Shown here one piece after another: positions 1-64,000 of a stretch of DNA of 64,000 bases. The stretch is from assembly GCA_041752595.1 (NCBI GenBank), contig JBGSWE010000003.1, positions 13,720-77,719 of the forward strand. The letters are read 5' to 3'. Position 1 is the stretch's first letter; the number at the start of each line of letters is the position of its first letter. Below the pieces are notes generated by a model that saw only the letters and a list, made by a program, of their open reading frames with translations, was not told the origin of the DNA and did not search any database. This stretch comes from Candidatus Saccharimonadales bacterium (lineage in GTDB: Bacteria > Patescibacteriota > Saccharimonadia > Saccharimonadales > JACDBH01). Both the position numbers and the translations under genes were made by a program.

Positions 1-176
1 TAGCTGTCTTTTAAAATAATTTCACCGGTTTCGGTGTAACCTACAACCTCTACTATTCCATTATTAGGATCGTAGGCAACAGCCTCTGAGACTACTGTAG
101 TCAATACACGCTTAAGAGCCGACTCATTAGGTTCGGCTGTTTGATTATAATCTGGTGTAAATTCTGCGTTGCTCAT
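1..176 (-). CDS. hypothetical protein, N-terminal part only (gene runs off the left edge)
   Basis: Minus-strand ATG at 174-176 opens a frame (MSNAEFTPDYNQTAEPNESALKRVLTTVVSEAVAYDPNNG...) that stays open to position 1. Absent from the ORF track because it is truncated. Confidence 0.4.
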   Translation of the reverse strand, partial: MSNAEFTPDYNQTAEPNESALKRVLTTVVSEAVAYDPNNGIVEVVGYTETGEIILKDS

Positions 177-199
177 ATATAAATGTCTAAAAGTGGAGG

Positions 200-288
200 A
201 GGGCTTGATTTTGACGGTTTGTAATTGGTTTTAGACAAAGTAGCCTAAAATTAACAAACTGGAGCAAATGCTCTAAAAATCAAGCCCT
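200..288 (-). repeat. long-range inverted repeat with 13-bp arms enclosing 63 nt
   Basis: AGGGCTTGATTTT (200-212) is the exact reverse complement of AAAATCAAGCCCT (276-288). It lies in the 3' region downstream of the minus-strand gene 445-843. Confidence 0.6.
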
Positions 289-296
289 TGGTCGCC

Positions 297-345
297 CCTC
301 AGAAAGAGTTTACATGCGTTAAAGCACTTCTTCCTCTTTCTGAGG
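297..345 (-). repeat. perfect 12-bp hairpin
   Basis: CCTCAGAAAGAG (297-308) and CTCTTTCTGAGG (334-345) are exact reverse complements with a 25-nt loop. Confidence 0.6.
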
Positions 346-354
346 AGCTAGGGT

Positions 355-442
355 GTCCCAAGTGTTGTCAGGCGGCCCTGAGCACTTTGTTGGGACTGTC
401 CCAAGTGTTGTCGGGTGGCCCCGGAACACTTTTGGTTGGGAC
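355..442 (-). repeat. two tandem copies of a GC-rich hairpin unit (about 42-45 nt each)
   Basis: Units at 355-396 and 398-442 both start GTCCCAAGTGTTGTC and end (T)TGGGAC. The GTCCCAA/TTGGGAC arms pair. They begin 3 nt past the stop of the minus-strand ORF 445-843. Confidence 0.65.
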
Positions 443-444
443 GA

Positions 445-843
445 TCATTCGTAGAGAGGATTCACGAATGTGAATGAATCTTCTGATGAGACGGCGCGAG
501 CGTCGAAGCTGTCTTCGGTGATGATGGCGGTCTTCTCGTCGTCTGAGAAGAGATTGGAAAGGTCGATTGCCGAAGCAAACAGGGTCTTCAGGACTTTGGT
601 GACTTGAGCTTCTGTGACATCGGGGTTCATCTCGATGATGAGCTTGGTGTCGAACAACGTGATGTCGATGATTTCACCGGAGCCTTGCAAGCCACGAGCG
701 GAAGCAAGAAGCCATATGCGTGAAGAGACGGTGTTCTTGATGTTTGCGTAGCTCAGCTGCACGATTGTGCCGTCACGAAGTTTTCGGATTTGGGTGACGA
801 CGAAGGTTGCCTCGAAACATGGAACAACGTATTCGGTCTTCAT
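445..843 (-). CDS. hypothetical protein (132 aa) in a GC-elevated cassette
   Basis: ORF track. Strong SD (TAGGAGGA) lies 6 nt upstream of the ATG at 843. No recognisable motif. Confidence 0.6.
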   Translation of the reverse strand: MKTEYVVPCFEATFVVTQIRKLRDGTIVQLSYANIKNTVSSRIWLLASARGLQGSGEIIDITLFDTKLIIEMNPDVTEAQVTKVLKTLFASAIDLSNLFSDDEKTAIITEDSFDARAVSSEDSFTFVNPLYE

Positions 844-968
844 GTGAATCCTCCTAAGGATGTGGTAAGGTGCTATCTCTGGGTTGAGATTGGTAAATAA
901 TACGCTTAAAACCGCTAAAGTTCAAGTATATAATTGCAAAAAGTATAAAAATGTTCTAAAATAGGGCT

Positions 969-1538
969 ATGAACCACTGTCCAGAGAATGCACCAATCGA
1001 AGATTCGTCTGAATCATTTGACGATTTAGTTCAGCGCGAGGCGGAGCTACGCGTTAGTGCTTTGCAACATGTAACCGATGTTTATCGTCAGGCTCTTTAC
1101 GGACCAGACCCAAATAGTTATTTGCAAGGATTTAGCGTACAGCCTGTTCCAGATTCGCTAGGCTTTAAGATGGATTCTAAAAAACCGTTTTTTAATGATG
1201 GTGATAATTCTCTAGAACCCTATCATTTAAGATTGTATGTACCAGCTGAAGAAGCTGGAACTGAATGGGTACAAAAATTTTGGGCACAGTATGAACAACA
1301 CGGTAGCAAGAGCCCGTTATATTATGTTGATGCTGATCAATATGAATTAGTTTCAAACACCAACGATCCGACAGAAGAAATTCCTCGACTCGACCTAGAG
1401 TATGTTGAGGTCGAACAGGCAAGTATAGACAAGCTTATTGAGCATGAGGTACTAGGTCGAAAAGCAGCCATACAAGGCTTAAGCCGCTTAATTACTGCCA
1501 TTCGTGACGATTATGAACTTGTTCCATTTAGGCAATAA
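969..1538 (+). CDS. hypothetical protein (189 aa)
   Basis: ORF track. Host-like composition. Directly upstream of the AAA+ ATPase gene. Confidence 0.55.
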   Translation: MNHCPENAPIEDSSESFDDLVQREAELRVSALQHVTDVYRQALYGPDPNSYLQGFSVQPVPDSLGFKMDSKKPFFNDGDNSLEPYHLRLYVPAEEAGTEWVQKFWAQYEQHGSKSPLYYVDADQYELVSNTNDPTEEIPRLDLEYVEVEQASIDKLIEHEVLGRKAAIQGLSRLITAIRDDYELVPFRQ

Positions 1539-1625
1539 AACTAAGTATTTTCCGCTTACGCTTGCTATAGATACGATTTTTAACTATCTTTAGATTAATA
1601 AAAGTCAGCGGAGCCAAAACTAACA

Positions 1626-3101
1626 GTGTCTGAACAATTTAGTAGCAATATAGAAAAATACAGAGATCCTAGCATTTCTGTATGTTGTGAAAACATCGCA
1701 CAAATAGAGGAATTGTCATGGTCCGACAACTACTCAGTGCCAATTATCTATGAGATGGACATAGAGGGGCCTATAAACCAGGTCATAGTAATGCTAAAAG
1801 GCTCATCGGAAAAGGGAGGTGAGTTCGGGTTTGCTGCTCAATTAACACTAGAAGACCCAATTGCAGGCGAAGATGTAGAGGAACGCACAAGTGCAATTGT
1901 TTCGTTGATAGGATCGTTTGCAGATAAGTATTATGGTATTAATACCAGTGATAATGACAAAGGATATGTAGTCACATACACAGATCAGGATAATGATAGC
2001 TTTAGTTTTTTTGTTGGACTAGATAGCGATAATGACTCGATTTTAATCGGAACTTGTCGGATAGATGATATAGATAACGTTAATTTCGATAGTGCAGGTG
2101 ATTTGCGGCATGGGTTAGATGCTTTTACTCCGTCATTTGATGCATTTTGTGAAATTTTAGAGTGTTTTATACAAGATTTCTATAAAGCTAGGGGGCACAA
2201 CCAAGATTTGGTACTTAATTCGCTTATACACAGTTTTATGCCTGAGCTTGAATATCATGAAGAGGTTGATGAAGAAGTTGTTGAGCCAGACGAAGAAGTT
2301 ATCGATGAACAACCCTACCCATTACTTCACAATATTGGCGGGCTAGAGAGTCAAAAACGAGAATTACAAGAATTTATAGATGAACTTAGGTATCCAGAAG
2401 TTTTGCAGGCATGGGGTGTTGAAAGACGAGGAGGTTTGTTGTTGTATGGGCCCTCCGGAACAGGGAAGACTATGATAGTACAATCTCTGGCTAACGAACT
2501 TGACGCAGAACTAAGAACTTTTTCTGCTGCCGACATACACGGCATGTATGTTGGTGACTCGGAAAAAGGGGTTAAGAAAATATTTAGTGATGCATCAGTA
2601 GTTACTGAACCAACAATCTTATACTTTAATGAAATTGACGGGATAATAAGTAGTAAGGGTGAAAATTCAAATTCAACAAATTTAAGAGCTGCTGCAGTTT
2701 TTAAACAATGCGCTGAAGATATTGTAAAGACAAACCCATTGGTTATATTGGTTGCCGATACTAATCATCCTGATAGGATCGATGATGCACTGCTTAGAGC
2801 AGGCAGATTTGATATGAGGCTTCATATCCCACTTCCGGACCTATTCGGATTGGCCGAGATAATTAATGACAAGATATTTAGGACAGTAACAACAACTGAC
2901 AGAGATGTTTTTGATGTTCATGGGATCGAACCTAAAAAACTAGCTCAACTATGCGAAGGCATGAGTGGCACTGACATCGAACTAATTATTAAAGGCATGA
3001 TTATTAGAAAAGCCTTAGAAGAGTTGCGAGCAGGGCAAACACCAGACCCAATTGATCAGCAACAGTTTATGCGCAGTATTCAAGCATATCGAACAAAGTA
3101 G
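1626..3101 (+). CDS. AAA+ ATPase (classic AAA clade) with an uncharacterised ~250-aa N-terminal domain
   Basis: Walker A LYGPSGTGKT, Walker B ILYFNEIDG, and RAGRFDMRLHIPLPD (second region of homology / Arg finger). GTG start. Confidence 0.85.
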   Translation: MSEQFSSNIEKYRDPSISVCCENIAQIEELSWSDNYSVPIIYEMDIEGPINQVIVMLKGSSEKGGEFGFAAQLTLEDPIAGEDVEERTSAIVSLIGSFADKYYGINTSDNDKGYVVTYTDQDNDSFSFFVGLDSDNDSILIGTCRIDDIDNVNFDSAGDLRHGLDAFTPSFDAFCEILECFIQDFYKARGHNQDLVLNSLIHSFMPELEYHEEVDEEVVEPDEEVIDEQPYPLLHNIGGLESQKRELQEFIDELRYPEVLQAWGVERRGGLLLYGPSGTGKTMIVQSLANELDAELRTFSAADIHGMYVGDSEKGVKKIFSDASVVTEPTILYFNEIDGIISSKGENSNSTNLRAAAVFKQCAEDIVKTNPLVILVADTNHPDRIDDALLRAGRFDMRLHIPLPDLFGLAEIINDKIFRTVTTTDRDVFDVHGIEPKKLAQLCEGMSGTDIELIIKGMIIRKALEELRAGQTPDPIDQQQFMRSIQAYRTK

Positions 3102-3215
3102 TAACTAAAAGAGCTATTGACGAGATAATTAGCACTCGGGTATGATGAGTGCTGATTGGGGGTATTTACGAGAATTCCTAATCTTAAATTTAATCACAGA
3201 ATAATAGGAGTAAAT

Positions 3216-3509
3216 ATGAACGTACCGATTTCGCCGTTAAATGATTATGTAGTTGTGGTTGTAGAACCTGCAGAAAGTAAAACCAAAAGTGGACTGTATT
3301 TGCCAGAAGCAGCAAAAGAGAAGCCGCAAGCGGCAACTGTTGTTGCAGTTGGTCCAGGTAAGGTGGGCGATGATAACGAAAGAATCAAGATATCTGTAAA
3401 AGTTGGTGACAAGGTTATTTATGGTGGTTATAGCCATACAGAGGTTAAGATTGATGGCACAAACTACGTGCTTGTGAGCGAAGACAACATTTACGCAATT
3501 GTTAATTAA
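3216..3509 (+). CDS. groES: co-chaperonin GroES
   Basis: MNVPISPLNDYVVVV...KSGLYLPEAAKEKPQAATVVAVGPG... is the Cpn10 pattern. SD AGGAG precedes the ATG at 3216. Sits immediately upstream of groEL. Confidence 0.93.
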   Translation: MNVPISPLNDYVVVVVEPAESKTKSGLYLPEAAKEKPQAATVVAVGPGKVGDDNERIKISVKVGDKVIYGGYSHTEVKIDGTNYVLVSEDNIYAIVN

Positions 3510-3521
3510 GGGGAGAATATA

Positions 3522-5171
3522 ATGGCTAAAAAAGTATTTTATGACGAAGACGCAAGACGTAGGGTTTTAGAGGGTGCACGGATTTTATACGAAGCAGTTA
3601 AAACTACTATGGGGCCAAAGGGTCGTAATGTTGTTATTAGCAAAAGTTACGGTGGTCCAACTGTTACCCATGATGGCGTGACAGTTGCAAAGGGTGTTGA
3701 TATTGCAGATGTAGATGATGAAACTTTGGGTTATAAAGTTGGTGCCGAGCTTATAAAACAAGCCGCCAACAAAATGAATGATGTCGCAGGTGATGGCACT
3801 ACGACGGTTACAGTACTGACTTATCATATTTTGCACGAAGCCAATAAGTTGATTGCTGCTGGACATAATCCAATGCTACTTAGAAAGGGCTTGGAAGCTG
3901 CAGCACACGACGTCATAAAAGCCCTCGATGGTCTAAAAGAAGACATAGTTGGTAAAAAAAGTCGTGTTGCAGAAGTCGCAACTATATCAGCTGGTGACGC
4001 CGAAATAGGTAAATTAATCGCTGATGTTATAGATAAGGTTGGAAAAGACGGTGTAGTTACTGTAGAAGAAGGCCAAGGACTTGATCTAGAAAGCGAAGTT
4101 GTAGAAGGTTTTACTTTTGACCGTGGATTTATAAGCGCTTATTTAGTGACTGACACATCACGCATGGAAGCTGTTCTAGATAAACCACAAATCTATATTA
4201 CTGATAAAAAGATCAGCTCAATTCAAGAATTCTTGCCAGTACTAGAACGCGTTGCTCAAAGTGGTAAAAAAGATCTAGTAATTATCGCAGAGGATGTTGA
4301 CGGCGAAGCACTTGGCACTTTAGTTCTAAACAAACTAAAAGGCGTACTGAATGTAGTTGCTATCAAAGCTCCAGCTTTTGGTGATAGACGAAAAGATATC
4401 TTGAATGATATTGCCGTATTAACTGGTGGTGTCGTTAACACAGCCGACTTGCATGAGACTTTTGATGTTGAAGGCGAAGATTACCTCGGTACCGCTCGTA
4501 AGGTAATAGTAACCAAAGACGAAGCTACGATTATTGAGGGTGGTGGTGCAAACGCAGCTGTTAAAGCGCGGGTTGCTCAAATTACTTCACAAGCTAGCTC
4601 TGCAAGTAATGAATACGACCGTGAGCAGCTAGAAAAACGCCGCGCAGCTCTTAGTGGTAAAGTTGCTGTAATTAAAGTTGGTGGGGCTACCGAAACCGAG
4701 ATAGAAGAAAAGAAATTCCGAGTCGACGACGCCGTAGCTGCAGTCAAAGCTGCGCTTGATGAGGGAATAGTTGCAGGAGGTGGAGTAACACTCATTAATT
4801 TAGCCACAACAATTAAAAATTCTAGCTCAGAAGATGCCACTGTTACTGCCGGTAAAACAATACTTATTAATGCACTAGAACAGCCATTTAGGATTCTGTT
4901 AACAAATGCAGGGCTAAATGCTGACGAATGGTTACCTCAAGTTAAAAAAGGTAAGTCAGGACAGGGCGTAGACGTTAATAACCCTAGCAAACTAGTGGAT
5001 ATGAAGTCTGCTGGAGTAGTTGATCCTGCACGCGTTACAAAAGAGGCAGTCCAGAATGCCGTTTCTATCGCTGGTACAGCTATCACCATGGGCGCTTTAG
5101 TAGTCGATGTACCAGAACCTAAAGCCGCAGCTCCTGATATGTCAGGTATGGGCGGAATGATGGGAATGTAG
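3522..5171 (+). CDS. groEL: chaperonin GroEL
   Basis: AGDGTTTVTVLT, the VAAVKAPGFGDRRK-like AIKAPAFGDRRK, and a C-terminal GGM repeat (MSGMGGMMGM). Confidence 0.98.
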   Translation: MAKKVFYDEDARRRVLEGARILYEAVKTTMGPKGRNVVISKSYGGPTVTHDGVTVAKGVDIADVDDETLGYKVGAELIKQAANKMNDVAGDGTTTVTVLTYHILHEANKLIAAGHNPMLLRKGLEAAAHDVIKALDGLKEDIVGKKSRVAEVATISAGDAEIGKLIADVIDKVGKDGVVTVEEGQGLDLESEVVEGFTFDRGFISAYLVTDTSRMEAVLDKPQIYITDKKISSIQEFLPVLERVAQSGKKDLVIIAEDVDGEALGTLVLNKLKGVLNVVAIKAPAFGDRRKDILNDIAVLTGGVVNTADLHETFDVEGEDYLGTARKVIVTKDEATIIEGGGANAAVKARVAQITSQASSASNEYDREQLEKRRAALSGKVAVIKVGGATETEIEEKKFRVDDAVAAVKAALDEGIVAGGGVTLINLATTIKNSSSEDATVTAGKTILINALEQPFRILLTNAGLNADEWLPQVKKGKSGQGVDVNNPSKLVDMKSAGVVDPARVTKEAVQNAVSIAGTAITMGALVVDVPEPKAAAPDMSGMGGMMGM

Positions 5172-5177
5172 GATTTT

Positions 5178-5198
5178 GAGAGGGGAACATCCCCTCTC
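5178..5198 (+). terminator. GC-rich hairpin just after the groEL stop
   Basis: GAGAGGGG (5178-5185) and CCCCTCTC (5191-5198) pair with a 5-nt loop. No U-tract follows, so terminator function is uncertain. Confidence 0.4.
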
Positions 5199-5270
5199 AA
5201 CGTGCCGGGCATCAGTAAAGCCGAATTCTAGGACTACACTCCCCTGAGTTTCGCTTGAAATTGGTGGAGT

Positions 5271-5305
5271 AAATGAGGCGGATTTAAAATCTGGCCTCAT
5301 TTTTA
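5271..5305 (+). terminator. rho-independent terminator
   Basis: AAATGAGGC (5271-5279) pairs with GCCTCATTT (5294-5302). The stem runs into a T tract. Confidence 0.6.
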
Positions 5306-5329
5306 CTTTTGTGGGGTAGAATAATTGCA

Positions 5330-5545
5330 ATGAGTGAAATAAGTAATTTTGATTCTGAGTTTGATTTTGGCACTTTGCAGGTTGATCTTAATGAAGGTAT
5401 TAAGGGGGTAGAAGCGGATATGACTACAAATCTCCTTGGTATAATTCGTGTCATTCAACTAAACTCTAGTCCATTTATAGCTTTTGCAGAGATTTCTCGA
5501 GAAGCTGGCGATGTGGAGCTTAGGCGCCCCAAGTCAGGAAAGTAA
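5330..5545 (+). CDS. small hypothetical protein (71 aa; start uncertain)
   Basis: ORF track 5309-5545, with an internal ATG at 5330 (MSEISNFDSEFDF...). No motif. Confidence 0.35.
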   Translation: MSEISNFDSEFDFGTLQVDLNEGIKGVEADMTTNLLGIIRVIQLNSSPFIAFAEISREAGDVELRRPKSGK

Positions 5546-5616
5546 AGTAAATATCTTGATGATGTTATTGCCTTAACTGCCAGAATATCGTACAATCATA
5601 CAAAAGGGAGAAATTT

Positions 5617-6135
5617 GTGGCAGTATTCAAGAAAAAAAATAGCAATTCAGTATTACCAGAAGTTGATGAATACTATCAAGCAGAACGACGCGATCGTGGT
5701 TGGTTGGCTTGGTTGCTAGCAATTATTTCGGTTATTGTTGTAGTACTTATAGTTATTGCACTGTTTTTTGCGGGTCGTTGGCTAGTAGATACAATTAACG
5801 GCGACGATAATAATGAACAGGTTGGTGTGTCTGTTAATGATGGCGCAACAAATTCTAATGACGAAAACATAAAAGTAGATGGCGGAGCAGCAGAACCAGT
5901 AGTACCTGAAAACGAGCCAGAAAGTAAGCAGACGGACTCTAGTACCGGTAACCAGAACGACCAAGGTACAGTACAGGCTCCTGCTCAAACGGAAACCCCA
6001 AGCTCAACTCCTGTTACGGGCGACGACGAACTACCTAGCACCGGTCCAGCTAGCTTGGTTAGTACATTTTTGGCCGTAAGTATTGTTGCCGGTGGGCTAC
6101 ATTACGTAGTTAGCCGCAAGCGAATTTCCAACTAA
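5617..6135 (+). CDS. LPXTG-motif cell-wall-anchor protein with an N-terminal TM segment
   Basis: The C-terminus LPSTG + hydrophobic stretch (PASLVSTFLAVSIVAGGLHYVV) + SRKRISN is a canonical sortase sorting signal. An N-terminal TM is also present. GTG start. Confidence 0.75.
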   Translation: MAVFKKKNSNSVLPEVDEYYQAERRDRGWLAWLLAIISVIVVVLIVIALFFAGRWLVDTINGDDNNEQVGVSVNDGATNSNDENIKVDGGAAEPVVPENEPESKQTDSSTGNQNDQGTVQAPAQTETPSSTPVTGDDELPSTGPASLVSTFLAVSIVAGGLHYVVSRKRISN

Positions 6136-6159
6136 ACCTACTATTTTTATTTACTAAGC

Positions 6160-6990
6160 TTAATTACTCGAGTTAGCAAAGTAATTGATTTCATTGACTA
6201 TAGCTAGAAGTGCTTGAGCTTTAACCTGTTCGTCTGAAATTGATTGTGCTGCTTCGTAGGCTACTGCTATAAGTGATTTATCATCTGTTGCCTGAATCAT
6301 CATCATAGTAGTGTTAAACTTTTCTTCAGGTGTCTGATTGAGGTGAGATATTAAAGGTGTTAATTGTTGCAAAGCTTGTTGCTTGATATCATCTAGGCCT
6401 GAACCGCTGCTTAATCCACCACGACCAGTAAAAACCTGTGGCATTGCATCTTCTGTCATTATTGAAGAAGCAACCTCCGGAGTGTCGGTATTTTCGGTAG
6501 GCATATCTTCTACCACGTGCGTACTAAGATCTGTATATCCCATATTTTCTGTTTGAGAAGGTTCAGGAAATTCTGGTTGCATTGGCTCAGGTACTGACTC
6601 TGAGTATGATTCTTCCATATTAGTTGTCGGTAGTGGTTCATCAACTTGAGCTTCTGGTTCTGGTAAAGAAACTTCAGGTGGTTCAGGGGCTGAAGGAGCA
6701 CCAACCATATCGTTATATGCAGGGCTAATATGTGGTTGTTCGCCTGCATCAGAAGCTGGTTCTGTAGTTGCTTCTTCTGTGGGTTGTGCTGCAACTGGAT
6801 CTGTCATTATATAATCTTCAACTGGCACGATAGTAGAAGCTACTGATGGTGCTTGAGCTGCGCTGTTGTCTTGTGCTTGAGAAGCTGGCAATACGCCATC
6901 GATACTTACATTTTGATCATTTGTTGCGGTTGTTGTTTGATCAACAACAGGTGCTACTTGATTATTGTTATTTCCAAAAATTCCCACCAC
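6160..6990 (-). CDS. hypothetical acidic Pro/Glu-rich protein (276 aa)
   Basis: ORF track. Low-complexity PE-rich middle and a structured C-terminal ~80 aa. Confidence 0.55.
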   Translation of the reverse strand: MVGIFGNNNNQVAPVVDQTTTATNDQNVSIDGVLPASQAQDNSAAQAPSVASTIVPVEDYIMTDPVAAQPTEEATTEPASDAGEQPHISPAYNDMVGAPSAPEPPEVSLPEPEAQVDEPLPTTNMEESYSESVPEPMQPEFPEPSQTENMGYTDLSTHVVEDMPTENTDTPEVASSIMTEDAMPQVFTGRGGLSSGSGLDDIKQQALQQLTPLISHLNQTPEEKFNTTMMMIQATDDKSLIAVAYEAAQSISDEQVKAQALLAIVNEINYFANSSN

Positions 6991-7078
6991 TTTTCTCCTG
7001 ATATGCTTAGATCTATTCTAATATTCCTCTACAATGTAGCATAAGCACTATTATTTTTATATAGGGAGATCAAACAAG

Positions 7079-8119
7079 ATGCTAGATGATTTAAAATATA
7101 TCCACGAGAAAGATGCTCAAGACGCGCTTGGGATTGCTGAAAAACAGTGGCAACAGTTGGAACACGTGTTTGATTTAGGTGATTGGCAAACAGATAATAC
7201 CAAAATCGAAAATATTGTGTTTGCTGGAATGGGTGGTTCTGCTCTAGCCGCACTCATTAGTCAATCTTGGCCCGGATACAACCTGCCTTTTGAAATCACT
7301 CGTGAATATCAAATTCCTGCGTATGTTTCAGAGAAAACCCTTTTTATTGCTAGTAGTTATTCTGGCAATACTGAAGAAACTATAGAAGCCCTGGAACATG
7401 CAAAAGATAAAGGAGCAAACATTGTTGTTATTGCTTCTGGCGGTAAAATGCAGGAGCTTGCACAACAGTACGGCTATCCGTTTGCGCAAATACCAAACGG
7501 TATGCAACCGCGTCACGCGGCTCTGTACAGCCTTAAAGCACTAGTAACGGTACTCGAACGAGCTGGATTAGTTGCAGCAAATAGCGCGGAAGCTTCATTA
7601 CATCAAGCTAGTTTATTTATAAAAAACGCTGTTATGTTATGGCGCCCCGACGTTAAAACTAGTGATAATCCGGCCAAGCAACTAGCACTTGAACTTAGTG
7701 GTAAATCTCCTGTGATTTATGCCGGTCCAGAATTATGGCCAGTTGCGTATAAGTGGAAAATAAGTATGAATGAAAACGCCAAGAACGTAGCCTGGTGCAA
7801 TGCTTTCCCTGAATTTAATCATAATGAATTCTTGGGTTGGACATCTCATCCTGTTGATAAGCCATATGCAGTAATTGAGCTTAAGAGTAATTTAGAATAC
7901 CAACGAGTAACAAAAAGGTTTGAAGTAACTAATAAACTACTAAGTGGTAGATGGCCAAACCCACATGTCGTAGAAGCTAAAGGAGGAACGCTACTTGAGC
8001 AGTTGCTGTATGTTATTGCTATGGGCGATTTCGTATCTATTTATTTAGCACTATTAAATGGTTTAAACCCAACACCAGTTGATTTGATTGAAAAGTTCAA
8101 AGCTGAACTGAATAACTAG
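7079..8119 (+). CDS. bifunctional phosphoglucose/phosphomannose isomerase (SIS domain)
   Basis: GMGGSALAA... and FIASSYSGNTEETIEA...IVVIASGG form the SIS pattern. Length and C-terminal region fit the PGI/PMI family. Confidence 0.8.
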   Translation: MLDDLKYIHEKDAQDALGIAEKQWQQLEHVFDLGDWQTDNTKIENIVFAGMGGSALAALISQSWPGYNLPFEITREYQIPAYVSEKTLFIASSYSGNTEETIEALEHAKDKGANIVVIASGGKMQELAQQYGYPFAQIPNGMQPRHAALYSLKALVTVLERAGLVAANSAEASLHQASLFIKNAVMLWRPDVKTSDNPAKQLALELSGKSPVIYAGPELWPVAYKWKISMNENAKNVAWCNAFPEFNHNEFLGWTSHPVDKPYAVIELKSNLEYQRVTKRFEVTNKLLSGRWPNPHVVEAKGGTLLEQLLYVIAMGDFVSIYLALLNGLNPTPVDLIEKFKAELNN

Positions 8120-8186
8120 ATTATTTTAACTTCTTTGATCATGGACAAATCGCTAAAGACGATTCGGATTGATATAATCAGTCATT

Positions 8187-8693
8187 ATGAATCGAGTTGT
8201 AGTTATTGGTTGTCCGGGTGCTGGTAAGACTTATTTTTCACGCGAATTAGCAAGAAAAACTGATTTACGGGTTATTCATATGGATGGTTATTTTCATGAG
8301 GAAGATAAAGATTATTTGAATAATCGTGAAGCCTGGCGTGAAAAAGTGAGGGAACTCGCCAAAGACGATAAGTGGATTATGGAAGGCAACTATAAGTCCG
8401 ATACTTTTGACATTAGATTCCCCGTTGCTGATGTAATTATTCATATGGACTTTCCTAGGTATATAACAGTTCCCAGGGTTCTAAAACGTCGCGTACAGTA
8501 TAGAAATAAACACAGGGAAGAAATGCCAGATACATGGGTAGAGAAAATCGATCCAGCCTTTTTTAAATATGTGCTTCGCTATCACAAAGCAGATCGTCCC
8601 GATGTTCTTCGTCGCTTAAAAGAGTATCCCGATAAGAGGGTAGTTACTTTGAAAAGCCCAAGGGCTGCTAGGCGTTACCTCGGATCACAATAG
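8187..8693 (+). CDS. P-loop kinase-like ATPase (adenylate kinase / topology-modulation FlaR-like)
   Basis: N-terminal P-loop VIGCPGAGKTYFSRELA. Small size of 168 aa. Confidence 0.6.
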   Translation: MNRVVVIGCPGAGKTYFSRELARKTDLRVIHMDGYFHEEDKDYLNNREAWREKVRELAKDDKWIMEGNYKSDTFDIRFPVADVIIHMDFPRYITVPRVLKRRVQYRNKHREEMPDTWVEKIDPAFFKYVLRYHKADRPDVLRRLKEYPDKRVVTLKSPRAARRYLGSQ

Positions 8694-8720
8694 AGCAATA
8701 AGATTATTCTTGTACGAGTA

Positions 8721-9121
8721 CTTAGATACCTGGAATGCCTCTTTCAAGTAGATCTTCTTTGGTTTCGAATTCTAAATAGTTTTGAGTTAGTTCTTCACCT
8801 TGCGCTATATCACGCTCTGCAACTAAATAGGCATTTTCGTAATTTTGGTCTTGGGTTAGGTTTGCCTCAGTAGGAATGGTTTATGAATTTTGAAACATCA
8901 AAATCTACGTGCCACATTTGTGTAGGCTGGTCAAAAAAACCCCACCACCTTAACTCAACTTTTTCTTTTTCACTTAATTTATCGAATTCTGTTTGAGTAA
9001 TATTCAAATCGAGAGCGGGGCTGGCCGTATATATCAATTCATCTTTTTTAATGTCTTGGTCAGCAAATAGTCCAATACCATGCTTACTAGAATTATCTAA
9101 CTTATATTTGATATGAATCAT
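8721..9121 (-). pseudogene. SET-domain protein gene disrupted by two single-nucleotide frame shifts
   Basis: Frame 1 (9121->8870) ends ...FINHSY then TGA. The next frame (8868->8821) reads EANLTQDQNYENAYLV. A third frame (8819->8721) reads AERDIAQGEELTQNYLEFETKEDLLERGIPGI*. Joined, they give a full SET fold (GIGLFA...NHS...GEELT.NY). Confidence 0.7.
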
Positions 9122-9175
9122 ATCAAAAGTATATCATTCAGCTCTTTTGAATAAATTAAGTCGACCTAAAGCTAT

Positions 9176-9204
9176 TTGTATATAATTGTTTTAAATGATA
9201 TAAT
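9176..9204 (+). promoter_or_regulatory. sigma70-type promoter of the small-TM cassette
   Basis: TTGTAT (9176-9181), 17-nt spacer, TATAAT (9199-9204). Confidence 0.55.
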
Positions 9205-9289
9205 ATAGTTATAGTTTCACAACTCGGTGAATCTCGATGTGCTTGGCAATGCTAGGTACACACTTTTCCCTAAGGAGGGAGGTGATTTA

Positions 9290-9517
9290 ATGTTGGAAAG
9301 ATTTGAAAACGCGTGGTTTGGTCTGGTGATTTTCATCATTGCTTGGTGCATTTTCGGCATCGCAGGCTTGATTCCTTGGGATTACTCCCAAGTAGATCCA
9401 AACTGGGAATGGCATATGAATACTCATAACGCTTGGTTGGCTTGGGGACTTTTCGTCACCCTTGCTGCAACAGCTTTTGGGTTCTTTGCCTACGCCGTCA
9501 AGCGTTGGACTGACTAG
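9290..9517 (+). CDS. small two-TM membrane protein (75 aa)
   Basis: SD AAGGAGGGAGG lies upstream of the ATG at 9290. Two hydrophobic helices, Trp-rich loop. GC is higher than the flanks. Confidence 0.65.
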   Translation: MLERFENAWFGLVIFIIAWCIFGIAGLIPWDYSQVDPNWEWHMNTHNAWLAWGLFVTLAATAFGFFAYAVKRWTD

Positions 9518-9742
9518 CCAGCACTTCAATAACTCTGCCCAGAGTATAAATCTTACGCAAGTAAGAAAGTGGTTAATGGAGAAATCCATTGTCTGCAAGG
9601 GCAAGCTATCATCTGGCAATAGATAGCTTGAGCGTACGGTCTCGATGAAATGTTAGTCTAATACCTAACTATAAGTTGAGAATAAGGCGTAAGCCAAGGG
9701 GTAGTTGAGAACTATATTTTATATATTTTTCCTACTCCTCAA

Positions 9743-9798
9743 AAAACGTCAATGAATATTTTTCATTCTGATGAGTCTAATTAAAGACGAAACGTTTT
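9743..9798 (+). ncRNA. type III hammerhead ribozyme
   Basis: AAAACGU-C / AAUGAA-UAUUU-UUCAUU / CUGAUGA / GUCU-AAUUAA-AGAC / GAA / ACGUUUU. All core positions are present, with a GUC cleavage triplet (C17 = 9750) and helices I/II/III of 6/4/7 bp. Confidence 0.88.
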
Positions 9799-9799
9799 A

Positions 9800-11032
9800 C
9801 TATTCGTAACGCAATGATTCGATGGGGTCTTTGCGGGCGGCTTTGATTGCTGGGATTGTGCCAAAAATAATACCCACAACTGCCGAAACGCCGACTGCTA
9901 CAGCAATAATTTGCCATGTTACGGCCGGTTGCAAATCTGTTGTTATCCTAAAAACTGCGTTTCCGAGTAGGGCTATAAATACACCAATCACTCCACCAAA
10001 GACACTAATTACAGCTGCTTCAATTAAGAATTGGCTGTATATCTGGCGATTTGTGGCGCCCAAGCTTTTCCTGACACCAATTTCACGAGTACGTTCAGTG
10101 ACGCTAACGAACATAATGTTCATTATTCCAATACCACCAACCAACAATGAAATAGCGGCAACACCTGCTACGAATGTTGTTGCAATAGATACTGTATCCC
10201 GAGCTATTATTTCTGTTTCGCTAGATTTTAATACAGTGAAGTCGGCTTGTCCGCCGTGAGTTATTAAGAGCTGGCTATTGGTGGCTTGAACTAGAGATTC
10301 GGGCGAAACATCTTGTTTGGGTAGTAGCATTAACTGATAGATGTTTGGTGCTCCGCCGGCCAAAGATTTAGCAACTGGAAATGGAATAAATATTGATTTA
10401 TTAAGATCTGTAACGGCACTTAGAGGGTTGGTTTTAAACTCGTCAAACACTCCACCCACGATAAAATCCTGGTCTCTGATTGATATTAGTTTACCAAGTG
10501 GTACGTTTTCCTTAAATAATTCTTCGGCTACACGTTTACCCACTACAACAACATTAGTACTAGTATCATCAAAAAACGAACCATAGACAACTTGCTGGCC
10601 TAAAACTTCTGGTAATTTGGAAGTGCTTGCAATAATTGTAGCGTCTTTGTAAGTTTCGTTTTCGAAGTTTTTTACCTGTCCAGATATTGTTGCAAGTGGA
10701 ACAACTACTTCTACATCTGGTAGTTTTTTTAATGCTTCAAAATCTTGTTCGGTTAAACTGTTGCTACCTAAGGCAGCGAGATAGTTTACGTTTGAGACAT
10801 TTCCTGACTCGTCTCTTACGGCAATTTGTCCAGAACGGACAGTAACCAGCTGCTCGTTACCAGACTGATTAGTTGATGCAACCTGGCGTCTCACGCCTTC
10901 ACCTAGCGAAACCATCATAATTACTGAGGCTACACCAATAATTATGCCCATCATTGTAAGAGTGCTTCTGAGTTTGTTGCTCCTGATTGATTCAAGAGCC
11001 ATGCGTGTATTGGTATTAAAATGGCTGGTCAT
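9800..11032 (-). CDS. ABC transporter permease, MacB/FtsX family
   Basis: N-terminal TM, large periplasmic MacB-like domain, C-terminal FtsX 3-TM block (ERTREIGVRKSLGA). Confidence 0.88.
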   Translation of the reverse strand: MTSHFNTNTRMALESIRSNKLRSTLTMMGIIIGVASVIMMVSLGEGVRRQVASTNQSGNEQLVTVRSGQIAVRDESGNVSNVNYLAALGSNSLTEQDFEALKKLPDVEVVVPLATISGQVKNFENETYKDATIIASTSKLPEVLGQQVVYGSFFDDTSTNVVVVGKRVAEELFKENVPLGKLISIRDQDFIVGGVFDEFKTNPLSAVTDLNKSIFIPFPVAKSLAGGAPNIYQLMLLPKQDVSPESLVQATNSQLLITHGGQADFTVLKSSETEIIARDTVSIATTFVAGVAAISLLVGGIGIMNIMFVSVTERTREIGVRKSLGATNRQIYSQFLIEAAVISVFGGVIGVFIALLGNAVFRITTDLQPAVTWQIIAVAVGVSAVVGIIFGTIPAIKAARKDPIESLRYE

Positions 11033-11922
11033 TTCTTAACCTTCTTTTTAGCAGGAGTTTTAGTCTTCTTAGCCTTGGGCGATTTTTTGGTCTTCTTATT
11101 GGTTAAATGTTTTCTGGCTGGTGCGGGCCGGCTAGGGATCTCATTTAGATACGCCGAAACACCCTCTAGTTGCTCATCTTCATCATTCCTGGGTTGTTCA
11201 TCACCGCCACTACGGGCTCTTTTAGGAACCTCACCTAACTTAGTTGATTCGTCATAAACAATTGATCCATCAACCACGTATAAGACTCTAGTAGCATATC
11301 TGGTTAGCTCTGGGTTGTGGGTGACCATTAGAATTGTGCTGCCAGTAGAATGCAGTTCTGCTAATAGCTCCATAACTACTTTGCTACTCAAGCTATCTAA
11401 GTTGCCAGTTGGTTCGTCCGCGATAATTAAATCTGGGTTGTTTACTAGTGCTCGTGCAATGGCCACGCGCTGGGCCTGGCCACCAGACAACGCCTTGGGA
11501 TAATAGTATTCACGGTCAGAAAGTCCTACACGTTCTAGTGCAGCTGCAGCCTGATTAAGTCTTTTAGTTCTAGACACTCCTTTGTAAGACAAGGGAAGGG
11601 CGACATTATCAAGCGCGGTTAATCTAGGCAATAAATTAAATGACTGAAAAATAAATCCAATATGATCCCTACGTGCTTTGGCCAATCTATTCGGCCTTAG
11701 TCTTGATACTACTCGGCTACTCAAGCTGTAAGTTCCATGGGTTGGACGGTCTAATAAACCGATTATATTCATAAGTGTAGATTTGCCAGAGCCGCTTGGA
11801 CCCATTATCGCAACAAATTCACCCTTAGTAACTGTTAGGCTTATTTCATCCAAAGCGACAGTGGTAGCATTACCAAATCCATACAATTTTGATACTTCTT
11901 TGAGCTCAATCACAACAGACAT
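11029..11922 (-). CDS. ABC transporter ATP-binding protein (MacB/LolD type) with a Lys-rich C-terminal tail
   Basis: Walker A GPSGSGKST, signature LSGGQAQR, Walker B LIIADEPT. Tail ...KKTKKSPKAKKTKTPAKKKVKK. 4-nt overlap with the permease gene. Confidence 0.93.
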   Translation of the reverse strand: MSVVIELKEVSKLYGFGNATTVALDEISLTVTKGEFVAIMGPSGSGKSTLMNIIGLLDRPTHGTYSLSSRVVSRLRPNRLAKARRDHIGFIFQSFNLLPRLTALDNVALPLSYKGVSRTKRLNQAAAALERVGLSDREYYYPKALSGGQAQRVAIARALVNNPDLIIADEPTGNLDSLSSKVVMELLAELHSTGSTILMVTHNPELTRYATRVLYVVDGSIVYDESTKLGEVPKRARSGGDEQPRNDEDEQLEGVSAYLNEIPSRPAPARKHLTNKKTKKSPKAKKTKTPAKKKVKK

Positions 11923-12069
11923 ATCTTATTACTATACGCATTTTTACTATCTGTTAGCAAGGTGTAAAAAATTTAATTATCAGATATAATGTTTTTACCA
12001 AAATAGTAAACTAAGTTTTTTGTTATTTAGATTATTGAAATTTGTACTTTACCTAGTGTATTTAAATGT

Positions 12070-12159
12070 GGAGAGGTCGCCTAGTGGCCTATGGCGCCGC
12101 CTTGGAAAGGCGGTTTGGGGGCAACTCCATCGAGGGTTCGAATCCCTCTCTCTCCGCCA
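12070..12159 (+). tRNA. tRNA-Ser (anticodon GGA), long variable arm, CCA encoded
   Basis: Acceptor GGAGAGG/TCTCTCC, anticodon stem CCGCC/GGCGG with loop TTGGAAA, T-arm GAGGG-TTCGAAT-CCCTC, 18-nt variable arm, 3' GCCA. Confidence 0.9.
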
Positions 12160-12164
12160 AATTT

Positions 12165-12190
12165 AAAAACCCACCTGAGTGTGGGTTTTT
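12165..12190. terminator. bidirectional rho-independent terminator
   Basis: AAAAACCCAC (12165-12174) pairs with GTGGGTTTTT (12181-12190). A/T tracts on both sides serve the tRNA (+) and the 12219-12479 gene (-). Confidence 0.75.
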
Positions 12191-12218
12191 AAATAACTAT
12201 CTGGTCAAAATATTGGAT

Positions 12219-12479
12219 TTAGCGTTTGCGGCGTCCGCTTAGTCTAGCTAAAAAGATTGACTCAACTAAGCTCCAGATAACTGCATTTGCAAGGAAAATA
12301 GCAGATGCAACACCTGTAACAAACAAGATATCTTGGCCAGTTCTAGAATCTACTAGACTTACTAATCCAGCTGTTAATAGTGAGAACACAATTAAGAATA
12401 TGTAAATGTGCTGTAATTTTTGTCTTTCGTTTGTAGATTTATTCCACTCTAACACTGCATTAAACAATGAATTATACAT
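12219..12479 (-). CDS. small membrane protein (86 aa)
   Basis: ORF track. Two hydrophobic helices and a basic C-terminus. Confidence 0.55.
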   Translation of the reverse strand: MYNSLFNAVLEWNKSTNERQKLQHIYIFLIVFSLLTAGLVSLVDSRTGQDILFVTGVASAIFLANAVIWSLVESIFLARLSGRRKR

Positions 12480-12599
12480 CGGGTGAGTCTCCTATTTATG
12501 ATAATAATATAACATTGTTTGTGTTAATTATCAACATAGTGGTATTACTATTTTGAAAGAGTGAAATATAGGAGCATAATGAAAATACAAGGAGATATT

Positions 12600-12800
12600 A
12601 TGAAAACTAAACAAACGTATTTACTTATCGGCACAGTATTGAGTTGGGCAATTGGTTATTTGGGTGCTGATAGATTTTATAAAGGTGATGTAGCTTTGGG
12701 GGTTATCAAACTCATTACTCTAGGTGGCTTTGGTGTTTGGTGGATTATAGACGCAGCAATTTGGACCTATAATTTAGGCAAATCTCTTGATAATAAATAG
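12600..12800 (+). CDS. TM2 domain-containing membrane protein
   Basis: GYLGADRFYKGDVALGVIKLITLGGFGVWWIIDA matches the TM2 pattern. SD GGAG precedes the ATG at 12600. Confidence 0.75.
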   Translation: MKTKQTYLLIGTVLSWAIGYLGADRFYKGDVALGVIKLITLGGFGVWWIIDAAIWTYNLGKSLDNK

Positions 12801-12808
12801 TTAGATGT

Positions 12809-12866
12809 TTCACTTTTCGTCTTGATCTTAGACTCATCAGCATGACAACGTAGTCATAGAAGTGAA
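12809..12866 (-). ncRNA. type III hammerhead ribozyme
   Basis: Minus strand reads UUCACUU-C / UAUGAC-UACGUU-GUCAUG / CUGAUGA / GUCU-AAGAUCA-AGAC / GAA / AAGUGAA. Full core, C17 = 12859, helices I/II/III of 6/4/7 bp. Confidence 0.88.
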
Positions 12867-12941
12867 GATAACAGACAGATAGTTTGAGGGGTTGGCGGGA
12901 GCCGAATGCCTGGTTGTCCCAAACTGACTCTGCCTGTTATC
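12867..12941 (-). other. 13-bp hairpin directly abutting the hammerhead 5' end
   Basis: Minus-strand GATAACAGGCAGA (12941-12929) pairs with TCTGTCTGTTATC (12879-12867), with one G-U pair and a 49-nt loop. No gap before helix III of the ribozyme. Confidence 0.65.
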
Positions 12942-12972
12942 CGCACTTTATCCTTTTTTGGTTTGAGGGTTT

Positions 12973-13194
12973 TTAGGCCATCATGGCTTTGATTGGTGAT
13001 TCACGGATTGGTGCACGGAACTCCTCGGCAGTAAACTCACATTTTTCATGAGTGGCGAGGCAGGCGAAATTGCACCAACATTGTCTGCGTCCATCACATC
13101 CCTCAACCAGTGCCGATCCTCGACGAATTACAATGACGCGGGCGTCACAAACGTGTGGTGACTGTGGTTTTTGTCGGCGAAACGGGAATTTCAT
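12973..13194 (-). CDS. small Cys-rich protein (73 aa)
   Basis: ORF track. Seven Cys (CDARV, GCDGRRQCWCNFAC, HEKC) suggest metal binding. GC-rich. Confidence 0.5.
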   Translation of the reverse strand: MKFPFRRQKPQSPHVCDARVIVIRRGSALVEGCDGRRQCWCNFACLATHEKCEFTAEEFRAPIRESPIKAMMA

Positions 13195-13206
13195 CGCTTC
13201 AGTTGC

Positions 13207-13476
13207 TCAGTCGACTGGGGGCTCTTCTTCATGATCATCTGCCGTTTCATCGACGTATTCACCGTTGAGCCGGTCGACGATCTCTTGCAAGAGCTCATTT
13301 GATAGGCCATCCGGCGGTACGATGATTGTACCGTTGGTGAGTACGAATTCTTCAAAGACAATTTCTCTACCCATGACATCGTTGATCAGTACATGAGCTT
13401 GTTCGATCCTGAAATCACCCTCTGCATCGAACGACAAATCATCGTCCCCATTCTGCCAGTTGATCTTCAGTTTCAT
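13207..13476 (-). CDS. small acidic protein (89 aa)
   Basis: SD AAGGAGAG precedes the ATG at 13476 (MKLKINWQNGDDD...). Acidic C-terminus (DETADDHEEEPPVD). GC-rich. Confidence 0.6.
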   Translation of the reverse strand: MKLKINWQNGDDDLSFDAEGDFRIEQAHVLINDVMGREIVFEEFVLTNGTIIVPPDGLSNELLQEIVDRLNGEYVDETADDHEEEPPVD

Positions 13477-13766
13477 ATCTCTCCTTAGCTCACTCGCCAC
13501 GGCAGGATGCCCTCTACAACTTTAGTAAAGTGTGTGTATTTGGTAACACACAAGGTGAGTAAGGAATCCAAAATAATGATTACGAACTCTTTACTAACCT
13601 TGTGCATTGATACACATTTAACTATCTATCTGCTTGTAAAATAACTACCCTAACATTCTGCTAAGGACCTAACAAGTTTAGCAATTATAGATATTTTGTC
13701 AATTTTATACTATAGTAATCCTAATTATTATATTGAACGAAGGGTGTAAGGTAGTAGACTAGAGTC

Positions 13767-14186
13767 ATGAATATGTTCAAACCAACCAAGGCAACCAATG
13801 TTTCTGAGTACTTAGCTCAGGTACCTGTGGAGCGTCAAGCATCAATTAATTTCCTGCATGCGTTTATTCAAAAATCAGCCCCATCACTGAAACCAAACTT
13901 TGCCTATAATATGCTTGGTTACGGTAGTTTTACTTACAAGAATTATAAAAAAGAAACCGTAGAGTGGCCAATTGTTGCTCTTGCCAATCAAAAAAACTAC
14001 ATAAGTATTTATGTCTGCGCAATTAATGAAGATGAGTATATTGCAGAAAAAAACAAAGACCGACTAGGAAAAGTAAGTGTTGGTAAGAGCTGCATAAGGC
14101 TAAAAGAGTTAGAAGACGTAAATCTAGAAGTACTTGGTGAAATCATTAAACTAGCAGCAAAAAACCCAGGTCTTAAGGGCGATTAA
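13767..14186 (+). CDS. DUF1801 (YdhG-like) domain protein
   Basis: NVSEYLAQVP...FLHAFIQKSAP...LGYGSF resembles the YdhG-like family pattern. Confidence 0.55.
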   Translation: MNMFKPTKATNVSEYLAQVPVERQASINFLHAFIQKSAPSLKPNFAYNMLGYGSFTYKNYKKETVEWPIVALANQKNYISIYVCAINEDEYIAEKNKDRLGKVSVGKSCIRLKELEDVNLEVLGEIIKLAAKNPGLKGD

Positions 14187-14188
14187 TA

Positions 14189-14914
14189 ATGAATAACTGC
14201 ATTAACTCAAGAGCTGATATAACACAGCTTGGTACCATTTTAGGAATTTGGGCGCATCCGGATGACGAAGTTTTTAGTATGGGTGGGATCATGGCAGCGG
14301 CTATTCAAAATGGTCAAACAGTTGCATGTATAACAGCAACTTACGGCGAAGCGGGTGTACAGGACGAGTCAAGATGGCCCGCCAATCAGCTAGCCCAAAT
14401 ACGTGAGAAAGAACTTGAAAACGCCTACGAAATACTAGGAGTACATAACCATCACTGGCTGGATTACCCTGATGGTAAGTGCTCTGAAATCGATGAAGCC
14501 ATCGTAGTTCAAAAGCTAGTTTCTTTAATAGAACTATATAAACCAGACAGTATTATGACTTTTGGACCAGACGGCATGACCGGGCACGACGATCATAAAA
14601 CTGTTTCTACCTGGACAACTCTTGCTAGAAACAAGGCTGGAAGTAAAGCAACAATTTATCATGCTATTCATACCTGCGCACAATACGATGCCCTAAAAGA
14701 GCTAGATGCTGAATTAAATATATACTTTAACGTCGAACAGCCTTGTACCTGTGAAGATACAGATTGTGCGATACATCTAGATTTAGACGACACGCTTTAT
14801 GATCAAAAACTCAGAGCACTAAGGTCAATGCCATCACAAACAGAAGCAATGCTCACAAGGTTTGAATCAAGTTTACGGGTTAGTTTTGGAGTCGAGGCCT
14901 TCGTAAAGTTTTAG
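14189..14914 (+). CDS. PIG-L/LmbE family deacetylase
   Basis: AHPDDE motif (IWAHPDDEVFSMGG) and the downstream GHDDH metal-binding motif. Confidence 0.85.
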   Translation: MNNCINSRADITQLGTILGIWAHPDDEVFSMGGIMAAAIQNGQTVACITATYGEAGVQDESRWPANQLAQIREKELENAYEILGVHNHHWLDYPDGKCSEIDEAIVVQKLVSLIELYKPDSIMTFGPDGMTGHDDHKTVSTWTTLARNKAGSKATIYHAIHTCAQYDALKELDAELNIYFNVEQPCTCEDTDCAIHLDLDDTLYDQKLRALRSMPSQTEAMLTRFESSLRVSFGVEAFVKF

Positions 14915-15453
14915 GCAGTTACAGATTTTGTTATCGAATCGAGCATGCTTTTTAGTTGAACTGAAGCCGTATCACCCTGGGCGGTGCCATCTGGGTTAAT
15001 GTCTTTATTCAGAAATAAGCTAACTTGCGGCTCTACTAAACTGGATTTTAACCTAGTCATGATGTCGGTTAGGTGCTGCAATGCACTTGCGGCTCCACTC
15101 CAGCCATATCCAACCATAGCTACTTGTTTATCTAACCAAGGTTTAGCCATCCAATCTATAGCGTTTTTTAATGCACCCGGTATGCTTGCGTTATATTCTG
15201 GACTTAAGAATATTACTATATCTGATTTAACAACTAAATCGGTCCATTTAATAACATTTGTATCAGTTATAGAAAAGCTTTCATCATTAGGGGTGTTTGG
15301 CGCATCAAAGAAGGGCATTTGTAGTTCTTTAAGATCGGCTACAGTAAACTCCAGATCATTGTAGTTATTAAGCTCCGTTTGTAATTGAGCTAGGATATTA
15401 TCAGCTATACGGCTACTTCGAACACTGCCAAGAACTATTAGGACTTTTTTCAT
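14911..15453 (-). CDS. NAD(P)H-dependent FMN reductase family oxidoreductase
   Basis: MKKVLIVLGSVRSSR... and FLSPEYNASIPGALKNAIDW are the family hallmarks. Confidence 0.85.
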   Translation of the reverse strand: MKKVLIVLGSVRSSRIADNILAQLQTELNNYNDLEFTVADLKELQMPFFDAPNTPNDESFSITDTNVIKWTDLVVKSDIVIFLSPEYNASIPGALKNAIDWMAKPWLDKQVAMVGYGWSGAASALQHLTDIMTRLKSSLVEPQVSLFLNKDINPDGTAQGDTASVQLKSMLDSITKSVTA

Positions 15454-15474
15454 ATTATCTCCAGTTTTAATGAT

Positions 15475-15756
15475 TTATAATTTTTTTGGATCTATTCCGC
15501 TTTTGGTGAGTAGGGGAGTGTTTAATTCATAGATTTTTTCGGTGCCAACTTTGCTTTCTAGCAATACTCCGGCATCTACTAATTTACTCAAGTGATGACT
15601 CATAGCAGGCTGGCTTAGCGAAGAGCATGTACTTACTTCAGCGCAGCTAGCTGTGTCGTCTCTATCACGCACCAACGTACGCACAATATCTAGCCGTGTT
15701 TTGTCAGCCAAGGCCTTAAGAATATTGATAGTGTTAGTTGGATTGCTCATACTCAC
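15475..15756 (-). CDS. ArsR/SmtB family transcriptional regulator
   Basis: LKALADKTRLDIVRTL...LSQPAMSHHLSKLVDAGVL is the wHTH pattern. Upstream of the reductase gene in the same orientation. Confidence 0.85.
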   Translation of the reverse strand: MSMSNPTNTINILKALADKTRLDIVRTLVRDRDDTASCAEVSTCSSLSQPAMSHHLSKLVDAGVLLESKVGTEKIYELNTPLLTKSGIDPKKL

Positions 15757-15844
15757 ACCATTATAGCTTAATTCAAATATTTAAATATGTAAATACTTAA
15801 ATATTTAGACAAATCAGGTATATCAGTAAGAGTTGCTATAATTA

Positions 15845-16537
15845 ATGTATATGAAACAAAAGAATTTTTGGGAAGGTGAAGTGTTGGTGCCGCCATTTGC
15901 CGTACCGTTATTTATAATAACTGGGCTATGTTTATTTTTTTACGCCATTAGGGTATTAGTTAGTGATAGCTTAGAGCTGTGGTTTCTAAACTGGAACCTA
16001 GTCCTGGCTTGGGTGCCTTTAATATTATCCGTTTTGCTAATAAAAAGTCTCAAGAAAAACCGTTGGCTTAGTTGGCAAAACCTAGGTCTTTCATTTTTAT
16101 GGCTATTATTTTTACCAAACGCCTTCTATTTGGTTACAGATTTTGTGCATCTTGATGAAAGTGACAACTTATTATTTATGCTCGATACAGTACTACTGAT
16201 GACCTATGCGCTAACTGGGTTAGTATTGGGCTGGTTTTCTGTATTTGCAGTACATAGAGAATTAAGAAAACGTCTGCAGGCAAATACAACCTATATAATT
16301 TTATTAATTATTTTTTTACTTTCTAGTTTTGCGATTTATTTGGGACGCAACCTTGGCTGGAACAGTTGGGATCTTTTGACTGACCCACTTGGGATAACAC
16401 TTGATATACTTCAGCGATTAACTAATCCTGATAAATATTCAGATACTTACTCTATTACAGGGTTATTATTTATATTTATAACAGTTATATACTGGGCATT
16501 TTATTCTTTCATTAAAGCGGTTAGTCACAAGAACTAA
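15845..16537 (+). CDS. DUF1361 family membrane protein
   Basis: Multi-TM protein with LPNAFYLVTDFVHL and GRNLGWNSWD motifs typical of DUF1361. Confidence 0.65.
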   Translation: MYMKQKNFWEGEVLVPPFAVPLFIITGLCLFFYAIRVLVSDSLELWFLNWNLVLAWVPLILSVLLIKSLKKNRWLSWQNLGLSFLWLLFLPNAFYLVTDFVHLDESDNLLFMLDTVLLMTYALTGLVLGWFSVFAVHRELRKRLQANTTYIILLIIFLLSSFAIYLGRNLGWNSWDLLTDPLGITLDILQRLTNPDKYSDTYSITGLLFIFITVIYWAFYSFIKAVSHKN

Positions 16538-16555
16538 TCTGTTATACTTTACAGC

Positions 16556-18190
16556 ATGCAACAGATTAGTGAGCTTATTGAGGCAAAAGTTTTAGAGCTT
16601 TTTGCAATTGAAGCAAGAGTTGATTTAACGCGCCCAGAAGAGCAGTATGGGGATTTTGCCACCAATATTGCCCTACAAATTGCTAAACAGCTTAATAAAA
16701 ACCCTCGTGAAATTGCCGACGAAATTGCTAGCTCATTACATCACGACGAAATATTTAAAGCTGAAGTTGCTGGTCCTGGTTTTATTAATATTACACTCAG
16801 CGACCAAGGACTTCTTAGATTGGCTAACCAGGAAACTGCTAAGGGCAGAGAAGGCGCCGTAGTAGTCATAGAAACAAACAATCCAAACCCGTTCAAAGCT
16901 ATGCATATTGGCCATGCTTTCAACTCAATCTTGGGAGATACATTGGCTAACTTTTTAGAGGCAAGTGGTGCTATAACTCACCGCGTCAGTTATCACGGGG
17001 ATATTGGACTACATGTAGGCAAGAGTATGTATAGTTTGCTCAGGTTTGTGGAAGGTGATGCAGGAAAGCTTGATACGGTTCGACAAGAAGACCGAAATAG
17101 CTTTATATCTCGTATGTATGCAGAAGGATCGCAGGCCTATAAAGAGGACCCGAGCGCCAAAGCCGAAATAGACGAGCTAACTAAACAGTCATTTACCCGT
17201 GAAGATACTTTGTACTCAGCTGTATACCAAAAAGTTTTTGATTGGAGTTTTGAACAAATAGATATTAATGTTGCACGTCTTGGCAATAAACCCATCAAGA
17301 GACGATTCTTAGAAAGCGAAGCAGAGAGTAGTGGTGTAAGTATGGTCCGTGATAACGTTCCTGATGTTTTCCAGGAAAGTGACGGGGCGCTTGTGTTTAA
17401 GGGTTCAGAGCACGGCTCGTTTGATAATGTATTTGTCAGTAGTCGTGGCACGGGTCTATATGCGGCTCGCGATCTAGGCCTGATTAAGCTTAAAAACGAG
17501 CAGTTTCACCCGCGCAGGAGTTACATAGTTACCGCAGAAGAACAGCGATCATATTTTGTGGGGGTTATTGCCGCCGCAGAATTATGTTTACCCGACACAA
17601 ATGGCCAGACTCTAAATATATCAACTGGCACTGTAAAACTTTCAACCGGCAAAATGAGTTCTCGTGACGGTGAAGTTGTTGAAATATCGTGGTTATTTGA
17701 TCAAATAGCAGAGGCCATAAGAGTTCGCGGTGGTGAACCAGATGAAGCATTGATTGCCGGTGTTCTAAGATACGAATTTTTGAAAGTTCGCATAGGTAGT
17801 GATGTTGTTTTTGATGTTAACGAAGCTGTTAGTTTGCAGGGTAACTCTGGTCCTTATTTGCAGTATGCTCATGCCAGAGCCCGTAGTATATTGAGCAAAA
17901 AAGAACCGTCAACAGATCAAATCAGTGAACTCAGTGAAGGCGAGCGCAGTCTGGTGCGTAAAATAAGTGAATACAATGTAGTAGTTATCAGGTCCATTGA
18001 AGAGTTGATGCCGCACCACATCGCCAATTATTTGTACGAACTCGCCCAAGAATTTAACCGCTTTTATGAGAACAATCGAGTAATAGATGATGGGAGGCAA
18101 GACGTGCGACTCAATTTAGTTAATAAGTACGCTAACACTTTAAAGAATGGCCTAGATTTATTAGGAATATACGCCCCAGAATCAATGTAA
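16556..18190 (+). CDS. argS: arginine--tRNA ligase
   Basis: Class I HIGH motif (AMHIGHAFNS), ArgRS N-terminal domain, C-terminal DALR anticodon-binding region. Confidence 0.93.
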   Translation: MQQISELIEAKVLELFAIEARVDLTRPEEQYGDFATNIALQIAKQLNKNPREIADEIASSLHHDEIFKAEVAGPGFINITLSDQGLLRLANQETAKGREGAVVVIETNNPNPFKAMHIGHAFNSILGDTLANFLEASGAITHRVSYHGDIGLHVGKSMYSLLRFVEGDAGKLDTVRQEDRNSFISRMYAEGSQAYKEDPSAKAEIDELTKQSFTREDTLYSAVYQKVFDWSFEQIDINVARLGNKPIKRRFLESEAESSGVSMVRDNVPDVFQESDGALVFKGSEHGSFDNVFVSSRGTGLYAARDLGLIKLKNEQFHPRRSYIVTAEEQRSYFVGVIAAAELCLPDTNGQTLNISTGTVKLSTGKMSSRDGEVVEISWLFDQIAEAIRVRGGEPDEALIAGVLRYEFLKVRIGSDVVFDVNEAVSLQGNSGPYLQYAHARARSILSKKEPSTDQISELSEGERSLVRKISEYNVVVIRSIEELMPHHIANYLYELAQEFNRFYENNRVIDDGRQDVRLNLVNKYANTLKNGLDLLGIYAPESM

Positions 18191-18217
18191 AACTGTAATT
18201 AGGAGTAAGAGTTTAAT

Positions 18218-18658
18218 ATGAAGAAAGATAAAAAAGATCACCCAACAAGCAGCGAAATAGCTCATGATTTAGTTGAAAAGGCTAAAGAAGAGCTAATTAT
18301 TCAAGAAGAAAAACGTTTGAAAAAACAGGCCAGGGGATTCACTGATTTTATTCGTGAACAAGGCGTAGTTGGCTTAGCGGTTGGTTTGGCGATTGGAACT
18401 GCATCGACATTGTTCGTGAAATCAATAGTTGATGGAATGATAACCCCTGTTGTTGGATGGTTGTTGCCTGGCGGTACCGATCTCAACAATATGTATTATT
18501 GCCTAGATACGGGTGCTAACGGTGAGTGTATAAACAGGCTTAATTACGGTGCAGTAATAAGTAGTTTTATAAGTTTTATTGCAGTTGCTGCCGTTATATA
18601 TTTTGTTGTCAAGGGTCTAAAGTTAGATAAGCTAGATAAGAAGAAAGAAACCAAATAA
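18218..18658 (+). CDS. mscL: large-conductance mechanosensitive channel MscL
   Basis: FTDFIREQGVVGLAVGLAIGTA...IVDGMITPVVG is the MscL signature. Two TM helices. Confidence 0.9.
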   Translation: MKKDKKDHPTSSEIAHDLVEKAKEELIIQEEKRLKKQARGFTDFIREQGVVGLAVGLAIGTASTLFVKSIVDGMITPVVGWLLPGGTDLNNMYYCLDTGANGECINRLNYGAVISSFISFIAVAAVIYFVVKGLKLDKLDKKKETK

Positions 18659-18700
18659 TAAACTCAGCAATATATATGATTCGTCAGGTATTATTAAGTT

Positions 18701-19978
18701 GTGGAACAAGAACAAAAAACTATTAGCCCGAAGTTAGAACCTGAGACTGGTTTTTCTTTACATGAACACGACCAAAATACTATGAAAAAAAAGTCTCGCA
18801 AGAAACTGATAATTATAGCCAGTGTATTAATTTTGCTTGTAATAACAGGTTTGTTTATATTTTTTATAACTCACGAAAAGGCTAGTGCGCCAGATGTTAA
18901 TATTACCAATTCTATAACTTCCGATAGTCCAATTGATTCAACCACAATTGAAATGTTTGCAACCGGTGACTGGATTGCTCATGATGCAATTAATGCCGAA
19001 GCCGAAACAAACGGTGTATACGATTATTCGGCAATGGTTCAAGACATGCTGCCGTATTTGAAAGCAAATGATATTAATTTTTGTAATCAAGCAACATTAG
19101 CTGGAGGGGAAGAGTTTGGCATTACAGGCTACCCGATTTTTAATGCGCCCCTAGAGTGGATTGGTGGCATGAAAGGTCTTGGCTGTAATGTAATTAACAC
19201 TGGCACAAATCATACAAACGACAAAGGACAGGCTCCTATTACCGCACAGCTTGACGAATGGGATAAGCAAAATGTACTGGCCGTTGCTGGTTCAAATCGG
19301 AACAGTGAAGAACAAAACAAGGTACGATACTTTGAGGTAAAAGGCGTTAAGTTTGCCTTTGTTTCCTATAGCACTTATTCAAATGCCCCTAATCCAAATC
19401 CATATAGTCTAAATAGATTTGCTCCAGAATTATATGAGCCACAAATCAAAGAGGCGACAGAACAGGCTGATATAGTGATTGCCAGTATGCGTTGGGGCAC
19501 AGAATATTCGTCTGGAATTAATGCAGCTCAAGAATCGGCTGCGCAAACCTTAGCTAATCTAGGGGTCGATATTGTACTAGGCCATGGTCCTCATGTTCTA
19601 GAACCTGTAAAACGATTAACGGGGCAGTCAGGTAACGAAACCATAGTTTGGTATTCGCTCGGCAATTTTTTGAACGCCCAATTAGAAACAGAAACACTAA
19701 CTGGCTGTGTAGCTACATTTTCGTTTGATATTGCCAGCAAGAAATTAACTGATTCTACCTGTTTTCCAGTTTATCAGCACTATGAATGGAGTGCAGAAGA
19801 CAAGGCAGCCGAGCGGTTATTAAGTCGTAGTAATTTCCGTATCATGCCGCTTTATAAAGCCGATGAATGGCTAGCAAAATCCCAACTTACCACAACCGTA
19901 CAGGAACAGATGGATCGTATTCAAAATATCGTGAACACATATACAAAAGTATCTGTGCAAGACTCAGACGGCTTATAA
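18701..19978 (+). CDS. CapA family (PGA_cap metallophosphatase-like) protein
   Basis: ATGDWIAHD, GTNHTNDKG, RWGTEYS and LGHGPHVLEP motifs. N-terminal TM. GTG start (ATG at MKKKSRKK is an alternative). Confidence 0.8.
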   Translation: MEQEQKTISPKLEPETGFSLHEHDQNTMKKKSRKKLIIIASVLILLVITGLFIFFITHEKASAPDVNITNSITSDSPIDSTTIEMFATGDWIAHDAINAEAETNGVYDYSAMVQDMLPYLKANDINFCNQATLAGGEEFGITGYPIFNAPLEWIGGMKGLGCNVINTGTNHTNDKGQAPITAQLDEWDKQNVLAVAGSNRNSEEQNKVRYFEVKGVKFAFVSYSTYSNAPNPNPYSLNRFAPELYEPQIKEATEQADIVIASMRWGTEYSSGINAAQESAAQTLANLGVDIVLGHGPHVLEPVKRLTGQSGNETIVWYSLGNFLNAQLETETLTGCVATFSFDIASKKLTDSTCFPVYQHYEWSAEDKAAERLLSRSNFRIMPLYKADEWLAKSQLTTTVQEQMDRIQNIVNTYTKVSVQDSDGL

Positions 19979-20758
19979 ATAATCGGGGGCTGCGGGGAGT
20001 TCAAAAAATTCTTCGAGAGTACTGACTCCAGATTTTTTCATTTCGGCAGCTAATTCTTTGCCTACCCAACGCATATGCCAAGGCTCGTATTGGTAGCCAG
20101 TAATTGCCTGTTTACCGTCTGGATATCTAATAATAAAACCATAGCTATGGGCGTTTTCTTTAAGCCACGCGCCTTCGGGCTGTGAATAAAAGCAAATCTC
20201 AAGATGGCAAGTTTGTGTAGCGTTTGTGGCGTCAAACGATAGTCCGGTTTGATGTTCTGACGTACCTGGGCGGGCACTGTAGGTATCGGCTGCTGCTTGG
20301 CCGTCCTTTGCAACGTATGAGTTGTAAAACTGTCTTTGCAAAGCTTCTGAACGGTATCCGCTTCCAAAAACCAGTGTGATATTATCTAGTTTGGCGGCTT
20401 CAAACATCGATTTTAGGTCGGCTGTAGCCTGTTTACTGAACTGCATTTGTTCTTGGCTTTCGCCCAGGCGCAACTTTACATCAGGTACTGCTAAGTCATT
20501 AGGTATATATCCAGACGGCAGTGGTCTAGTTTTATTGACCACCCACCACGGGCTTGCAGGCTCATTAATCGAATAAAGCATACTATCAAAAAATTCTTGG
20601 TCGGTTTGATTAGCAGGGTCTTGGTTGGTTGTTTGTTGAGAATTCTGATCTGTTGCAGAGCTATTTTCTTCGCCAAATACATCCTGAAATTTGAGCACAC
20701 CATAGTACATAGCAACTATTAGCAAGATTATTCCTAACGGAATTAAAAACTTCTTCAT
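19973..20758 (-). CDS. D-alanyl-D-alanine carboxypeptidase, VanY/M15B family
   Basis: GYRSEALQ, ARPGTSEHQTGLSFD and YEPWHMRWVG are the zinc-ligand motifs. N-terminal TM. Start taken at MKKFLIPLG. Confidence 0.88.
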   Translation of the reverse strand: MKKFLIPLGIILLIVAMYYGVLKFQDVFGEENSSATDQNSQQTTNQDPANQTDQEFFDSMLYSINEPASPWWVVNKTRPLPSGYIPNDLAVPDVKLRLGESQEQMQFSKQATADLKSMFEAAKLDNITLVFGSGYRSEALQRQFYNSYVAKDGQAAADTYSARPGTSEHQTGLSFDATNATQTCHLEICFYSQPEGAWLKENAHSYGFIIRYPDGKQAITGYQYEPWHMRWVGKELAAEMKKSGVSTLEEFFELPAAPDYL

Positions 20759-20884
20759 CCCGTTATAAACCACTCAACCTTACTCGTAAAAAATACGTAT
20801 GAAGCTTGGAAAATATTTTTACCGTCAATTGTTTTATAGTTTTCGCCTGGTTTAATACGGGATTCATATACATATTGTACAATA

Positions 20885-21448
20885 GTGGTAACTATGGGAA
20901 TAGAAAAGATACAACCAACCAAGCTACTTTGGATGGATTTAGAGTTTACTGGCTTTGAATACGGCAAAGATATTATCCTTGAAGTGTCAGTTGAAGTTAC
21001 TGATTTTAACTTTAAAACACTAGGTTCTTATGAGGCACGTATTAAAAATGACCCCGGTTATATGGTTGAGCGTATGAAACTCAATACATTTTGGCAAGAT
21101 CATCCAGAAAATCGTGATAATTTTTTGCAGCACAACGATGAAGGTAAGTCAGTAGAAGATGTAGAAAAAGAGCTGATTTCGTTTATAGAGCAGCATTTTG
21201 GCTCAGAACCAGCAATACTTGCCGGCAATTCTATACATTCTGATCGTTCAATGGTGCGTTCCTGTTGGCCTGCGCTAGATCTGCGCCTGCATTATCGCAT
21301 GTTAGACGTTACAAGTCTCAAAATCATCATGCAGGGCAAGTTTGGGGTCGAATACGAAAAGAGCAATACTCACAGGGCTTACGACGACATACAGGAATCT
21401 ATTGCCGAACTGCAATTTTATCTAGATTGGTTACAAAAACATGATTGA
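20885..21448 (+). CDS. orn: oligoribonuclease
   Basis: DEDDh exonuclease motifs: LLWMDLEFTG, LAGNSIHSDRSMV, HRAYDDIQESIAEL. Confidence 0.88.
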   Translation: MVTMGIEKIQPTKLLWMDLEFTGFEYGKDIILEVSVEVTDFNFKTLGSYEARIKNDPGYMVERMKLNTFWQDHPENRDNFLQHNDEGKSVEDVEKELISFIEQHFGSEPAILAGNSIHSDRSMVRSCWPALDLRLHYRMLDVTSLKIIMQGKFGVEYEKSNTHRAYDDIQESIAELQFYLDWLQKHD

Positions 21449-21809
21449 AAACCTAGATCACAAAGTAGTAGAAGAATATATATTGTCGATGCCAAACGCA
21501 CGGCTAGATTACCCATTTGGCAAGGAAGCAGCTGTCTATAAAGCGGGTAATACAGGTGATGACAAAATGTTTGCTCTCATCGCAGAGGGTTCAAATCCGG
21601 TTAGGCTAAGTCTTAAATGTGATCCACAGTTAGCAAAATTACTACGCGAAAAGTATGAGACTGTTATGGAAGGCTATCACCTGAACAAAAAGCACTGGAA
21701 CACGATTTTACTCACCGGGCAGCTGCCTTGGGACGAGGTGCAGGCGTTAATTTTGCATAGTTATATTTTGGTTACTGAGGGCGAAGATGCCCACCAGCCT
21801 AAAGCTTGA
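21441..21809 (+). CDS. MmcQ/YjbR family protein
   Basis: LDYPFG...AVYK...KMFALI...LSLKCDP...GYHLNKKHWNTILL is the family pattern. Confidence 0.8.
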   Translation: MIENLDHKVVEEYILSMPNARLDYPFGKEAAVYKAGNTGDDKMFALIAEGSNPVRLSLKCDPQLAKLLREKYETVMEGYHLNKKHWNTILLTGQLPWDEVQALILHSYILVTEGEDAHQPKA

Positions 21810-22452
21810 TAGTTTTAATCAAAGGTAAAACGGCATCTCTTTGTTTATTTAAGCCGTCAGGGTACTCATCCACTCCAACAAGAGGAAATTCTATTAAGTA
21901 AGAATTTTCTGTAGTGGTAAAAGCCACATAATATGAGTAGCCATCACCTTCACCTTCTTGACCATATATTGCCGGCAAGTCATTCACGGGTGTTTTAGTA
22001 AATTTAGTATATTCACTTTCTACGACTTCTTTTTCTTGGTCAATTTCAAAGTACTGCAGCCATTTATTTTCTGATCTTTTATATAACAAATTAATACTAT
22101 ATAAATCTCCAAAATTTTTGCCCGTAAGCTTGGTGTTAACAGGTGTTGTTATCACATTAATTCTTGATGCATCCCAGTCTTTAGGGTGATAAAACTGTAC
22201 ATTACTACTTTTATACGTGTATGGTACCCAACCTTCAGGGTATGTATCATCAGCAGCTTCTTGTTTGTTTGCATCTGATTCAATACTATCATCTTTGTCA
22301 GTAGATAGTGTTGTGGCCGACGAACTGTTATCTGTATCAGAGTTGTTTTTTAGTACAAACACCCCAATTCCTGCAATAACCGCAACCACACTAACAATGA
22401 TAATTACTTCTGCTACCGCAAAGCCATTTGTATTCAATTTATTCATAAGCAT
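21799..22452 (-). CDS. type IV pilin-like protein (prepilin-type N-terminus)
   Basis: N-terminus ...NTNG|FAVAEVIIIVSVVAVIAGIGVFV has G/F cleavage with Glu at +5 and a hydrophobic helix. Confidence 0.65.
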   Translation of the reverse strand: MLMNKLNTNGFAVAEVIIIVSVVAVIAGIGVFVLKNNSDTDNSSSATTLSTDKDDSIESDANKQEAADDTYPEGWVPYTYKSSNVQFYHPKDWDASRINVITTPVNTKLTGKNFGDLYSINLLYKRSENKWLQYFEIDQEKEVVESEYTKFTKTPVNDLPAIYGQEGEGDGYSYYVAFTTTENSYLIEFPLVGVDEYPDGLNKQRDAVLPLIKTIKL

Positions 22453-22477
22453 AAGCTTAACATGAACTGATTTTTAT

Positions 22478-22592
22478 AAACACCGCAGGAGATAATGCTT
22501 TATCTACTATGGTGTTTGCGGGAGTCGGAGAAAAGGGATTGTTTAGGTGGGTGATTGAATCACTCAAATACATATCTTTTCTCCGCTCCCGC
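22478..22592 (-). other. conserved 3' module of cassette A (two hairpins)
   Basis: Hairpin I, 22518-22592: GCGGGAG...CTCCCGC base, ~17-bp stem. Hairpin II, 22478-22517: AAACACC..AGATAA-AGCA-TTATCT..GGTGTTT then TTTAT. Near-identical flanks recur at 24223-24335. Confidence 0.7.
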
Positions 22593-22605
22593 TTTAAGTT
22601 CTCTG

Positions 22606-22773
22606 TTATTGCTTCGTGAAAAGCAGTTCGTACATACACAATACGATGAGACCAATGGCCAAAAGCACAAAGGGGATCATGAGAATTTTACCCAACGTGG
22701 GGTCTATCAATGTTCCCAAGAACTGAAGTGCCAAACCCAAGAGAACGGCAACAATGAAGAGTCGTTGTTTCAT
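22606..22773 (-). CDS. small hydrophobic protein (55 aa), last gene of cassette A
   Basis: ATG at 22773, 2 nt after the upstream stop. MKQRLFIVAVLLGLALQFLGTLIDPTLGKILMIPFVLLAIGLIVLCMYELLFTKQ*. Below the ORF-track length cut-off. Confidence 0.55.
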   Translation of the reverse strand: MKQRLFIVAVLLGLALQFLGTLIDPTLGKILMIPFVLLAIGLIVLCMYELLFTKQ

Positions 22774-22775
22774 CG

Positions 22776-23018
22776 TTAGATGAAATCTCTTGGACGCAGT
22801 CTTGTTGCTTCACGAGCGAGCTTGTGATCGCTGGGTTGACCGAAGGCAAGGTCGTATACATCGCTCAGTGAGTCGACGTCGTCGTCCTCATCTGGATAAT
22901 CGCCTTCTTCTTCGTCGGTAGCCACGAGGTCTTCTTCGTAAACATGCCAGTCTTCTTCGAGCTCAGCAGAAATTCTGTTGAGCCATTCGGGATCGTCAAA
23001 CCTATCGATTGTCGTCAT
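22776..23018 (-). CDS. small highly acidic protein (80 aa)
   Basis: SD AAAGGAGCAA upstream. Asp/Glu-rich (EEDWHVYEEDLVATDEEEGDYPDEDDDVD). Confidence 0.65.
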   Translation of the reverse strand: MTTIDRFDDPEWLNRISAELEEDWHVYEEDLVATDEEEGDYPDEDDDVDSLSDVYDLAFGQPSDHKLAREATRLRPRDFI

Positions 23019-23077
23019 CTTGCTTGCTCCTTTGGGTAGGGTTTCATCGTCAGATGAGGTTGCTCAGTGTGTTGACA

Positions 23078-23458
23078 TCATCTTCTGTCCAATTCACGGT
23101 CCATTTCGATTTCCAGTGCAACACGTGCTTGCCAATCAGCGTTGCTCGCAAAAGCTTGCTTGCGCAAGGCAAGTTCGGCTTCAGCTGCTTCGATGGTGGT
23201 GAATGCACCATGGCATGAATTGACCAAGTCATTGACTGACGCGGCCCTCTCCCATCCGGTTTTGTACCGAATTTTGATCCATGGTCCATATTTTGGACTG
23301 TACTTGACACCAGGCCAACAAGAAACTTCCTCTTGAGCATCGAGGTACAAAAACTCCTCGATACCATCAGGCGCGCCTTGATAGCTGGTGATGCACCAAA
23401 CGGTGTCTCCCGGCTTGAATGTGGCCATGAACTCTTCAACGCTGTGAATTGCGGTCAT
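23078..23458 (-). CDS. hypothetical protein (126 aa)
   Basis: SD AAGGAGCAA upstream. Its ATG overlaps the upstream stop (ATGA coupling at 23455-23458). Confidence 0.65.
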   Translation of the reverse strand: MTAIHSVEEFMATFKPGDTVWCITSYQGAPDGIEEFLYLDAQEEVSCWPGVKYSPKYGPWIKIRYKTGWERAASVNDLVNSCHGAFTTIEAAEAELALRKQAFASNADWQARVALEIEMDRELDRR

Positions 23459-23766
23459 CTGCTTGCTCCTTGGTTGGTTTCGGTGGGTGTTGCGTTGCTG
23501 TTGGCGATGTCGGTCATAGCGATGACTTTCAGGTCAGCAATTCGACACTGCAAGAGATGTTGGATTTCAACGTACTTTCCAAAACGTCGCGACCATTTGA
23601 TGATCAGGTCGACAGTCCGGCCGTTGAAGTACAAGATGTCTCGTACGCGCTGATCGGGGAAGAGTGCTTCGACGAGTGCATCGACTTCTACTTCATTGCA
23701 TTGACCCAGGTCTACTGTCTGCACTTTAGTGCCGTAGGGTTTGATGTACACGCTGTACGTGGTCAT
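23455..23766 (-). CDS. hypothetical protein (103 aa)
   Basis: SD AAAGGAGCAA upstream of the ATG at 23766 (MTTYSVYIKPYG...). The longer 196-aa ORF in the track is an upstream read-through. Confidence 0.6.
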   Translation of the reverse strand: MTTYSVYIKPYGTKVQTVDLGQCNEVEVDALVEALFPDQRVRDILYFNGRTVDLIIKWSRRFGKYVEIQHLLQCRIADLKVIAMTDIANSNATPTETNQGASR

Positions 23767-23798
23767 TTCGTTTGCTCCTTTGTAGTGGTCAGGTCTTA

Positions 23799-23972
23799 TC
23801 ATTTGAAAGAAAACAAGCATACTGTCGCAAAGAACAGAAATACGTTGCCAACGGTCAAGCTGATTGCACCACCACGCAATTTCCCTTCCGAGAAGAGAAT
23901 CACGCCGAGAGCGAAATACAAGAACGCCACAAAAATACTGGCGCAAAACAAGAAGATTTCGAATCCTGACAT
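23799..23972 (-). CDS. small two-TM membrane protein (57 aa), first gene of cassette A
   Basis: SD AAGGAGCAA upstream of the ATG at 23972 (MSGFEIFLFCASIFVAFLYFALGVILF...). Confidence 0.55.
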   Translation of the reverse strand: MSGFEIFLFCASIFVAFLYFALGVILFSEGKLRGGAISLTVGNVFLFFATVCLFSFK

Positions 23973-24132
23973 TTGGTATTGCTCCTTGGTTCGGGATCTT
24001 TCGATCAGGGTGGGTTCCAGAAGTTGTAACTGGAGCACAAACCATTTACGAATAACGGTCTATATTCCAGCTACAAATTCAGCAATACCTGTCAGACTAA
24101 CAGGGTATATAACAGAGAGCTTATTAAGTTAC

Positions 24133-24196
24133 GTTTTTAGGGAGTGTTCTCACCTAAAAACCTATAAATTGTAGCATAAAAACATCAAAATGTCAA
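24133..24196 (-). promoter_or_regulatory. cassette A promoter plus 5'-terminal stem-loop
   Basis: Minus strand: TTGACA (24196-24191), 17 nt, TACAAT (24173-24168). Then hairpin GTTTTTAGGTGAG-AACA-CTCCCTAAAAAC (24161-24133). Confidence 0.7.
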
Positions 24197-24222
24197 TGTA
24201 TAAACGTACTTGTAACACTGAT

Positions 24223-24335
24223 AAACACCACAAAAGATAATAACTTATCTACTATGGTGTTTGCGGGAGTGAGGATTGAGTAAGATTGTTTTTATAAACG
24301 ATTGCTCGTTTCAATCTTTCTTTTCTCACTCCCGC
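24223..24335 (-). other. conserved 3' module of cassette B (two hairpins)
   Basis: Hairpin I, 24263-24335: GCGGGAGTGAG/CTCACTCCCGC with an inner AAACGA-GCAA-TCGTTT. Hairpin II, 24223-24262: AAACACCA..AGATAA-GTTA-TTATCT..TGGTGTTT. The 26-nt TTATCTACTATGGTGTTTGCGGGAGT is shared with cassette A. Confidence 0.7.
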
Positions 24336-24346
24336 GAAGTTTTCTG

Positions 24347-24775
24347 TTAGCCCTTGGGAACGCAACCCTCGACAACACCGTTGTCTTCGAGGATGGTGTC
24401 GATATTGGGCATCATGCTGAGTGGACCGAATTCCCAACCTCGAGTGGTGACGTCGTAGCTGTGGCAGACTTCAATGTCGCCAAACAGATCAGCACTGTCG
24501 AAGCGCCGACTCGAGATCGAGAACCAGATGTCTGCAACAGCAAGCGTAGGGCCGTCGGTGTAGACGCGGTAACTGCCGTCGCTGCCGCCGCGATCCTTGT
24601 ATTCGACGATGATCGTCCGTTCTTCGGTGTTGGTGTAGTCGAATATGAGTACGCCGATGCCGATGATCGCGACGATGATTGCCACAAACACGGGAGCGGA
24701 ACTCATGGAGTTGTCGAACCAGAAGAAGCAAACGACGAGCGTTGCGATGATGATGAGGATGACCAGGAATGGCAT
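24347..24775 (-). CDS. membrane protein (142 aa; two N-terminal TM helices plus a soluble C-domain)
   Basis: SD GGAGGG upstream of the ATG at 24775 (MPFLVILIIIATLVVCFFWF...). GC-rich. Confidence 0.6.
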   Translation of the reverse strand: MPFLVILIIIATLVVCFFWFDNSMSSAPVFVAIIVAIIGIGVLIFDYTNTEERTIIVEYKDRGGSDGSYRVYTDGPTLAVADIWFSISSRRFDSADLFGDIEVCHSYDVTTRGWEFGPLSMMPNIDTILEDNGVVEGCVPKG

Positions 24776-24978
24776 TATATTTCCCTCCAAATGGGAAACT
24801 TGCAAAGAGGACGGAATTGTCCCTAAAGGTACTTGCTACCTTTTCGAATGTTTGGGGTACAAACTTTCGAGCCGACTCTTTAATAACAATAAAGAACCGA
24901 GCTCGAAAGCTCGACACATTTAATCATCAACACCGTTTTCGCATCATATGGTACTAACAAAAAAACTTGTAAAATTGC

Positions 24979-25038
24979 GTTTCGGGAGTAATCTCACCGA
25001 AACCAATACATTGTAGCATAAAAGTGTAAAAAAGTCAA
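24979..25038 (-). promoter_or_regulatory. cassette B promoter plus 5'-terminal stem-loop
   Basis: Minus strand: TTGACT (25038-25033), 17 nt, TACAAT (25015-25010). Then hairpin GTTTCGGTGAG-ATTA-CTCCCGAAAC (25003-24979), which covaries with cassette A. Confidence 0.7.
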
Positions 25039-25055
25039 TGGTTATATACGTAGAT

Positions 25056-25934
25056 TTACAGGGATAAAGCAGCGTAAATAGTCTTAGAAAAATCAGCTAT
25101 TGGTGCAGAAGAGCCAGAGCCTTGTCCCAAAATTGCCACAACAAACACGCGTCCATCTGGCATGGTCATTATGCCAATATCGTGATAATTCTGATCTTCG
25201 TTCCAGCCAACTTTTGTTTCCCATTTGGCTTCTGGCGCTCCGGTTTGAAGACCGCGCTTGAACTTGACTTCTTGAGTGAGCATGGCATCTAGTAAAAACG
25301 CCGTGTTTTCATCATTTAAATCACGTTTGTTTACGATGTGTTGCAGGATCAGCGCAGAATCTGAGGCCGAGGTACGTATACCGTTAAAGAATGTGCCTGT
25401 CATGCCCATATCTTTGACCCGTTGGTTTAGTGTAGCTTGGCCAATGTCGGCCATCATCGCTTCGCCGCAGGGGCTATTTGATTCACGAATCATTTTGTCT
25501 ATGCATTCTTTTCTGGTAAATCCACCGGTTAATATTTCGTCTGGGTTCATGTCGCCGTTTTGGATATCTAATAATGACAGGTAAGCGACATAAATTTTGT
25601 ACAGACTGGCTGCAAAGATGACCTCATTCGGAGTATTCTCTGCGATTGTTTGCTTGCTTTGGGCGTCGTAAACAGCAATGCTGTAATCGGCTGATTGGTT
25701 TTCTACCCAAGTGTTTATAACTGGCTGGAGGTCTGGCGAAGTATAAACAGGTTTGGATTCGGCAGGATCTGTAACAGTTTGGCTTGAAGTAGCTTGGGGT
25801 GCTTCAACTTTGTTTTTTTGACTAAAGATAAACCAGCTCACGCCAACCGCAATTAAAACCAGCACGCCAACAAAAAGCCAGCGCTTGGAAACGGATTTTT
25901 TGCTTTGTTTGGGTGAATATGAGTAGTAGGCCAT
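25056..25934 (-). CDS. class A beta-lactamase-like serine hydrolase, membrane-anchored
   Basis: N-terminal TM and an S-x-x-K motif (FAASLYKIYV). Overall class A/transpeptidase-like layout. Confidence 0.65.
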   Translation of the reverse strand: MAYYSYSPKQSKKSVSKRWLFVGVLVLIAVGVSWFIFSQKNKVEAPQATSSQTVTDPAESKPVYTSPDLQPVINTWVENQSADYSIAVYDAQSKQTIAENTPNEVIFAASLYKIYVAYLSLLDIQNGDMNPDEILTGGFTRKECIDKMIRESNSPCGEAMMADIGQATLNQRVKDMGMTGTFFNGIRTSASDSALILQHIVNKRDLNDENTAFLLDAMLTQEVKFKRGLQTGAPEAKWETKVGWNEDQNYHDIGIMTMPDGRVFVVAILGQGSGSSAPIADFSKTIYAALSL

Positions 25935-25969
25935 AACTAGTTAGATATTATACCTGTTAAAATATATAC

Positions 25970-27577
25970 ATGCAGACGTATAGTTATGATTCTGGGGTAA
26001 AACCACGCCGCAAGCGTATATATATTTATATTGCATTAGTAATTACCCTGATTGTTTTGGGAATTGTAATAGTTAGATATTTTGCACCAACAAGCGTAGA
26101 GCAGTCTGTAAATCAGCTCCAGTTTGACGACAGTGTTTCAGAATCAGAAAAAAAGATTATTCAGGACGCAATCCGTGAACAGAATATTTCTGTAGACGGA
26201 TCGGTTTCGCTTGGTGTAGAAATGTCATATGCGCCGGGTGTATCGCCAAACCAATACCTAGAAGCATATTTACCAGTAACAGCTTTTTATAACTCCAAGC
26301 AGAATGTTAACTCTGGCGAACTTGGAAATGAGCAATTATTTATGCCCAGCAGTACTGATGCCAAAGTTAAATCCGATATAACTAAGTTTGTTGATGCTAA
26401 CAAACAAGATACTAGCAATATAACCATCGGATCTGTAGAAAATATTGAGACAGAAATTTCTGATAAAGAAATCGCACTTATTCCAGCCTCTTTACTTACA
26501 GATAAAGTGAAGCTATTAAAAATGGATGAAACAGGCTATTATCTTGATGCATTTAATACTGGCGCTTTGTTTCGTTATGCAACATTCACTGGGGATTCCA
26601 TAGATCAATTAGCTAGCCTTAAACTTAACGATCTGCCCACTAAAGACAGGGTGTTTAGAGTAAACATGACAGGAGTTACTGCGCTTACAAGAGTGATGCA
26701 AAAGAAACTGGCTACAGTTAGTGGTCCACTTTATTTTAGCGAATTAATTGGCGACTTTTTGGCTGATGCAGATATTACGCATGTATCTAATGAAGTTTCT
26801 TTTAGGGCGGGCTGTCAGTACAGTAACACCCTGTTTTGCTCACCACCTGAGTTTATAGAGACTCTCAAAGATAGTGGTGTAGATCTGGTTGAACTAACTG
26901 GTAATCACAATAACGATAACGGCAGTATTTATAACCAAGAAAGTATCAATTTGTATCGTAGTTTGGGTATGGCTACATTTGGTGGTGGAATTAATTCCGC
27001 TGAAGCTGCCAAACCTTATCTTGCCGACCAAAAGGGAAGCAAGGTTGCATTTATTGGTTATAACATGGCTGATGGGGCTGGCAGTGGAGCTATTGCCGGC
27101 GAATCTAGCGCCGGTGCTAATTTTTATACAGAAGCAAAAGCCGAATCCGATATTCGAACCGCCAAACAAAACGCACAGTTTGTGGTTGTAAATATTCAGT
27201 ATGCCGAATGCCAGGCGTACCCGACTGGTTATGTAGAGTACCCAGAGTGTGATGGTCCAATTGGTGGCCAACAAGAGGCATTTCGTAAAATGATAGATTT
27301 GGGTGCTGATATGGTTGTAGGATCTTCTGCGCACCAACCTCAAACCTACGAAATTTATAACGGCAAATCAATTTACTATGGGCTTGGTAATTTATATTTT
27401 GATCAAACTCAGTGGCCAGGTACAGAAAGAGGCATAATACTAACTCACTACTTTGTTGCTGGTAAACTAATCCAAACAAAATTATCACCAACAAGGTACG
27501 ACAAAAGCCTACAAACACGCCTTTTGGATGATGCGGAATCTGTAAAACTGTTGGACCGCCTAAATGCTGCTAGGTAA
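25970..27577 (+). CDS. CapA family (PGA_cap) protein, second paralog
   Basis: N-terminal TM. TGNHNNDNG, VNIQYAE and VGSSAHQPQTYE metallophosphatase-like motifs. Confidence 0.78.
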   Translation: MQTYSYDSGVKPRRKRIYIYIALVITLIVLGIVIVRYFAPTSVEQSVNQLQFDDSVSESEKKIIQDAIREQNISVDGSVSLGVEMSYAPGVSPNQYLEAYLPVTAFYNSKQNVNSGELGNEQLFMPSSTDAKVKSDITKFVDANKQDTSNITIGSVENIETEISDKEIALIPASLLTDKVKLLKMDETGYYLDAFNTGALFRYATFTGDSIDQLASLKLNDLPTKDRVFRVNMTGVTALTRVMQKKLATVSGPLYFSELIGDFLADADITHVSNEVSFRAGCQYSNTLFCSPPEFIETLKDSGVDLVELTGNHNNDNGSIYNQESINLYRSLGMATFGGGINSAEAAKPYLADQKGSKVAFIGYNMADGAGSGAIAGESSAGANFYTEAKAESDIRTAKQNAQFVVVNIQYAECQAYPTGYVEYPECDGPIGGQQEAFRKMIDLGADMVVGSSAHQPQTYEIYNGKSIYYGLGNLYFDQTQWPGTERGIILTHYFVAGKLIQTKLSPTRYDKSLQTRLLDDAESVKLLDRLNAAR

Positions 27578-27596
27578 AGCACGGGGTATTAATTTG

Positions 27597-28232
27597 TTAT
27601 TTAATGCCCAAAATAATAACACTACTTTTGAAGCTATTTTCTAAGATTTTTTTGCTTTCATCGCTGACTGCAGATTTGTAGGCAGTACTAAGATCTCGGT
27701 TGTAGGCAACTAATGATTCGTTAAGAATTCTATTAAATACTTCATCAAAACGGTTGTTGGTAGCGGCAGCCTCGAGTTCTGCATCAACAGATGCCTTTTT
27801 GCTCAGTGCCAACTCTTCTTTTTCTAGTTTTGCTCCTCTAGTTTCAAGATAGGCTATCAGCTTTTGCTGTTGTGTAGTAGTGCTAAGACTGGCGTTGTAG
27901 GCTAGTGCACGTATTTCAGGATCGTTGGCTTTGGTTTTGCCTAAATCGGCAACTCGTATTAGTTCCTGTTGCTGAAGTGCTAAATCTTTAAGTCCCTGTA
28001 TATCGCCTTTGCCTGCATTAGCAAGAATTGTGCCAACAACAGATGCGATGATAATTAAAATTAATGCCCCTCCAGCTACAATAATTATGCGCTTTTTGAA
28101 TGATCCACCACCCATGCCAGAGGTTTTGTTCGGTTGACTTGGGTTAGTTATAAAGTCGTAGGGGTTTTGTTGTGGGGTTTGTTGCATCGGGTCCATAGCT
28201 TGTATTTTAGCAAAAATAAGCATAACTATCAC
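27597..28232 (-). CDS. hypothetical membrane-anchored protein (start uncertain)
   Basis: ORF track. Gln/Pro-rich N-terminus, one TM (IIIVAGGALILIIIASVVGTIL), helical C-domain. Confidence 0.55.
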   Translation of the reverse strand: MIVMLIFAKIQAMDPMQQTPQQNPYDFITNPSQPNKTSGMGGGSFKKRIIIVAGGALILIIIASVVGTILANAGKGDIQGLKDLALQQQELIRVADLGKTKANDPEIRALAYNASLSTTTQQQKLIAYLETRGAKLEKEELALSKKASVDAELEAAATNNRFDEVFNRILNESLVAYNRDLSTAYKSAVSDESKKILENSFKSSVIILGIK

Positions 28233-28263
28233 CTATTAACCCTTACCTATATACTATTGTCAT

Positions 28264-30018
28264 ATGGATGCTGTAACGGAGATAAAAGCCAAGTTACTTA
28301 TTGAGGACGTGATTTCCGAGTACGTCCAGTTAAGGCGCTCTGGGCGTAATCTAAAGGGTTTAAGCCCGTTTGGCAACGAAAAAACACCAAGTTTTATGGT
28401 TAGTCCAGAAAAACAAATTTGGCACGACTTTAGTTCTGGCAGGGGCGGCGATATGTTTACCTTCATTCAAGAGGTTGAAGGTTTAGATTTTAAGGAAACC
28501 TTAGAACTTTTAGCCCGAAAGGCCGGTGTAGACTTGGATCAGTTTAAGGGTAATTCTAAAAGTAACGCCAAAGAAAAAGATCGATTATACGAAGCAATCG
28601 AATTAGCAACTAGATTTTATCAAGCTCAGCTCAAAAACTCTTCTCAGGCACTAGAATATTTATTGAAAAAACGCGCCTTCACAAAAGAAACCGTGCTTTT
28701 GTTCAAGCTCGGCTATTCGCCAAATACTGGTGATGCTTTGTATACATTTTTAAAATCAAAGGGCTTTTCTGATCAAGAAATGACCCGAGCAGGGCTTATT
28801 ACTAAACGCTACCGTGGCCCCGGTGACATGTTCCGCGGTCGTATCATGGTACCGTTATCGGACGCGCAAGGTAGGGTGGTTGGCTTTACAGCGCGTCAGC
28901 TTATTGATAACAAAGAATCTCCAAAATATATCAATACTCCAGCCACTCTTTTATATGACAAGGGCAGACAAGTGTATGGCTTGCATCTTGCAAAGGATTC
29001 TATACGAAAAATTGGCTATAGCGTCGTAACCGAAGGTAATTTAGATGTAATCGCTAGTCATCAAGCCGGAGTAAACAATGTTGTCGCATCAGCTGGAACT
29101 GCTTTGACCGAATCGCATCTTAAGGATTTGAGTCGCTATGCGGGCGATATTAGATTTGCATTTGATGCTGATAAGGCAGGCATAAACGCAACTGAACGGG
29201 CAATTCCGCTTGCTCAGAAGGTAGGTGTTAACGTCAGTATTATTACAATTCCAAACGGCAAAGACCCTGACGAACTTGTAAGACAAGACCCTAAGCTTTG
29301 GCAAGAAGTTATCGACAAACATCAGTACGCAGTTGATTGGCTTATCGATCGCTACCAAGCCGAGCTTGATATAGAAAGCGGTAAAGGAAAACGTGAATTT
29401 ACGGATATAGTTCTAAATATTATAAGGGGCCTAAGCGATCAAGTAGAGCAAGATCACTATATTTCTGTATTAGCCAAAATAACTGGTGTGAGCGCTGATG
29501 CAATGAGGTCAAAATTGAATAATAAGTCGCTAGCAGCACCAAAACGTCTAAAAAAATCCAACATTCCAAGCAGCAAAGATACCAAGGAAATAATTGAACA
29601 ACGTAAAACCGAGCAACACTTGTTGGCATTATTATTAATGCAGCCCCAACTCAGAAATTACGCTCCTGCACTTACTGACGAAATGTTTTCTGACGATAAA
29701 TCAAAACAGCTTTATATATTTTTGAAAGAAAATCCAGATTTTACCGGGGAGGCAAAAGAGTTAAAAGCATTGCAATCTATCGCAGATTATGTAAAAATTA
29801 CTTCATTACTATTCGATGAGTTATATCGATCGCTCGAGATTACAGAACTTCAGTACGAAGTCACTCGATTGCAAGAACGCTTGGTTGCGCAGTACGTCAA
29901 ACACCAAAAACAAATTATTAACGAAAAATTAGAGTCAGCTGACGACTTAGAAATTCGCCGTCTTTTGACAGCCGATAAAGAACTCAACAACTTATTAAAA
30001 CTAACCAGAAGGAATTAA
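28264..30018 (+). CDS. dnaG: DNA primase
   Basis: CHC2 zinc-finger region (GLSPFGNEKTPSFMVSPEKQIWHDFSSG), TOPRIM (VVTEGNLDVIASHQAG...FDADKAG). Confidence 0.95.
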   Translation: MDAVTEIKAKLLIEDVISEYVQLRRSGRNLKGLSPFGNEKTPSFMVSPEKQIWHDFSSGRGGDMFTFIQEVEGLDFKETLELLARKAGVDLDQFKGNSKSNAKEKDRLYEAIELATRFYQAQLKNSSQALEYLLKKRAFTKETVLLFKLGYSPNTGDALYTFLKSKGFSDQEMTRAGLITKRYRGPGDMFRGRIMVPLSDAQGRVVGFTARQLIDNKESPKYINTPATLLYDKGRQVYGLHLAKDSIRKIGYSVVTEGNLDVIASHQAGVNNVVASAGTALTESHLKDLSRYAGDIRFAFDADKAGINATERAIPLAQKVGVNVSIITIPNGKDPDELVRQDPKLWQEVIDKHQYAVDWLIDRYQAELDIESGKGKREFTDIVLNIIRGLSDQVEQDHYISVLAKITGVSADAMRSKLNNKSLAAPKRLKKSNIPSSKDTKEIIEQRKTEQHLLALLLMQPQLRNYAPALTDEMFSDDKSKQLYIFLKENPDFTGEAKELKALQSIADYVKITSLLFDELYRSLEITELQYEVTRLQERLVAQYVKHQKQIINEKLESADDLEIRRLLTADKELNNLLKLTRRN

Positions 30019-31137
30019 ATGCCAGAAGATCCAAAGATCGCCAAAGATGCTAAATTACAAGAATCAAAAAAGAAACTATTAGTTAAGGGCAAAAAAGACG
30101 GTAAACTTGATCAGCGTGATATTTTTGCAGCTATTGCAGACACGCCTGAAAACGTCGATTTACTAGATTCGCTATATACAGAACTTGGCGAAGAAAATAT
30201 TGAACTCGTTGCCGCAACCGAGCCATCGGCAGAAGATTTTGACGATAAATGGACTGGTGAAGACGGCGAAGAAATTATTCTCGATGACAAAGTTTATCTA
30301 GATGACATTGCCGACGACTCAGTACGTTTGTACTTACGCGAGATTGGTAAAATTCCACTTCTTACATCAGAACAAGAGCTCACACTCGCACACCGCGTAG
30401 TTGCCGGAGAAAAAAAGGCCAAAGACGAAATGGCCGAAGCTAATATGCGATTAGTTGTTTCTATCGCTAAGCGCTACGTTGGTCGTGGTTTGGACCTACT
30501 CGATCTTATTCAAGAAGGAAACACAGGGCTACTTAGAGCTGTCGAAAAGTTTGATCCAGATAAAGGTTTCAAGTTTTCTACCTATGCAACTTGGTGGATT
30601 CGCCAAGCTATTACAAGGGCGATTGCTGACCAGGCTCGTACGATTCGTATCCCTGTGCACATGGTTGAGACAATCAACAAATTACTACGTACGCAGCGCC
30701 GCTTAACACAAGAACTTAACCGCGAGCCAACCAACGAAGAAATTGCTAAGGAAATGGAAATCGACGTCGAAAAAGTCGAGCACATCATGAAGATCAAGCA
30801 AGATATTTCATCACTTGACGCAAGTGTGCGTGACGACGAAGAAGACAGTGTGCTTGGTGATTTCATTGAAGACGAAGACACTGCATCACCAGAAGAATCT
30901 GCAGCCGGCCAATTACTTAAAGAGCAGGTTAAAGATTTGCTAGGTAGCCTAACTGAGCGCGAACAAAAAATTCTAAAACTACGCTTTGGGCTAGAAGACG
31001 GTAAAAGTCATACCCTAGAGGAAGTTGGTCAAGAATTTAGTGTTACCCGCGAGCGTATTCGTCAGATCGAAGCCAAAGCGCTTGCCAAACTTCGCAAGCA
31101 CAAAGACTCTAAAAAACTCCTCGACTACATCAAGTAG
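30019..31137 (+). CDS. rpoD: RNA polymerase sigma factor RpoD/SigA
   Basis: Region 2 ([30 protein letters not shown]), region 3, and region 4 ([24 protein letters not shown]). Immediately follows dnaG. Confidence 0.96.
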
Positions 31138-31140
31138 AAC

Positions 31141-31716
31141 TTATAGTAAAAAATCCGCTTCTATTAGCACACGATCTAGCTCTTGAATCATAGTCATCGG
31201 GTCTTTGTCGTTGTTTACCGTATAGTCTGCATTAGCAATCGGACCACCTTTTTCGATGTTTTCAATCTCGGCGTATTCTCTGGCCGTAACCTCGGCCTCA
31301 TTTAAGGGCCTAATTGGTCTATGTGCCAAGCGTTCATGACGCGTTTTCCTGGGTGCAGTAATTGCAACAATCAGACATTTGTCACCAAAGTGTTGTTTGA
31401 CAACTTTGTATTCACTCCAACTGTATAGTCCATCTGCCACTACTTTGTCATGAGTTTTTAGTAGCTCTTCAATTTTAGGAATTATACGTAGTGCAATTGC
31501 CGCCATACCGTCTTTCGCGCGGAACTCTTCGCGTACAATCTTTTCCCAAGTTTCAGATGTCTCGCCGTTATGACGACGCTTGGTTTCTTCCACTACAACA
31601 CCACCAAAATACACAGAAGGAATATTTTTTGTTGCGAGATAGTCAATGCAAGTGCTTTTGCCAGCACCAGACATACCAACTATAAATAAAATTGACGGAG
31701 CACTCACTTTAGTCAT
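31141..31716 (-). CDS. P-loop nucleotide kinase-like protein (CoaE/dNMP kinase-like)
   Basis: P-loop VGMSGAGKST. Size and layout of small nucleotide kinases. Specificity not assignable. Confidence 0.55.
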   Translation of the reverse strand: MTKVSAPSILFIVGMSGAGKSTCIDYLATKNIPSVYFGGVVVEETKRRHNGETSETWEKIVREEFRAKDGMAAIALRIIPKIEELLKTHDKVVADGLYSWSEYKVVKQHFGDKCLIVAITAPRKTRHERLAHRPIRPLNEAEVTAREYAEIENIEKGGPIANADYTVNNDKDPMTMIQELDRVLIEADFLL

Positions 31717-31756
31717 TACGCCTATTGTAACAGGGATACGATATACTTTACCAATA

Positions 31757-31785
31757 TTGACAAAACAGGTAAAATTTGCTAGAAT
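31757..31785 (+). promoter_or_regulatory. consensus-like sigma70 promoter
   Basis: TTGACA (31757-31762), 17 nt ending in TGC, TAGAAT (31780-31785). Confidence 0.6.
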
Positions 31786-31824
31786 ATGTCTATTAAAGTA
31801 TAGAAGTCACTAGAATACTAAAAT

Positions 31825-32925
31825 ATGATTATTGATACTCAAAATGAAGCACAATTTGTTCAAGAGAACCTCGATAGCGTAAGGCGTGAAATACACGCGC
31901 GTCACACTCATCAGTTAAATGAGCAAAAAGACGCACTTGTTTCGAATCCAAACGTAAGACAAATCTTAGGTGAAGTAGCGCAAATTCGCGGTGTTGAGTC
32001 AGATACTGAATACGAAGATTTTGCAGGTCTCTATACTTCTATGCGATCTGTGTTTGATTTTCGCACCAAAGCAGACGGTTCTTACGGTGAACGATGGGAT
32101 GCAGAAGCTAATGCAAAAGAATTCTTAAGTAGCTGTAGCCCAGAACTCACAGAGAAAATTTATTCACTTGCTGAACAATTCGGTCTTACAGGTGATACAG
32201 TTCCTACGGATAAAAAAGCTAAAGCGGCGGTAATTTTGGGTGGTGGAGGCAAATCGCCACTTGACAGAACTCAGTACGCAGCCGACCTGATAGCCGGGGA
32301 TAAACTAGATCCAGACTATATAATTTCTTTAGGAAGTGAACGTCCTATTGATGAAAAACGTGACGACAAGGGTGAGAACGAATACGATCGTGCTGGTGAT
32401 TATGCAAAAAGTGCAAAAACAGAGTATGACTTGATGGTATGTGCCGCACAAGAAGTATTTGATGCTGAGATTTCCGACAAAGATGTTATTGAGTGGTCTG
32501 ACCCAGAAATAATGGGTGGTTTGCCTAGAATTCATAAGATTGCATACATTAAAGCAACAGAGTTTCATCCACCAATTTTTATTATATCTTCTGCAATCCT
32601 CACTTATCCATTTCGTGCCACACAAGTTAATGGTGTAGATAAAGAAGTAGTACGGAATCGTGCTAACACAGAAGATACTTTTGCTACGCTTGCTAAGATG
32701 ACCGGCTTTGAGCCAGGTAGCAAACTTGTAGCCATAACTAATGCGCACTTTAAGCCATTTCAAGGTGCTGCGGCATCGGGTCAACTTGGCGAATATGGAA
32801 TGGATACAGAAGTTGTTGGATATGATCCTGGGCGCTACAATAACTCACCTAAGCGTACGGACGAACTTTTGCAAGAAATGCTTACAACAGCAAGTTCTCT
32901 TACTAAAGCAACTAAAAATTTATAG
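31825..32925 (+). CDS. hypothetical protein (366 aa)
   Basis: ORF track. AAVILGGGGKSPLDRTQYAADLI weakly recalls DUF218/YdcF-like proteins. Not assignable by eye. Confidence 0.5.
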   Translation: MIIDTQNEAQFVQENLDSVRREIHARHTHQLNEQKDALVSNPNVRQILGEVAQIRGVESDTEYEDFAGLYTSMRSVFDFRTKADGSYGERWDAEANAKEFLSSCSPELTEKIYSLAEQFGLTGDTVPTDKKAKAAVILGGGGKSPLDRTQYAADLIAGDKLDPDYIISLGSERPIDEKRDDKGENEYDRAGDYAKSAKTEYDLMVCAAQEVFDAEISDKDVIEWSDPEIMGGLPRIHKIAYIKATEFHPPIFIISSAILTYPFRATQVNGVDKEVVRNRANTEDTFATLAKMTGFEPGSKLVAITNAHFKPFQGAAASGQLGEYGMDTEVVGYDPGRYNNSPKRTDELLQEMLTTASSLTKATKNL

Positions 32926-33195
32926 AATAAGCATTCTATAAGATTTCTCACTTCATCAAACTGCGATGTGTGACTAAATGGGAGTGCGTTATTTAATAAT
33001 CCGGATTTGGTATCAACTTTGTTGTTCTTGATACTTCATAAGGTGAGGGAGGCGTACTTTTGAGTACGAGTCGCATGCGACTAATCTTTATTTTGTGTTG
33101 CAACAAGTTGGCTCTAGCAAAACGCGGCTAGAGGCGGTGGCTTAATCGGAAGCCGATTGGTGCCAATACACGGTGAACTAAGGAGATTTTGAACT

Positions 33196-33795
33196 ATGCA
33201 AGCTATTAAACAATTAAACCCAGTCATTAGAGCGGTCGCAGTGATTACAGCAGTTATGGCGCTGGCAACAGGCGCAACTTTTGCAGCACTAAGTGATTCG
33301 GCAACACTAACAGGCAACACTATTGGTACAGCCACGGCAAATGCTAATTTGTTACTTTGGGATGGAGACAGCTTTGAGCCCGCAGCCCCAGGATTTGAAG
33401 TTACCGACTTAGTCCCAGGTGAAGAATCTGAGCCATTTAACTTTTACTTTAAAAACGATGGTAATATAGAATTGGATCTAACAGCAAGCGTGCCAGTTCT
33501 ACCTGAACTGAGCGATGGAATCACAGCAAGTGATGTAACGCTCACGTTCTATGGATCTTGTGATGATGCTCCCGTGCCAGCTACATTAGCAGCATTAATT
33601 GCTGGAGATGTGGAATTACCATGTAACCCACTTGAAGTAGGTGCACAAGGTGTAATTGGCGAAACTGACAACGATGCCAACTACTGGGTAACAGTAACGG
33701 TAGACGAATCTGTTGCACTAGATGAAACTAGCGAATCAGTTGGTGCGTTTGACATCATCTTTGATGGAGTAGCTCCTGTCGTAGAGGAAAGTTAA
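33196..33795 (+). CDS. TasA/camelysin-like secreted protein with a SipW-cognate-type signal peptide
   Basis: Signal region ...AVITAVMALATGATFAALSDSATLTGNTI resembles the TasA-type (A)F(S/N)D signal. SD AAGGAG. Followed by a SipW-like peptidase gene. Confidence 0.65.
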   Translation: MQAIKQLNPVIRAVAVITAVMALATGATFAALSDSATLTGNTIGTATANANLLLWDGDSFEPAAPGFEVTDLVPGEESEPFNFYFKNDGNIELDLTASVPVLPELSDGITASDVTLTFYGSCDDAPVPATLAALIAGDVELPCNPLEVGAQGVIGETDNDANYWVTVTVDESVALDETSESVGAFDIIFDGVAPVVEES

Positions 33796-33820
33796 GGCAT
33801 AGAACCTTAAGTAGCAAGCT

Positions 33821-34687
33821 ATGACCGGCAAATTCCGTAAAGCCTTAAGTCTAAGTGTGACCGCGCTGTTCATTGTGTTCAGCGCGGTCATGCTGGCTTT
33901 TGTTTTGCCAACCGGCTGGAAGGCATTATCAGTGCAAACGGGCAGTATGGAGCCTTCGATTAGCCCAGGAGATTTAGTGCTTGTTCGTAATATTCCAGCT
34001 GCCAACTACCAGACTGGGGACGTTATTACATTTGTAAACCCCGAGAATAAGCAGCAGACAATAACACACCGCATTGTTGGTATAAATGAAGGTTCGCGCC
34101 GAGTGTATGTAACCAAGGGCGATGCAAATGACCAACCTGACCGCCCTTTTAATGAAACTCAAGTAGTAGGTAAAACTATTTTTACGGTACCGTTTTTGGG
34201 TAGGCTAGTAGATTTTATGCACACAATCCCAGGTTTGATATTAGTAATTTACATCCCAGCAATTTGGATGATAAGCATAGAAACAAAGCGCTTAACTGCT
34301 TATTATCGCCGTATTAAACCTTATAGTTTGTATGGTAATAAAAGACCACATGGTTCATATATGCCAGCAATAATGTTTGCGAGCACTCTCGTATTAGCAA
34401 TTACGTTGACTGTTTCGGTGCCAGTCTATGCAGCAATGAAAACCCGCGTAACATTAACCGGAAATACAATAACCTTGAAATCTGTAAAAGAAGATAACAA
34501 TGTGGTTACCTGCAAAAATAAGACCAATGTGAATATCAACAGCACCACTAACCAATCAGCATATTCAGACAATGTTTCTATAAATGGTAATACTAGTACA
34601 GGCTCAGCAACGAGTGGCAATGCAAGCAATACGAGCTCTACTTCTATCGGTATTAATGTAACAAACGGTAGTTGTAAACCAACATAG
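33821..34687 (+). CDS. signal peptidase I, SipW/archaeal-ER type, with extra C-terminal TM and an Asn/Ser/Thr-rich tail
   Basis: Catalytic Ser box TGSMEPSISPGDLVLV, ITHRIVGI, TKGDANDQPD. C-terminal NST-rich low-complexity tail. Confidence 0.8.
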   Translation: MTGKFRKALSLSVTALFIVFSAVMLAFVLPTGWKALSVQTGSMEPSISPGDLVLVRNIPAANYQTGDVITFVNPENKQQTITHRIVGINEGSRRVYVTKGDANDQPDRPFNETQVVGKTIFTVPFLGRLVDFMHTIPGLILVIYIPAIWMISIETKRLTAYYRRIKPYSLYGNKRPHGSYMPAIMFASTLVLAITLTVSVPVYAAMKTRVTLTGNTITLKSVKEDNNVVTCKNKTNVNINSTTNQSAYSDNVSINGNTSTGSATSGNASNTSSTSIGINVTNGSCKPT

Positions 34688-34734
34688 TTTAACAATATTG
34701 ACTAAGTAATTAATCTGTGATATAATATAGTTAA

Positions 34735-35469
34735 ATGCATAGTTCACAATCTAACTTAGTTGAGCAGATGATACCAACTCCCTTTATCGAGGAGATTGTT
34801 TCGCCGCATACAATTAGTGAAGAAGCACGTCAGTCACAGCTTTTGGTGTTAAATCACGAGGTAGCCCTGCAAAGACAAGGTATACCACTTGGTGATTTAG
34901 CAGTAGGTAGCTTATTAATCAAACATGTAGAAGATTCATACAAAATAATAACAGACGAGCAAACTGGATTATTAAACCGTAAGGGCATGGAGCTTTGGTA
35001 CGAGCGTTATTGCCCAGAAGTATTTGGTGTTATATTTGCCGATGGACGCAATTTTAAACGAGTAAACAAAGTTTATGGTCATGATACTGGCGACCTAGTA
35101 ATACAAAATATTGGGCACCAAGTTGCGTCTAAGTTCCGTATTGGTAATCCTGACAATGCCCACAAGCAACAAAGAAAAGATCCTAATACCAGAGATGCTC
35201 TTGGTATTGTGCGTTGGGGAGGCGATGAGTTTATGATGATTGTTGATTTGACTAGTGTACTAGAATCGCAACGACAAGCAACTCTTAGTATGCTTCAGGA
35301 TCGTTTGCGTAATTTCGGAACAATTACAGATGAAAAAACGGGTAATGAAATCAAAATAGAAATTGACTCTGCCGGTATGATTGGACTTAAGAGTGATCAA
35401 AAGTCACTTAAATTCTACCGTGATCAGCTAGATGCCCAAGTTTCTGAACTAAAAGCTAGCCGTAGCTAA
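34735..35469 (+). CDS. GGDEF-domain diguanylate cyclase
   Basis: GLLNRKG..., GHDTGDLVIQ, and active-site RWGGDEFMMIV. Confidence 0.85.
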   Translation: MHSSQSNLVEQMIPTPFIEEIVSPHTISEEARQSQLLVLNHEVALQRQGIPLGDLAVGSLLIKHVEDSYKIITDEQTGLLNRKGMELWYERYCPEVFGVIFADGRNFKRVNKVYGHDTGDLVIQNIGHQVASKFRIGNPDNAHKQQRKDPNTRDALGIVRWGGDEFMMIVDLTSVLESQRQATLSMLQDRLRNFGTITDEKTGNEIKIEIDSAGMIGLKSDQKSLKFYRDQLDAQVSELKASRS

Positions 35470-35524
35470 AAAAGTTAAATATGCTTTTGTTTAGTTTATA
35501 TAACAGAGTTAAGCTTCATAGTAT

Positions 35525-36109
35525 ATGGAGCTACAAAGTGGAGAACGCAAAAAGCGATTAAAGCGAACGGTAGTTACTAACGCTGGACTAATGCTGTTTT
35601 CTGCTGTAGTTTCTGTGGCTAGTGGTAACACTGCATTTATTGCAGAGGCAACTCATGATGCTGCTGATACTGTTACTCACGGCGGGAGATATTATGCAGA
35701 AGTAAACGGCGTTAACCAGAGTGGACGAAATTTCCAGCGATTTAGTAAAGCCAGTATGTTTATATTGAGTGGCTTGTCTGCCTTTACGGCTGCTCGTTTA
35801 GGAGTGGATTTATTTAACGGTATTGAAGACTCGGGGCAACAATGGGGTGAGCTAGTTGCTTCTGGAGTTGTTGCTGCCGGTAATATCTATGCATACAAGC
35901 AAATGAATGCAGTAGAAGAACATAGTATTGCATCGTCTCATAGCCACCGTCATGCGCGTATAGATATGGTAGCTTCGGTTGGCTTATCTACATTCATTGC
36001 GGTTGATTCATTAGGATTGGATGGAGCTAGCGAACTGGGCGGTGCATTTTTTGCTGGGTATACAGCCTACGAATTGTTCCCAACCGAAAAAAGACTACAC
36101 AGCCACTAA
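35525..36109 (+). CDS. membrane protein, cation-diffusion-facilitator-like N-terminal region (short)
   Basis: NAGLMLFSAVVSVASGNTAFIAEATHDAADTVTH resembles CDF TM1-TM2 (HxxxD). The protein is only 194 aa. Confidence 0.35.
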   Translation: MELQSGERKKRLKRTVVTNAGLMLFSAVVSVASGNTAFIAEATHDAADTVTHGGRYYAEVNGVNQSGRNFQRFSKASMFILSGLSAFTAARLGVDLFNGIEDSGQQWGELVASGVVAAGNIYAYKQMNAVEEHSIASSHSHRHARIDMVASVGLSTFIAVDSLGLDGASELGGAFFAGYTAYELFPTEKRLHSH

Positions 36110-36151
36110 CCAAGCTTGTTTTAACCACTTTTTAGGTGTATAAAAAATGCA

Positions 36152-36700
36152 ATGTCAGATTTTGAAGTAACCACCCCATTATTATCAGATGATATCACGG
36201 CTATTTCTGATGCAATGCAGCTAGGTATTGCAGACGAACTACCATTTTGGGGGCTGATAAAGGGCTATGATATTAATGTATTTCCTGAAGGCGCTGATAA
36301 TGATGGAGTTCCATATATAAAAATCGAACATCTTGGCGGGAAATCCTTGGTAGAGTATCAGCTTGCCCCGCCTCCAGAAGTTATAAATCCAATGGTTGTT
36401 ATTGAACCAAATGAATCTGGTGATATTATCGCTAGGGCAGTTATGGGGCGCATGGTTGTGACTTCAAGCGCTTATCTTATGAAGATAGGTGTTAGAGATG
36501 GAATACCCATAAGCACTAATCAAATTCAGGTCGATGTACTAGATAGAGAAGCAGTAATGACGGTTAATGAATCGCTTGGGATTAATCCTGTTCATGGTGA
36601 GTATGACGATACCGCTTACAGATTTATTAGGAATAAAGCTTACGAAGAACTTCGTTTAGGCTACGTTGCTCAGTTTGCTAGACAATATCTTGCCGCTTAA
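36152..36700 (+). CDS. hypothetical protein (182 aa)
   Basis: ORF track. No motif recognised. Confidence 0.5.
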   Translation: MSDFEVTTPLLSDDITAISDAMQLGIADELPFWGLIKGYDINVFPEGADNDGVPYIKIEHLGGKSLVEYQLAPPPEVINPMVVIEPNESGDIIARAVMGRMVVTSSAYLMKIGVRDGIPISTNQIQVDVLDREAVMTVNESLGINPVHGEYDDTAYRFIRNKAYEELRLGYVAQFARQYLAA

Positions 36701-36738
36701 GATTTTTATCTTCTTATATACAGCGTATACTTGTATAG

Positions 36739-39423
36739 ATGGCTGAAGCGAGGAAAAAATTAGCAATTATTGACGGTAAGAGCGTGTTTTATCGTGGTTA
36801 TTATGCCATGCCAAATCTCAGCACCAAGGACGGTACGCCCACTGGCGGTGTTTATGGCTTTGCTGCCATGTCGCTAGAACTAATTAAGAAACTCAAACCA
36901 GATTATGTTGCCGTAGCTTGGGATAAACCAAAGACGAATATTCGTTCGCGCCTAGCAATCTATCCGGGCTATAAGGCTGGGCGCAAGCCTGCACCACCGG
37001 ATTTTTATGCTCAGATACCGATTTTGCATGACTTACTCAAAACGTTTAGTTGGCCACTCTACGAACTAGACGATTACGAAGCCGACGACATTATGGCTAG
37101 CATGGCTCGTCAGGCTGATGCCGCGGGGCTAGAAACCATGCTTATTTCGTCCGATATGGACATGTTGCAGGCTGTTAATGAACATACGCATATGTATGCA
37201 CTCAAAAAAGGCTTTAGTAATATTGAGCGCTTTGATATTGAAGCATTTGAAGCAAAATACGGCATTACGGTCGAGCAGTTTCTAGATCTAAAGTCACTTA
37301 AAGGGGATAGCTCGGATAATATCCCTGGTGTACCAGGCATCGGCGAAAAAACTGCCGTTCAACTACTACAGGATTATAAAGACATTGATGGCATTTATGA
37401 CAACCTCGCACTTCTCAAAGAAACAGTTCGAAAAAAGCTAGAGGCCGGCCGTGATTCAGCAATCATGAGCAAAAAAGTTGCCCGACTTTTTGATGACGCA
37501 CCGATAACACTTGACTTAGAGGCCATGGACACACGTGATCTAGACGTTCACGCACTTAAATCACTCTTAACGTCCTTAGAGTTTAGGAGTTTGCTGCGCA
37601 ATCTACCTGATTATATGCAGGTTTTAGACGGTGACGGAGAGGTGCAACATTCTGGCTTGCAAACAAGTGCAGGTGAAATTATTCCACTAAAAACAGCAGT
37701 AATTGATTCTGAAGACAAGCTAAATAATCTTAAGCTTGTGGGCAACGAGATAATTATCCATTCGTTTGCTAAGGGAGCTCACGGCAGGGATCCGCAAATA
37801 CTAATACTGGCGGACGCTAAGACAGCATATGTGTTTGATATTCCTAAATTAAATAAAAAATCCTTAGTCTCATATATAAATTCTCATCTATCAAATCTCA
37901 CTTTTGTTGGTTATGACATTAAGTCATCACTCAAGGTACTCATGGATATTGGAGTAGAAACTCTACCAGTAGTCTCCCACGATGTATTAGTTGGAGCTTT
38001 TCTAATTAATTCAATTAGACGAGAGCGAGCGCTGAGCGAGTTAGCTTTTTCTGACCTAGGTTATGGCGGTTCTAGTCTTGACGATTTATCACCAGAAGAT
38101 TTAACGGAGCGGGCCGGTGAAATTGTGGCAGTTATTTGGGCACTCAAAAATTTCCAGGCTGAATCAATAAGTGAGCTAACAAAGATAATTAAGCTAAGTG
38201 ACGAGGTAGAGTGGCCAGTAATCCCAGTTTTAGCCCGCATGGAGTATGAGGGAATTGGACTGGATGAACAGTACTTAAGTGTTATGAGCGTAGAGCTGGC
38301 CGATAAAATTAGTGACATTGAACAAACAATCTATGGTCATGCCGATCAAGAGTTTAATATCTCTAGCCCGTCTCAGTTATCCGACATATTATTTGTAAAA
38401 TTGAACCTGCCAAGTAAACTGAGCAAAAAGGGCAAAGCTGGGCATTTTAGCACCGCAACCGATGTATTGAATAGGTTACGTGACCTGCATCCAATTATTA
38501 GCGACATAGAGCTATACCGTGAGTACACTAAACTCAAAAGTACATATGTTGATGCCTTGCCTAAACTAATCGATAACGCAGGACGCATCCACACTACATT
38601 TAGCTTGACTACGGCAGCAACCGGGAGACTAAGCTCGGTAGATCCAAATTTACAGAACATTCCTGTTCGGACTGAGCTTGGCAAAAAAATACGAACTGCA
38701 TTTGTAGCTAAACCAGGCCATGTTTTTGTTAGCGCAGATTACAGTCAGTTTGAACTACGTTTGGCGGCAGAACTTAGTGGTGACGAGGAAATGATTGAGG
38801 CATTTAATAAAGATCAAGACATTCATGCTCTAACTGCAGCGGCCGTTATGAACATTAACCCGGAAGAAGTCACCAAAGAGATGCGCTACCGTGCAAAAGC
38901 TGTTAATTTTGGCATCATGTACGGCCAGGGACCGCATGGTTTGGCCGAGCAAACTGGAATGGGTTTTGCCGAAGCGAAAGAGTTTATTACTAAATACTTT
39001 ATAGTTCGTCCCAAACTCAAGCAATACATGGAGCATTTACGCAAAATGGCACTCGAGAAAGGTTATGTTGAAACAATTCTAGGCCGCCGTCGCCCTACGC
39101 CTGACGTGCAAAGTAGCAACTTTATGGTGCGTGAAGGCGCTTACCGCCAAGCTATTAATATGCCAATACAGGGTAGTGCTGCAGATTTAACAAAACTCGC
39201 TATGGTGGCCCTGGAAGCTAAGTTCAAAGTTGAAAGTAAAAAGTTTAAAGTTGAACCAAGGCAACTACTACAAATTCATGACTCCATTTTGGTTGAGTGC
39301 GCAGAGGAAGATGCAGAACACGTAGGCAAGCTTATAAAAGAAACAATGGAAGGTGTCTACCCGGACCTGGGAGTTAAAATTAAAGCAGATGTAAGTGTTG
39401 GCAATAATTGGGGAGAATTATAA
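36739..39423 (+). CDS. polA: DNA polymerase I
   Basis: 5' nuclease domain (GVYGF..., LKGDSSDNIPGVPGIGEKTA). Pol A motifs (DYSQFELRLAAELSGD, RYRAKAVNFGIMYGQ, QIHDSILVE). Confidence 0.97.
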   Translation: MAEARKKLAIIDGKSVFYRGYYAMPNLSTKDGTPTGGVYGFAAMSLELIKKLKPDYVAVAWDKPKTNIRSRLAIYPGYKAGRKPAPPDFYAQIPILHDLLKTFSWPLYELDDYEADDIMASMARQADAAGLETMLISSDMDMLQAVNEHTHMYALKKGFSNIERFDIEAFEAKYGITVEQFLDLKSLKGDSSDNIPGVPGIGEKTAVQLLQDYKDIDGIYDNLALLKETVRKKLEAGRDSAIMSKKVARLFDDAPITLDLEAMDTRDLDVHALKSLLTSLEFRSLLRNLPDYMQVLDGDGEVQHSGLQTSAGEIIPLKTAVIDSEDKLNNLKLVGNEIIIHSFAKGAHGRDPQILILADAKTAYVFDIPKLNKKSLVSYINSHLSNLTFVGYDIKSSLKVLMDIGVETLPVVSHDVLVGAFLINSIRRERALSELAFSDLGYGGSSLDDLSPEDLTERAGEIVAVIWALKNFQAESISELTKIIKLSDEVEWPVIPVLARMEYEGIGLDEQYLSVMSVELADKISDIEQTIYGHADQEFNISSPSQLSDILFVKLNLPSKLSKKGKAGHFSTATDVLNRLRDLHPIISDIELYREYTKLKSTYVDALPKLIDNAGRIHTTFSLTTAATGRLSSVDPNLQNIPVRTELGKKIRTAFVAKPGHVFVSADYSQFELRLAAELSGDEEMIEAFNKDQDIHALTAAAVMNINPEEVTKEMRYRAKAVNFGIMYGQGPHGLAEQTGMGFAEAKEFITKYFIVRPKLKQYMEHLRKMALEKGYVETILGRRRPTPDVQSSNFMVREGAYRQAINMPIQGSAADLTKLAMVALEAKFKVESKKFKVEPRQLLQIHDSILVECAEEDAEHVGKLIKETMEGVYPDLGVKIKADVSVGNNWGEL

Positions 39424-40031
39424 TGAGCGAAAATGTTACAACGATACAATCCTATGAAGATCATACCCAGGAATATATAGATGGTACGCCTCAAGAAGTA
39501 AGTGGTACAGTTAAAGATTGGATAGATACTTCTTTAGCCCTAATACCAGAACAAGGCGAAATTCTTGAACTCGGAAGTGCTTTTGGTAGAGATGCAGCTT
39601 ATATGGAAGAACGAGGTTTTATTGTCCATAGGACTGACGTCGTACAGGGTTTTGTTAAGTTGTTGCGTTCACAAGGTCATCAAGCTCGGTCATTAAATGC
39701 TTTGACCGGCGAACTTGGTAGTCCATATGATATGGTTTTTGCTAATGCAGTACTGCTTCATTTTACACCTGAGGAGACAGGAAGAGTTGTCCAAAAAGTC
39801 CATAAGTCGTTAAGTCCAAATGGTGTTTTTGCTTTTACACTCAAACAAGGACTCGGAGAAGAAATTTCTGTAGAAAAACTAGGAGCGCCAAGGTATTTTA
39901 ACTATTGGCAACCAGATGCTCTTGTAGATGTTATTGAGGGTGCTGATTTTGAAGTCGTACAACTAAATGATGCCGACAGCTCAAATCGCACCGACGTGAC
40001 TTGGTTACATGCCATAGCACGCAAAAAATAG
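39423..40031 (+). CDS. class I SAM-dependent methyltransferase
   Basis: Motif I ILELGSAFGRDA. The ATG overlaps the polA stop (TAATG). Confidence 0.75.
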   Translation: MSENVTTIQSYEDHTQEYIDGTPQEVSGTVKDWIDTSLALIPEQGEILELGSAFGRDAAYMEERGFIVHRTDVVQGFVKLLRSQGHQARSLNALTGELGSPYDMVFANAVLLHFTPEETGRVVQKVHKSLSPNGVFAFTLKQGLGEEISVEKLGAPRYFNYWQPDALVDVIEGADFEVVQLNDADSSNRTDVTWLHAIARKK

Positions 40032-40048
40032 GGTAAGATGTAAGTATA

Positions 40049-40651
40049 ATGATTAAGGCTATAATTTTTGATTGTTTTGGCGTACTTGTTCAGCGCGAAG
40101 GTCATGAGTTCTATAAATCCGCCAAAGACAAAGCAACGCAACACAAGATAACTGACCTAGAACGCGAAGCAGACCTAGGTGGAATATCGGAAGAAGAGTT
40201 TAATAAAAAGGTTGCAGAACTAACAGGATCTACGCCAGCAGAAGTTGCCGCAGAGACGTCAAAATATCGCCACAACCAAGAGCTATTGGATTTTGCCCAA
40301 ACTTTACGAAAGAACTATAAAGTATCGATTATCACAAATGTCAGCAAGGGGACATTAAAAAGATTCTTTACTGACGATGAGTTAAATAGACTGTTTGATG
40401 ACGTTGTTATATCTAGTGAAGTGGGCTTAGTTAAACCAGACCCCGAAATATTTTCTTTGGCTGGACGCCGCTTAGCTCTAAGACCCGAAGAGTGTATATT
40501 TATCGACGATACAGCAATAAACTGCTTGGCTGCCTCACAGTCTGGCATAAAAGCCATCGCTTACCTAGGTAATTCTCACACAATAAAAATGATTAATGTT
40601 TTACTAGCATATGAAAAAGATGAATCATCAATTAGACAAAATAATAGTTGA
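40049..40651 (+). CDS. HAD family hydrolase (paralog 1)
   Basis: Motif I IIFDCFGVL, motif II ITNVS, motif III/IV KPDPEIF...IFIDD. Confidence 0.85.
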   Translation: MIKAIIFDCFGVLVQREGHEFYKSAKDKATQHKITDLEREADLGGISEEEFNKKVAELTGSTPAEVAAETSKYRHNQELLDFAQTLRKNYKVSIITNVSKGTLKRFFTDDELNRLFDDVVISSEVGLVKPDPEIFSLAGRRLALRPEECIFIDDTAINCLAASQSGIKAIAYLGNSHTIKMINVLLAYEKDESSIRQNNS

Positions 40652-40728
40652 CGTTATGACGTCATGACTCTATAATGTCAATGAGTATTTAATTTAGTCT
40701 AAATAATTATGAATGAAATGAGAATGAA

Positions 40729-41010
40729 ATGAGCAATTTAACCAATAAGTCTCAAAATGAAAAAACAACAATTTACCTTGATCCAAAGGTTAAAAAAAGC
40801 GTTCAATACTATGCCCTTCGTGATGACTCTAGTTTGTCAAAAATTATCAATGATAAGCTGTATGAATACCTTGAAGACATGGCAGACATTGCAGCGCTTG
40901 AAGAAGCAAACAATGATAATGAAATGCCTATACCTCTTGATCAAGCCATTAAAGAATTGGGATTTGATATAAATGAACTACACCGTCGAGCTCAGACCCA
41001 AGGTAAGTAA
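40729..41010 (+). CDS. ribbon-helix-helix type II antitoxin
   Basis: TTIYLDPKVKKSVQYYALRDDSSLSKIINDKLYEYL is an RHH pattern. Overlaps the RelE/ParE toxin gene by 38 nt. Confidence 0.65.
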   Translation: MSNLTNKSQNEKTTIYLDPKVKKSVQYYALRDDSSLSKIINDKLYEYLEDMADIAALEEANNDNEMPIPLDQAIKELGFDINELHRRAQTQGK

Positions 41011-41230
41011 AGACCTCAAAAAAATAGACAAACGCGATGCAATACGTATAGCTGAACGAATAGTAGCATTGTCTTATAATCCCTTTCCTCTCGCATCTAC
41101 AAAGATGGTTGGCCAAGACGCATATCGGCTTCGAGTAGGCGACTATAGGGTTCTATACGAAGTTCATAACCATATACTTCTAGTTCATGTCTTAAGAGTA
41201 GGCCACCGTAAACAAATTTATAAGGACTAA
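40973..41230 (+). CDS. RelE/ParE family type II toxin
   Basis: YRLRVGDYRVLYEVHNHILLVHVLRVGHRKQIY is the family signature. Confidence 0.85.
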   Translation: MNYTVELRPKVSKDLKKIDKRDAIRIAERIVALSYNPFPLASTKMVGQDAYRLRVGDYRVLYEVHNHILLVHVLRVGHRKQIYKD

Positions 41231-41234
41231 TAAC

Positions 41235-41402
41235 ATGACACATATATACACTCAAAAACTTAGAAAAGTAGGTAATGATGTTGGCTTTACTATACCAAAG
41301 TCAATAGTTGAGAAATACGATATAAAAATTGGGGATCCCGTTATGATAACTTTTGAAGTAAAAAATGGGGTCAATAAAGCAGTGGTAACAATTCTAAGAT
41401 GA
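41235..41402 (+). CDS. AbrB/MazE (SpoVT-AbrB) domain protein, 55 aa
   Basis: MTHIYTQKLRKVGNDVGFTIPKSIVEKYDIKIGDPV... is a swapped-hairpin barrel pattern. Below the ORF-track cut-off. Its stop overlaps the next ATG (ATGA). Confidence 0.6.
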   Translation: MTHIYTQKLRKVGNDVGFTIPKSIVEKYDIKIGDPVMITFEVKNGVNKAVVTILR

Positions 41403-41974
41403 TTAAGGCTATAATTTTTGATTGTTTCGGCGTACTGGCCGAAGATGCTTGGCTACCTTTTAAGCGCAAATACATCGGCGATAACCAAGAGGTCGCAGAT
41501 GCTATCACTAATCTGGGCCTACAAAATGAATATGGAGTTATTAATAACGATCAATATTTTGCCGAGTCAGCAAAGCTTATGGGCGTTGACGAACAAGAAC
41601 TACGAGCAATATTAGGCAAACGTGTTCCAAATTTAGAACTTTTTGAGTTTATAAAGATATCACTCAAGCCAAAGTACAAAATCGGTCTACTGAGCAATGC
41701 TAACTATGATATTTTAAGTGAACTATTTTCACCTGCTCAGGCTGAGTTTTTTGATGCTGACGTGTTGTCTTATAAAGATAAACTTATTAAGCCAGACCCA
41801 CGAATGTTTCAGCTTATTGCCGAGAGGCTAAGATGTGATGTTGATGAATGCGTATTCATAGATGATGTCGAGCGCTACTGCGTGGCTGCTGAAAGTATAG
41901 GCATGAAAACAGTTTTATACAAAGATACAAACCAAGCAATTGCGGCTATCCGCTCAATTCTTAGAAGCCAATAA
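41399..41974 (+). CDS. HAD family hydrolase (paralog 2)
   Basis: Motifs IIFDCFGVL, LLSNAN, KPDPRMF, VFIDD. Confidence 0.85.
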   Translation: MIKAIIFDCFGVLAEDAWLPFKRKYIGDNQEVADAITNLGLQNEYGVINNDQYFAESAKLMGVDEQELRAILGKRVPNLELFEFIKISLKPKYKIGLLSNANYDILSELFSPAQAEFFDADVLSYKDKLIKPDPRMFQLIAERLRCDVDECVFIDDVERYCVAAESIGMKTVLYKDTNQAIAAIRSILRSQ

Positions 41975-42034
41975 TCGGTATAAGTAAGCAGTCTTACACT
42001 ACGAGGGTAAGTTATCGTGTTAGGCTATGAGTAG

Positions 42035-42862
42035 ATGAAAAAACAGATTACAACAATCCCTTCAGTAAAGTTAAACAACGACTTTATGATTCCACAAGTT
42101 GGCTATGGCATGTGGCAGGTAAAAAATAGGAAAGAGTGTATTGATGTAGTAACGTCCGCAGTAGAAGCCGGCTATCGTCATTTTGATACTGCTCAAGTTT
42201 ATGGAAACGAAGAATACTTGGCCGAAGGATTTAAGGCGGCAAAATTAGAGCGCAAAGATGCCTTTATTACTACCAAAATATTTATTAATAATTTTCTGAG
42301 ATTAGAAAAAAGCTTAGACACATCACTAGAAAAACTTGGCACCGACTACGTGGATTTGTTGTTGCTTCATTTTCCGGTTACCGGTCTTCGCAAAAATGCC
42401 TGGAAAAATCTTGAGGTAGCGCACAAAAAGGGCAAAGCTCGATCAATTGGCGTTAGTAACTATACAATTCGCCATCTGAAGCAGCTTCTAAAATACGCAA
42501 CTATTATTCCGGCCGTCAACCAAGTAGAGTTGCATGTATTCTTGCAACAACCCGAGTTACTAAGCTTTTGCAAAGAGCATGGTATTGTAGTGCAAGCTTA
42601 TTCGCCACTAGCACACGGACAGGGTATGGATGATCCAGTTCTGCTCTCTATCGCTGACAAACACAACAAAACAGCGGCTCAGATTATGCTGCGTTGGTGT
42701 ATAGAAGTTGGTACCATACCACTGCCTAAATCAATTACGCCAGAGCGCATAAAACAAAATATTGATATCTTCGACTTCAAACTAGACGCCGAAGATCTGC
42801 AGGCAATAAAGGGATTAGAAAAAGGTCTAAGGACCTGTTGGGACCCTACCAAAACTCCCTAA
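42035..42862 (+). CDS. aldo/keto reductase
   Basis: GYRHFDTAQVYGNE, GVSNY, NQVELH and LPKS are AKR family motifs. Confidence 0.9.
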   Translation: MKKQITTIPSVKLNNDFMIPQVGYGMWQVKNRKECIDVVTSAVEAGYRHFDTAQVYGNEEYLAEGFKAAKLERKDAFITTKIFINNFLRLEKSLDTSLEKLGTDYVDLLLLHFPVTGLRKNAWKNLEVAHKKGKARSIGVSNYTIRHLKQLLKYATIIPAVNQVELHVFLQQPELLSFCKEHGIVVQAYSPLAHGQGMDDPVLLSIADKHNKTAAQIMLRWCIEVGTIPLPKSITPERIKQNIDIFDFKLDAEDLQAIKGLEKGLRTCWDPTKTP

Positions 42863-43794
42863 GAATCTATAGGTTCGTTAGTTCTTTCTAGGCGTCGTTC
42901 AATAATTTTGTCTAATAGATGAAGTCGATGAGCTATAAAATCTCGGGCCTCTTCTGCTTTAGGAGATAGCGATTCTGCTCTAAATACTCCTAAGCGGTCT
43001 ACAATAAATTCTTCGTAAATTTGACGTAGCTGTGTAAGCCCAAAGATATCGGCTCCTTCAATAATTTTTTCGCTATTTTTAAATCCTGGGATGCTCTTAC
43101 CGGGCATTGCAAAATCTCGAACTTGGCGAGCGACACCGATGGTAGTGATAGAAGGGTCAAGTTTCATAGCTGCCTCTGAGGCACCAGCATAAAAAGCTTC
43201 ATGTCGCACTTCATCACGTATTACAAACCCCAAGGCTCGACGTACTACTCCAAGAGATTTAGGAATTCTAACCATTGTATTGCGGTGGGATACTTTTGTA
43301 GCAGGTTCTTGTATTCCTGGGTAAATAAAACTCTCCACCGTAGATGCAGGCTGCGGTGTTTCGGGGTAGCGCATCATAGTCATGCGTGCTCGTTCAAGTG
43401 CTTGCATATTAAAACCGAGCTTATGCATTAAGAGGCTAATTGTTGGCGCATGTCGTCCTTCGTCAGCCGTCCAAAAATGCGACCATTCAAGCAAGGGGTG
43501 GCCCTTTGGAACGCGCCTTTGAATAGTACTGGTGTATTCAGGCAACCCTTCCTCGGTAAGTAGATTCACGAATAGTGCTGCTGATGTGGCTGGATCAATT
43601 TGTGTTTCTGGGTCTCGTAAATCAATTACCCCATCACCTATTAATTGTTGTAATTCATCAGCAAAATCATAAGGGAAATATTCTTTCTCACTATGTAGGT
43701 GAGCACTTGCAAGGCTGCCAATCTGATCACTTAGTTCTCTTAAGAACATTTCATCAGTGTGTCCCAAATCTGGTAAGTCTATTTTCTCTGCCAT
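42859..43794 (-). CDS. acyl-ACP desaturase-like di-iron (ferritin-like) protein
   Basis: TEEGLPEY, WTADEGRHAPTIS and DEVRHEAFY are the paired EXXH di-iron motifs of soluble desaturases. Confidence 0.75.
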   Translation of the reverse strand: MAEKIDLPDLGHTDEMFLRELSDQIGSLASAHLHSEKEYFPYDFADELQQLIGDGVIDLRDPETQIDPATSAALFVNLLTEEGLPEYTSTIQRRVPKGHPLLEWSHFWTADEGRHAPTISLLMHKLGFNMQALERARMTMMRYPETPQPASTVESFIYPGIQEPATKVSHRNTMVRIPKSLGVVRRALGFVIRDEVRHEAFYAGASEAAMKLDPSITTIGVARQVRDFAMPGKSIPGFKNSEKIIEGADIFGLTQLRQIYEEFIVDRLGVFRAESLSPKAEEARDFIAHRLHLLDKIIERRLERTNEPIDS

Positions 43795-43798
43795 ACTG

Positions 43799-44044
43799 CT
43801 ATTTTACACCTCCTATGCGAATAAATAATTTTTTGTCAGTGTCGAGTTCTTTTTTTAGCTTATGCAACAGCGGGCGCAGACTACCAGCTAAACCTGCTGA
43901 TGCGGTTGTAATAGTAATGCTGTGAGCCTGCACGCTTACACTTACATCGCTACTGAATGTCTTGCGTATAAAAGTCTTGATAGCCTCTATCTCTGGTGGT
44001 TCATCAAAATTACGCTTTCCCAAAATGTCTTGCAAACTATCCAT
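43799..44044 (-). CDS. DUF721/DciA-like small protein
   Basis: ATG at 44044 (MDSLQDILGKR...). VSVQAHSITITTASAGLAGSLRPLLHKLKKEL resembles the DUF721 pattern. Confidence 0.45.
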   Translation of the reverse strand: MDSLQDILGKRNFDEPPEIEAIKTFIRKTFSSDVSVSVQAHSITITTASAGLAGSLRPLLHKLKKELDTDKKLFIRIGGVK

Positions 44045-44167
44045 AATATAAGTGTACACCAGATAGGTGGTTAATAAATAAGTGGACAAGTCCAGAGATT
44101 ATTTACTTGTTAATTTTACAACTGCGCATACAATTAGAATCAAGGTCATTTACATAAGCAATATTTT

Positions 44168-45025
44168 ATGCCTCGCAATGTCGTCATTGAAACAATAAAA
44201 ACCCCAATATATCGTGGAGAATACGAGACTAGTCTTTATCGTGGGAGCCGTCCAAATGGCATGGCTAGTGACTTTGAGGATGTAATAGTTTTAGCTCCTG
44301 GCTGGCTTGGTAGTGGTACATTACATTTTGCTGCATCTACGTTAGCTAGGCATGGTCATGATGTTGCTGTTGTGCAGCACGGCAAACGATCTTGGCTTGC
44401 TCACAATGCAGTACGCTCACAAAATGTTCATTTTGCTGCCAGAGCTGCTTCACAAGCTACAGGCAAGAGAGGTGTAATATTTATCGGTCATTCAAATGGC
44501 GGTCAAGATATTCACCATGCGTCAGCCAAAGCCATCGAGCGTCAACAAGCCGAACCGGATAACAGCGAACTATACGTTGTAAGAGCGGTTGGCGCTATGG
44601 CCAGTGCAGGGCTGAGTGGTCGTCAACTTGATCTTCGTAGCCTCGGTAGTGAAGCAATAGGCGCATCTCATAATCTCGTAAGACATCCCAACGAAGAGCT
44701 TGCAATAGTTGGACGTTCGCTATGGAATTTTATTAAAGACCCAATACTTGCGGCTGCTGAGGGTATAAGTGCTGCGAGGTGTGATGTTAGGCCACAAGCA
44801 GGACAATTCGTAGGCAATGAAGGTGTTCGAGCATATGTAGAAGAGTACATGGACCACGATGGTGTTATACCTATGCCAGTAGAACGTGGCGGATACCTTA
44901 TTCGGTCTGGTACTCATATGACGCCACTAATTGACGAGGGTATCATGCCAGAATTAGCCGTTAGTTTGTATGAACAGCAGGATCTTACCGCTCACGAGTT
45001 ACGAGTATTTCACGCAGCTGCTTGA
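44168..45025 (+). CDS. alpha/beta hydrolase
   Basis: Nucleophile elbow GHSNGG (IFIGHSNGGQD). Confidence 0.7.
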   Translation: MPRNVVIETIKTPIYRGEYETSLYRGSRPNGMASDFEDVIVLAPGWLGSGTLHFAASTLARHGHDVAVVQHGKRSWLAHNAVRSQNVHFAARAASQATGKRGVIFIGHSNGGQDIHHASAKAIERQQAEPDNSELYVVRAVGAMASAGLSGRQLDLRSLGSEAIGASHNLVRHPNEELAIVGRSLWNFIKDPILAAAEGISAARCDVRPQAGQFVGNEGVRAYVEEYMDHDGVIPMPVERGGYLIRSGTHMTPLIDEGIMPELAVSLYEQQDLTAHELRVFHAAA

Positions 45026-45037
45026 TACAATAAGTAC

Positions 45038-45916
45038 ATGCCAGAGTTACCAGAGGTAGAGACAGTACGGCGCGGACTGCATAAGTTAATTATTGGAAAA
45101 ACCGTTAAAACAGTTGATTTTGATTGGCCCAAGGGGTTTCCAAACACCCTAGGAGACGTAAGCCAATTTTTAATTGCTGCTAATATTACTAATGTTCGTC
45201 GCCGTGCCAAAGTGTTGCTAATTGATTTAGACACCAATTACAGCTTGGTTGTTCATTTAAAAATGACCGGGCAAATGGTCTACGTGGGTGAGCAAAAATT
45301 CGGGGCGGGTCATCCAAATGATTCGCTTATAAATAAGCTTCCAGACAAAAGCACCAGAGTTATTATCAAATTTAGCGATGATACAAATCTTTACTTTAAC
45401 GATCAGCGCAAATTTGGTTGGATGAAACTAATACCCACAATCGAAATCCCAAACATAGATTTTATGAAAAAAGTCGGGCCCGAACCTCTTGAATCTGGGT
45501 TTACGAATAAAGTATTTTTAGAGCGAATTAAAAAGCGCAAAAACACATCTGTTAAAGCAGCTATTTTAGATCAAACAACACTTGCTGGTGTTGGTAATAT
45601 TTACGCCGATGAAAGCCTGTGGGGAGCCAAAATTCACCCAGCCAGTAAGGTCGTTGAAATTAGTGATGCAAAACTAAAACTACTTCAAAAAGAAATTATA
45701 TATGTACTAAAATTATCAATAGAAAAAGGTGGCTCGACTGATAGAAATTATGTTAATGTAGAAGGCAAAAAGGGTAGCTACATTGAGTTTGCAAAAGTTT
45801 TTAGGCGTGAAGGACTGGATTGCCCAAGACACCTGGGTACAGCAATTATAAAAATTAGGGTTGCTGGCCGCGGTACGCACATTTGTCCTAAATGCCAAAA
45901 GCTACAAAATAGCTAG
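45038..45916 (+). CDS. mutM: formamidopyrimidine-DNA glycosylase
   Basis: MPELPEVETVRRGL N-terminus, H2TH region, C-terminal zinc finger (CPRH...CPKC). Confidence 0.93.
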   Translation: MPELPEVETVRRGLHKLIIGKTVKTVDFDWPKGFPNTLGDVSQFLIAANITNVRRRAKVLLIDLDTNYSLVVHLKMTGQMVYVGEQKFGAGHPNDSLINKLPDKSTRVIIKFSDDTNLYFNDQRKFGWMKLIPTIEIPNIDFMKKVGPEPLESGFTNKVFLERIKKRKNTSVKAAILDQTTLAGVGNIYADESLWGAKIHPASKVVEISDAKLKLLQKEIIYVLKLSIEKGGSTDRNYVNVEGKKGSYIEFAKVFRREGLDCPRHLGTAIIKIRVAGRGTHICPKCQKLQNS

Positions 45917-45955
45917 TAATCAGATAAATACGAGAGGTGTTATGATAGGTCTAAT

Positions 45956-46870
45956 ATGGTAGAAGTATTAACTGGCGGTAATGATTTTGGTCGCAAGGCT
46001 GAGTTAAAACGTATTACAACTGAATTTGCTACAAAATATGGCGATTTTGGTCTAGAAATAATCGATGCATCAGAAGTTGAATTAGGTAGGTTAATCGAGT
46101 GCGTATCCAGCCTGCCATTTTTGGCACAAAGGCGCATGATAATTCTTATAAATCCTGCAGGTAATAAATCACTAATTGAATCACCCGAAAAGCTCCTAGA
46201 AGCCGTCGCCGAAACAACCGATCTAATAATTGATGAACGTAAGTTCGATAAACGACTCAATCTATTTAAGACACTTAAAAAACAGGCCCAAATAAAGGAA
46301 TTTACCGAACTAGATGAGAGGGGCTTAGCATCTTGGCTAGTAACTGAAGCAGACAAACGTGGTGGTCATTTGGGCGCTAATGATGCTAACTACATTATTA
46401 ATCGTCTAGGCACCAACCAACTCGGTCTCTCTCAAGAGCTAGATAAGTTATTAACATTCGACCCTAAGATTACTAAAACTAGTATAAATTTACTCACTGA
46501 ACAATTGCCGCAAAGTAGTGTGTTTGATCTTCTGGATGCTGCATTTTCCGGTAACAAAAAACGTACTATAGAGCTATATCAGGATCAACGCATGCAACAA
46601 ATAGAACCGCAATATATCATGGGTATGATTGCATGGCAGGTACATATATTAGTATTAGTTAAACTAAACGAAAAAGACGGTCCTGAATCAATTGCAAGCG
46701 CTTCGAAGCTTAACCCATATGTGGTGCGTAAAACACTTGGACTGACCAAAAACCTGACCAGTGGTCACGTTAAAGAACTGTCCAATAAGGCCCTATCGCT
46801 AGATATAAGACTCAAAACAGAGACGATAGACGCCGATGACGCCGTACAACACTTTCTGCTCACCATTTAG
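45956..46870 (+). CDS. holA: DNA polymerase III subunit delta
   Basis: Size and N-terminal pattern (...SSLPFLAQRRMIILINP...) plus a helical C-domain typical of HolA. Confidence 0.6.
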   Translation: MVEVLTGGNDFGRKAELKRITTEFATKYGDFGLEIIDASEVELGRLIECVSSLPFLAQRRMIILINPAGNKSLIESPEKLLEAVAETTDLIIDERKFDKRLNLFKTLKKQAQIKEFTELDERGLASWLVTEADKRGGHLGANDANYIINRLGTNQLGLSQELDKLLTFDPKITKTSINLLTEQLPQSSVFDLLDAAFSGNKKRTIELYQDQRMQQIEPQYIMGMIAWQVHILVLVKLNEKDGPESIASASKLNPYVVRKTLGLTKNLTSGHVKELSNKALSLDIRLKTETIDADDAVQHFLLTI

Positions 46871-46900
46871 CATTGAATGTCCTACTAAAGCATAAGAGTA

Positions 46901-46929
46901 TTGACAAAATGGCCAATATTTGCTATAAT
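46901..46929 (+). promoter_or_regulatory. perfect-consensus sigma70 promoter
   Basis: TTGACA (46901-46906), 17 nt ending in TGC, TATAAT (46924-46929). Confidence 0.7.
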
Positions 46930-46956
46930 TTAAGAAGTTAAATTAAAACAAAAAAT

Positions 46957-48729
46957 ATGAGTGAACAGTACCTTGATCAACAAGCAGCTATAGACGTTAA
47001 TCCACAGATAAGCATGGAACGTATACAAAATGCGACTCCTGAAGATATCCATGGAGCTTTTAACCACTTTACAGATCTATATGTAGATCGAAAAAGTCGA
47101 ATTGGACAAGAATGGCATGACGAAAGTCAAAAGCTTGGATTAGATGATGTAGATCCAAATGACTACGATGCGCAAGATGCTATAGATGAAAAAATAGACG
47201 CCACTGAATTAGGTGCCGAACAGCGCAAAAATGAAGTTGATAACCGTGCTTCACACTCTGCTTATAAATTATATGAAGATTGGCTACAAGCCCCTGAAGC
47301 AGAGCGGGGTAGTTATCATAGATACGTCCAGAATAGGGCGCGCAACTTTACGGGCGAGCCAGGTAGCAACGAGGCTATTGAGTTATTGGAAGCTAATAGA
47401 TGGGTACGTGATCATTATCAAGACAGCTTACGCGGTTATTATGAATCGCAATCTAATCCAATCGTCTTAGGTTACGAAGCGCCTCAACAAGAAGAATCCA
47501 CAGAAAAAGAGAAATTGGCCCAAGAAGAAAGAGCAGGTCAAATTCTTGAAGATATGCACACACTAGAAACAGTGCGGACCAAAGCAGAAGTCTACATGCC
47601 TATGGACCAAGAGGCAAAACAACAGATTATGCTGACAAAGGTAGAGCATTATTCGCCACAAATGGCACCCGGAACAGAAGTATATACAGTGCCAGATTTT
47701 ATGAAACCAGTTATTGATGGCTCAAAAGTTGCAATAAAAGAAGAAAGCTACGACATAACACAAAGACACATAAGTGATTTTTATATGCGTAAGACTCATG
47801 AGATTCCAGGATGGGACAAGCAGTTGATAGGTCTTACGAGTGAATTTTTACTTACTGCACACGGCAAGGAACTAGTAGAAAGCTTAGGAATAACTTCACT
47901 CGACATGCTTACACCTGAACAGGCTGTGAAGCTTAGTATTTCTTTTGTGCAAGCTGTATCAAAATATACACTTGATTCAGCCGGTAGACCAGATGGCAAA
48001 AGAGCCGATGGAATGTCTGCGGTGGATTTGTTACGGGAAGGCATAGACAGAAAAGATGACCCAGAATGGGAAGGCAATGGAGTGTGTCGTAATGTAGCTG
48101 CCAATGTAAAATTGGTGTTCGACGCACTCAAGGAGAATCAAGTTGAACAAAGTATGTTGCGTAATACTTACACTACAATGGATACTGGCTATAACGGTGA
48201 CGGTACATATGTCCAGGCACGTAGAGAGGTTGAGGAAATGGATGGTGGACATGCTTGGAATTCATTTATTACGATAGGCAAAGATGGTTCAGCTAATGTT
48301 ACTACCGTGGATGCAACATGGGCGTTAGAGGAAGATGCCTCAACAGCTCTAGAGCACATGGATTATACGGTTTTTCGCTCAGTTGGGTTAGTAAGTGAAT
48401 TAGCTGTTCAAAGCAAAAATCCTGACGCAGTAGGTTTTTTGGCGGTTTACTTCAATAAGATGGTTAAAGATGCGCGTAAAGAATACGGCTATTCAGCCCA
48501 ACAGACAAAAGACCTTGAGCAGTTTGCGTTTACAAAGTATATGGAGTTTGTAGGCAAACACCCAGAGGTTATTCAGCCCGATAGGTATGACCTTGTTCCG
48601 GACGACGTAGTTCGCCGTGCCCTAGGTAGTCTTAAGAGCGAGCTTAGTGATAGTGAAAGAGAAATCTTAACTAATATGCTCGATGCTGGCATGATTGAAT
48701 ACGACGGAACCCGAACCCGCGCAGCCTAG
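46957..48729 (+). CDS. large hypothetical protein with a transglutaminase-like Cys-His-Asp core
   Basis: EGNGVCRNVAANV (Cys), DGGHAWNSFI (His) and TVDATW (Asp), in the order and spacing of transglutaminase-like cysteine peptidases. Confidence 0.5.
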   Translation: MSEQYLDQQAAIDVNPQISMERIQNATPEDIHGAFNHFTDLYVDRKSRIGQEWHDESQKLGLDDVDPNDYDAQDAIDEKIDATELGAEQRKNEVDNRASHSAYKLYEDWLQAPEAERGSYHRYVQNRARNFTGEPGSNEAIELLEANRWVRDHYQDSLRGYYESQSNPIVLGYEAPQQEESTEKEKLAQEERAGQILEDMHTLETVRTKAEVYMPMDQEAKQQIMLTKVEHYSPQMAPGTEVYTVPDFMKPVIDGSKVAIKEESYDITQRHISDFYMRKTHEIPGWDKQLIGLTSEFLLTAHGKELVESLGITSLDMLTPEQAVKLSISFVQAVSKYTLDSAGRPDGKRADGMSAVDLLREGIDRKDDPEWEGNGVCRNVAANVKLVFDALKENQVEQSMLRNTYTTMDTGYNGDGTYVQARREVEEMDGGHAWNSFITIGKDGSANVTTVDATWALEEDASTALEHMDYTVFRSVGLVSELAVQSKNPDAVGFLAVYFNKMVKDARKEYGYSAQQTKDLEQFAFTKYMEFVGKHPEVIQPDRYDLVPDDVVRRALGSLKSELSDSEREILTNMLDAGMIEYDGTRTRAA

Positions 48730-48785
48730 AATAATAAAACCACCCCAAGGCGGGGCGGTTATTAACCATTTTCTATCAATTCTAA

Positions 48786-49130
48786 CTATTTCTTTTTTGC
48801 TGGGGCTTTTTTAGCTGCAGGTTTCTTAGCAACTGGCTTCTTAGGAGCGGCTTTTTTTGCTGGAGCTTTTTTGGTTGTAGTTGGCTTAACACCGGCTGCT
48901 TTTGAGGCTTTTGCAAGCTGTTTCTTCTTGCGGGCTACTTTGTTCTTATGAATTAGGCCCTTTTTGTGGGCTTTGTCTAGGTTGCTCTCTGCCTTGGATT
49001 TGCTTGAAGCAGTAGGCTTCTTTAAGAATCCTTTTAGTGAGCTACGCAAACTGCGCTTGGTTTTGGCGTTTCTAACGGTGGCTTTGCGAGTTGTTTTGAC
49101 ACGCTTTTTTGCTGATTTGATAATTGGCAT
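48786..49130 (-). CDS. rpsT: 30S ribosomal protein S20 with an Ala/Lys/Pro-rich C-terminal extension
   Basis: MPIIKSAKKRVKTTRKATVRNAKTKRSLRSSLK is the S20 N-terminus. Tail ...KKAPAKKAAPKKPVAKKPAAKKAPAKKK. Confidence 0.85.
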   Translation of the reverse strand: MPIIKSAKKRVKTTRKATVRNAKTKRSLRSSLKGFLKKPTASSKSKAESNLDKAHKKGLIHKNKVARKKKQLAKASKAAGVKPTTTKKAPAKKAAPKKPVAKKPAAKKAPAKKK

Positions 49131-49325
49131 TTAACTTTTTCCTTATTGCTTATGGTTGTTGAGACTCTAGTCCAAAACTATACAGTAAATTGATAAGTGT
49201 TGTAAAGAGGGGCAAAGTCGACAATCTAGTCAACTTCTTATGAATCACCTAAAGAATATCTTGTTTTGTTATTCCGTTTATGGTATCGTGCCATAGAAGT
49301 ACTACTAAAATAAACAAACAAAAAA

Positions 49326-51227
49326 ATGGATCAAAACCCCGACCAGTCACAGGCAACACCAAAACAGCAGCTTGTTGAGCGCGTCCGTGCCGCAACTAAC
49401 GTTCTGGTAACGGTTCGCTCTAACCCGAATGTCGACGAACTGTCGGCGGCGATTGGTTTAACTTTGATGCTAAACAAGCTAGGCAAGCATGCTACAGCGG
49501 TGTTTAGTGGTAGTGTTCCTTCGACTATTGAGTTTTTGAAACCAGAAAACACAATTGAGCAAAACACCGATAGTTTGCGTGATTTTATAGTTTCACTTGA
49601 TAAGAGTAAGGCAGATAAATTACGTTACAAGGTTGAAGAAAACGTAGTTAAAATCTTTATAACTCCCTACAGAACATCAATTACTCAAGATGATTTAGAA
49701 TTTACCCAAGGCGATTTCAACGTAGATGTTGTATTGGCGCTAGGTGTGTCTGTGCGTGAAGAGCTGGATCAGGCTGTTACCGCGCATGGCCGAATATTAC
49801 ATGATGCAACGGTTGCAACAGTTACTGCTGGACAACAAGAATCTTCGCTAGGTGTAATAAACTGGCAAGAACCAGGCGCCAGCTCGCTTTGCGAAATGCT
49901 TGTTAGTATCAGCGAAGCCTTTCAGGGTGGGATTATAGACGAACAGATGGCTACAGCCTTTTTGACAGGTATCGTTGCCGAAACCGAACGGTTTAGTAAC
50001 CAAAAAACAACTCCAAAAGTTATGACAATGTCGGCCCAACTCATGGCTGCAGGCGCTAACCAGCAGCTGATTGCTAACGAACTCCAAAAAGTAGCAGAAT
50101 TACCAGTTGATTCACCGGTTGACGTACCTCACGATGACCCACTCCCAGAGGCTGTTACAGCAGATGACGGCTCATTGACTATTAATCACCAAGAGGACAA
50201 CAATTCTCCTGAAGCCAAGCCAGAACTGGAGCAGGAACAACAACCACCGGCGGAGTTGCCAGAAGTTCAAGAGCAACAATACAGGGGTGACCAGCCTCAA
50301 GCTCCTGAGTATCAAGACCCATCTCTAGAAGTTCGCGAAAATATTGAACAAAATGACGATGCATTTATAGCACCGCTTATACCTTCTGAATCTGGTGATT
50401 CGTACGAACCATTACTGCAAGAACAAGATAACCACCATTATGGTGAGCAGAGCAATATTCAGCCAACAATGCCGGTAGATATATTTGCCCCGACAATCGA
50501 ACCAGGTGATCAAGCCAAGCTAGACGAAAATCAAATACATATAGACGATCACGGCAACATGATGCGTAGCGATGGGCCACCTCAACCCCATCACAAAGTT
50601 ATAAACCCATTGCCCGACGAACCGTCCAGTCCGCTAAGCCTAGACGATCAACCACCAATCCTAGAAGAGCAGTTACCAGACTTAAGTGCTTTGTTGAGCC
50701 AGCCGGAAGTTCATGCCGAAATTAGTGATGTTAAGGTTACAGAAACAGTTCAGCCACTGGAGGCTCCAGTAATGCCTGAGCTTGACCTGCCAACCTTGCC
50801 AGATGCACAACCTGCACCACCACAGCCAACACCAGCACCTTTAGAGTTGTCTCAACCTGCACCACCTACACCGCCAGTCATCCAGGAAACAGTTGAACCA
50901 CCTAAACCGGTGGTCCCAGACGAAACTACATTACTAGACATAGAGAAGTCCGTACATAGTCCACACCTTGGAGGTACCGAGCCTGCTCCAGAGGAGATAG
51001 TAGATAATGCTCGTACTGCAGTACATAGTGCAATCAACCAAGCTGGCTATGATCCAAATAGGCCGGAGCCTCGGACGGATTTGGGTGCCCAACCACTTGG
51101 GGTACCGCCAACTCTATCGCAGCCTGTAGTGGGCGGTATTGATCCGTCGGTGGTACCTAGTGCTGTTGACCAGAGTAGTGCACTACCCCCACCTCCGATA
51201 CCCCCGCCAATGATGCCAATGCAGTAA
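49326..51227 (+). CDS. DHH-family-like protein with degenerate motifs and a long Pro-rich C-terminal region
   Basis: The N-terminal ~250 aa are laid out like NrnA-type DHH/DHHA1, but the DxD and DHH positions are replaced (NVDE, TAGQQ). The C-terminal ~350 aa are P/Q/E-rich. Confidence 0.4.
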   Translation: MDQNPDQSQATPKQQLVERVRAATNVLVTVRSNPNVDELSAAIGLTLMLNKLGKHATAVFSGSVPSTIEFLKPENTIEQNTDSLRDFIVSLDKSKADKLRYKVEENVVKIFITPYRTSITQDDLEFTQGDFNVDVVLALGVSVREELDQAVTAHGRILHDATVATVTAGQQESSLGVINWQEPGASSLCEMLVSISEAFQGGIIDEQMATAFLTGIVAETERFSNQKTTPKVMTMSAQLMAAGANQQLIANELQKVAELPVDSPVDVPHDDPLPEAVTADDGSLTINHQEDNNSPEAKPELEQEQQPPAELPEVQEQQYRGDQPQAPEYQDPSLEVRENIEQNDDAFIAPLIPSESGDSYEPLLQEQDNHHYGEQSNIQPTMPVDIFAPTIEPGDQAKLDENQIHIDDHGNMMRSDGPPQPHHKVINPLPDEPSSPLSLDDQPPILEEQLPDLSALLSQPEVHAEISDVKVTETVQPLEAPVMPELDLPTLPDAQPAPPQPTPAPLELSQPAPPTPPVIQETVEPPKPVVPDETTLLDIEKSVHSPHLGGTEPAPEEIVDNARTAVHSAINQAGYDPNRPEPRTDLGAQPLGVPPTLSQPVVGGIDPSVVPSAVDQSSALPPPPIPPPMMPMQ

Positions 51228-51313
51228 AAGAATAGATTGGGTTTGATAGAAAATAGGTAATAATTCGATGAGCTTATCTAAATTCTATTATTTATCATCT
51301 ATACTTAAGTCTT

Positions 51314-51988
51314 ATGGATGGAATTGTTTTAGTAAATAAACCGATTGGTTGGACTAGTTTTGATGTGGTCGCCAAGATTCGTGGCCAAATAAAACAAGAG
51401 ACTGGCGCCAAAAAACCAAAGGTAGGTCATACCGGCACTCTCGACCCTCTTGCCACCGGTCTACTTATAATTGTTGTTGGCGAATACTGTAAACGTGCCG
51501 GGGAATTCAGCAAGCTTGATAAGGAATACGAAACTGAACTAACTTTGGGTGTTACCTCCACAACAGATGATAATGAGGGTGAAAAGTCTGTTACGAGTGA
51601 TAAAATCCCCAGCCTAGAAGAGGTTAACGCTACTTTGAATACATTTGTTGGTGAGCAAATGCAATTGCCACCAGCCTTTAGTGCGATTAAAGTCGACGGC
51701 AAAAGAGCCTATAAACTTGCCAGGGAAGGCAAAGAGGTGCAACTAAGCCCCAGACCCGTGACAATAAGCAGCATTAATCAAGTAAATTATGAATATCCTA
51801 AGATCTTTTTTACTGTGTCTGTTTCGTCAGGAACTTATATTCGGAGCCTAGCTAGGGATATTGGTCAAAAACTAGGAACTGGGGCTTTTATGAGTAATTT
51901 GCGCCGCACCACTGTTGGAGAATTCAAGCTAACCGATGCTATTGAAGTGGTAGATTTTACCACCGAATCAATAAAAAAGCTTAAATAG
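51314..51988 (+). CDS. truB: tRNA pseudouridine(55) synthase
   Basis: Catalytic motif GHTGTLDPLATGLL. Also PPAFSAIKVDGKRAY. Confidence 0.93.
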   Translation: MDGIVLVNKPIGWTSFDVVAKIRGQIKQETGAKKPKVGHTGTLDPLATGLLIIVVGEYCKRAGEFSKLDKEYETELTLGVTSTTDDNEGEKSVTSDKIPSLEEVNATLNTFVGEQMQLPPAFSAIKVDGKRAYKLAREGKEVQLSPRPVTISSINQVNYEYPKIFFTVSVSSGTYIRSLARDIGQKLGTGAFMSNLRRTTVGEFKLTDAIEVVDFTTESIKKLK

Positions 51989-52023
51989 TTTGTTTATTTA
52001 ACAAAGTGTGTTATAATATTGCT

Positions 52024-52374
52024 ATGAATGAGAACTCTGGTTCTGGCTCTTCTGAAACAGATGACAACTCAAATATGCGTATTAGATCTGTTCTAACGCA
52101 CTCTCTACTCAAGAAATTACATGAATTAAAACATCAATCAAGTCATGACAGAGCCAAAAAACGTCAGGTTGCAACAAGAGCGCTTATTGACGCAGTTGAG
52201 CGACATCCTGCTTCTAAATCTAACATCATTGTTTTCCCCGTTAGAGGCAACGTGCCAACACAAGAGGATATAAGTAGAATATTTGATGAAAACGAAGAAC
52301 AAGCTGAAATGGGTAAGGTCATTCCTTTTCGTACACCACAAACCGATAGCGATACCCCACCATTTATTTCTTGA
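52024..52374 (+). CDS. hypothetical protein (116 aa)
   Basis: ORF track. The ATG at 52024 lies only a few nt after a TATAAT-like box (possibly leaderless). Confidence 0.4.
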   Translation: MNENSGSGSSETDDNSNMRIRSVLTHSLLKKLHELKHQSSHDRAKKRQVATRALIDAVERHPASKSNIIVFPVRGNVPTQEDISRIFDENEEQAEMGKVIPFRTPQTDSDTPPFIS

Positions 52375-52420
52375 ATCAACCTCTTGCGTAAAGAGTTGTC
52401 ATCTGATAGAATAGTAAAAC

Positions 52421-52687
52421 ATGATAAGTAGTGAGAACAAACAGAAGGTTATTGCAAACATGCAAACCAGCAAGAATGACACCGGTTCACCGGTTGTTCA
52501 GGTTGGTATTTTGACAGCACGCATCACCGAATTAACAGAGCATCTTAAGGTCAACAAAAAGGACCACATGGCACGCCGTGGGTTGCTGCAAATGGTTGGC
52601 ACACGCAAGAAACTACTACGTTACGTTTCTGAAAAAGATACCCAGGCTTACCTGGACACCGTACAAAAACTCGGTTTACGCAAGTAA
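52421..52687 (+). CDS. rpsO: 30S ribosomal protein S15
   Basis: DTGSPVVQVGILTARITELTEHLKVNKKDHMARRGLLQMVGTRKKLLRY is the S15 signature. Confidence 0.95.
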   Translation: MISSENKQKVIANMQTSKNDTGSPVVQVGILTARITELTEHLKVNKKDHMARRGLLQMVGTRKKLLRYVSEKDTQAYLDTVQKLGLRK

Positions 52688-52700
52688 TTGTACCTTTCTA

Positions 52701-52722
52701 GGTTGCACTAAAATGTGCAACC
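52701..52722 (+). promoter_or_regulatory. hairpin in the rpsO-pnp intergenic leader
   Basis: GGTTGCAC (52701-52708) pairs with GTGCAACC (52715-52722), 13 nt after the rpsO stop. Confidence 0.5.
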
Positions 52723-52847
52723 ACTGAAATGCACAAAGCTAACACGAACCGGCTTTAGGTGATAGAGCACAGCTATACGGCCCGCGACGCATTTCCGGCA
52801 TGTATATCTGAACCCTGTCACCTACCGGTCTAACGAAAGGATCAACT

Positions 52848-54986
52848 GTGGGATCAACCATAAATCCACTAAACAAAGAAATAATTAGCGTAGAGACCGA
52901 TCTATGCGGCAAAAAACTCAAACTAGAGATAAATCGTGTTGGTTTCCGAACTAGCGCTTCTGTTTTAGTAACTTACGGAGATACCGTAGTGCTAGGTACA
53001 GCGATGGTTGGCAGCGGAACCGTAAAGGGGATGGACTATTTCCCGCTATCAATTGATTATGAAGAAAAGATGTATGCTGCTGGCAAAATCAGTGGCTCAC
53101 GTTTTATTAAGCGAGAAGGCCGACCTTCCGACGATTCAATCCTAATAGGTCGCCTAATTGATCGTCCAATTCGACCACTTTGGCCCAAGGGTTATCGAAA
53201 TGAAGTTCAGGGTGTTGCAAGTGTGCTCAGCATGGATCCCGATTTTAGACCAGATATGATTGCCATGATTGCCATGTCGACTGCATTCATGTTGACTGGT
53301 GCGCCATTTGAAGGCCCTGTAGCAGGACTTCGTGTTGGTATAAACAAAGAGGGTAAGTTTGAAGCATTTATGCCACTAGCCGATCTAGAAACAGGCAAAC
53401 TTGATTTGGTTGTTGCAGGTACCGAAAAGGGCATAATGATGGTAGAGGCTGGTGCTAGTGAAGTATCAGAGCAAGAAGTTGTAGATGCTATGGAGTTTGC
53501 TCTCAAAGCTTTTCAGCCTGCAATTAAACTACAAAAGGAACTGGTTAAAAAAGTCGGCGTATCAGCCATGGAATATGAATTGGTTAAGCCAGATGCCGAT
53601 ATACAAAAACGCGTCGATACTTGGGCAGCTGGTAAAATGGGCGCCAATTTGCGTGCTGGATATCCAGAACGCAACCAGCTCGTATCAGAACTACGCATCT
53701 CAATGCATGATCATTTTGCGCCCGAAATTGGCGAAGAAGCCTACAGTGCATTAAAAGACGAATACGACGAAGCATTTACGACCGCATTACACAAAGACGT
53801 TCGCGACGGTATCGTCAAAGAGTCAATCCGACCCGATGGCCGTAAAACTACCGAAATCCGAACTTTGAGTTCTGAAGTTGGGTTGTTGCCCCGAGCACAC
53901 GGCTCGAGCATCTTTACTCGTGGACTTACTCAGGCTATGAACATAGTCACGCTTGCTCCGCTAAGCTATGTTCAATTAGTTGATACCATGGAAAAAGAAG
54001 GCGAGCGCCGCTATTTACACCACTACAACGCACCTGGTTATACAGTTGGAGAGGTTAGACGACTTGGTTCACCAGGACGACGCGAAATTGGTCACGGCTA
54101 TTTGGCGGAACGTGCACTAACTGCTGTATTGCCAACAGAGGCTGAGTTTCCATATACTATTCGTTCGGTAACAGAGATAATGTCACAAAACGGCTCAACC
54201 AGTATGGCGGCTACATGTTCAAGCACACTAGCTCTTATGGATGCTGGTGTACCACTAAAGCGCCCAGTTTCTGGTATTGCAATGGGTCTTATGATGGACG
54301 GCGATAAGCCATACATTATGAGTGATATTGCTGATGCGGAAGATTTTGCTGGTGACATGGACTTTAAGGTTACTGGAACAACCGAAGGAATCACAGCACT
54401 TCAAATGGATATGAAAGTGCACGGTTTGCCAGTAAAAGTATTGTCTCAGGCTCTTGAGCAAGGCAAAATAGGCAGAAACCACATCTTGAAGCACATGCTC
54501 GAAACAATTAAAGAACCTCGCGACAAAATGAGCCCATATGCTCCGCGTGTTGAAGCGATCAAAATTAATCCAGATAAAATTCGTGAAATCATTGGTAAAG
54601 GTGGTGAAGTTATTCAGAAGATTACCGCCGAAACAGGTACCGAAATTGATATTAAAGACGACGGTACTGTGATGATTTCTAGTCCTAATAGTGCCTCAAT
54701 TGACGCCGCTATCAAGTGGATCAAAGGCATTGCAGACGATCCAGAAGTTGGTTCAATCTATGAGAACGTACCAGTAGTTAATATTATGGACTTCGGTGCT
54801 TTCGTACAGATTTTACCTGGCAAAGATGGACTAGTTCACGTGTCAGAAATATCCGAAGACCGGGTAGAAAAGGTTAGTGACGTCTTGAAAGAAGGTCAGT
54901 TAGTAACCGTTAAGTTAGTTGCTATTGATGAACGTGGCCGCTTACAGCTATCAATGAAAGAAGCCGCCCGCGAAGCCAAGAAGTAG
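52848..54986 (+). CDS. pnp: polyribonucleotide nucleotidyltransferase (PNPase)
   Basis: Two RNase PH domains, KH (IREIIGKGGEVIQKI) and S1 (GAFVQILPGKDGLVHVSEIS). GTG start. Confidence 0.96.
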   Translation: MGSTINPLNKEIISVETDLCGKKLKLEINRVGFRTSASVLVTYGDTVVLGTAMVGSGTVKGMDYFPLSIDYEEKMYAAGKISGSRFIKREGRPSDDSILIGRLIDRPIRPLWPKGYRNEVQGVASVLSMDPDFRPDMIAMIAMSTAFMLTGAPFEGPVAGLRVGINKEGKFEAFMPLADLETGKLDLVVAGTEKGIMMVEAGASEVSEQEVVDAMEFALKAFQPAIKLQKELVKKVGVSAMEYELVKPDADIQKRVDTWAAGKMGANLRAGYPERNQLVSELRISMHDHFAPEIGEEAYSALKDEYDEAFTTALHKDVRDGIVKESIRPDGRKTTEIRTLSSEVGLLPRAHGSSIFTRGLTQAMNIVTLAPLSYVQLVDTMEKEGERRYLHHYNAPGYTVGEVRRLGSPGRREIGHGYLAERALTAVLPTEAEFPYTIRSVTEIMSQNGSTSMAATCSSTLALMDAGVPLKRPVSGIAMGLMMDGDKPYIMSDIADAEDFAGDMDFKVTGTTEGITALQMDMKVHGLPVKVLSQALEQGKIGRNHILKHMLETIKEPRDKMSPYAPRVEAIKINPDKIREIIGKGGEVIQKITAETGTEIDIKDDGTVMISSPNSASIDAAIKWIKGIADDPEVGSIYENVPVVNIMDFGAFVQILPGKDGLVHVSEISEDRVEKVSDVLKEGQLVTVKLVAIDERGRLQLSMKEAAREAKK

Positions 54987-54998
54987 TATTAAGGATAA

Positions 54999-55598
54999 AT
55001 GAGTTATTTTAATAAACCAGTTATATTAATGTTTTTAGGTGTTCCTGGGTCGGGCAAAAGTTATTTTGCAAAAGGAATTGCCGATAAACTAAATGGCATA
55101 CGCATAAACGGCGACTCAATGCGTCTTGCGATGTTTGGTTCTTTAGAAGAAATCGATAGAATATATCAAACCGAGGATAGGCGAAAATTAAACGAATATG
55201 TTTTTGGTGGGTTAGACTATGTCGCAGAGCAGATACTATCTAGAGGTTGTGATGTTGTATATGATGCCCATCAAAATAAACGAGTAGACAGAGAAACCGT
55301 AGAGGCAATTGCGCAACGACAAAATGCAATCCCTATAGTTGTTCGGGTTAGTACACCCGAACAACTTGCGTTTGAACGTACGCAAACTAGAGAAGCGCAG
55401 ATTGATCAAAGACAGATGTCCCCAGAACGAGCACGTGATGCCATTGAGCGCCATAATGCTAGCACTGATCACCCAGTGCCTTCAGAAAATGTTGTAGATA
55501 TAGATGGCCAACAGTCTTTTAAGGAACAATTCTTAATATTTGAAGATTATGTCAAAGGAATAATTAGTGGACAAACAAGCCAAGCTCGACCAAATTAA
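54999..55598 (+). CDS. P-loop ATPase/kinase-like protein
   Basis: Walker A GVPGSGKSYFAK. Small AAA_33/zeta-toxin-like kinase layout. Confidence 0.55.
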   Translation: MSYFNKPVILMFLGVPGSGKSYFAKGIADKLNGIRINGDSMRLAMFGSLEEIDRIYQTEDRRKLNEYVFGGLDYVAEQILSRGCDVVYDAHQNKRVDRETVEAIAQRQNAIPIVVRVSTPEQLAFERTQTREAQIDQRQMSPERARDAIERHNASTDHPVPSENVVDIDGQQSFKEQFLIFEDYVKGIISGQTSQARPN

Positions 55599-56127
55599 GG
55601 CAGATATTATCAAGAATAATGTCTGCCCAGATTTGGCTCGTACGGCCAACCAGCTAGTGATGGACGATGGTAATCCCGATGCAGAAATTATTTTCATCGG
55701 CGAGGCACCAGGTAAGAAAGAGGATGAGCAAGGTATTCCATTCGTAGGAGCAGCCGGCAAGTTCTTGAACGAAATGTTGGCCAGTATCAATCTGAGCCGA
55801 GAGGACATTTACATAACAAACATCGTAAAGTATCGACCACCGAATAATCGGGATCCAAACAACGATGAAAAAACGGCATTTTTACCCTATTTAGAAAAAC
55901 AAATAGCGGTTATAGAGCCAAAACTGATTATCACCCTAGGCAGGCATAGCATGGATGCTATTCTGCCCGGGCTGAAAATCAGCCAAGTACATGGTGAGCC
56001 CAGGCCTTATAATGGAGTAGTATTTATACCTCTTTATCATCCTGCGGCAGCACTATACAACGGGGCATTGCGTCAGACATTATTAACAGATTTTGCGCGC
56101 ATTCCCGACATTCTTATGAAAATCTAA
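55567..56127 (+). CDS. uracil-DNA glycosylase, family 4
   Basis: GEAPGKKEDEQGIPFVGAAGKFLNEML and the HP motif (PLYHPAA). GTG start overlapping the upstream gene by 32 nt. Confidence 0.88.
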   Translation: MDKQAKLDQIKADIIKNNVCPDLARTANQLVMDDGNPDAEIIFIGEAPGKKEDEQGIPFVGAAGKFLNEMLASINLSREDIYITNIVKYRPPNNRDPNNDEKTAFLPYLEKQIAVIEPKLIITLGRHSMDAILPGLKISQVHGEPRPYNGVVFIPLYHPAAALYNGALRQTLLTDFARIPDILMKI

Positions 56128-56160
56128 TATCAAATTCTTAAAGAAAGGAAAATAAAAGAT

Positions 56161-58266
56161 ATGGATAATAAACCAAAAAATGACCAGCCAAATAAAGGTG
56201 GTCAAAATCGCTCGAGATCTAACCAACAAGGTAATGGACAACAGCGAAATAACAAACAACAGGGCCAGCCGCAAGGCAATGGCGCTAAAAAATCTAGCCG
56301 AGGCGCAGCAATGCGTGCCCAAAAACGCGTAAATGAAGACGCAACACGTCAGATTAACGCAGTACTGGCAACCACTAAACCACAAGAAGGCAAACAGCGC
56401 GCCAACATTATTGACGACACGCCACGCCTTAAAGTTATAGGACTCGGTGGCATGGACGGTGGCGGTTCAAAAAACATGATGCTAGTCGAATATCAAAACG
56501 ACGCAGTTATTATTGATGCTGGTAACGAGCTAGGCATAGACTTGCCTGGAATTAACTACGGGATACCAGATACAACATACTTAGAGACAATTAAACACAA
56601 ACTTCGTGCATATATCATTACGCACGGTCACCTTGATCATATTGGTGCATTGCCACACATAGTACCACTGTACCCAGCCCCAATTTACGGTAGTACATTT
56701 ACTATCGGCCGCGTTCACGAAATTTTCGAGAATTTTGGCATGCCACTTCCTGAAGGCTTTGAACTAAAAACCGTCATGATGAACGAGGATACCCACGAAA
56801 AGCTCAAAATTGGCGCATTCTTTGTAGAGTTGGTTCGAGTCACACACTCAATTCCAGGTTCTACAGTAGTAGTACTTGATACACCAGTAGGTCGTATCAT
56901 TAATACCGGCGACTTCAAGCTTGATCCAGACCCACTCGACCACGAACGTACCGATACGGCTCGTCTTATAGAGCTTGGCAACGAAGGGGTTTTGGCTTTA
57001 TTTAGTGAAAGCACAACCGCCGATCGAGCAGGTCGAACACCATCTGAAAGTGTCATCGAACAATCTTTTGTAGACATTATGGAAAGAGCTCCAGGGCGAA
57101 TTTTTGTTGGTCTATTTAGCACCAACATGAACCGTGTCCAGATGATCATTAATGCCGCTATTCATCACAACAAAAAGATTGCTATGGACGGCCGTAGCAT
57201 GGTTAGTACACTAGAAATGGCAGTACGTCATGGCTTTATGAAGGTTCCAAAAGGAACTTTTGTGCCAATTGCCAGTGTTCCAAATATGAAAGACACCGAT
57301 GTTGTAGTTGTGTGTACTGGTTCACAAGGCGAGCCAAGCTCTGCTTTGCAGCGTATGGCTAATGGTGAACATCGCCATATTAAACTCAAAGAACAAGATA
57401 CCGTTGTTCTTTCTAGCTCACCTATTCCAGAAAGTGGAAATGATAAGAAAGTTGGAGATATGGTAGACGGTCTAATGCAGAAGGGTGTTCATGTTTATGA
57501 GCACAGGTATCATGAGTTGGATAACGTTGGACCACTTCATACATCGGGACATGCTTCTCAGGAAGAATATGCTGAAATGATTAATTTCACCAAGCCACAG
57601 TTCTTCGTTCCTATCTACGGCCCATATAGATCCAAGCAACGACACCTTGAACTCGCCGTTCAAGAGGGTATACCACGTAAGAATACTGCAAATGTGGGCA
57701 ATGGTGTTGTTCTTTCCTTTACGTCTGACAGCATGGAAATTGACGGTCAGGTACCAAACGGCACCATACTAGTTGACCAAACTGGCGCTATTGTTAGCTC
57801 TGTTGTAATCAAAGACCGTCTAGTTTTGGCCGAAGAAGGCCTGGTTGCAGTAATCCTTACTATAGATAGAAAGACCGGTCAGCTCATGACAAGTCCAGAT
57901 ATCATCAGTCGTGGATTCATATATATGCGCGACAACGAAGAACTCATGAATGGTTTCAGGGCTGAGCTACGTCGGGCGGTGCAACAGCGCTTCAAGCGAG
58001 TTGATTTAGACCGCTTCAAGGCAGAGCTCAAAGATCACATTACTCACTACTTGTTCGAAGCAACAGGTCGTAGCCCAATTGTCATCCCAGTTGTCAATAT
58101 CGTAGGTGGCGGCAAAGTAGAAACAAGAGTAAATGGCAACAACAATGGAAATGGCAATGGCCACCAAGAAGTTGTTCAAAAATCTCCAGAAGAAGTTGCG
58201 GCAGACCAGCAAAGACGCTTCCAAGAAATGCGTGCCAAGCTACTCAATACCGACCAACAGGATTAG
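56161..58266 (+). CDS. rnj: ribonuclease J with a basic Gln/Asn/Gly-rich N-terminal extension
   Basis: Metallo-beta-lactamase motif THGHLDHIGALP, beta-CASP, RNase J C-terminal domain. The first ~70 aa are low-complexity and basic. Confidence 0.93.
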   Translation: MDNKPKNDQPNKGGQNRSRSNQQGNGQQRNNKQQGQPQGNGAKKSSRGAAMRAQKRVNEDATRQINAVLATTKPQEGKQRANIIDDTPRLKVIGLGGMDGGGSKNMMLVEYQNDAVIIDAGNELGIDLPGINYGIPDTTYLETIKHKLRAYIITHGHLDHIGALPHIVPLYPAPIYGSTFTIGRVHEIFENFGMPLPEGFELKTVMMNEDTHEKLKIGAFFVELVRVTHSIPGSTVVVLDTPVGRIINTGDFKLDPDPLDHERTDTARLIELGNEGVLALFSESTTADRAGRTPSESVIEQSFVDIMERAPGRIFVGLFSTNMNRVQMIINAAIHHNKKIAMDGRSMVSTLEMAVRHGFMKVPKGTFVPIASVPNMKDTDVVVVCTGSQGEPSSALQRMANGEHRHIKLKEQDTVVLSSSPIPESGNDKKVGDMVDGLMQKGVHVYEHRYHELDNVGPLHTSGHASQEEYAEMINFTKPQFFVPIYGPYRSKQRHLELAVQEGIPRKNTANVGNGVVLSFTSDSMEIDGQVPNGTILVDQTGAIVSSVVIKDRLVLAEEGLVAVILTIDRKTGQLMTSPDIISRGFIYMRDNEELMNGFRAELRRAVQQRFKRVDLDRFKAELKDHITHYLFEATGRSPIVIPVVNIVGGGKVETRVNGNNNGNGNGHQEVVQKSPEEVAADQQRRFQEMRAKLLNTDQQD

Positions 58267-58301
58267 CTGACTGTTTGTGGTAATGATATGCTTAAGCATA
58301 T

Positions 58302-59633
58302 ATGTTTACCGCTAGTCAGAAATTTCTTAAGAAGTATTATGTACCCGTAGTAGCTCTCGTTGTAGTCATTGGAATGGGTGTAGTTGCTGTAATCGTGCGC
58401 GCGGCACCAACTGTAGTTGTATTCGAGGCAGAAACCGGACAACTGAGTCAAAACATCCAACAAATAAATGACACTCAAGCTTCTGGTGGATCAGCTTTAG
58501 AATTCAAAGATTTACAAAATCCTCCAGTAGTTACCTGTAATCTAAACGCAACTACTGCAAATTTTGCAGCCCAAGTATCCGCCGCACAGCCAGGGCAAAC
58601 TATTTGTTTGGCAACAGGGAACTATGGTCAATGGGGTGGAACAAACAAGGCAATAACTATTCGGCCGGCAGTTGATGCTATGCCTAGTATGAGCTTTGAA
58701 TTTAGGCAAGATGATGGCAACTTTACTATCGATAGTATAGATATAGCTGGCGGGGCATTTCTAAACTACTCTGATGGTAATGGTCCAAAAAATATTACAA
58801 TCCGCAATTCTGCTTTTAAAAGTTCGATTATGTTTGATGGCCCATTAGATTCAAACATTCTATTGGACAATAATACTCACATTAATATTAATTTTGCAGG
58901 GCCAAACAATGCCGTTACCTGTGGAGCGACTCCAGCAGCAATACACTTTCCGTACAATAGTGGTACAAAAGTTTCAGGTGTCACAATTCAAAACTCATTG
59001 TTTAAAGGTGGTAACAAAGACGGTATTCAGACTGGAATAGGTGTTAATGTAATAAATAATGAGTTTGATGATATTGGTGAACATGGTGCGCGCTGCGGTG
59101 ATTATAACGACACGCCTCATACGGACTCAATACAACTTTTAGGTGCTAACAGAAGTGTAATTAGAGGCAATTATTTCCATAACGTAGTCACGGGCATAGT
59201 AGCTTATGATGGTATTTCCAATGCAACTATTGAAAATAATGTAGTAGAAACAATTTCCCGACCAGACGGCATAGAGTTGTTGTCTGATACGAACTCAATT
59301 GTTAGGAATAATGTTGTTGTGTACAAAACCGGTTGTGGCAATGGTTCGAATGTTTGTGGCGGTATATTTATAGGCCGAAAATCTGCCGATCCGCCAGGGG
59401 TTGGAACTGTTGTTGAAAACAATATTGCAAGCTATATCTCAATAAATAGTGGTTCGACTACAGCATCAAATAGAAACAACATGCTTAGAAGTGACACTAC
59501 TGGTTCTAATTTTATAGGTGTGCCAAGTTATGTTGGGGGATCAAATCCAACTATTTTTGATCAATTTGAATTATCTCCAGCATCACCAGGAATAGGTAGG
59601 GCAACCGACGGTGGAAACGTCGGAATAAGATAG
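58302..59633 (+). CDS. right-handed parallel beta-helix repeat protein, N-terminal TM anchor
   Basis: Repeated I(R/Q/E)NN/NS turns (IRNSAF, IQNSLF, INNEFD, IRGNYF, IENNVV, VRNNVV, VENNIA). Confidence 0.7.
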   Translation: MFTASQKFLKKYYVPVVALVVVIGMGVVAVIVRAAPTVVVFEAETGQLSQNIQQINDTQASGGSALEFKDLQNPPVVTCNLNATTANFAAQVSAAQPGQTICLATGNYGQWGGTNKAITIRPAVDAMPSMSFEFRQDDGNFTIDSIDIAGGAFLNYSDGNGPKNITIRNSAFKSSIMFDGPLDSNILLDNNTHININFAGPNNAVTCGATPAAIHFPYNSGTKVSGVTIQNSLFKGGNKDGIQTGIGVNVINNEFDDIGEHGARCGDYNDTPHTDSIQLLGANRSVIRGNYFHNVVTGIVAYDGISNATIENNVVETISRPDGIELLSDTNSIVRNNVVVYKTGCGNGSNVCGGIFIGRKSADPPGVGTVVENNIASYISINSGSTTASNRNNMLRSDTTGSNFIGVPSYVGGSNPTIFDQFELSPASPGIGRATDGGNVGIR

Positions 59634-59751
59634 TCAACACCGACCAAGAAGACTAAATACAAATACGTGATACAAAACCTGTATTTGCGAAAAATTACAT
59701 TTTGTAGTATAAATATGCTATCCTCGTCCACTATATATTAGGAGCGATAAT

Positions 59752-60483
59752 ATGGGGAAGTACAAGAAAAAAATACTGCCAATACTTGCGGTGAGCATGC
59801 TTATTGCGGGTTATGGGTGCAGTACAGAAGAAGAGTCCAAACCCGATTTGGGTCCTGACGGTTGTCCATCTGGCACTTTTGAAGATGTATTCAGCAAGGA
59901 CCAAATGCGTCAGTACTATACATGCAGTTACGGCATTGTAGACAATTACTTAGCTGCAACTTTTACGGATGTTCCGTCACCGCTTTATTACTTCATTGAT
60001 TTTGATGATAAGGTCGAGTCGGAATGTAAAGGTGGTCCAGTTACTGATTCGTCTTTTCAGTATTGTCCCGCTGAAAGAACAGTGTATATTGGCGCTAAGG
60101 AAATGTGGGATGGATATTCAGGTCCTCGTGGCGACATGGACATGACAGCCAGCCTCTTTCATGAGGTCGGGCATCATATTCAAGCTGTTGCGAACGCTTA
60201 TGCTCAAACACAAGAGGAGCAAATTGCCAAAGAAGTGCAGGCTGATTGTGTTATGGGTGACGGTGTGCGTTATATGAATGGAGTCGGCGCGCTTGAGTAT
60301 GAAGACGACATTGGTGACACTCAGTCACTCATTGAGTTTTTAGCCGATACCAAGTCTGATAGTGAACAGACACACGGTCGTGTAGAAGATAGGGCTAGAG
60401 CATTCAATGCTGGTTTTACCGATGGAATTGCTGCTTGCAACCAGTTCTTTAAAGAGATTTGGCGGCCAGTCACGCAAAACTAG
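59752..60483 (+). CDS. neutral zinc metallopeptidase-like lipoprotein
   Basis: Lipobox LIAGYGC. HEVGHHIQ zinc site and downstream EVQADCVMG (YpfJ-like family pattern). Confidence 0.75.
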   Translation: MGKYKKKILPILAVSMLIAGYGCSTEEESKPDLGPDGCPSGTFEDVFSKDQMRQYYTCSYGIVDNYLAATFTDVPSPLYYFIDFDDKVESECKGGPVTDSSFQYCPAERTVYIGAKEMWDGYSGPRGDMDMTASLFHEVGHHIQAVANAYAQTQEEQIAKEVQADCVMGDGVRYMNGVGALEYEDDIGDTQSLIEFLADTKSDSEQTHGRVEDRARAFNAGFTDGIAACNQFFKEIWRPVTQN

Positions 60484-60492
60484 GCGGTACAT

Positions 60493-60536
60493 ACGTAAGA
60501 AGTCTCTCGTTTGAGCGAGCGAGAGACTTCTTACGT
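60493..60536 (+). terminator. perfect 17-bp hairpin after the metallopeptidase gene
   Basis: ACGTAAGAAGTCTCTCG (60493-60509) pairs with CGAGAGACTTCTTACGT (60520-60536), followed by an A/T-rich tract. Confidence 0.65.
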
Positions 60537-60547
60537 ATAATTTATAA

Positions 60548-60599
60548 TTGACTAAATAACAAAAAAAGCTTAATATATAATTTAACTCTACCAGAGTTA
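60548..60599 (+). promoter_or_regulatory. cassette C promoter plus conserved 5' hairpin
   Basis: TTGACT (60548-60553), 17 nt, TAATAT (60571-60576), overlapping TATAAT. Then TAACTCT-ACC-AGAGTTA (60583-60599), identical to 61531-61547. Confidence 0.6.
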
Positions 60600-60640
60600 C
60601 AACATAGTGTTGTTCATAGTTAGTACCTTTAGGAGGATAC

Positions 60641-61252
60641 GTGAAGTTCCGTTGGACACGAGGTTTATTCCCCGTAGTTTTCATCACTCTTTTGGCGGCT
60701 TGTTCAGAAGGAGAATCAAACAGGGACACAGAACCTGCTGATACTGCAGCCGAAACAGAATCCACGCAACCCCCGCTGGGCTGTGCTGGTACTGGTCCTA
60801 TCAACAGTGACTGCTCATCAGATACTGTTCCTGATGATACTACCCCTACGGGTGGTACGCCTCTTTGGCGGTATGAAGATTGCGAAGACGCTATTGGTAG
60901 TGCCTGCACCGACACGCTATTGACCGCCTTTGCTAAGTGGGGTGAAAACATACCTTTGCTTTACGTTGATGAAGATGCGGGCTGGGAAGGTGCCTATCTT
61001 GGCGAATTTGCTGATGAGAAATACCCCGCAGAAAACTTGAATGCTCTCGTGCTTTATGCGTGCGCAGACATCGAAGCACCGTCAGCTGACGAAGATGGTG
61101 AAGAGGGTTGGTTTTCTGCACAGTTCAAGTTTTACACCAATCTTGATGCCAGCGCGAGCCATGAACTGTTTGATGCTGCAATGGAATACATCTGTCCCGA
61201 CCTCGGTTGGGTACGGGCCTACGACTACGATGGCTGGATTCCTGAACAATAA
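60641..61252 (+). CDS. acidic Cys-containing lipoprotein (203 aa), GC-rich
   Basis: SD AGGAGG, GTG start. Lipobox LLAAC. Confidence 0.65.
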   Translation: MKFRWTRGLFPVVFITLLAACSEGESNRDTEPADTAAETESTQPPLGCAGTGPINSDCSSDTVPDDTTPTGGTPLWRYEDCEDAIGSACTDTLLTAFAKWGENIPLLYVDEDAGWEGAYLGEFADEKYPAENLNALVLYACADIEAPSADEDGEEGWFSAQFKFYTNLDASASHELFDAAMEYICPDLGWVRAYDYDGWIPEQ

Positions 61253-61289
61253 GCATCTGAACAACAAGAATTCTGCGCAACTGAACACC

Positions 61290-61356
61290 TGGTAGGGGCT
61301 AATCGCTGTAGGTGGTAAATCGAGTGTGTACTCACATCTCAACTTACCACCTACAG
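61290..61356 (+). other. conserved 3' module of cassette C
   Basis: TGGTAGGGGCTAATCGC, then a 13-bp hairpin CTGTAGGTGGTAA/TTACCACCTACAG (61306-61356) with an inner GAGT..ACTC. Counterpart at 62091-62156. Confidence 0.6.
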
Positions 61357-61363
61357 CACCCCA

Positions 61364-61415
61364 TCCACCTTTTTTGTAAATATCACAATATTAAATGAAG
61401 GTGGATTTTTCTTTT
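61364..61415 (+). terminator. rho-independent terminator
   Basis: TCCACCTT (61364-61371) pairs with AAGGTGGA (61398-61405), followed by TTTTTCTTTTC. Confidence 0.6.
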
Positions 61416-61521
61416 CTTTAGAAAATAAACAGCATCTAAAATTAAAAATTATTAGTATATGATGCCAAGCTACTCAACAACGATGAGCGAGACTATTTGT
61501 AATAATGTAATTAAAATGTTA

Positions 61522-61547
61522 TATTATGCTTAACTCTACCAGAGTTA
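61522..61547 (+). promoter_or_regulatory. cassette D -10 box plus conserved 5' hairpin
   Basis: TATTAT (61522-61527), then TAACTCT-ACC-AGAGTTA (61531-61547). No convincing -35. Confidence 0.5.
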
Positions 61548-61585
61548 GCGCTACGGCGTGAGGGATGCTACTAGAAAAGGCACAG

Positions 61586-62089
61586 ATGTCCACTTTTGCT
61601 GGTTGTAAGTATAAGTTGCTTGCGGTTGTTGCAGGCCTTGCGGTTGTCTTCGCGGCATGCGGAGGGAACAATGAAGAACCGGTTGAAACAGAAAGTACTT
61701 CGGAAACTGGCACTTCTGGAGGTTCGGGTTCAGTTGTAATCATTAAGGGGAAACCATTCACCTGCGATAAGGTTATTGGTGGAGAATGTAATCCAGAAAT
61801 TCAGGCCGTGTTTGACAGGTACAAAGAGAACATCGATGTATTTGCGAACAAGGGTGGTATGGGTCCATACTTCAACAACAGCTCTTATGAGGATGTGGCC
61901 TTTGCTGGGTTGGTTGCATGCACGTTCCTCGATAGGGGTGAGAATGCATACATTGATTTCATGTTGACCGACTCCGCCTTCTCTGAACTACAAAGCATCG
62001 AGATCCTACCGGTTTGGTTTGAGGCTCAAGATTCATTGTGCCCCAGTGGTTCAATGGTGGCTCCTGGCGACTTTGCACCAACGCCGTAA
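61586..62089 (+). CDS. Cys-containing lipoprotein (167 aa from ATG 61586), GC-rich
   Basis: Lipobox VFAAC. Cys placement parallels the 60641 protein. The ORF track start 61565 is an alternative. Confidence 0.6.
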   Translation: MSTFAGCKYKLLAVVAGLAVVFAACGGNNEEPVETESTSETGTSGGSGSVVIIKGKPFTCDKVIGGECNPEIQAVFDRYKENIDVFANKGGMGPYFNNSSYEDVAFAGLVACTFLDRGENAYIDFMLTDSAFSELQSIEILPVWFEAQDSLCPSGSMVAPGDFAPTP

Positions 62090-62090
62090 A

Positions 62091-62156
62091 TGGTAGGGGT
62101 AATCGCCGGAAGTGGCAAGATGGTTGAGTACATCACTCATAAATCCTGCCACTTCC
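62091..62156 (+). other. conserved 3' module of cassette D
   Basis: TGGTAGGGGTAATCGC, then a 10-bp hairpin GGAAGTGGCA/TGCCACTTCC (62108-62156) with an inner GAGT..ACTC. The stem sequence differs from cassette C but pairing is kept. Confidence 0.6.
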
Positions 62157-62233
62157 GAGCGAACCCACCCACCGCAATCGCTCTTAAGCGTTAAATATTG
62201 CAGTGGGTTTTTACTTTTACGACAATTAGCATA

Positions 62234-62262
62234 TTGACAAAATACGAACAATCTGCTACAAT
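62234..62262 (+). promoter_or_regulatory. consensus-like sigma70 promoter
   Basis: TTGACA (62234-62239), 17 nt ending in TGC, TACAAT (62257-62262). Confidence 0.65.
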
Positions 62263-62268
62263 GTAGTT

Positions 62269-62514
62269 ATGTCAGAACAAAATAAACAGAGCTCAGATCA
62301 ATGGATTGCGAACGAAGCCCATGGCGATAGCCACCTCAGACATTTGATTCAAAGACGAGAAGAATTGTATCTAGATGCTGCACAGCTTGGCGAGCATAGA
62401 AGTGGCTACAAGAATAGCGGTGATCAAAATAGACAAGACGAATTAGATGAAGTGCAATCAGAAATTATTGATCGCAAAGACTATCTAGGCATAGATCGAT
62501 TGATTGAACCATAA
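62269..62514 (+). CDS. small hypothetical protein (81 aa)
   Basis: ORF track. Charged, no motif. Confidence 0.45.
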   Translation: MSEQNKQSSDQWIANEAHGDSHLRHLIQRREELYLDAAQLGEHRSGYKNSGDQNRQDELDEVQSEIIDRKDYLGIDRLIEP

Positions 62515-62542
62515 GTGGTATAATATTTTTATAGGTATCAAA

Positions 62543-64000
62543 ATGGCAAAAAAGAAAAAACGAAAATCAAAAGTACAAGAATATAGAGAACCAAATCTGT
62601 TTTGGCGACAGTCTGCAGCTGTGCTGTTGTTTGTTGCGGCTGGATTCCTGGTGCTAGGTGGTTTTGGGGCTGGTGGAAGTTTGCCTGTAAATGTTTTTAG
62701 TGGTTTTTATTGGACATTTGGTTGGGCGGCTTGGCTTGCTCCTATTGCTCTTATATATTTTGGCGTCCTGAAGTTTAAAAACGAGGACCATAAAGTACCA
62801 CTGAGCTACAGCTTTAGCATGATATTTCTAATCACGTTTTTGTCGGGGCTGTTATTTACGGCTTTTGCAGATTTACAAACTAACAACTCATACACAGGTG
62901 GCTATGGCGGTAAGGTTGGTGAGCTTTTTGGTGATATGGCATTAACTGCTCTTAGTCCAGCCCTAGCGAGCATATTATTTTTTACTCTAGCATTACTCGC
63001 ATTATTCTTTAGTTTTGGTATTTCACCATTGGTACTTGGTAAATTAACAGAGTTGTTTAAGCGCAAAGAAAACGAAAATGAAGAATCAGAAATGGAAGCA
63101 CTCAGCTCGGCAGCATCAATGCGTAATTTCCAGCTAAAAGAAGGTGTGCCAGTAGAGCACCACAAAGGTTCTGCTGCGACACTCAAAAACACTGCGAATG
63201 CTAAACTAACCGCCAAAGAGGATCATTCAGCCCTTACGGCTGTAGCTGATCCAAATTGGCAATTTCCTGGGCTTGAATTATTAAACCAAAAACAGGACAA
63301 AGCCGACCCGGGTGATGTAAACGCAAATGCAAATACAATCCAGGAAACACTTGAACACTTTAATATCAATGTCGAGATGGAAGGCGCCAACATTGGTCCG
63401 CGCGTAACTCAATATACGCTCAAGCCGCCAGCAGGAGTAAAGCTTAGTAAAATTACAGCACTCGATAGCAATATCGCACTAGAACTTGGTGCTAATGCGG
63501 TGCGTATGGAAGCGCCAATTCCTGGCCAAAAAGCTGTCGGCGTTGAAGTGCCAAATGTTAAATCGGCCACTGTTCGTGTATCAAGCATCTTAAGTGCTCA
63601 AGAGTGGAAAAGCCTAAACAGTCCACTAGGAATTGTTATAGGTAAAGATATTGCAGGGACACCAATTGTTGGAAGCTTAGACAAGATGCCTCACATGTTA
63701 GTAGCCGGTCAAACTGGATCAGGTAAGTCTGTAATGATTAATGCAATCTTAACTAGCTTGTTATATAGGAATAGTCCGTCAGATCTTAAGCTAATATTGG
63801 TTGACCCAAAACAGGTTGAAATGACGCCATATGCAGATATTCCACATCTTTTAACTCCTATCATTACTGAACCTGAGAAATGTATTAGCGCCCTCAAATG
63901 GGCGGTAGCAGAAATGGAACGCCGTTATCGTACGCTTGCAGAGAACAAAAAGCGCAATATTGCCGAATATAACAATGTCATGAAAGAAGAAGGCATGCCC
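62543..64000 (+). CDS. ftsK: DNA translocase FtsK/SpoIIIE (5' part; continues past the right edge)
   Basis: ATG at 62543, frame open to 64000. N-terminal TM helices, then PHMLVAGQTGSGKSVMINAIL (Walker A) and LILVDPKQVEM. Confidence 0.92.
   Translation, partial: MAKKKKRKSKVQEYREPNLFWRQSAAVLLFVAAGFLVLGGFGAGGSLPVNVFSGFYWTFGWAAWLAPIALIYFGVLKFKNEDHKVPLSYSFSMIFLITFLSGLLFTAFADLQTNNSYTGGYGGKVGELFGDMALTALSPALASILFFTLALLALFFSFGISPLVLGKLTELFKRKENENEESEMEALSSAASMRNFQLKEGVPVEHHKGSAATLKNTANAKLTAKEDHSALTAVADPNWQFPGLELLNQKQDKADPGDVNANANTIQETLEHFNINVEMEGANIGPRVTQYTLKPPAGVKLSKITALDSNIALELGANAVRMEAPIPGQKAVGVEVPNVKSATVRVSSILSAQEWKSLNSPLGIVIGKDIAGTPIVGSLDKMPHMLVAGQTGSGKSVMINAILTSLLYRNSPSDLKLILVDPKQVEMTPYADIPHLLTPIITEPEKCISALKWAVAEMERRYRTLAENKKRNIAEYNNVMKEEGMP

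Follow-up and report, generated by a model that had tools for sequence, protein, structure and literature searches.

What kind of genetic element is represented by two small tandem gene cassettes with similar ends and unrelated contents, located between a bla-like and an MmcQ/YjbR-like gene of a Candidatus Saccharibacteria (TM7) MAG? The window, which is the whole stretch of DNA analysed here, is 64 kb in length. Both cassettes are on its minus strand, cassette B at 25038->24221 and cassette A at 24196->22476, and the 26-nt gap that the sequence-only reading placed between them was reproduced by recount. The explanation that we prefer, with a probability of about 0.55, is that A and B are transcription units acquired horizontally, similar to morons, and built on a reusable mRNA frame that closes into a loop. 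Five independent Logan assemblies are 100% identical to the window and jointly cover the bla gene, B, A, a pilin-like ORF, and the MmcQ-like gene. Since each junction, including that of B to A, is bridged by at least one Logan contig, the locus with both cassettes is not an assembly chimera. The parts of the locus are as follows.

25010-25038, minus strand: cassette B promoter, TTGACT, 17 nt, TG-extended TACAAT, 10/12 consensus match
24979-25003, minus strand: cassette B 5'-terminal stem-loop, GUUUCGG-U-GAG AUUA CUC CCGAAAC, dG -13.2 kcal/mol, with covariation
24953-24968, minus strand: cassette B boxL AAGUUUUUUUGUUAGU, 5' strand of the long-range helix, predicted to pair with boxR
24776-24952, minus strand: payload-specific leader of cassette B, kept in the L140 orthologue
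24347-24775, minus strand: ORF B, 142 aa, phrog_301 match at 2e-13, GC3 0.73
24337-24351, minus strand: cassette B boxR GCUAACAGAAAACUU, predicted 3' strand of the long-range helix, includes the stop codon UAA
24263-24335, minus strand: cassette B HP1, long hairpin, base GCGGGAG/CUCCCGC conserved, interior variable
24221-24262, minus strand: cassette B HP2, AAACACC..AGAUAA loop UUAUCU..GGUGUUU, then AU; directly adjoins HP1, without a U-tract
24168-24196, minus strand: cassette A promoter, TTGACA, 17 nt, TG-extended TACAAT, 11/12 consensus match
24133-24161, minus strand: cassette A 5'-terminal stem-loop, dG -13.6 kcal/mol
24109-24123, minus strand: cassette A boxL UAAGCUCUCUGUUAU, 15 nt, 93% complementary to 22595-22609
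22606-23972, minus strand: cassette A payload, five small ORFs preceded by AAGGAG ribosome-binding sites
23799-23972, minus strand: A1, 57 aa, predicted TM
23455-23766, minus strand: A2, 103 aa
23078-23458, minus strand: A3, 126 aa
22776-23018, minus strand: A4, 80 aa, acidic
22606-22773, minus strand: A5, 55 aa, predicted TM
22595-22609, minus strand: cassette A boxR AUAACAGAGAACUUA, includes the A5 stop codon
22518-22592, minus strand: cassette A HP1, predicted fold with covariation
22476-22517, minus strand: cassette A HP2 (plus AU), predicted fold with covariation
21799-22452, minus strand: pilin-like ORF, 217 aa, AT-rich, G|FAVAE prepilin-like N-terminus

The promoters, the 5' stem-loops 6 nt after the -10 box, and the two-hairpin 3' modules (boxR, HP1, and HP2; 24351-24223 and 22609-22478), all described earlier from the letters alone, are present in both cassettes. 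Both promoters have TG ahead of the -10 box and are within the top three promoter-like sites of a 5-kb scan; the remaining site, a 10/12 match, is located at 26364-26335. The compensatory change described in the 5' stem holds and is seen in four further copies from other genomes. As for the 26-nt block said to be identical in A and B, two exact copies do exist, at 22500-22525 and 24245-24270, whereas the first coordinate given for it (22497-22522) was off by 3; exactly 2 copies were counted in 64 kb versus 0 expected (100 shuffles). The level of identity between A and B is 88% over 50 nt at the 3' side and 83% over 41 nt at the 5' side (79% over 75 nt by BLAST), and the motif GGTGAG-N4-CTCCC is found in the window only at these two cassettes. 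The payloads inside this common frame are unrelated. HP1 and HP2 have no U-tract and so are not canonical terminators, and the preferred explanation does not account for termination; in the related locus L004, canonical terminators lie beyond the frame. The frame RNAs had no match in Rfam, and no description of such a frame was found in the literature searched, in agreement with the earlier opinion that the element is new.

The same site is occupied differently in related genomes. The bla-like and MmcQ-like genes are 18-90 bp apart in four empty loci (L008, L012, L013, and L015); the same locus in another species, L140, with amino-acid identities of 76% for bla and 82% for MmcQ, contains B only; and in the window, where B, A, and the pilin-like ORF are present, the distance is 3.2 kb. 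This comparison assigns the pilin-like ORF to the 3.2-kb insert. Since it starts only 24 nt after HP2-A, there is no room for its own promoter, and it appears to depend on read-through. Cassette B is about 75% identical to its L140 orthologue across its entire length, including the leader, which contains a terminator-like hairpin (24915-24896) and another hairpin overlapping the Shine-Dalgarno sequence. The third-codon identity between the window and L140 is 0.68 for B versus 0.44 for the flanking bla gene; therefore, B either postdates the divergence of the two species or is constrained, and the insert may not have been inherited by simple vertical descent.

Confinement of the frame to this one locus, which the sequence-only reading named as refuting it, is not what was found: the frame also occurs at other loci of other Saccharibacteria genomes. 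It adjoins TerC in L004 and follows ValRS in L005, where two tandem cassettes, like A and B in the window, carry unrelated payloads, so that the proposed reuse of the frame is borne out. In turn, the B payload family occurs in differing frame variants, which follow Map in L006 and L139 and are present in L141 and L142 too. The frame was not found in GTDB representative genomes, IMG/VR, JGI metagenomes, and phage and plasmid collections; it is rare or lineage-restricted.

These comparisons bear on the possibility that the locus is nothing special, namely a local tandem duplication of an ordinary promoter/terminator region in which the inner genes diverged or were replaced, the hairpins are plain terminators, and the complementarity of the ends is incidental. 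The A and B frames are closer to each other (88% over 50 nt, 26 nt identical) than B is to its L140 orthologue, which fits recent local copying or gene conversion, and promoter plus 5' stem-loop modules also precede two native-looking lipoprotein genes, E and F, described below. Matus-Garcia, Nijveen, and van Passel reportedly described in 2012 propagated ('mobile') promoters, which are near-identical upstream segments before non-homologous genes of one genome, and this spread of promoters to unrelated genes would fit as well. However, the cassette promoter travels with a matching 3' module, the two modules being mutually complementary; other payloads at non-homologous loci of other genomes carry the A/B frame; and HP1 and HP2 lack U-tracts. 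Together with the co-change of boxL and boxR and the recurrence of their pairing, given next, this makes a plain duplication unlikely.

The 3' box AACAGARAACTT, which holds the stop codon, is present as described; nevertheless, it is not a mere conserved spacer. It is the reverse complement of the box just past the 5' stem-loop, and the two boxes covary as the strands of a predicted long-range helix between the 3' side and the 5' leader. Every full-length fold contains boxL:boxR as a 12-15 bp helix across 560-1500 nt. When full-length transcripts of 770-1700 nt are folded, the MFE structure includes the helix, with a pairing probability mostly of 0.8-1.0, lower at the helix ends, although MFE folding brings together the ends of any long RNA. 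In cassette B, 15 pairs are predicted in the full-length MFE structure (0.73-1.0), and in cassette A, 14 pairs (0.86-1.0) across about 1500 nt. A predicted fold of 5' stem-loop, boxL:boxR, HP1, and HP2 is common to all six type-1 cassettes. The z-scores of the cognate boxL/boxR duplexes are -3.9 to -5.3 versus shuffles, while the cognate and non-cognate 5'/3' duplex energies of native genes are alike (p = 0.79). The longest contiguous long-range helix of native genes (n = 23) has a median of 5 and a maximum of 10; the contiguous runs of A (10) and B (9) in the window are not above this maximum, and both cassettes exceed native genes in total helix length and covariation.

RNAalifold, applied to an unbiased MAFFT alignment, recovered all four helices, with compensatory changes in 20 of the 48 pairs; the alignment comprises six type-1 sequences from four genomes, and the covariation comes from few independent lineages, because three of the six (window B, L140, and L004) are orthologous B cassettes. 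The share of paired cells is 89.8%, compared with 43-54% when the partners are slid, and reaches 97.8% in HP2 (helix 4). None of 500 shuffles matched the observed percentage paired, the pairs or cells with double changes, or the covariation score; the count of further pair types was matched by 28/500. In the long-range helix, four pairs have double changes, and the wobbles are U(5')-G(3') in 6/6 cases. G.U cells outnumber A.C cells by 14 to 2 over the 5' stem-loop, the long-range helix, and HP2, which identifies the sense strand as the folding one. BoxL and boxR co-change between orthologous cassettes, from U-A to C-G at two positions, which speaks against incidental complementarity. The transcription start sites, the 3' ends, and the helix in vivo are all predictions. 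In rRNA-operon leader/trailer stalks and at the RNase III sites of T7 early mRNA, flanks pair into a stem, and 3' hairpins stabilise the message. The cassette flanks are likewise predicted to pair around a long RNA segment, but without rRNA or phage context and with a helix of only 12-15 bp.

Cassettes with different frame sequences were found at further loci, and all of those with both ends readable show the 5'/3' pairing. L004-rev has a perfect 14-bp helix of a different sequence (pairing probability 1.0), and L139-c1 and L006 have 29-32 long-range pairs. Such recurrence with unrelated sequences, also in C and E/F below, and not in native genes, again speaks against local duplication. Candidate cassette C and cassettes E and F, which are of the same design and lie elsewhere in the window, were missed by the sequence-only reading.

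12860-13702, minus strand: candidate cassette C, a diverged member, promoter TTGACA-16-TGCTAAACT, linker UUUUACAAG
13666-13648, minus strand: cassette C 5' stem-loop
13635-13620 and 12884-12870, minus strand: cassette C boxL and boxR, 15 bp, 751 nt apart
60548-61410, plus strand: cassette E, second frame family, promoter at 60548-60576
60582-60599, plus strand: cassette E 5' block TTAACTCTACCAGAGTTA
60641-61252, plus strand: cassette E lipoprotein-like ORF
61290-61306, plus strand: cassette E 3' block TGGTAGGGGCTAATCGC, complementary to its 5' block
61305-61410, plus strand: two hairpins of cassette E
61490-62212, plus strand: cassette F, tandem to E; the 18-nt 5' block of E recurs at 61530-61547
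62091-62106, plus strand: cassette F 3' block, same as that of E, 1 nt past the stop codon, with two hairpins next

The long-range helix of C is in the MFE structure with a pairing probability of 0.44, a competing local hairpin having 0.56; its payload consists of two ORFs with a GC content of 0.48-0.51. In E, the helix is of 9 bp (0.86-0.99), and the payloads of F and E are only 24% identical.

Read as DNA, the complementary boxes could be the terminal inverted repeats of a MITE-like intergenic repeat of about 240 bp (boxR-HP1-HP2-promoter-stem-loop-boxL), trans-mobilised by a transposase, and the 'cassettes' would then be genes between copies. A contiguous boxR...boxL block does exist in the tandem arrays, at 24351->24109 in the window and 9062->9271 in L005, with inverted repeats of 12-15 nt at its ends, and Correia-type MITEs carry promoters, terminators, and RNase III substrates. 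We regard such a repeat as very unlikely. The single cassettes of L004 and L140 hold the payload inside, with the promoter half upstream, the hairpin half downstream, and no partner halves, and no payload-free full element was found. The strand-specific wobbles point to sense-strand RNA pairing over DNA repeats. No recombinase or transposase was detected within 10-15 kb of the cassettes in the window, L004, or L005, and no target duplication was resolved at the insertions.

An integrase near the cassettes is likewise lacking, which weighs against integron-like (CALIN-type) cassettes, where HP1/HP2 would be attC-like sites folded as ssDNA and the array would grow by site-specific recombination. 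What the two systems have in common is tandem arrays of small, unrelated, often ORFan genes that vary between strains, and a structured element after each gene, variable in its middle and conserved at its ends; in HP2, the conservation of the arms extends from structure to sequence (ACCAnAGnAGA / UCUynUGyGGU). However, the hairpin ends have no R''/R' attC core (RYYYAAC / GTTRRRY), and the structure signal is on the sense RNA strand. Most integron cassettes lack a promoter, but here every one has a strong promoter of its own, and the attC model gives the conserved 5' module no role. Such an origin seems highly improbable.

The classic bacterial example of a covarying long-distance helix between the 5' leader and the 3' untranslated region, giving a compact closed form, is tac/fbi of hok mRNA from the plasmid R1 family (PMC9841398). 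Given also the small hydrophobic payloads, namely A1 (57 aa) and A5 (55 aa) in the window and two proteins of 85 and 59 aa in L005, the cassettes might be hok-like type I toxin-antitoxin or related killer/immunity loci, in which the fold-back would hold the full-length mRNA inactive until 3' processing. This is quite improbable: the cassette helix sequesters no Shine-Dalgarno sequence, the first one being 100-200 nt downstream of boxL; there is no sign of an antisense RNA, the best plus-strand promoter site being 9/12 and not convincing; and no PADLOC match was obtained. Unlike that of hok, the cassette helix has an additional stem-loop on its 5' side and two hairpins on its 3' side, and it encloses 0.6-1.5 kb, with payloads of up to 1.4 kb and five ORFs. 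Protein B, of 142 aa, has two N-terminal TM helices followed by a conserved beta-rich domain with two invariant Cys.

The foreign nature of the payload, supposed earlier from its composition, agrees with the codon composition and with the placing of protein B in a phage protein family. The GC content of the payload is 0.48-0.55 versus 0.40-0.42 in the flanks, and the spot counts of 32 and 19 G+C were reproduced. The GC3 of ORF B (0.73) compares with 0.43-0.44 in neighbouring genes; in B homologues and the second ORF of L139, it is 0.61-0.93 versus 0.43-0.69 in host genes, and in the cassette A ORFs, 0.50-0.60. By tblastn, protein B has relatives in phages of Mycobacterium, Arthrobacter, and Microbacterium, as well as of Bacillus, Pseudomonas, and Variovorax. 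Relatives are also present in IMG/VR contigs of 66-69% GC without the frame; its best Foldseek matches, which are weak, are TM proteins of Gordonia and Streptomyces phages. The cassette A ORFs (A2/A3 overlap by ATGA; the other gaps are 2-57 nt) matched no Pfam, PHROG, or PADLOC family; A3 has no homologue among 5.8 billion proteins, and A2 has no phage match. The tested payloads other than B are ORFans. For A2, A3, and the second ORF of L139, the searches revealed no donor, so that an actinophage origin is backed for B only. Saccharibacteria are naturally competent epibionts of Actinobacteria (PMC10633639). In TM7x, McLean et al. 2020 noted no strong transfer signal from Actinomyces.

The definition of a moron includes a promoter and a terminator of its own and a deviating GC content (PMC3594210). 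Like the HK97/HK022-type 'more DNA' of phages, the cassettes are predicted to be transcribed independently, each from its own promoter and with its own 3' structure; they deviate in GC content, are inserted between conserved genes, and encode small accessory, often membrane, proteins. Unlike phage morons, they lie in a bacterial chromosome amid housekeeping genes without a prophage, reuse one conserved frame around unrelated payloads across genomes, and have a covarying closing helix and no canonical U-tract terminator.

If A and B are moron-like units, the site between the bla-like and MmcQ/YjbR-like genes would be an insertion hot spot, and an AT-rich, host-typical frame would surround a foreign, GC3-rich payload that encodes small proteins, most of them ORFans or membrane proteins such as phage accessory regions carry. 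The near-consensus sigma-70 promoter with its extended -10 box would drive strong transcription, and the stem-loop, at or within about 2 nt of the transcript 5' end, should block 5'-end-dependent RNases, by analogy with the 5' stabilisers of Firmicutes and E. coli. About 10 nt further, boxL would pair with boxR, which lies across the last stop codon or immediately after it, looping out the entire coding region (0.6-1.5 kb); HP1 and HP2, stacked right behind this helix, would define the 3' end or shield it. Both ends of the mRNA would thus be joined in a predicted four-helix junction, which may stabilise and insulate the foreign message and would be opened transiently by ribosomes terminating at the last stop codon. 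Because it is common to the cassettes, the frame supplies homologous stretches of about 110 nt and 145 nt, through which cassettes taken up by naturally competent Saccharibacteria could add beside residents or swap payloads. Such recombination would explain the tandem arrays and the like-looking frames within a genome.

The sequence-only reading had described two tandem minus-strand cassettes with a common frame around unrelated payloads; both are present in the window, and the 26-nt spacing between them was reproduced.

25038 to 24221, minus strand: cassette B, from the promoter to the second 3' hairpin (HP2)
24196 to 22476, minus strand: cassette A, from the promoter to HP2

The junctions were reproduced at 100% identity by five independent Logan assemblies. 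Each cassette opens with a predicted promoter, TTGAC(T/A)-17-TACAAT with a TG before it (extended -10 box), called by consensus match only and scoring 10/12 in B and 11/12 in A; the two are among the top three promoter-like sites of a 5-kb scan, the third of which (26364-26335) also scores 10/12. Six nucleotides past the -10 box, both cassettes have a 5' stem-loop (-13.2 and -13.6 kcal/mol), and their 3' module consists of AACAGA(A/G)AACTT, the first hairpin (HP1, 73-75 nt, with a GCGGGAG/CTCCCGC base) and the abutting 40-nt HP2, all as previously read. The identical 26-mer noted in both cassettes has exactly two copies in the window versus 0 expected; it maps to 22500-22525 and 24245-24270, so the first coordinate had been placed 3 nt off. 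The payloads of A and B show no mutual similarity, and their GC content is 0.48-0.55 versus 0.40-0.42 in the flanks. In the six cassettes with the window's frame sequence (type-1 cassettes, from four genomes), the 3' module as a whole reaches about -45 to -58 kcal/mol; its hairpins are stable, without a U-tract, and were not flagged by a terminator scan. Given the missing U-tracts, the canonical terminators found downstream of the frame in the related locus L004, and a pilin-like ORF that begins 24 nt past HP2 of cassette A and leaves no space for a promoter, we take HP1 and HP2 to be structures for end protection or processing, and not proven terminators.

The cassettes occupy the interval between a bla-like gene, the protein of which matches only Candidatus Saccharibacteria MAGs (40-75% identity), and an MmcQ/YjbR-like gene. 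In four related loci (L008, L012, L013, and L015), the convergent MmcQ/YjbR-like gene is located 18-90 bp past the bla-like gene; in the window, this distance is 3.2 kb and comprises B, A, and the AT-rich pilin-like ORF. The same locus in another species, L140 (bla 76%, MmcQ 82% identity), contains the cassette B orthologue only, the HP2 of which extends into the MmcQ stop codon. The presence/absence polymorphism that the sequence-only reading had suggested looking for thus exists in three states (empty; B only; B, A and the pilin-like ORF), and these make the interval an insertion hot spot. At synonymous positions, the bla gene is saturated between the window and L140 (0.44 identity) and B is not (0.68); cassette B is therefore either younger than the split of the two or under constraint. 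The window neighbours are housekeeping genes (ArgRS, DnaG, RpoD, CapA-like, VanY, and Orn). No integrase, transposase or recombinase domain was detected in selected window ORFs, which covered about 13 kb on the upstream side and 8 kb on the downstream side, or, going by precomputed Pfam lists, among the called genes of L004 and L005. A recombinase-linked array was rejected, since no recombinase is present in the sequence scanned. The pilin-like ORF (21799-22452, minus strand) has a G|FAVAE prepilin motif and is AT-rich (0.35). It adjoins the 3' end of cassette A, is missing from all related loci compared, and gives only weak PHROG matches, to Sie-like and pilin families.

An element overlooked by the sequence-only reading links the two ends of each cassette. 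A 3' box (boxR) is the reverse complement of a box situated about 10 nt past the 5' stem-loop (boxL), so that the two can form a long-range helix.

24968 to 24953, minus strand: boxL of cassette B, pairs with boxR B
24351 to 24337, minus strand: boxR of cassette B, reverse complement of boxL B
24123 to 24109, minus strand: boxL of cassette A, pairs with boxR A
22609 to 22595, minus strand: boxR of cassette A, reverse complement of boxL A

The stop codon UAA lies inside boxR in A, B, and two further copies. All six type-1 cassettes fold as 5' stem-loop, boxL:boxR, HP1, and HP2. The boxL:boxR helix, 11-15 pairs long, is part of the MFE structure of 6/6 full-length predicted transcripts (770-1700 nt), where its pairing probability is mostly 0.8-1.0 and lower at the helix ends. 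Using a plain MAFFT alignment of only six sequences from four genomes, RNAalifold recovered the four predicted helices, with compensatory change in 20 of the 48 pairs. The proportion of paired alignment cells is 89.8%, versus 43-54% after shifting the partners by 1-3 columns. Of 500 shuffles, none reached the observed percentage paired, the number of pairs or cells with double changes, or the covariation score, and 28 reached the count of further pair types. In the long-range helix, both sides have changed in four pairs (U-A/C-G twice; C-G/U-A/U-G; A-U/G-C), and the double changes include ones between the orthologous cassettes of the window (B), L004, and L140. All six wobbles of this helix have U in boxL and G in boxR, and G.U outnumbers A.C by 14 to 2 in the three well-aligned helices, which points to the sense strand, i.e., the mRNA, as the one that folds.

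The stability of cognate box duplexes exceeds that of shuffled ones by 4-5 SD. The possibility that 5'/3' pairing is a general trait of the native mRNAs of this genome was ruled out by two controls: 5'/3' duplex energies of native genes do not differ between cognate and non-cognate pairs (p = 0.79), and the longest contiguous long-range helix in 23 pseudo-transcripts has a median of 5 and a maximum of 10 pairs. Cassettes A and B have only 10 and 9 contiguous pairs (14-15 with one interruption), so length alone is not decisive against this maximum, and it is the covariation that counts.

The closed 5'/3' design is more general than the frame sequence. In the second, convergent cassette of L004, the 5'UTR and 3'UTR are predicted to form a perfect 14-bp helix, unrelated in sequence, at a pairing probability of 1.0, and 29-32 long-range pairs are present in the first cassette of L139 and in L006, two other related loci. 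Further candidates are located elsewhere in the window.

13702 to 12860, minus strand: cassette C, with a TG-extended promoter, 5' stem-loop, UUUUACAAG linker, and 15-bp helix, beside the tRNA at 12070-12156
60548 to 61410, plus strand: cassette E, second frame family, in tandem with F
61490 to 62212, plus strand: cassette F, second frame family, in tandem with E
290 to 925, minus strand: unit D, GC-rich and with a single gene; TTGAAC-17-TATTAT promoter and a 132-aa ORF (843-445, GC3 0.64)

Cassette C is a diverged member with the layout of A and B. Its 5'/3' helix spans 751 nt and, by prediction, exchanges with a local hairpin (pairing probabilities of 0.44 for the helix and 0.56 for the hairpin), and its payload consists of two small ORFs with a GC content of about 0.5. 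Cassettes E and F have a common 5' block, CUCUACCAG, which is complementary to a common 3' block, CUGGUAGGG. The 5' block is identical in the two over 18 nt (TTAACTCTACCAGAGTTA) and comes directly past the promoters; the 3' block, TGGTAGGGG(C)TAATCGC, is near the stop codon, its complementarity to the 5' block extends over 8-9 bp, and two hairpins follow it. The payloads of E and F are lipoprotein-like genes with native-like GC3 and 24% identity to each other. Together, E and F make up a second family of frames that follows the design of A and B. Unit D (925 to 300) was rejected as a closed-loop member, as it has no convincing long-range 5'/3' helix; two direct repeats of about 45 nt past its ORF each fold as a hairpin, and a further hairpin follows.

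The sequence-only reading had envisaged a reusable frame, and the search for homologues of protein B, the product of the cassette B ORF, revealed the frame at non-homologous places in other contigs. In L004, a 656-kb JGI contig, a framed cassette adjoins TerC, and in L005, two tandem cassettes are located past ValRS, with the B gene third in the second cassette. Other B homologues are found behind consensus promoters in other frame sequences (L006 and L139, both after Map, as well as L141 and L142). Tandem neighbours share a frame or leader motif in L005 and L142, while the two L139 cassettes do not. The frames of A and B are more alike than the frame of B and that of its L140 orthologue, which suggests frame copying or homogenisation within a genome.

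Searches with two 3' patterns in IMG/VR viral contigs and with the frame pattern in GTDB representative genome contigs gave 0 matches to the frame. The one match in JGI metagenome contigs (L007) was judged to be due to chance, as it consists of no more than an HP2-like hairpin that follows an unrelated promoter. A looser 5' pattern found at least 120 loci in IMG/VR, and none of those listed matched the full 5' or 3' profile (nhmmer). The inter-cassette block had no blastn match in phages and plasmids. At the Rfam gathering threshold, the sole match in the window was the tRNA at 12070-12156; at a permissive threshold, the hairpins gave sub-threshold miRNA-type noise only, and nothing was found in L004, L005, L006, L139, and L140.

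Several other elements were observed at the related loci. In L004, two inverted, 75%-identical copies of a conserved intergenic element (9470-9791 and 11335-11664; about 250-330 nt) flank the two convergent cassettes, and each copy extends as far as the promoter of a cassette. Past HP2 there is an incomplete third copy with a canonical terminator, and a 71%-identical copy follows polA in another MAG (L015, 2173-2416). The element has no Rfam, tRNA or tmRNA match. Integration at a tmRNA or tRNA was rejected for L004, where neither gene is present. In L142 (40-70 and 440-480) and also in L143, the leader motif CCTTGAGAAGC comes after each of two successive consensus promoters, a further frame variant ahead of a B homologue. 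A GC-rich (0.60) 40-codon ORF without its own frame (L005, 8195-8317), directly past valS and ahead of the first framed cassette, may be a remnant of an older payload.

Protein B combines two TM helices with a conserved beta domain of about 95 aa that contains two invariant cysteines, and matches phrog_301, 'secreted protein', at 2e-13. Its distant relatives are encoded by phages of Mycobacterium, Arthrobacter, Microbacterium, Bacillus, Pseudomonas, and Variovorax, and by two IMG/VR contigs of 66-69% GC that are without the frame. Eight homologues (56-69% identity) were found among 5.8 billion proteins, none with a functional name given by the source. The AlphaFold model is of moderate confidence (pLDDT 68.5), and its weak matches in BFVD (TM-scores 0.35-0.44) give a hint of the fold and no assignment. 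The foreign composition claimed for the payload was borne out: GC3 ranges from 0.61 to 0.93 across the B homologues plus the second ORF of L139, compared with 0.43-0.69 in adjacent host genes; in the ORFs of cassette A (A1-A5), it is 0.50-0.60. With their small size, close spacing and strong AAGGAG sites, the cassette ORFs look like phage accessory gene content. Comparison of A1-A5 and the other payloads with Pfam, PHROGs, and PADLOC gave nothing significant; for A3 and the second L139 ORF, the 5.8 billion proteins contained no homologue besides the queries, and a tblastn comparison with phages gave no match for A2 and two further payloads.

Two features of the payload regions can be noted. 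The B leader (24776-24952, minus strand; about 180 nt from boxL to ORF B) is conserved with its orthologue at L140 585-752. It contains a terminator-like hairpin with a U-run (24915-24896), a complementary segment further downstream, and a UUUCCC/GGGAAA hairpin that overlaps the Shine-Dalgarno sequence, and may be an attenuator or translational switch. In cassette A, a 17-mer gene junction, TCATCT(A/G)ACGATGAAAC (stop + CG + ATG AAA C), occurs at 22767-22783 and 23041-23057; the latter copy starts a 10-codon mini-ORF, the stop codon of which overlaps the A4 start. The repeated junction resembles a scar left at gene boundaries by modular recombination.

Among known systems, morons are defined as autonomous transcription units with a promoter and a factor-independent terminator of their own and a deviating GC content (PMC3594210). 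Cassettes A and B resemble them in having their own near-consensus promoters, a GC content deviating from that of the neighbours, and a site that is empty in relatives; however, they lie among housekeeping genes, outside a phage or prophage, and their frame is unmatched in phage collections. In integron arrays, the attC core is R''(RYYYAAC)...R'(GTTRRRY) with L''/L' arms, and IntI and attI are located beside the array, being absent by definition in CALINs. The ends of HP1 (GCGGGAG/CTCCCGC) and HP2 (ACCAnAGnAGA/TCTynTGyGGT) have no such core motif, and no IntI-type tyrosine recombinase is encoded by the flanking genes scanned in the window, L004, and L005. As for a MITE or IS, inverted repeats do exist, but boxL and boxR are internal to the conserved unit rather than at its extreme ends; four junction pairs show no target-site duplication, and no transposase was found in the sequence examined around the cassettes. 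Each of the three rival readings (integron, MITE, and plain duplication) is contradicted by features that were tested. The nearest mechanistic precedent is the tac/fbi stem of hok, a covarying 5'/3' mRNA clamp (PMC9841398), which is likewise a long-distance helix with covariation. Unlike in hok, the Shine-Dalgarno sequence of the cassettes is 100-200 nt from boxL, outside the helix, and there is no antisense promoter above 9/12; A1 and A5 match the hydrophobic toxin of about 50 aa in size and hydrophobicity, whereas the cassettes contain up to five ORFs and protein B has 142 aa.

The best description of the cassettes is that of moron-like transcription units, acquired horizontally and built on a reusable RNA frame that is predicted to be self-closing. 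The feature is real and has copies in several related lineages, and we found no earlier description of it; it is the autonomous-cassette theme of morons in a new variant with an unusual RNA architecture. The frame would stabilise its mRNA, and natural transformation could use shared frames as homology anchors; Saccharibacteria are documented to be competent (PMC10633639). A more far-reaching reading, to which we assign a probability of only about 0.15, is that of a dedicated, undescribed gene-installation platform in Saccharibacteria, by which genes of the virome of the high-GC actinobacterial hosts would be put into standardised closed-loop mRNA frames acting both as an expression and stability device and as a recombination handle, so that cassettes build up, exchange payloads, and pass from one epibiont lineage to another. 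If true, the platform would be an analogue of the integron in function, operating with no integrase via RNA-structured, promoter-bearing cassettes.

The genomes of Saccharibacteria and other CPR bacteria are tiny and highly syntenic, and to our knowledge, little is known about how these bacteria gain functions and control their mRNA. If the reading is correct, the cassettes would represent a concrete, repeatable entry route by which foreign genes arrive expression-ready at insertion hot spots. These genes would be phage-like, with at least one family shared with phages, including those of Actinobacteria, the host phylum of the epibionts. The frame would be a natural bacterial mRNA with both ends clamped by a covarying helix and terminal hairpins, a type that, as far as we know, is scarcely documented outside hok-type toxin mRNAs. 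Genetic tools for CPR bacteria have appeared only recently, and if the frame stabilises messages, it might become a portable expression part for them. Finally, the small membrane or secreted ORFans and the pilin-like protein would be plausible factors of epibiont-host or epibiont-phage interaction.
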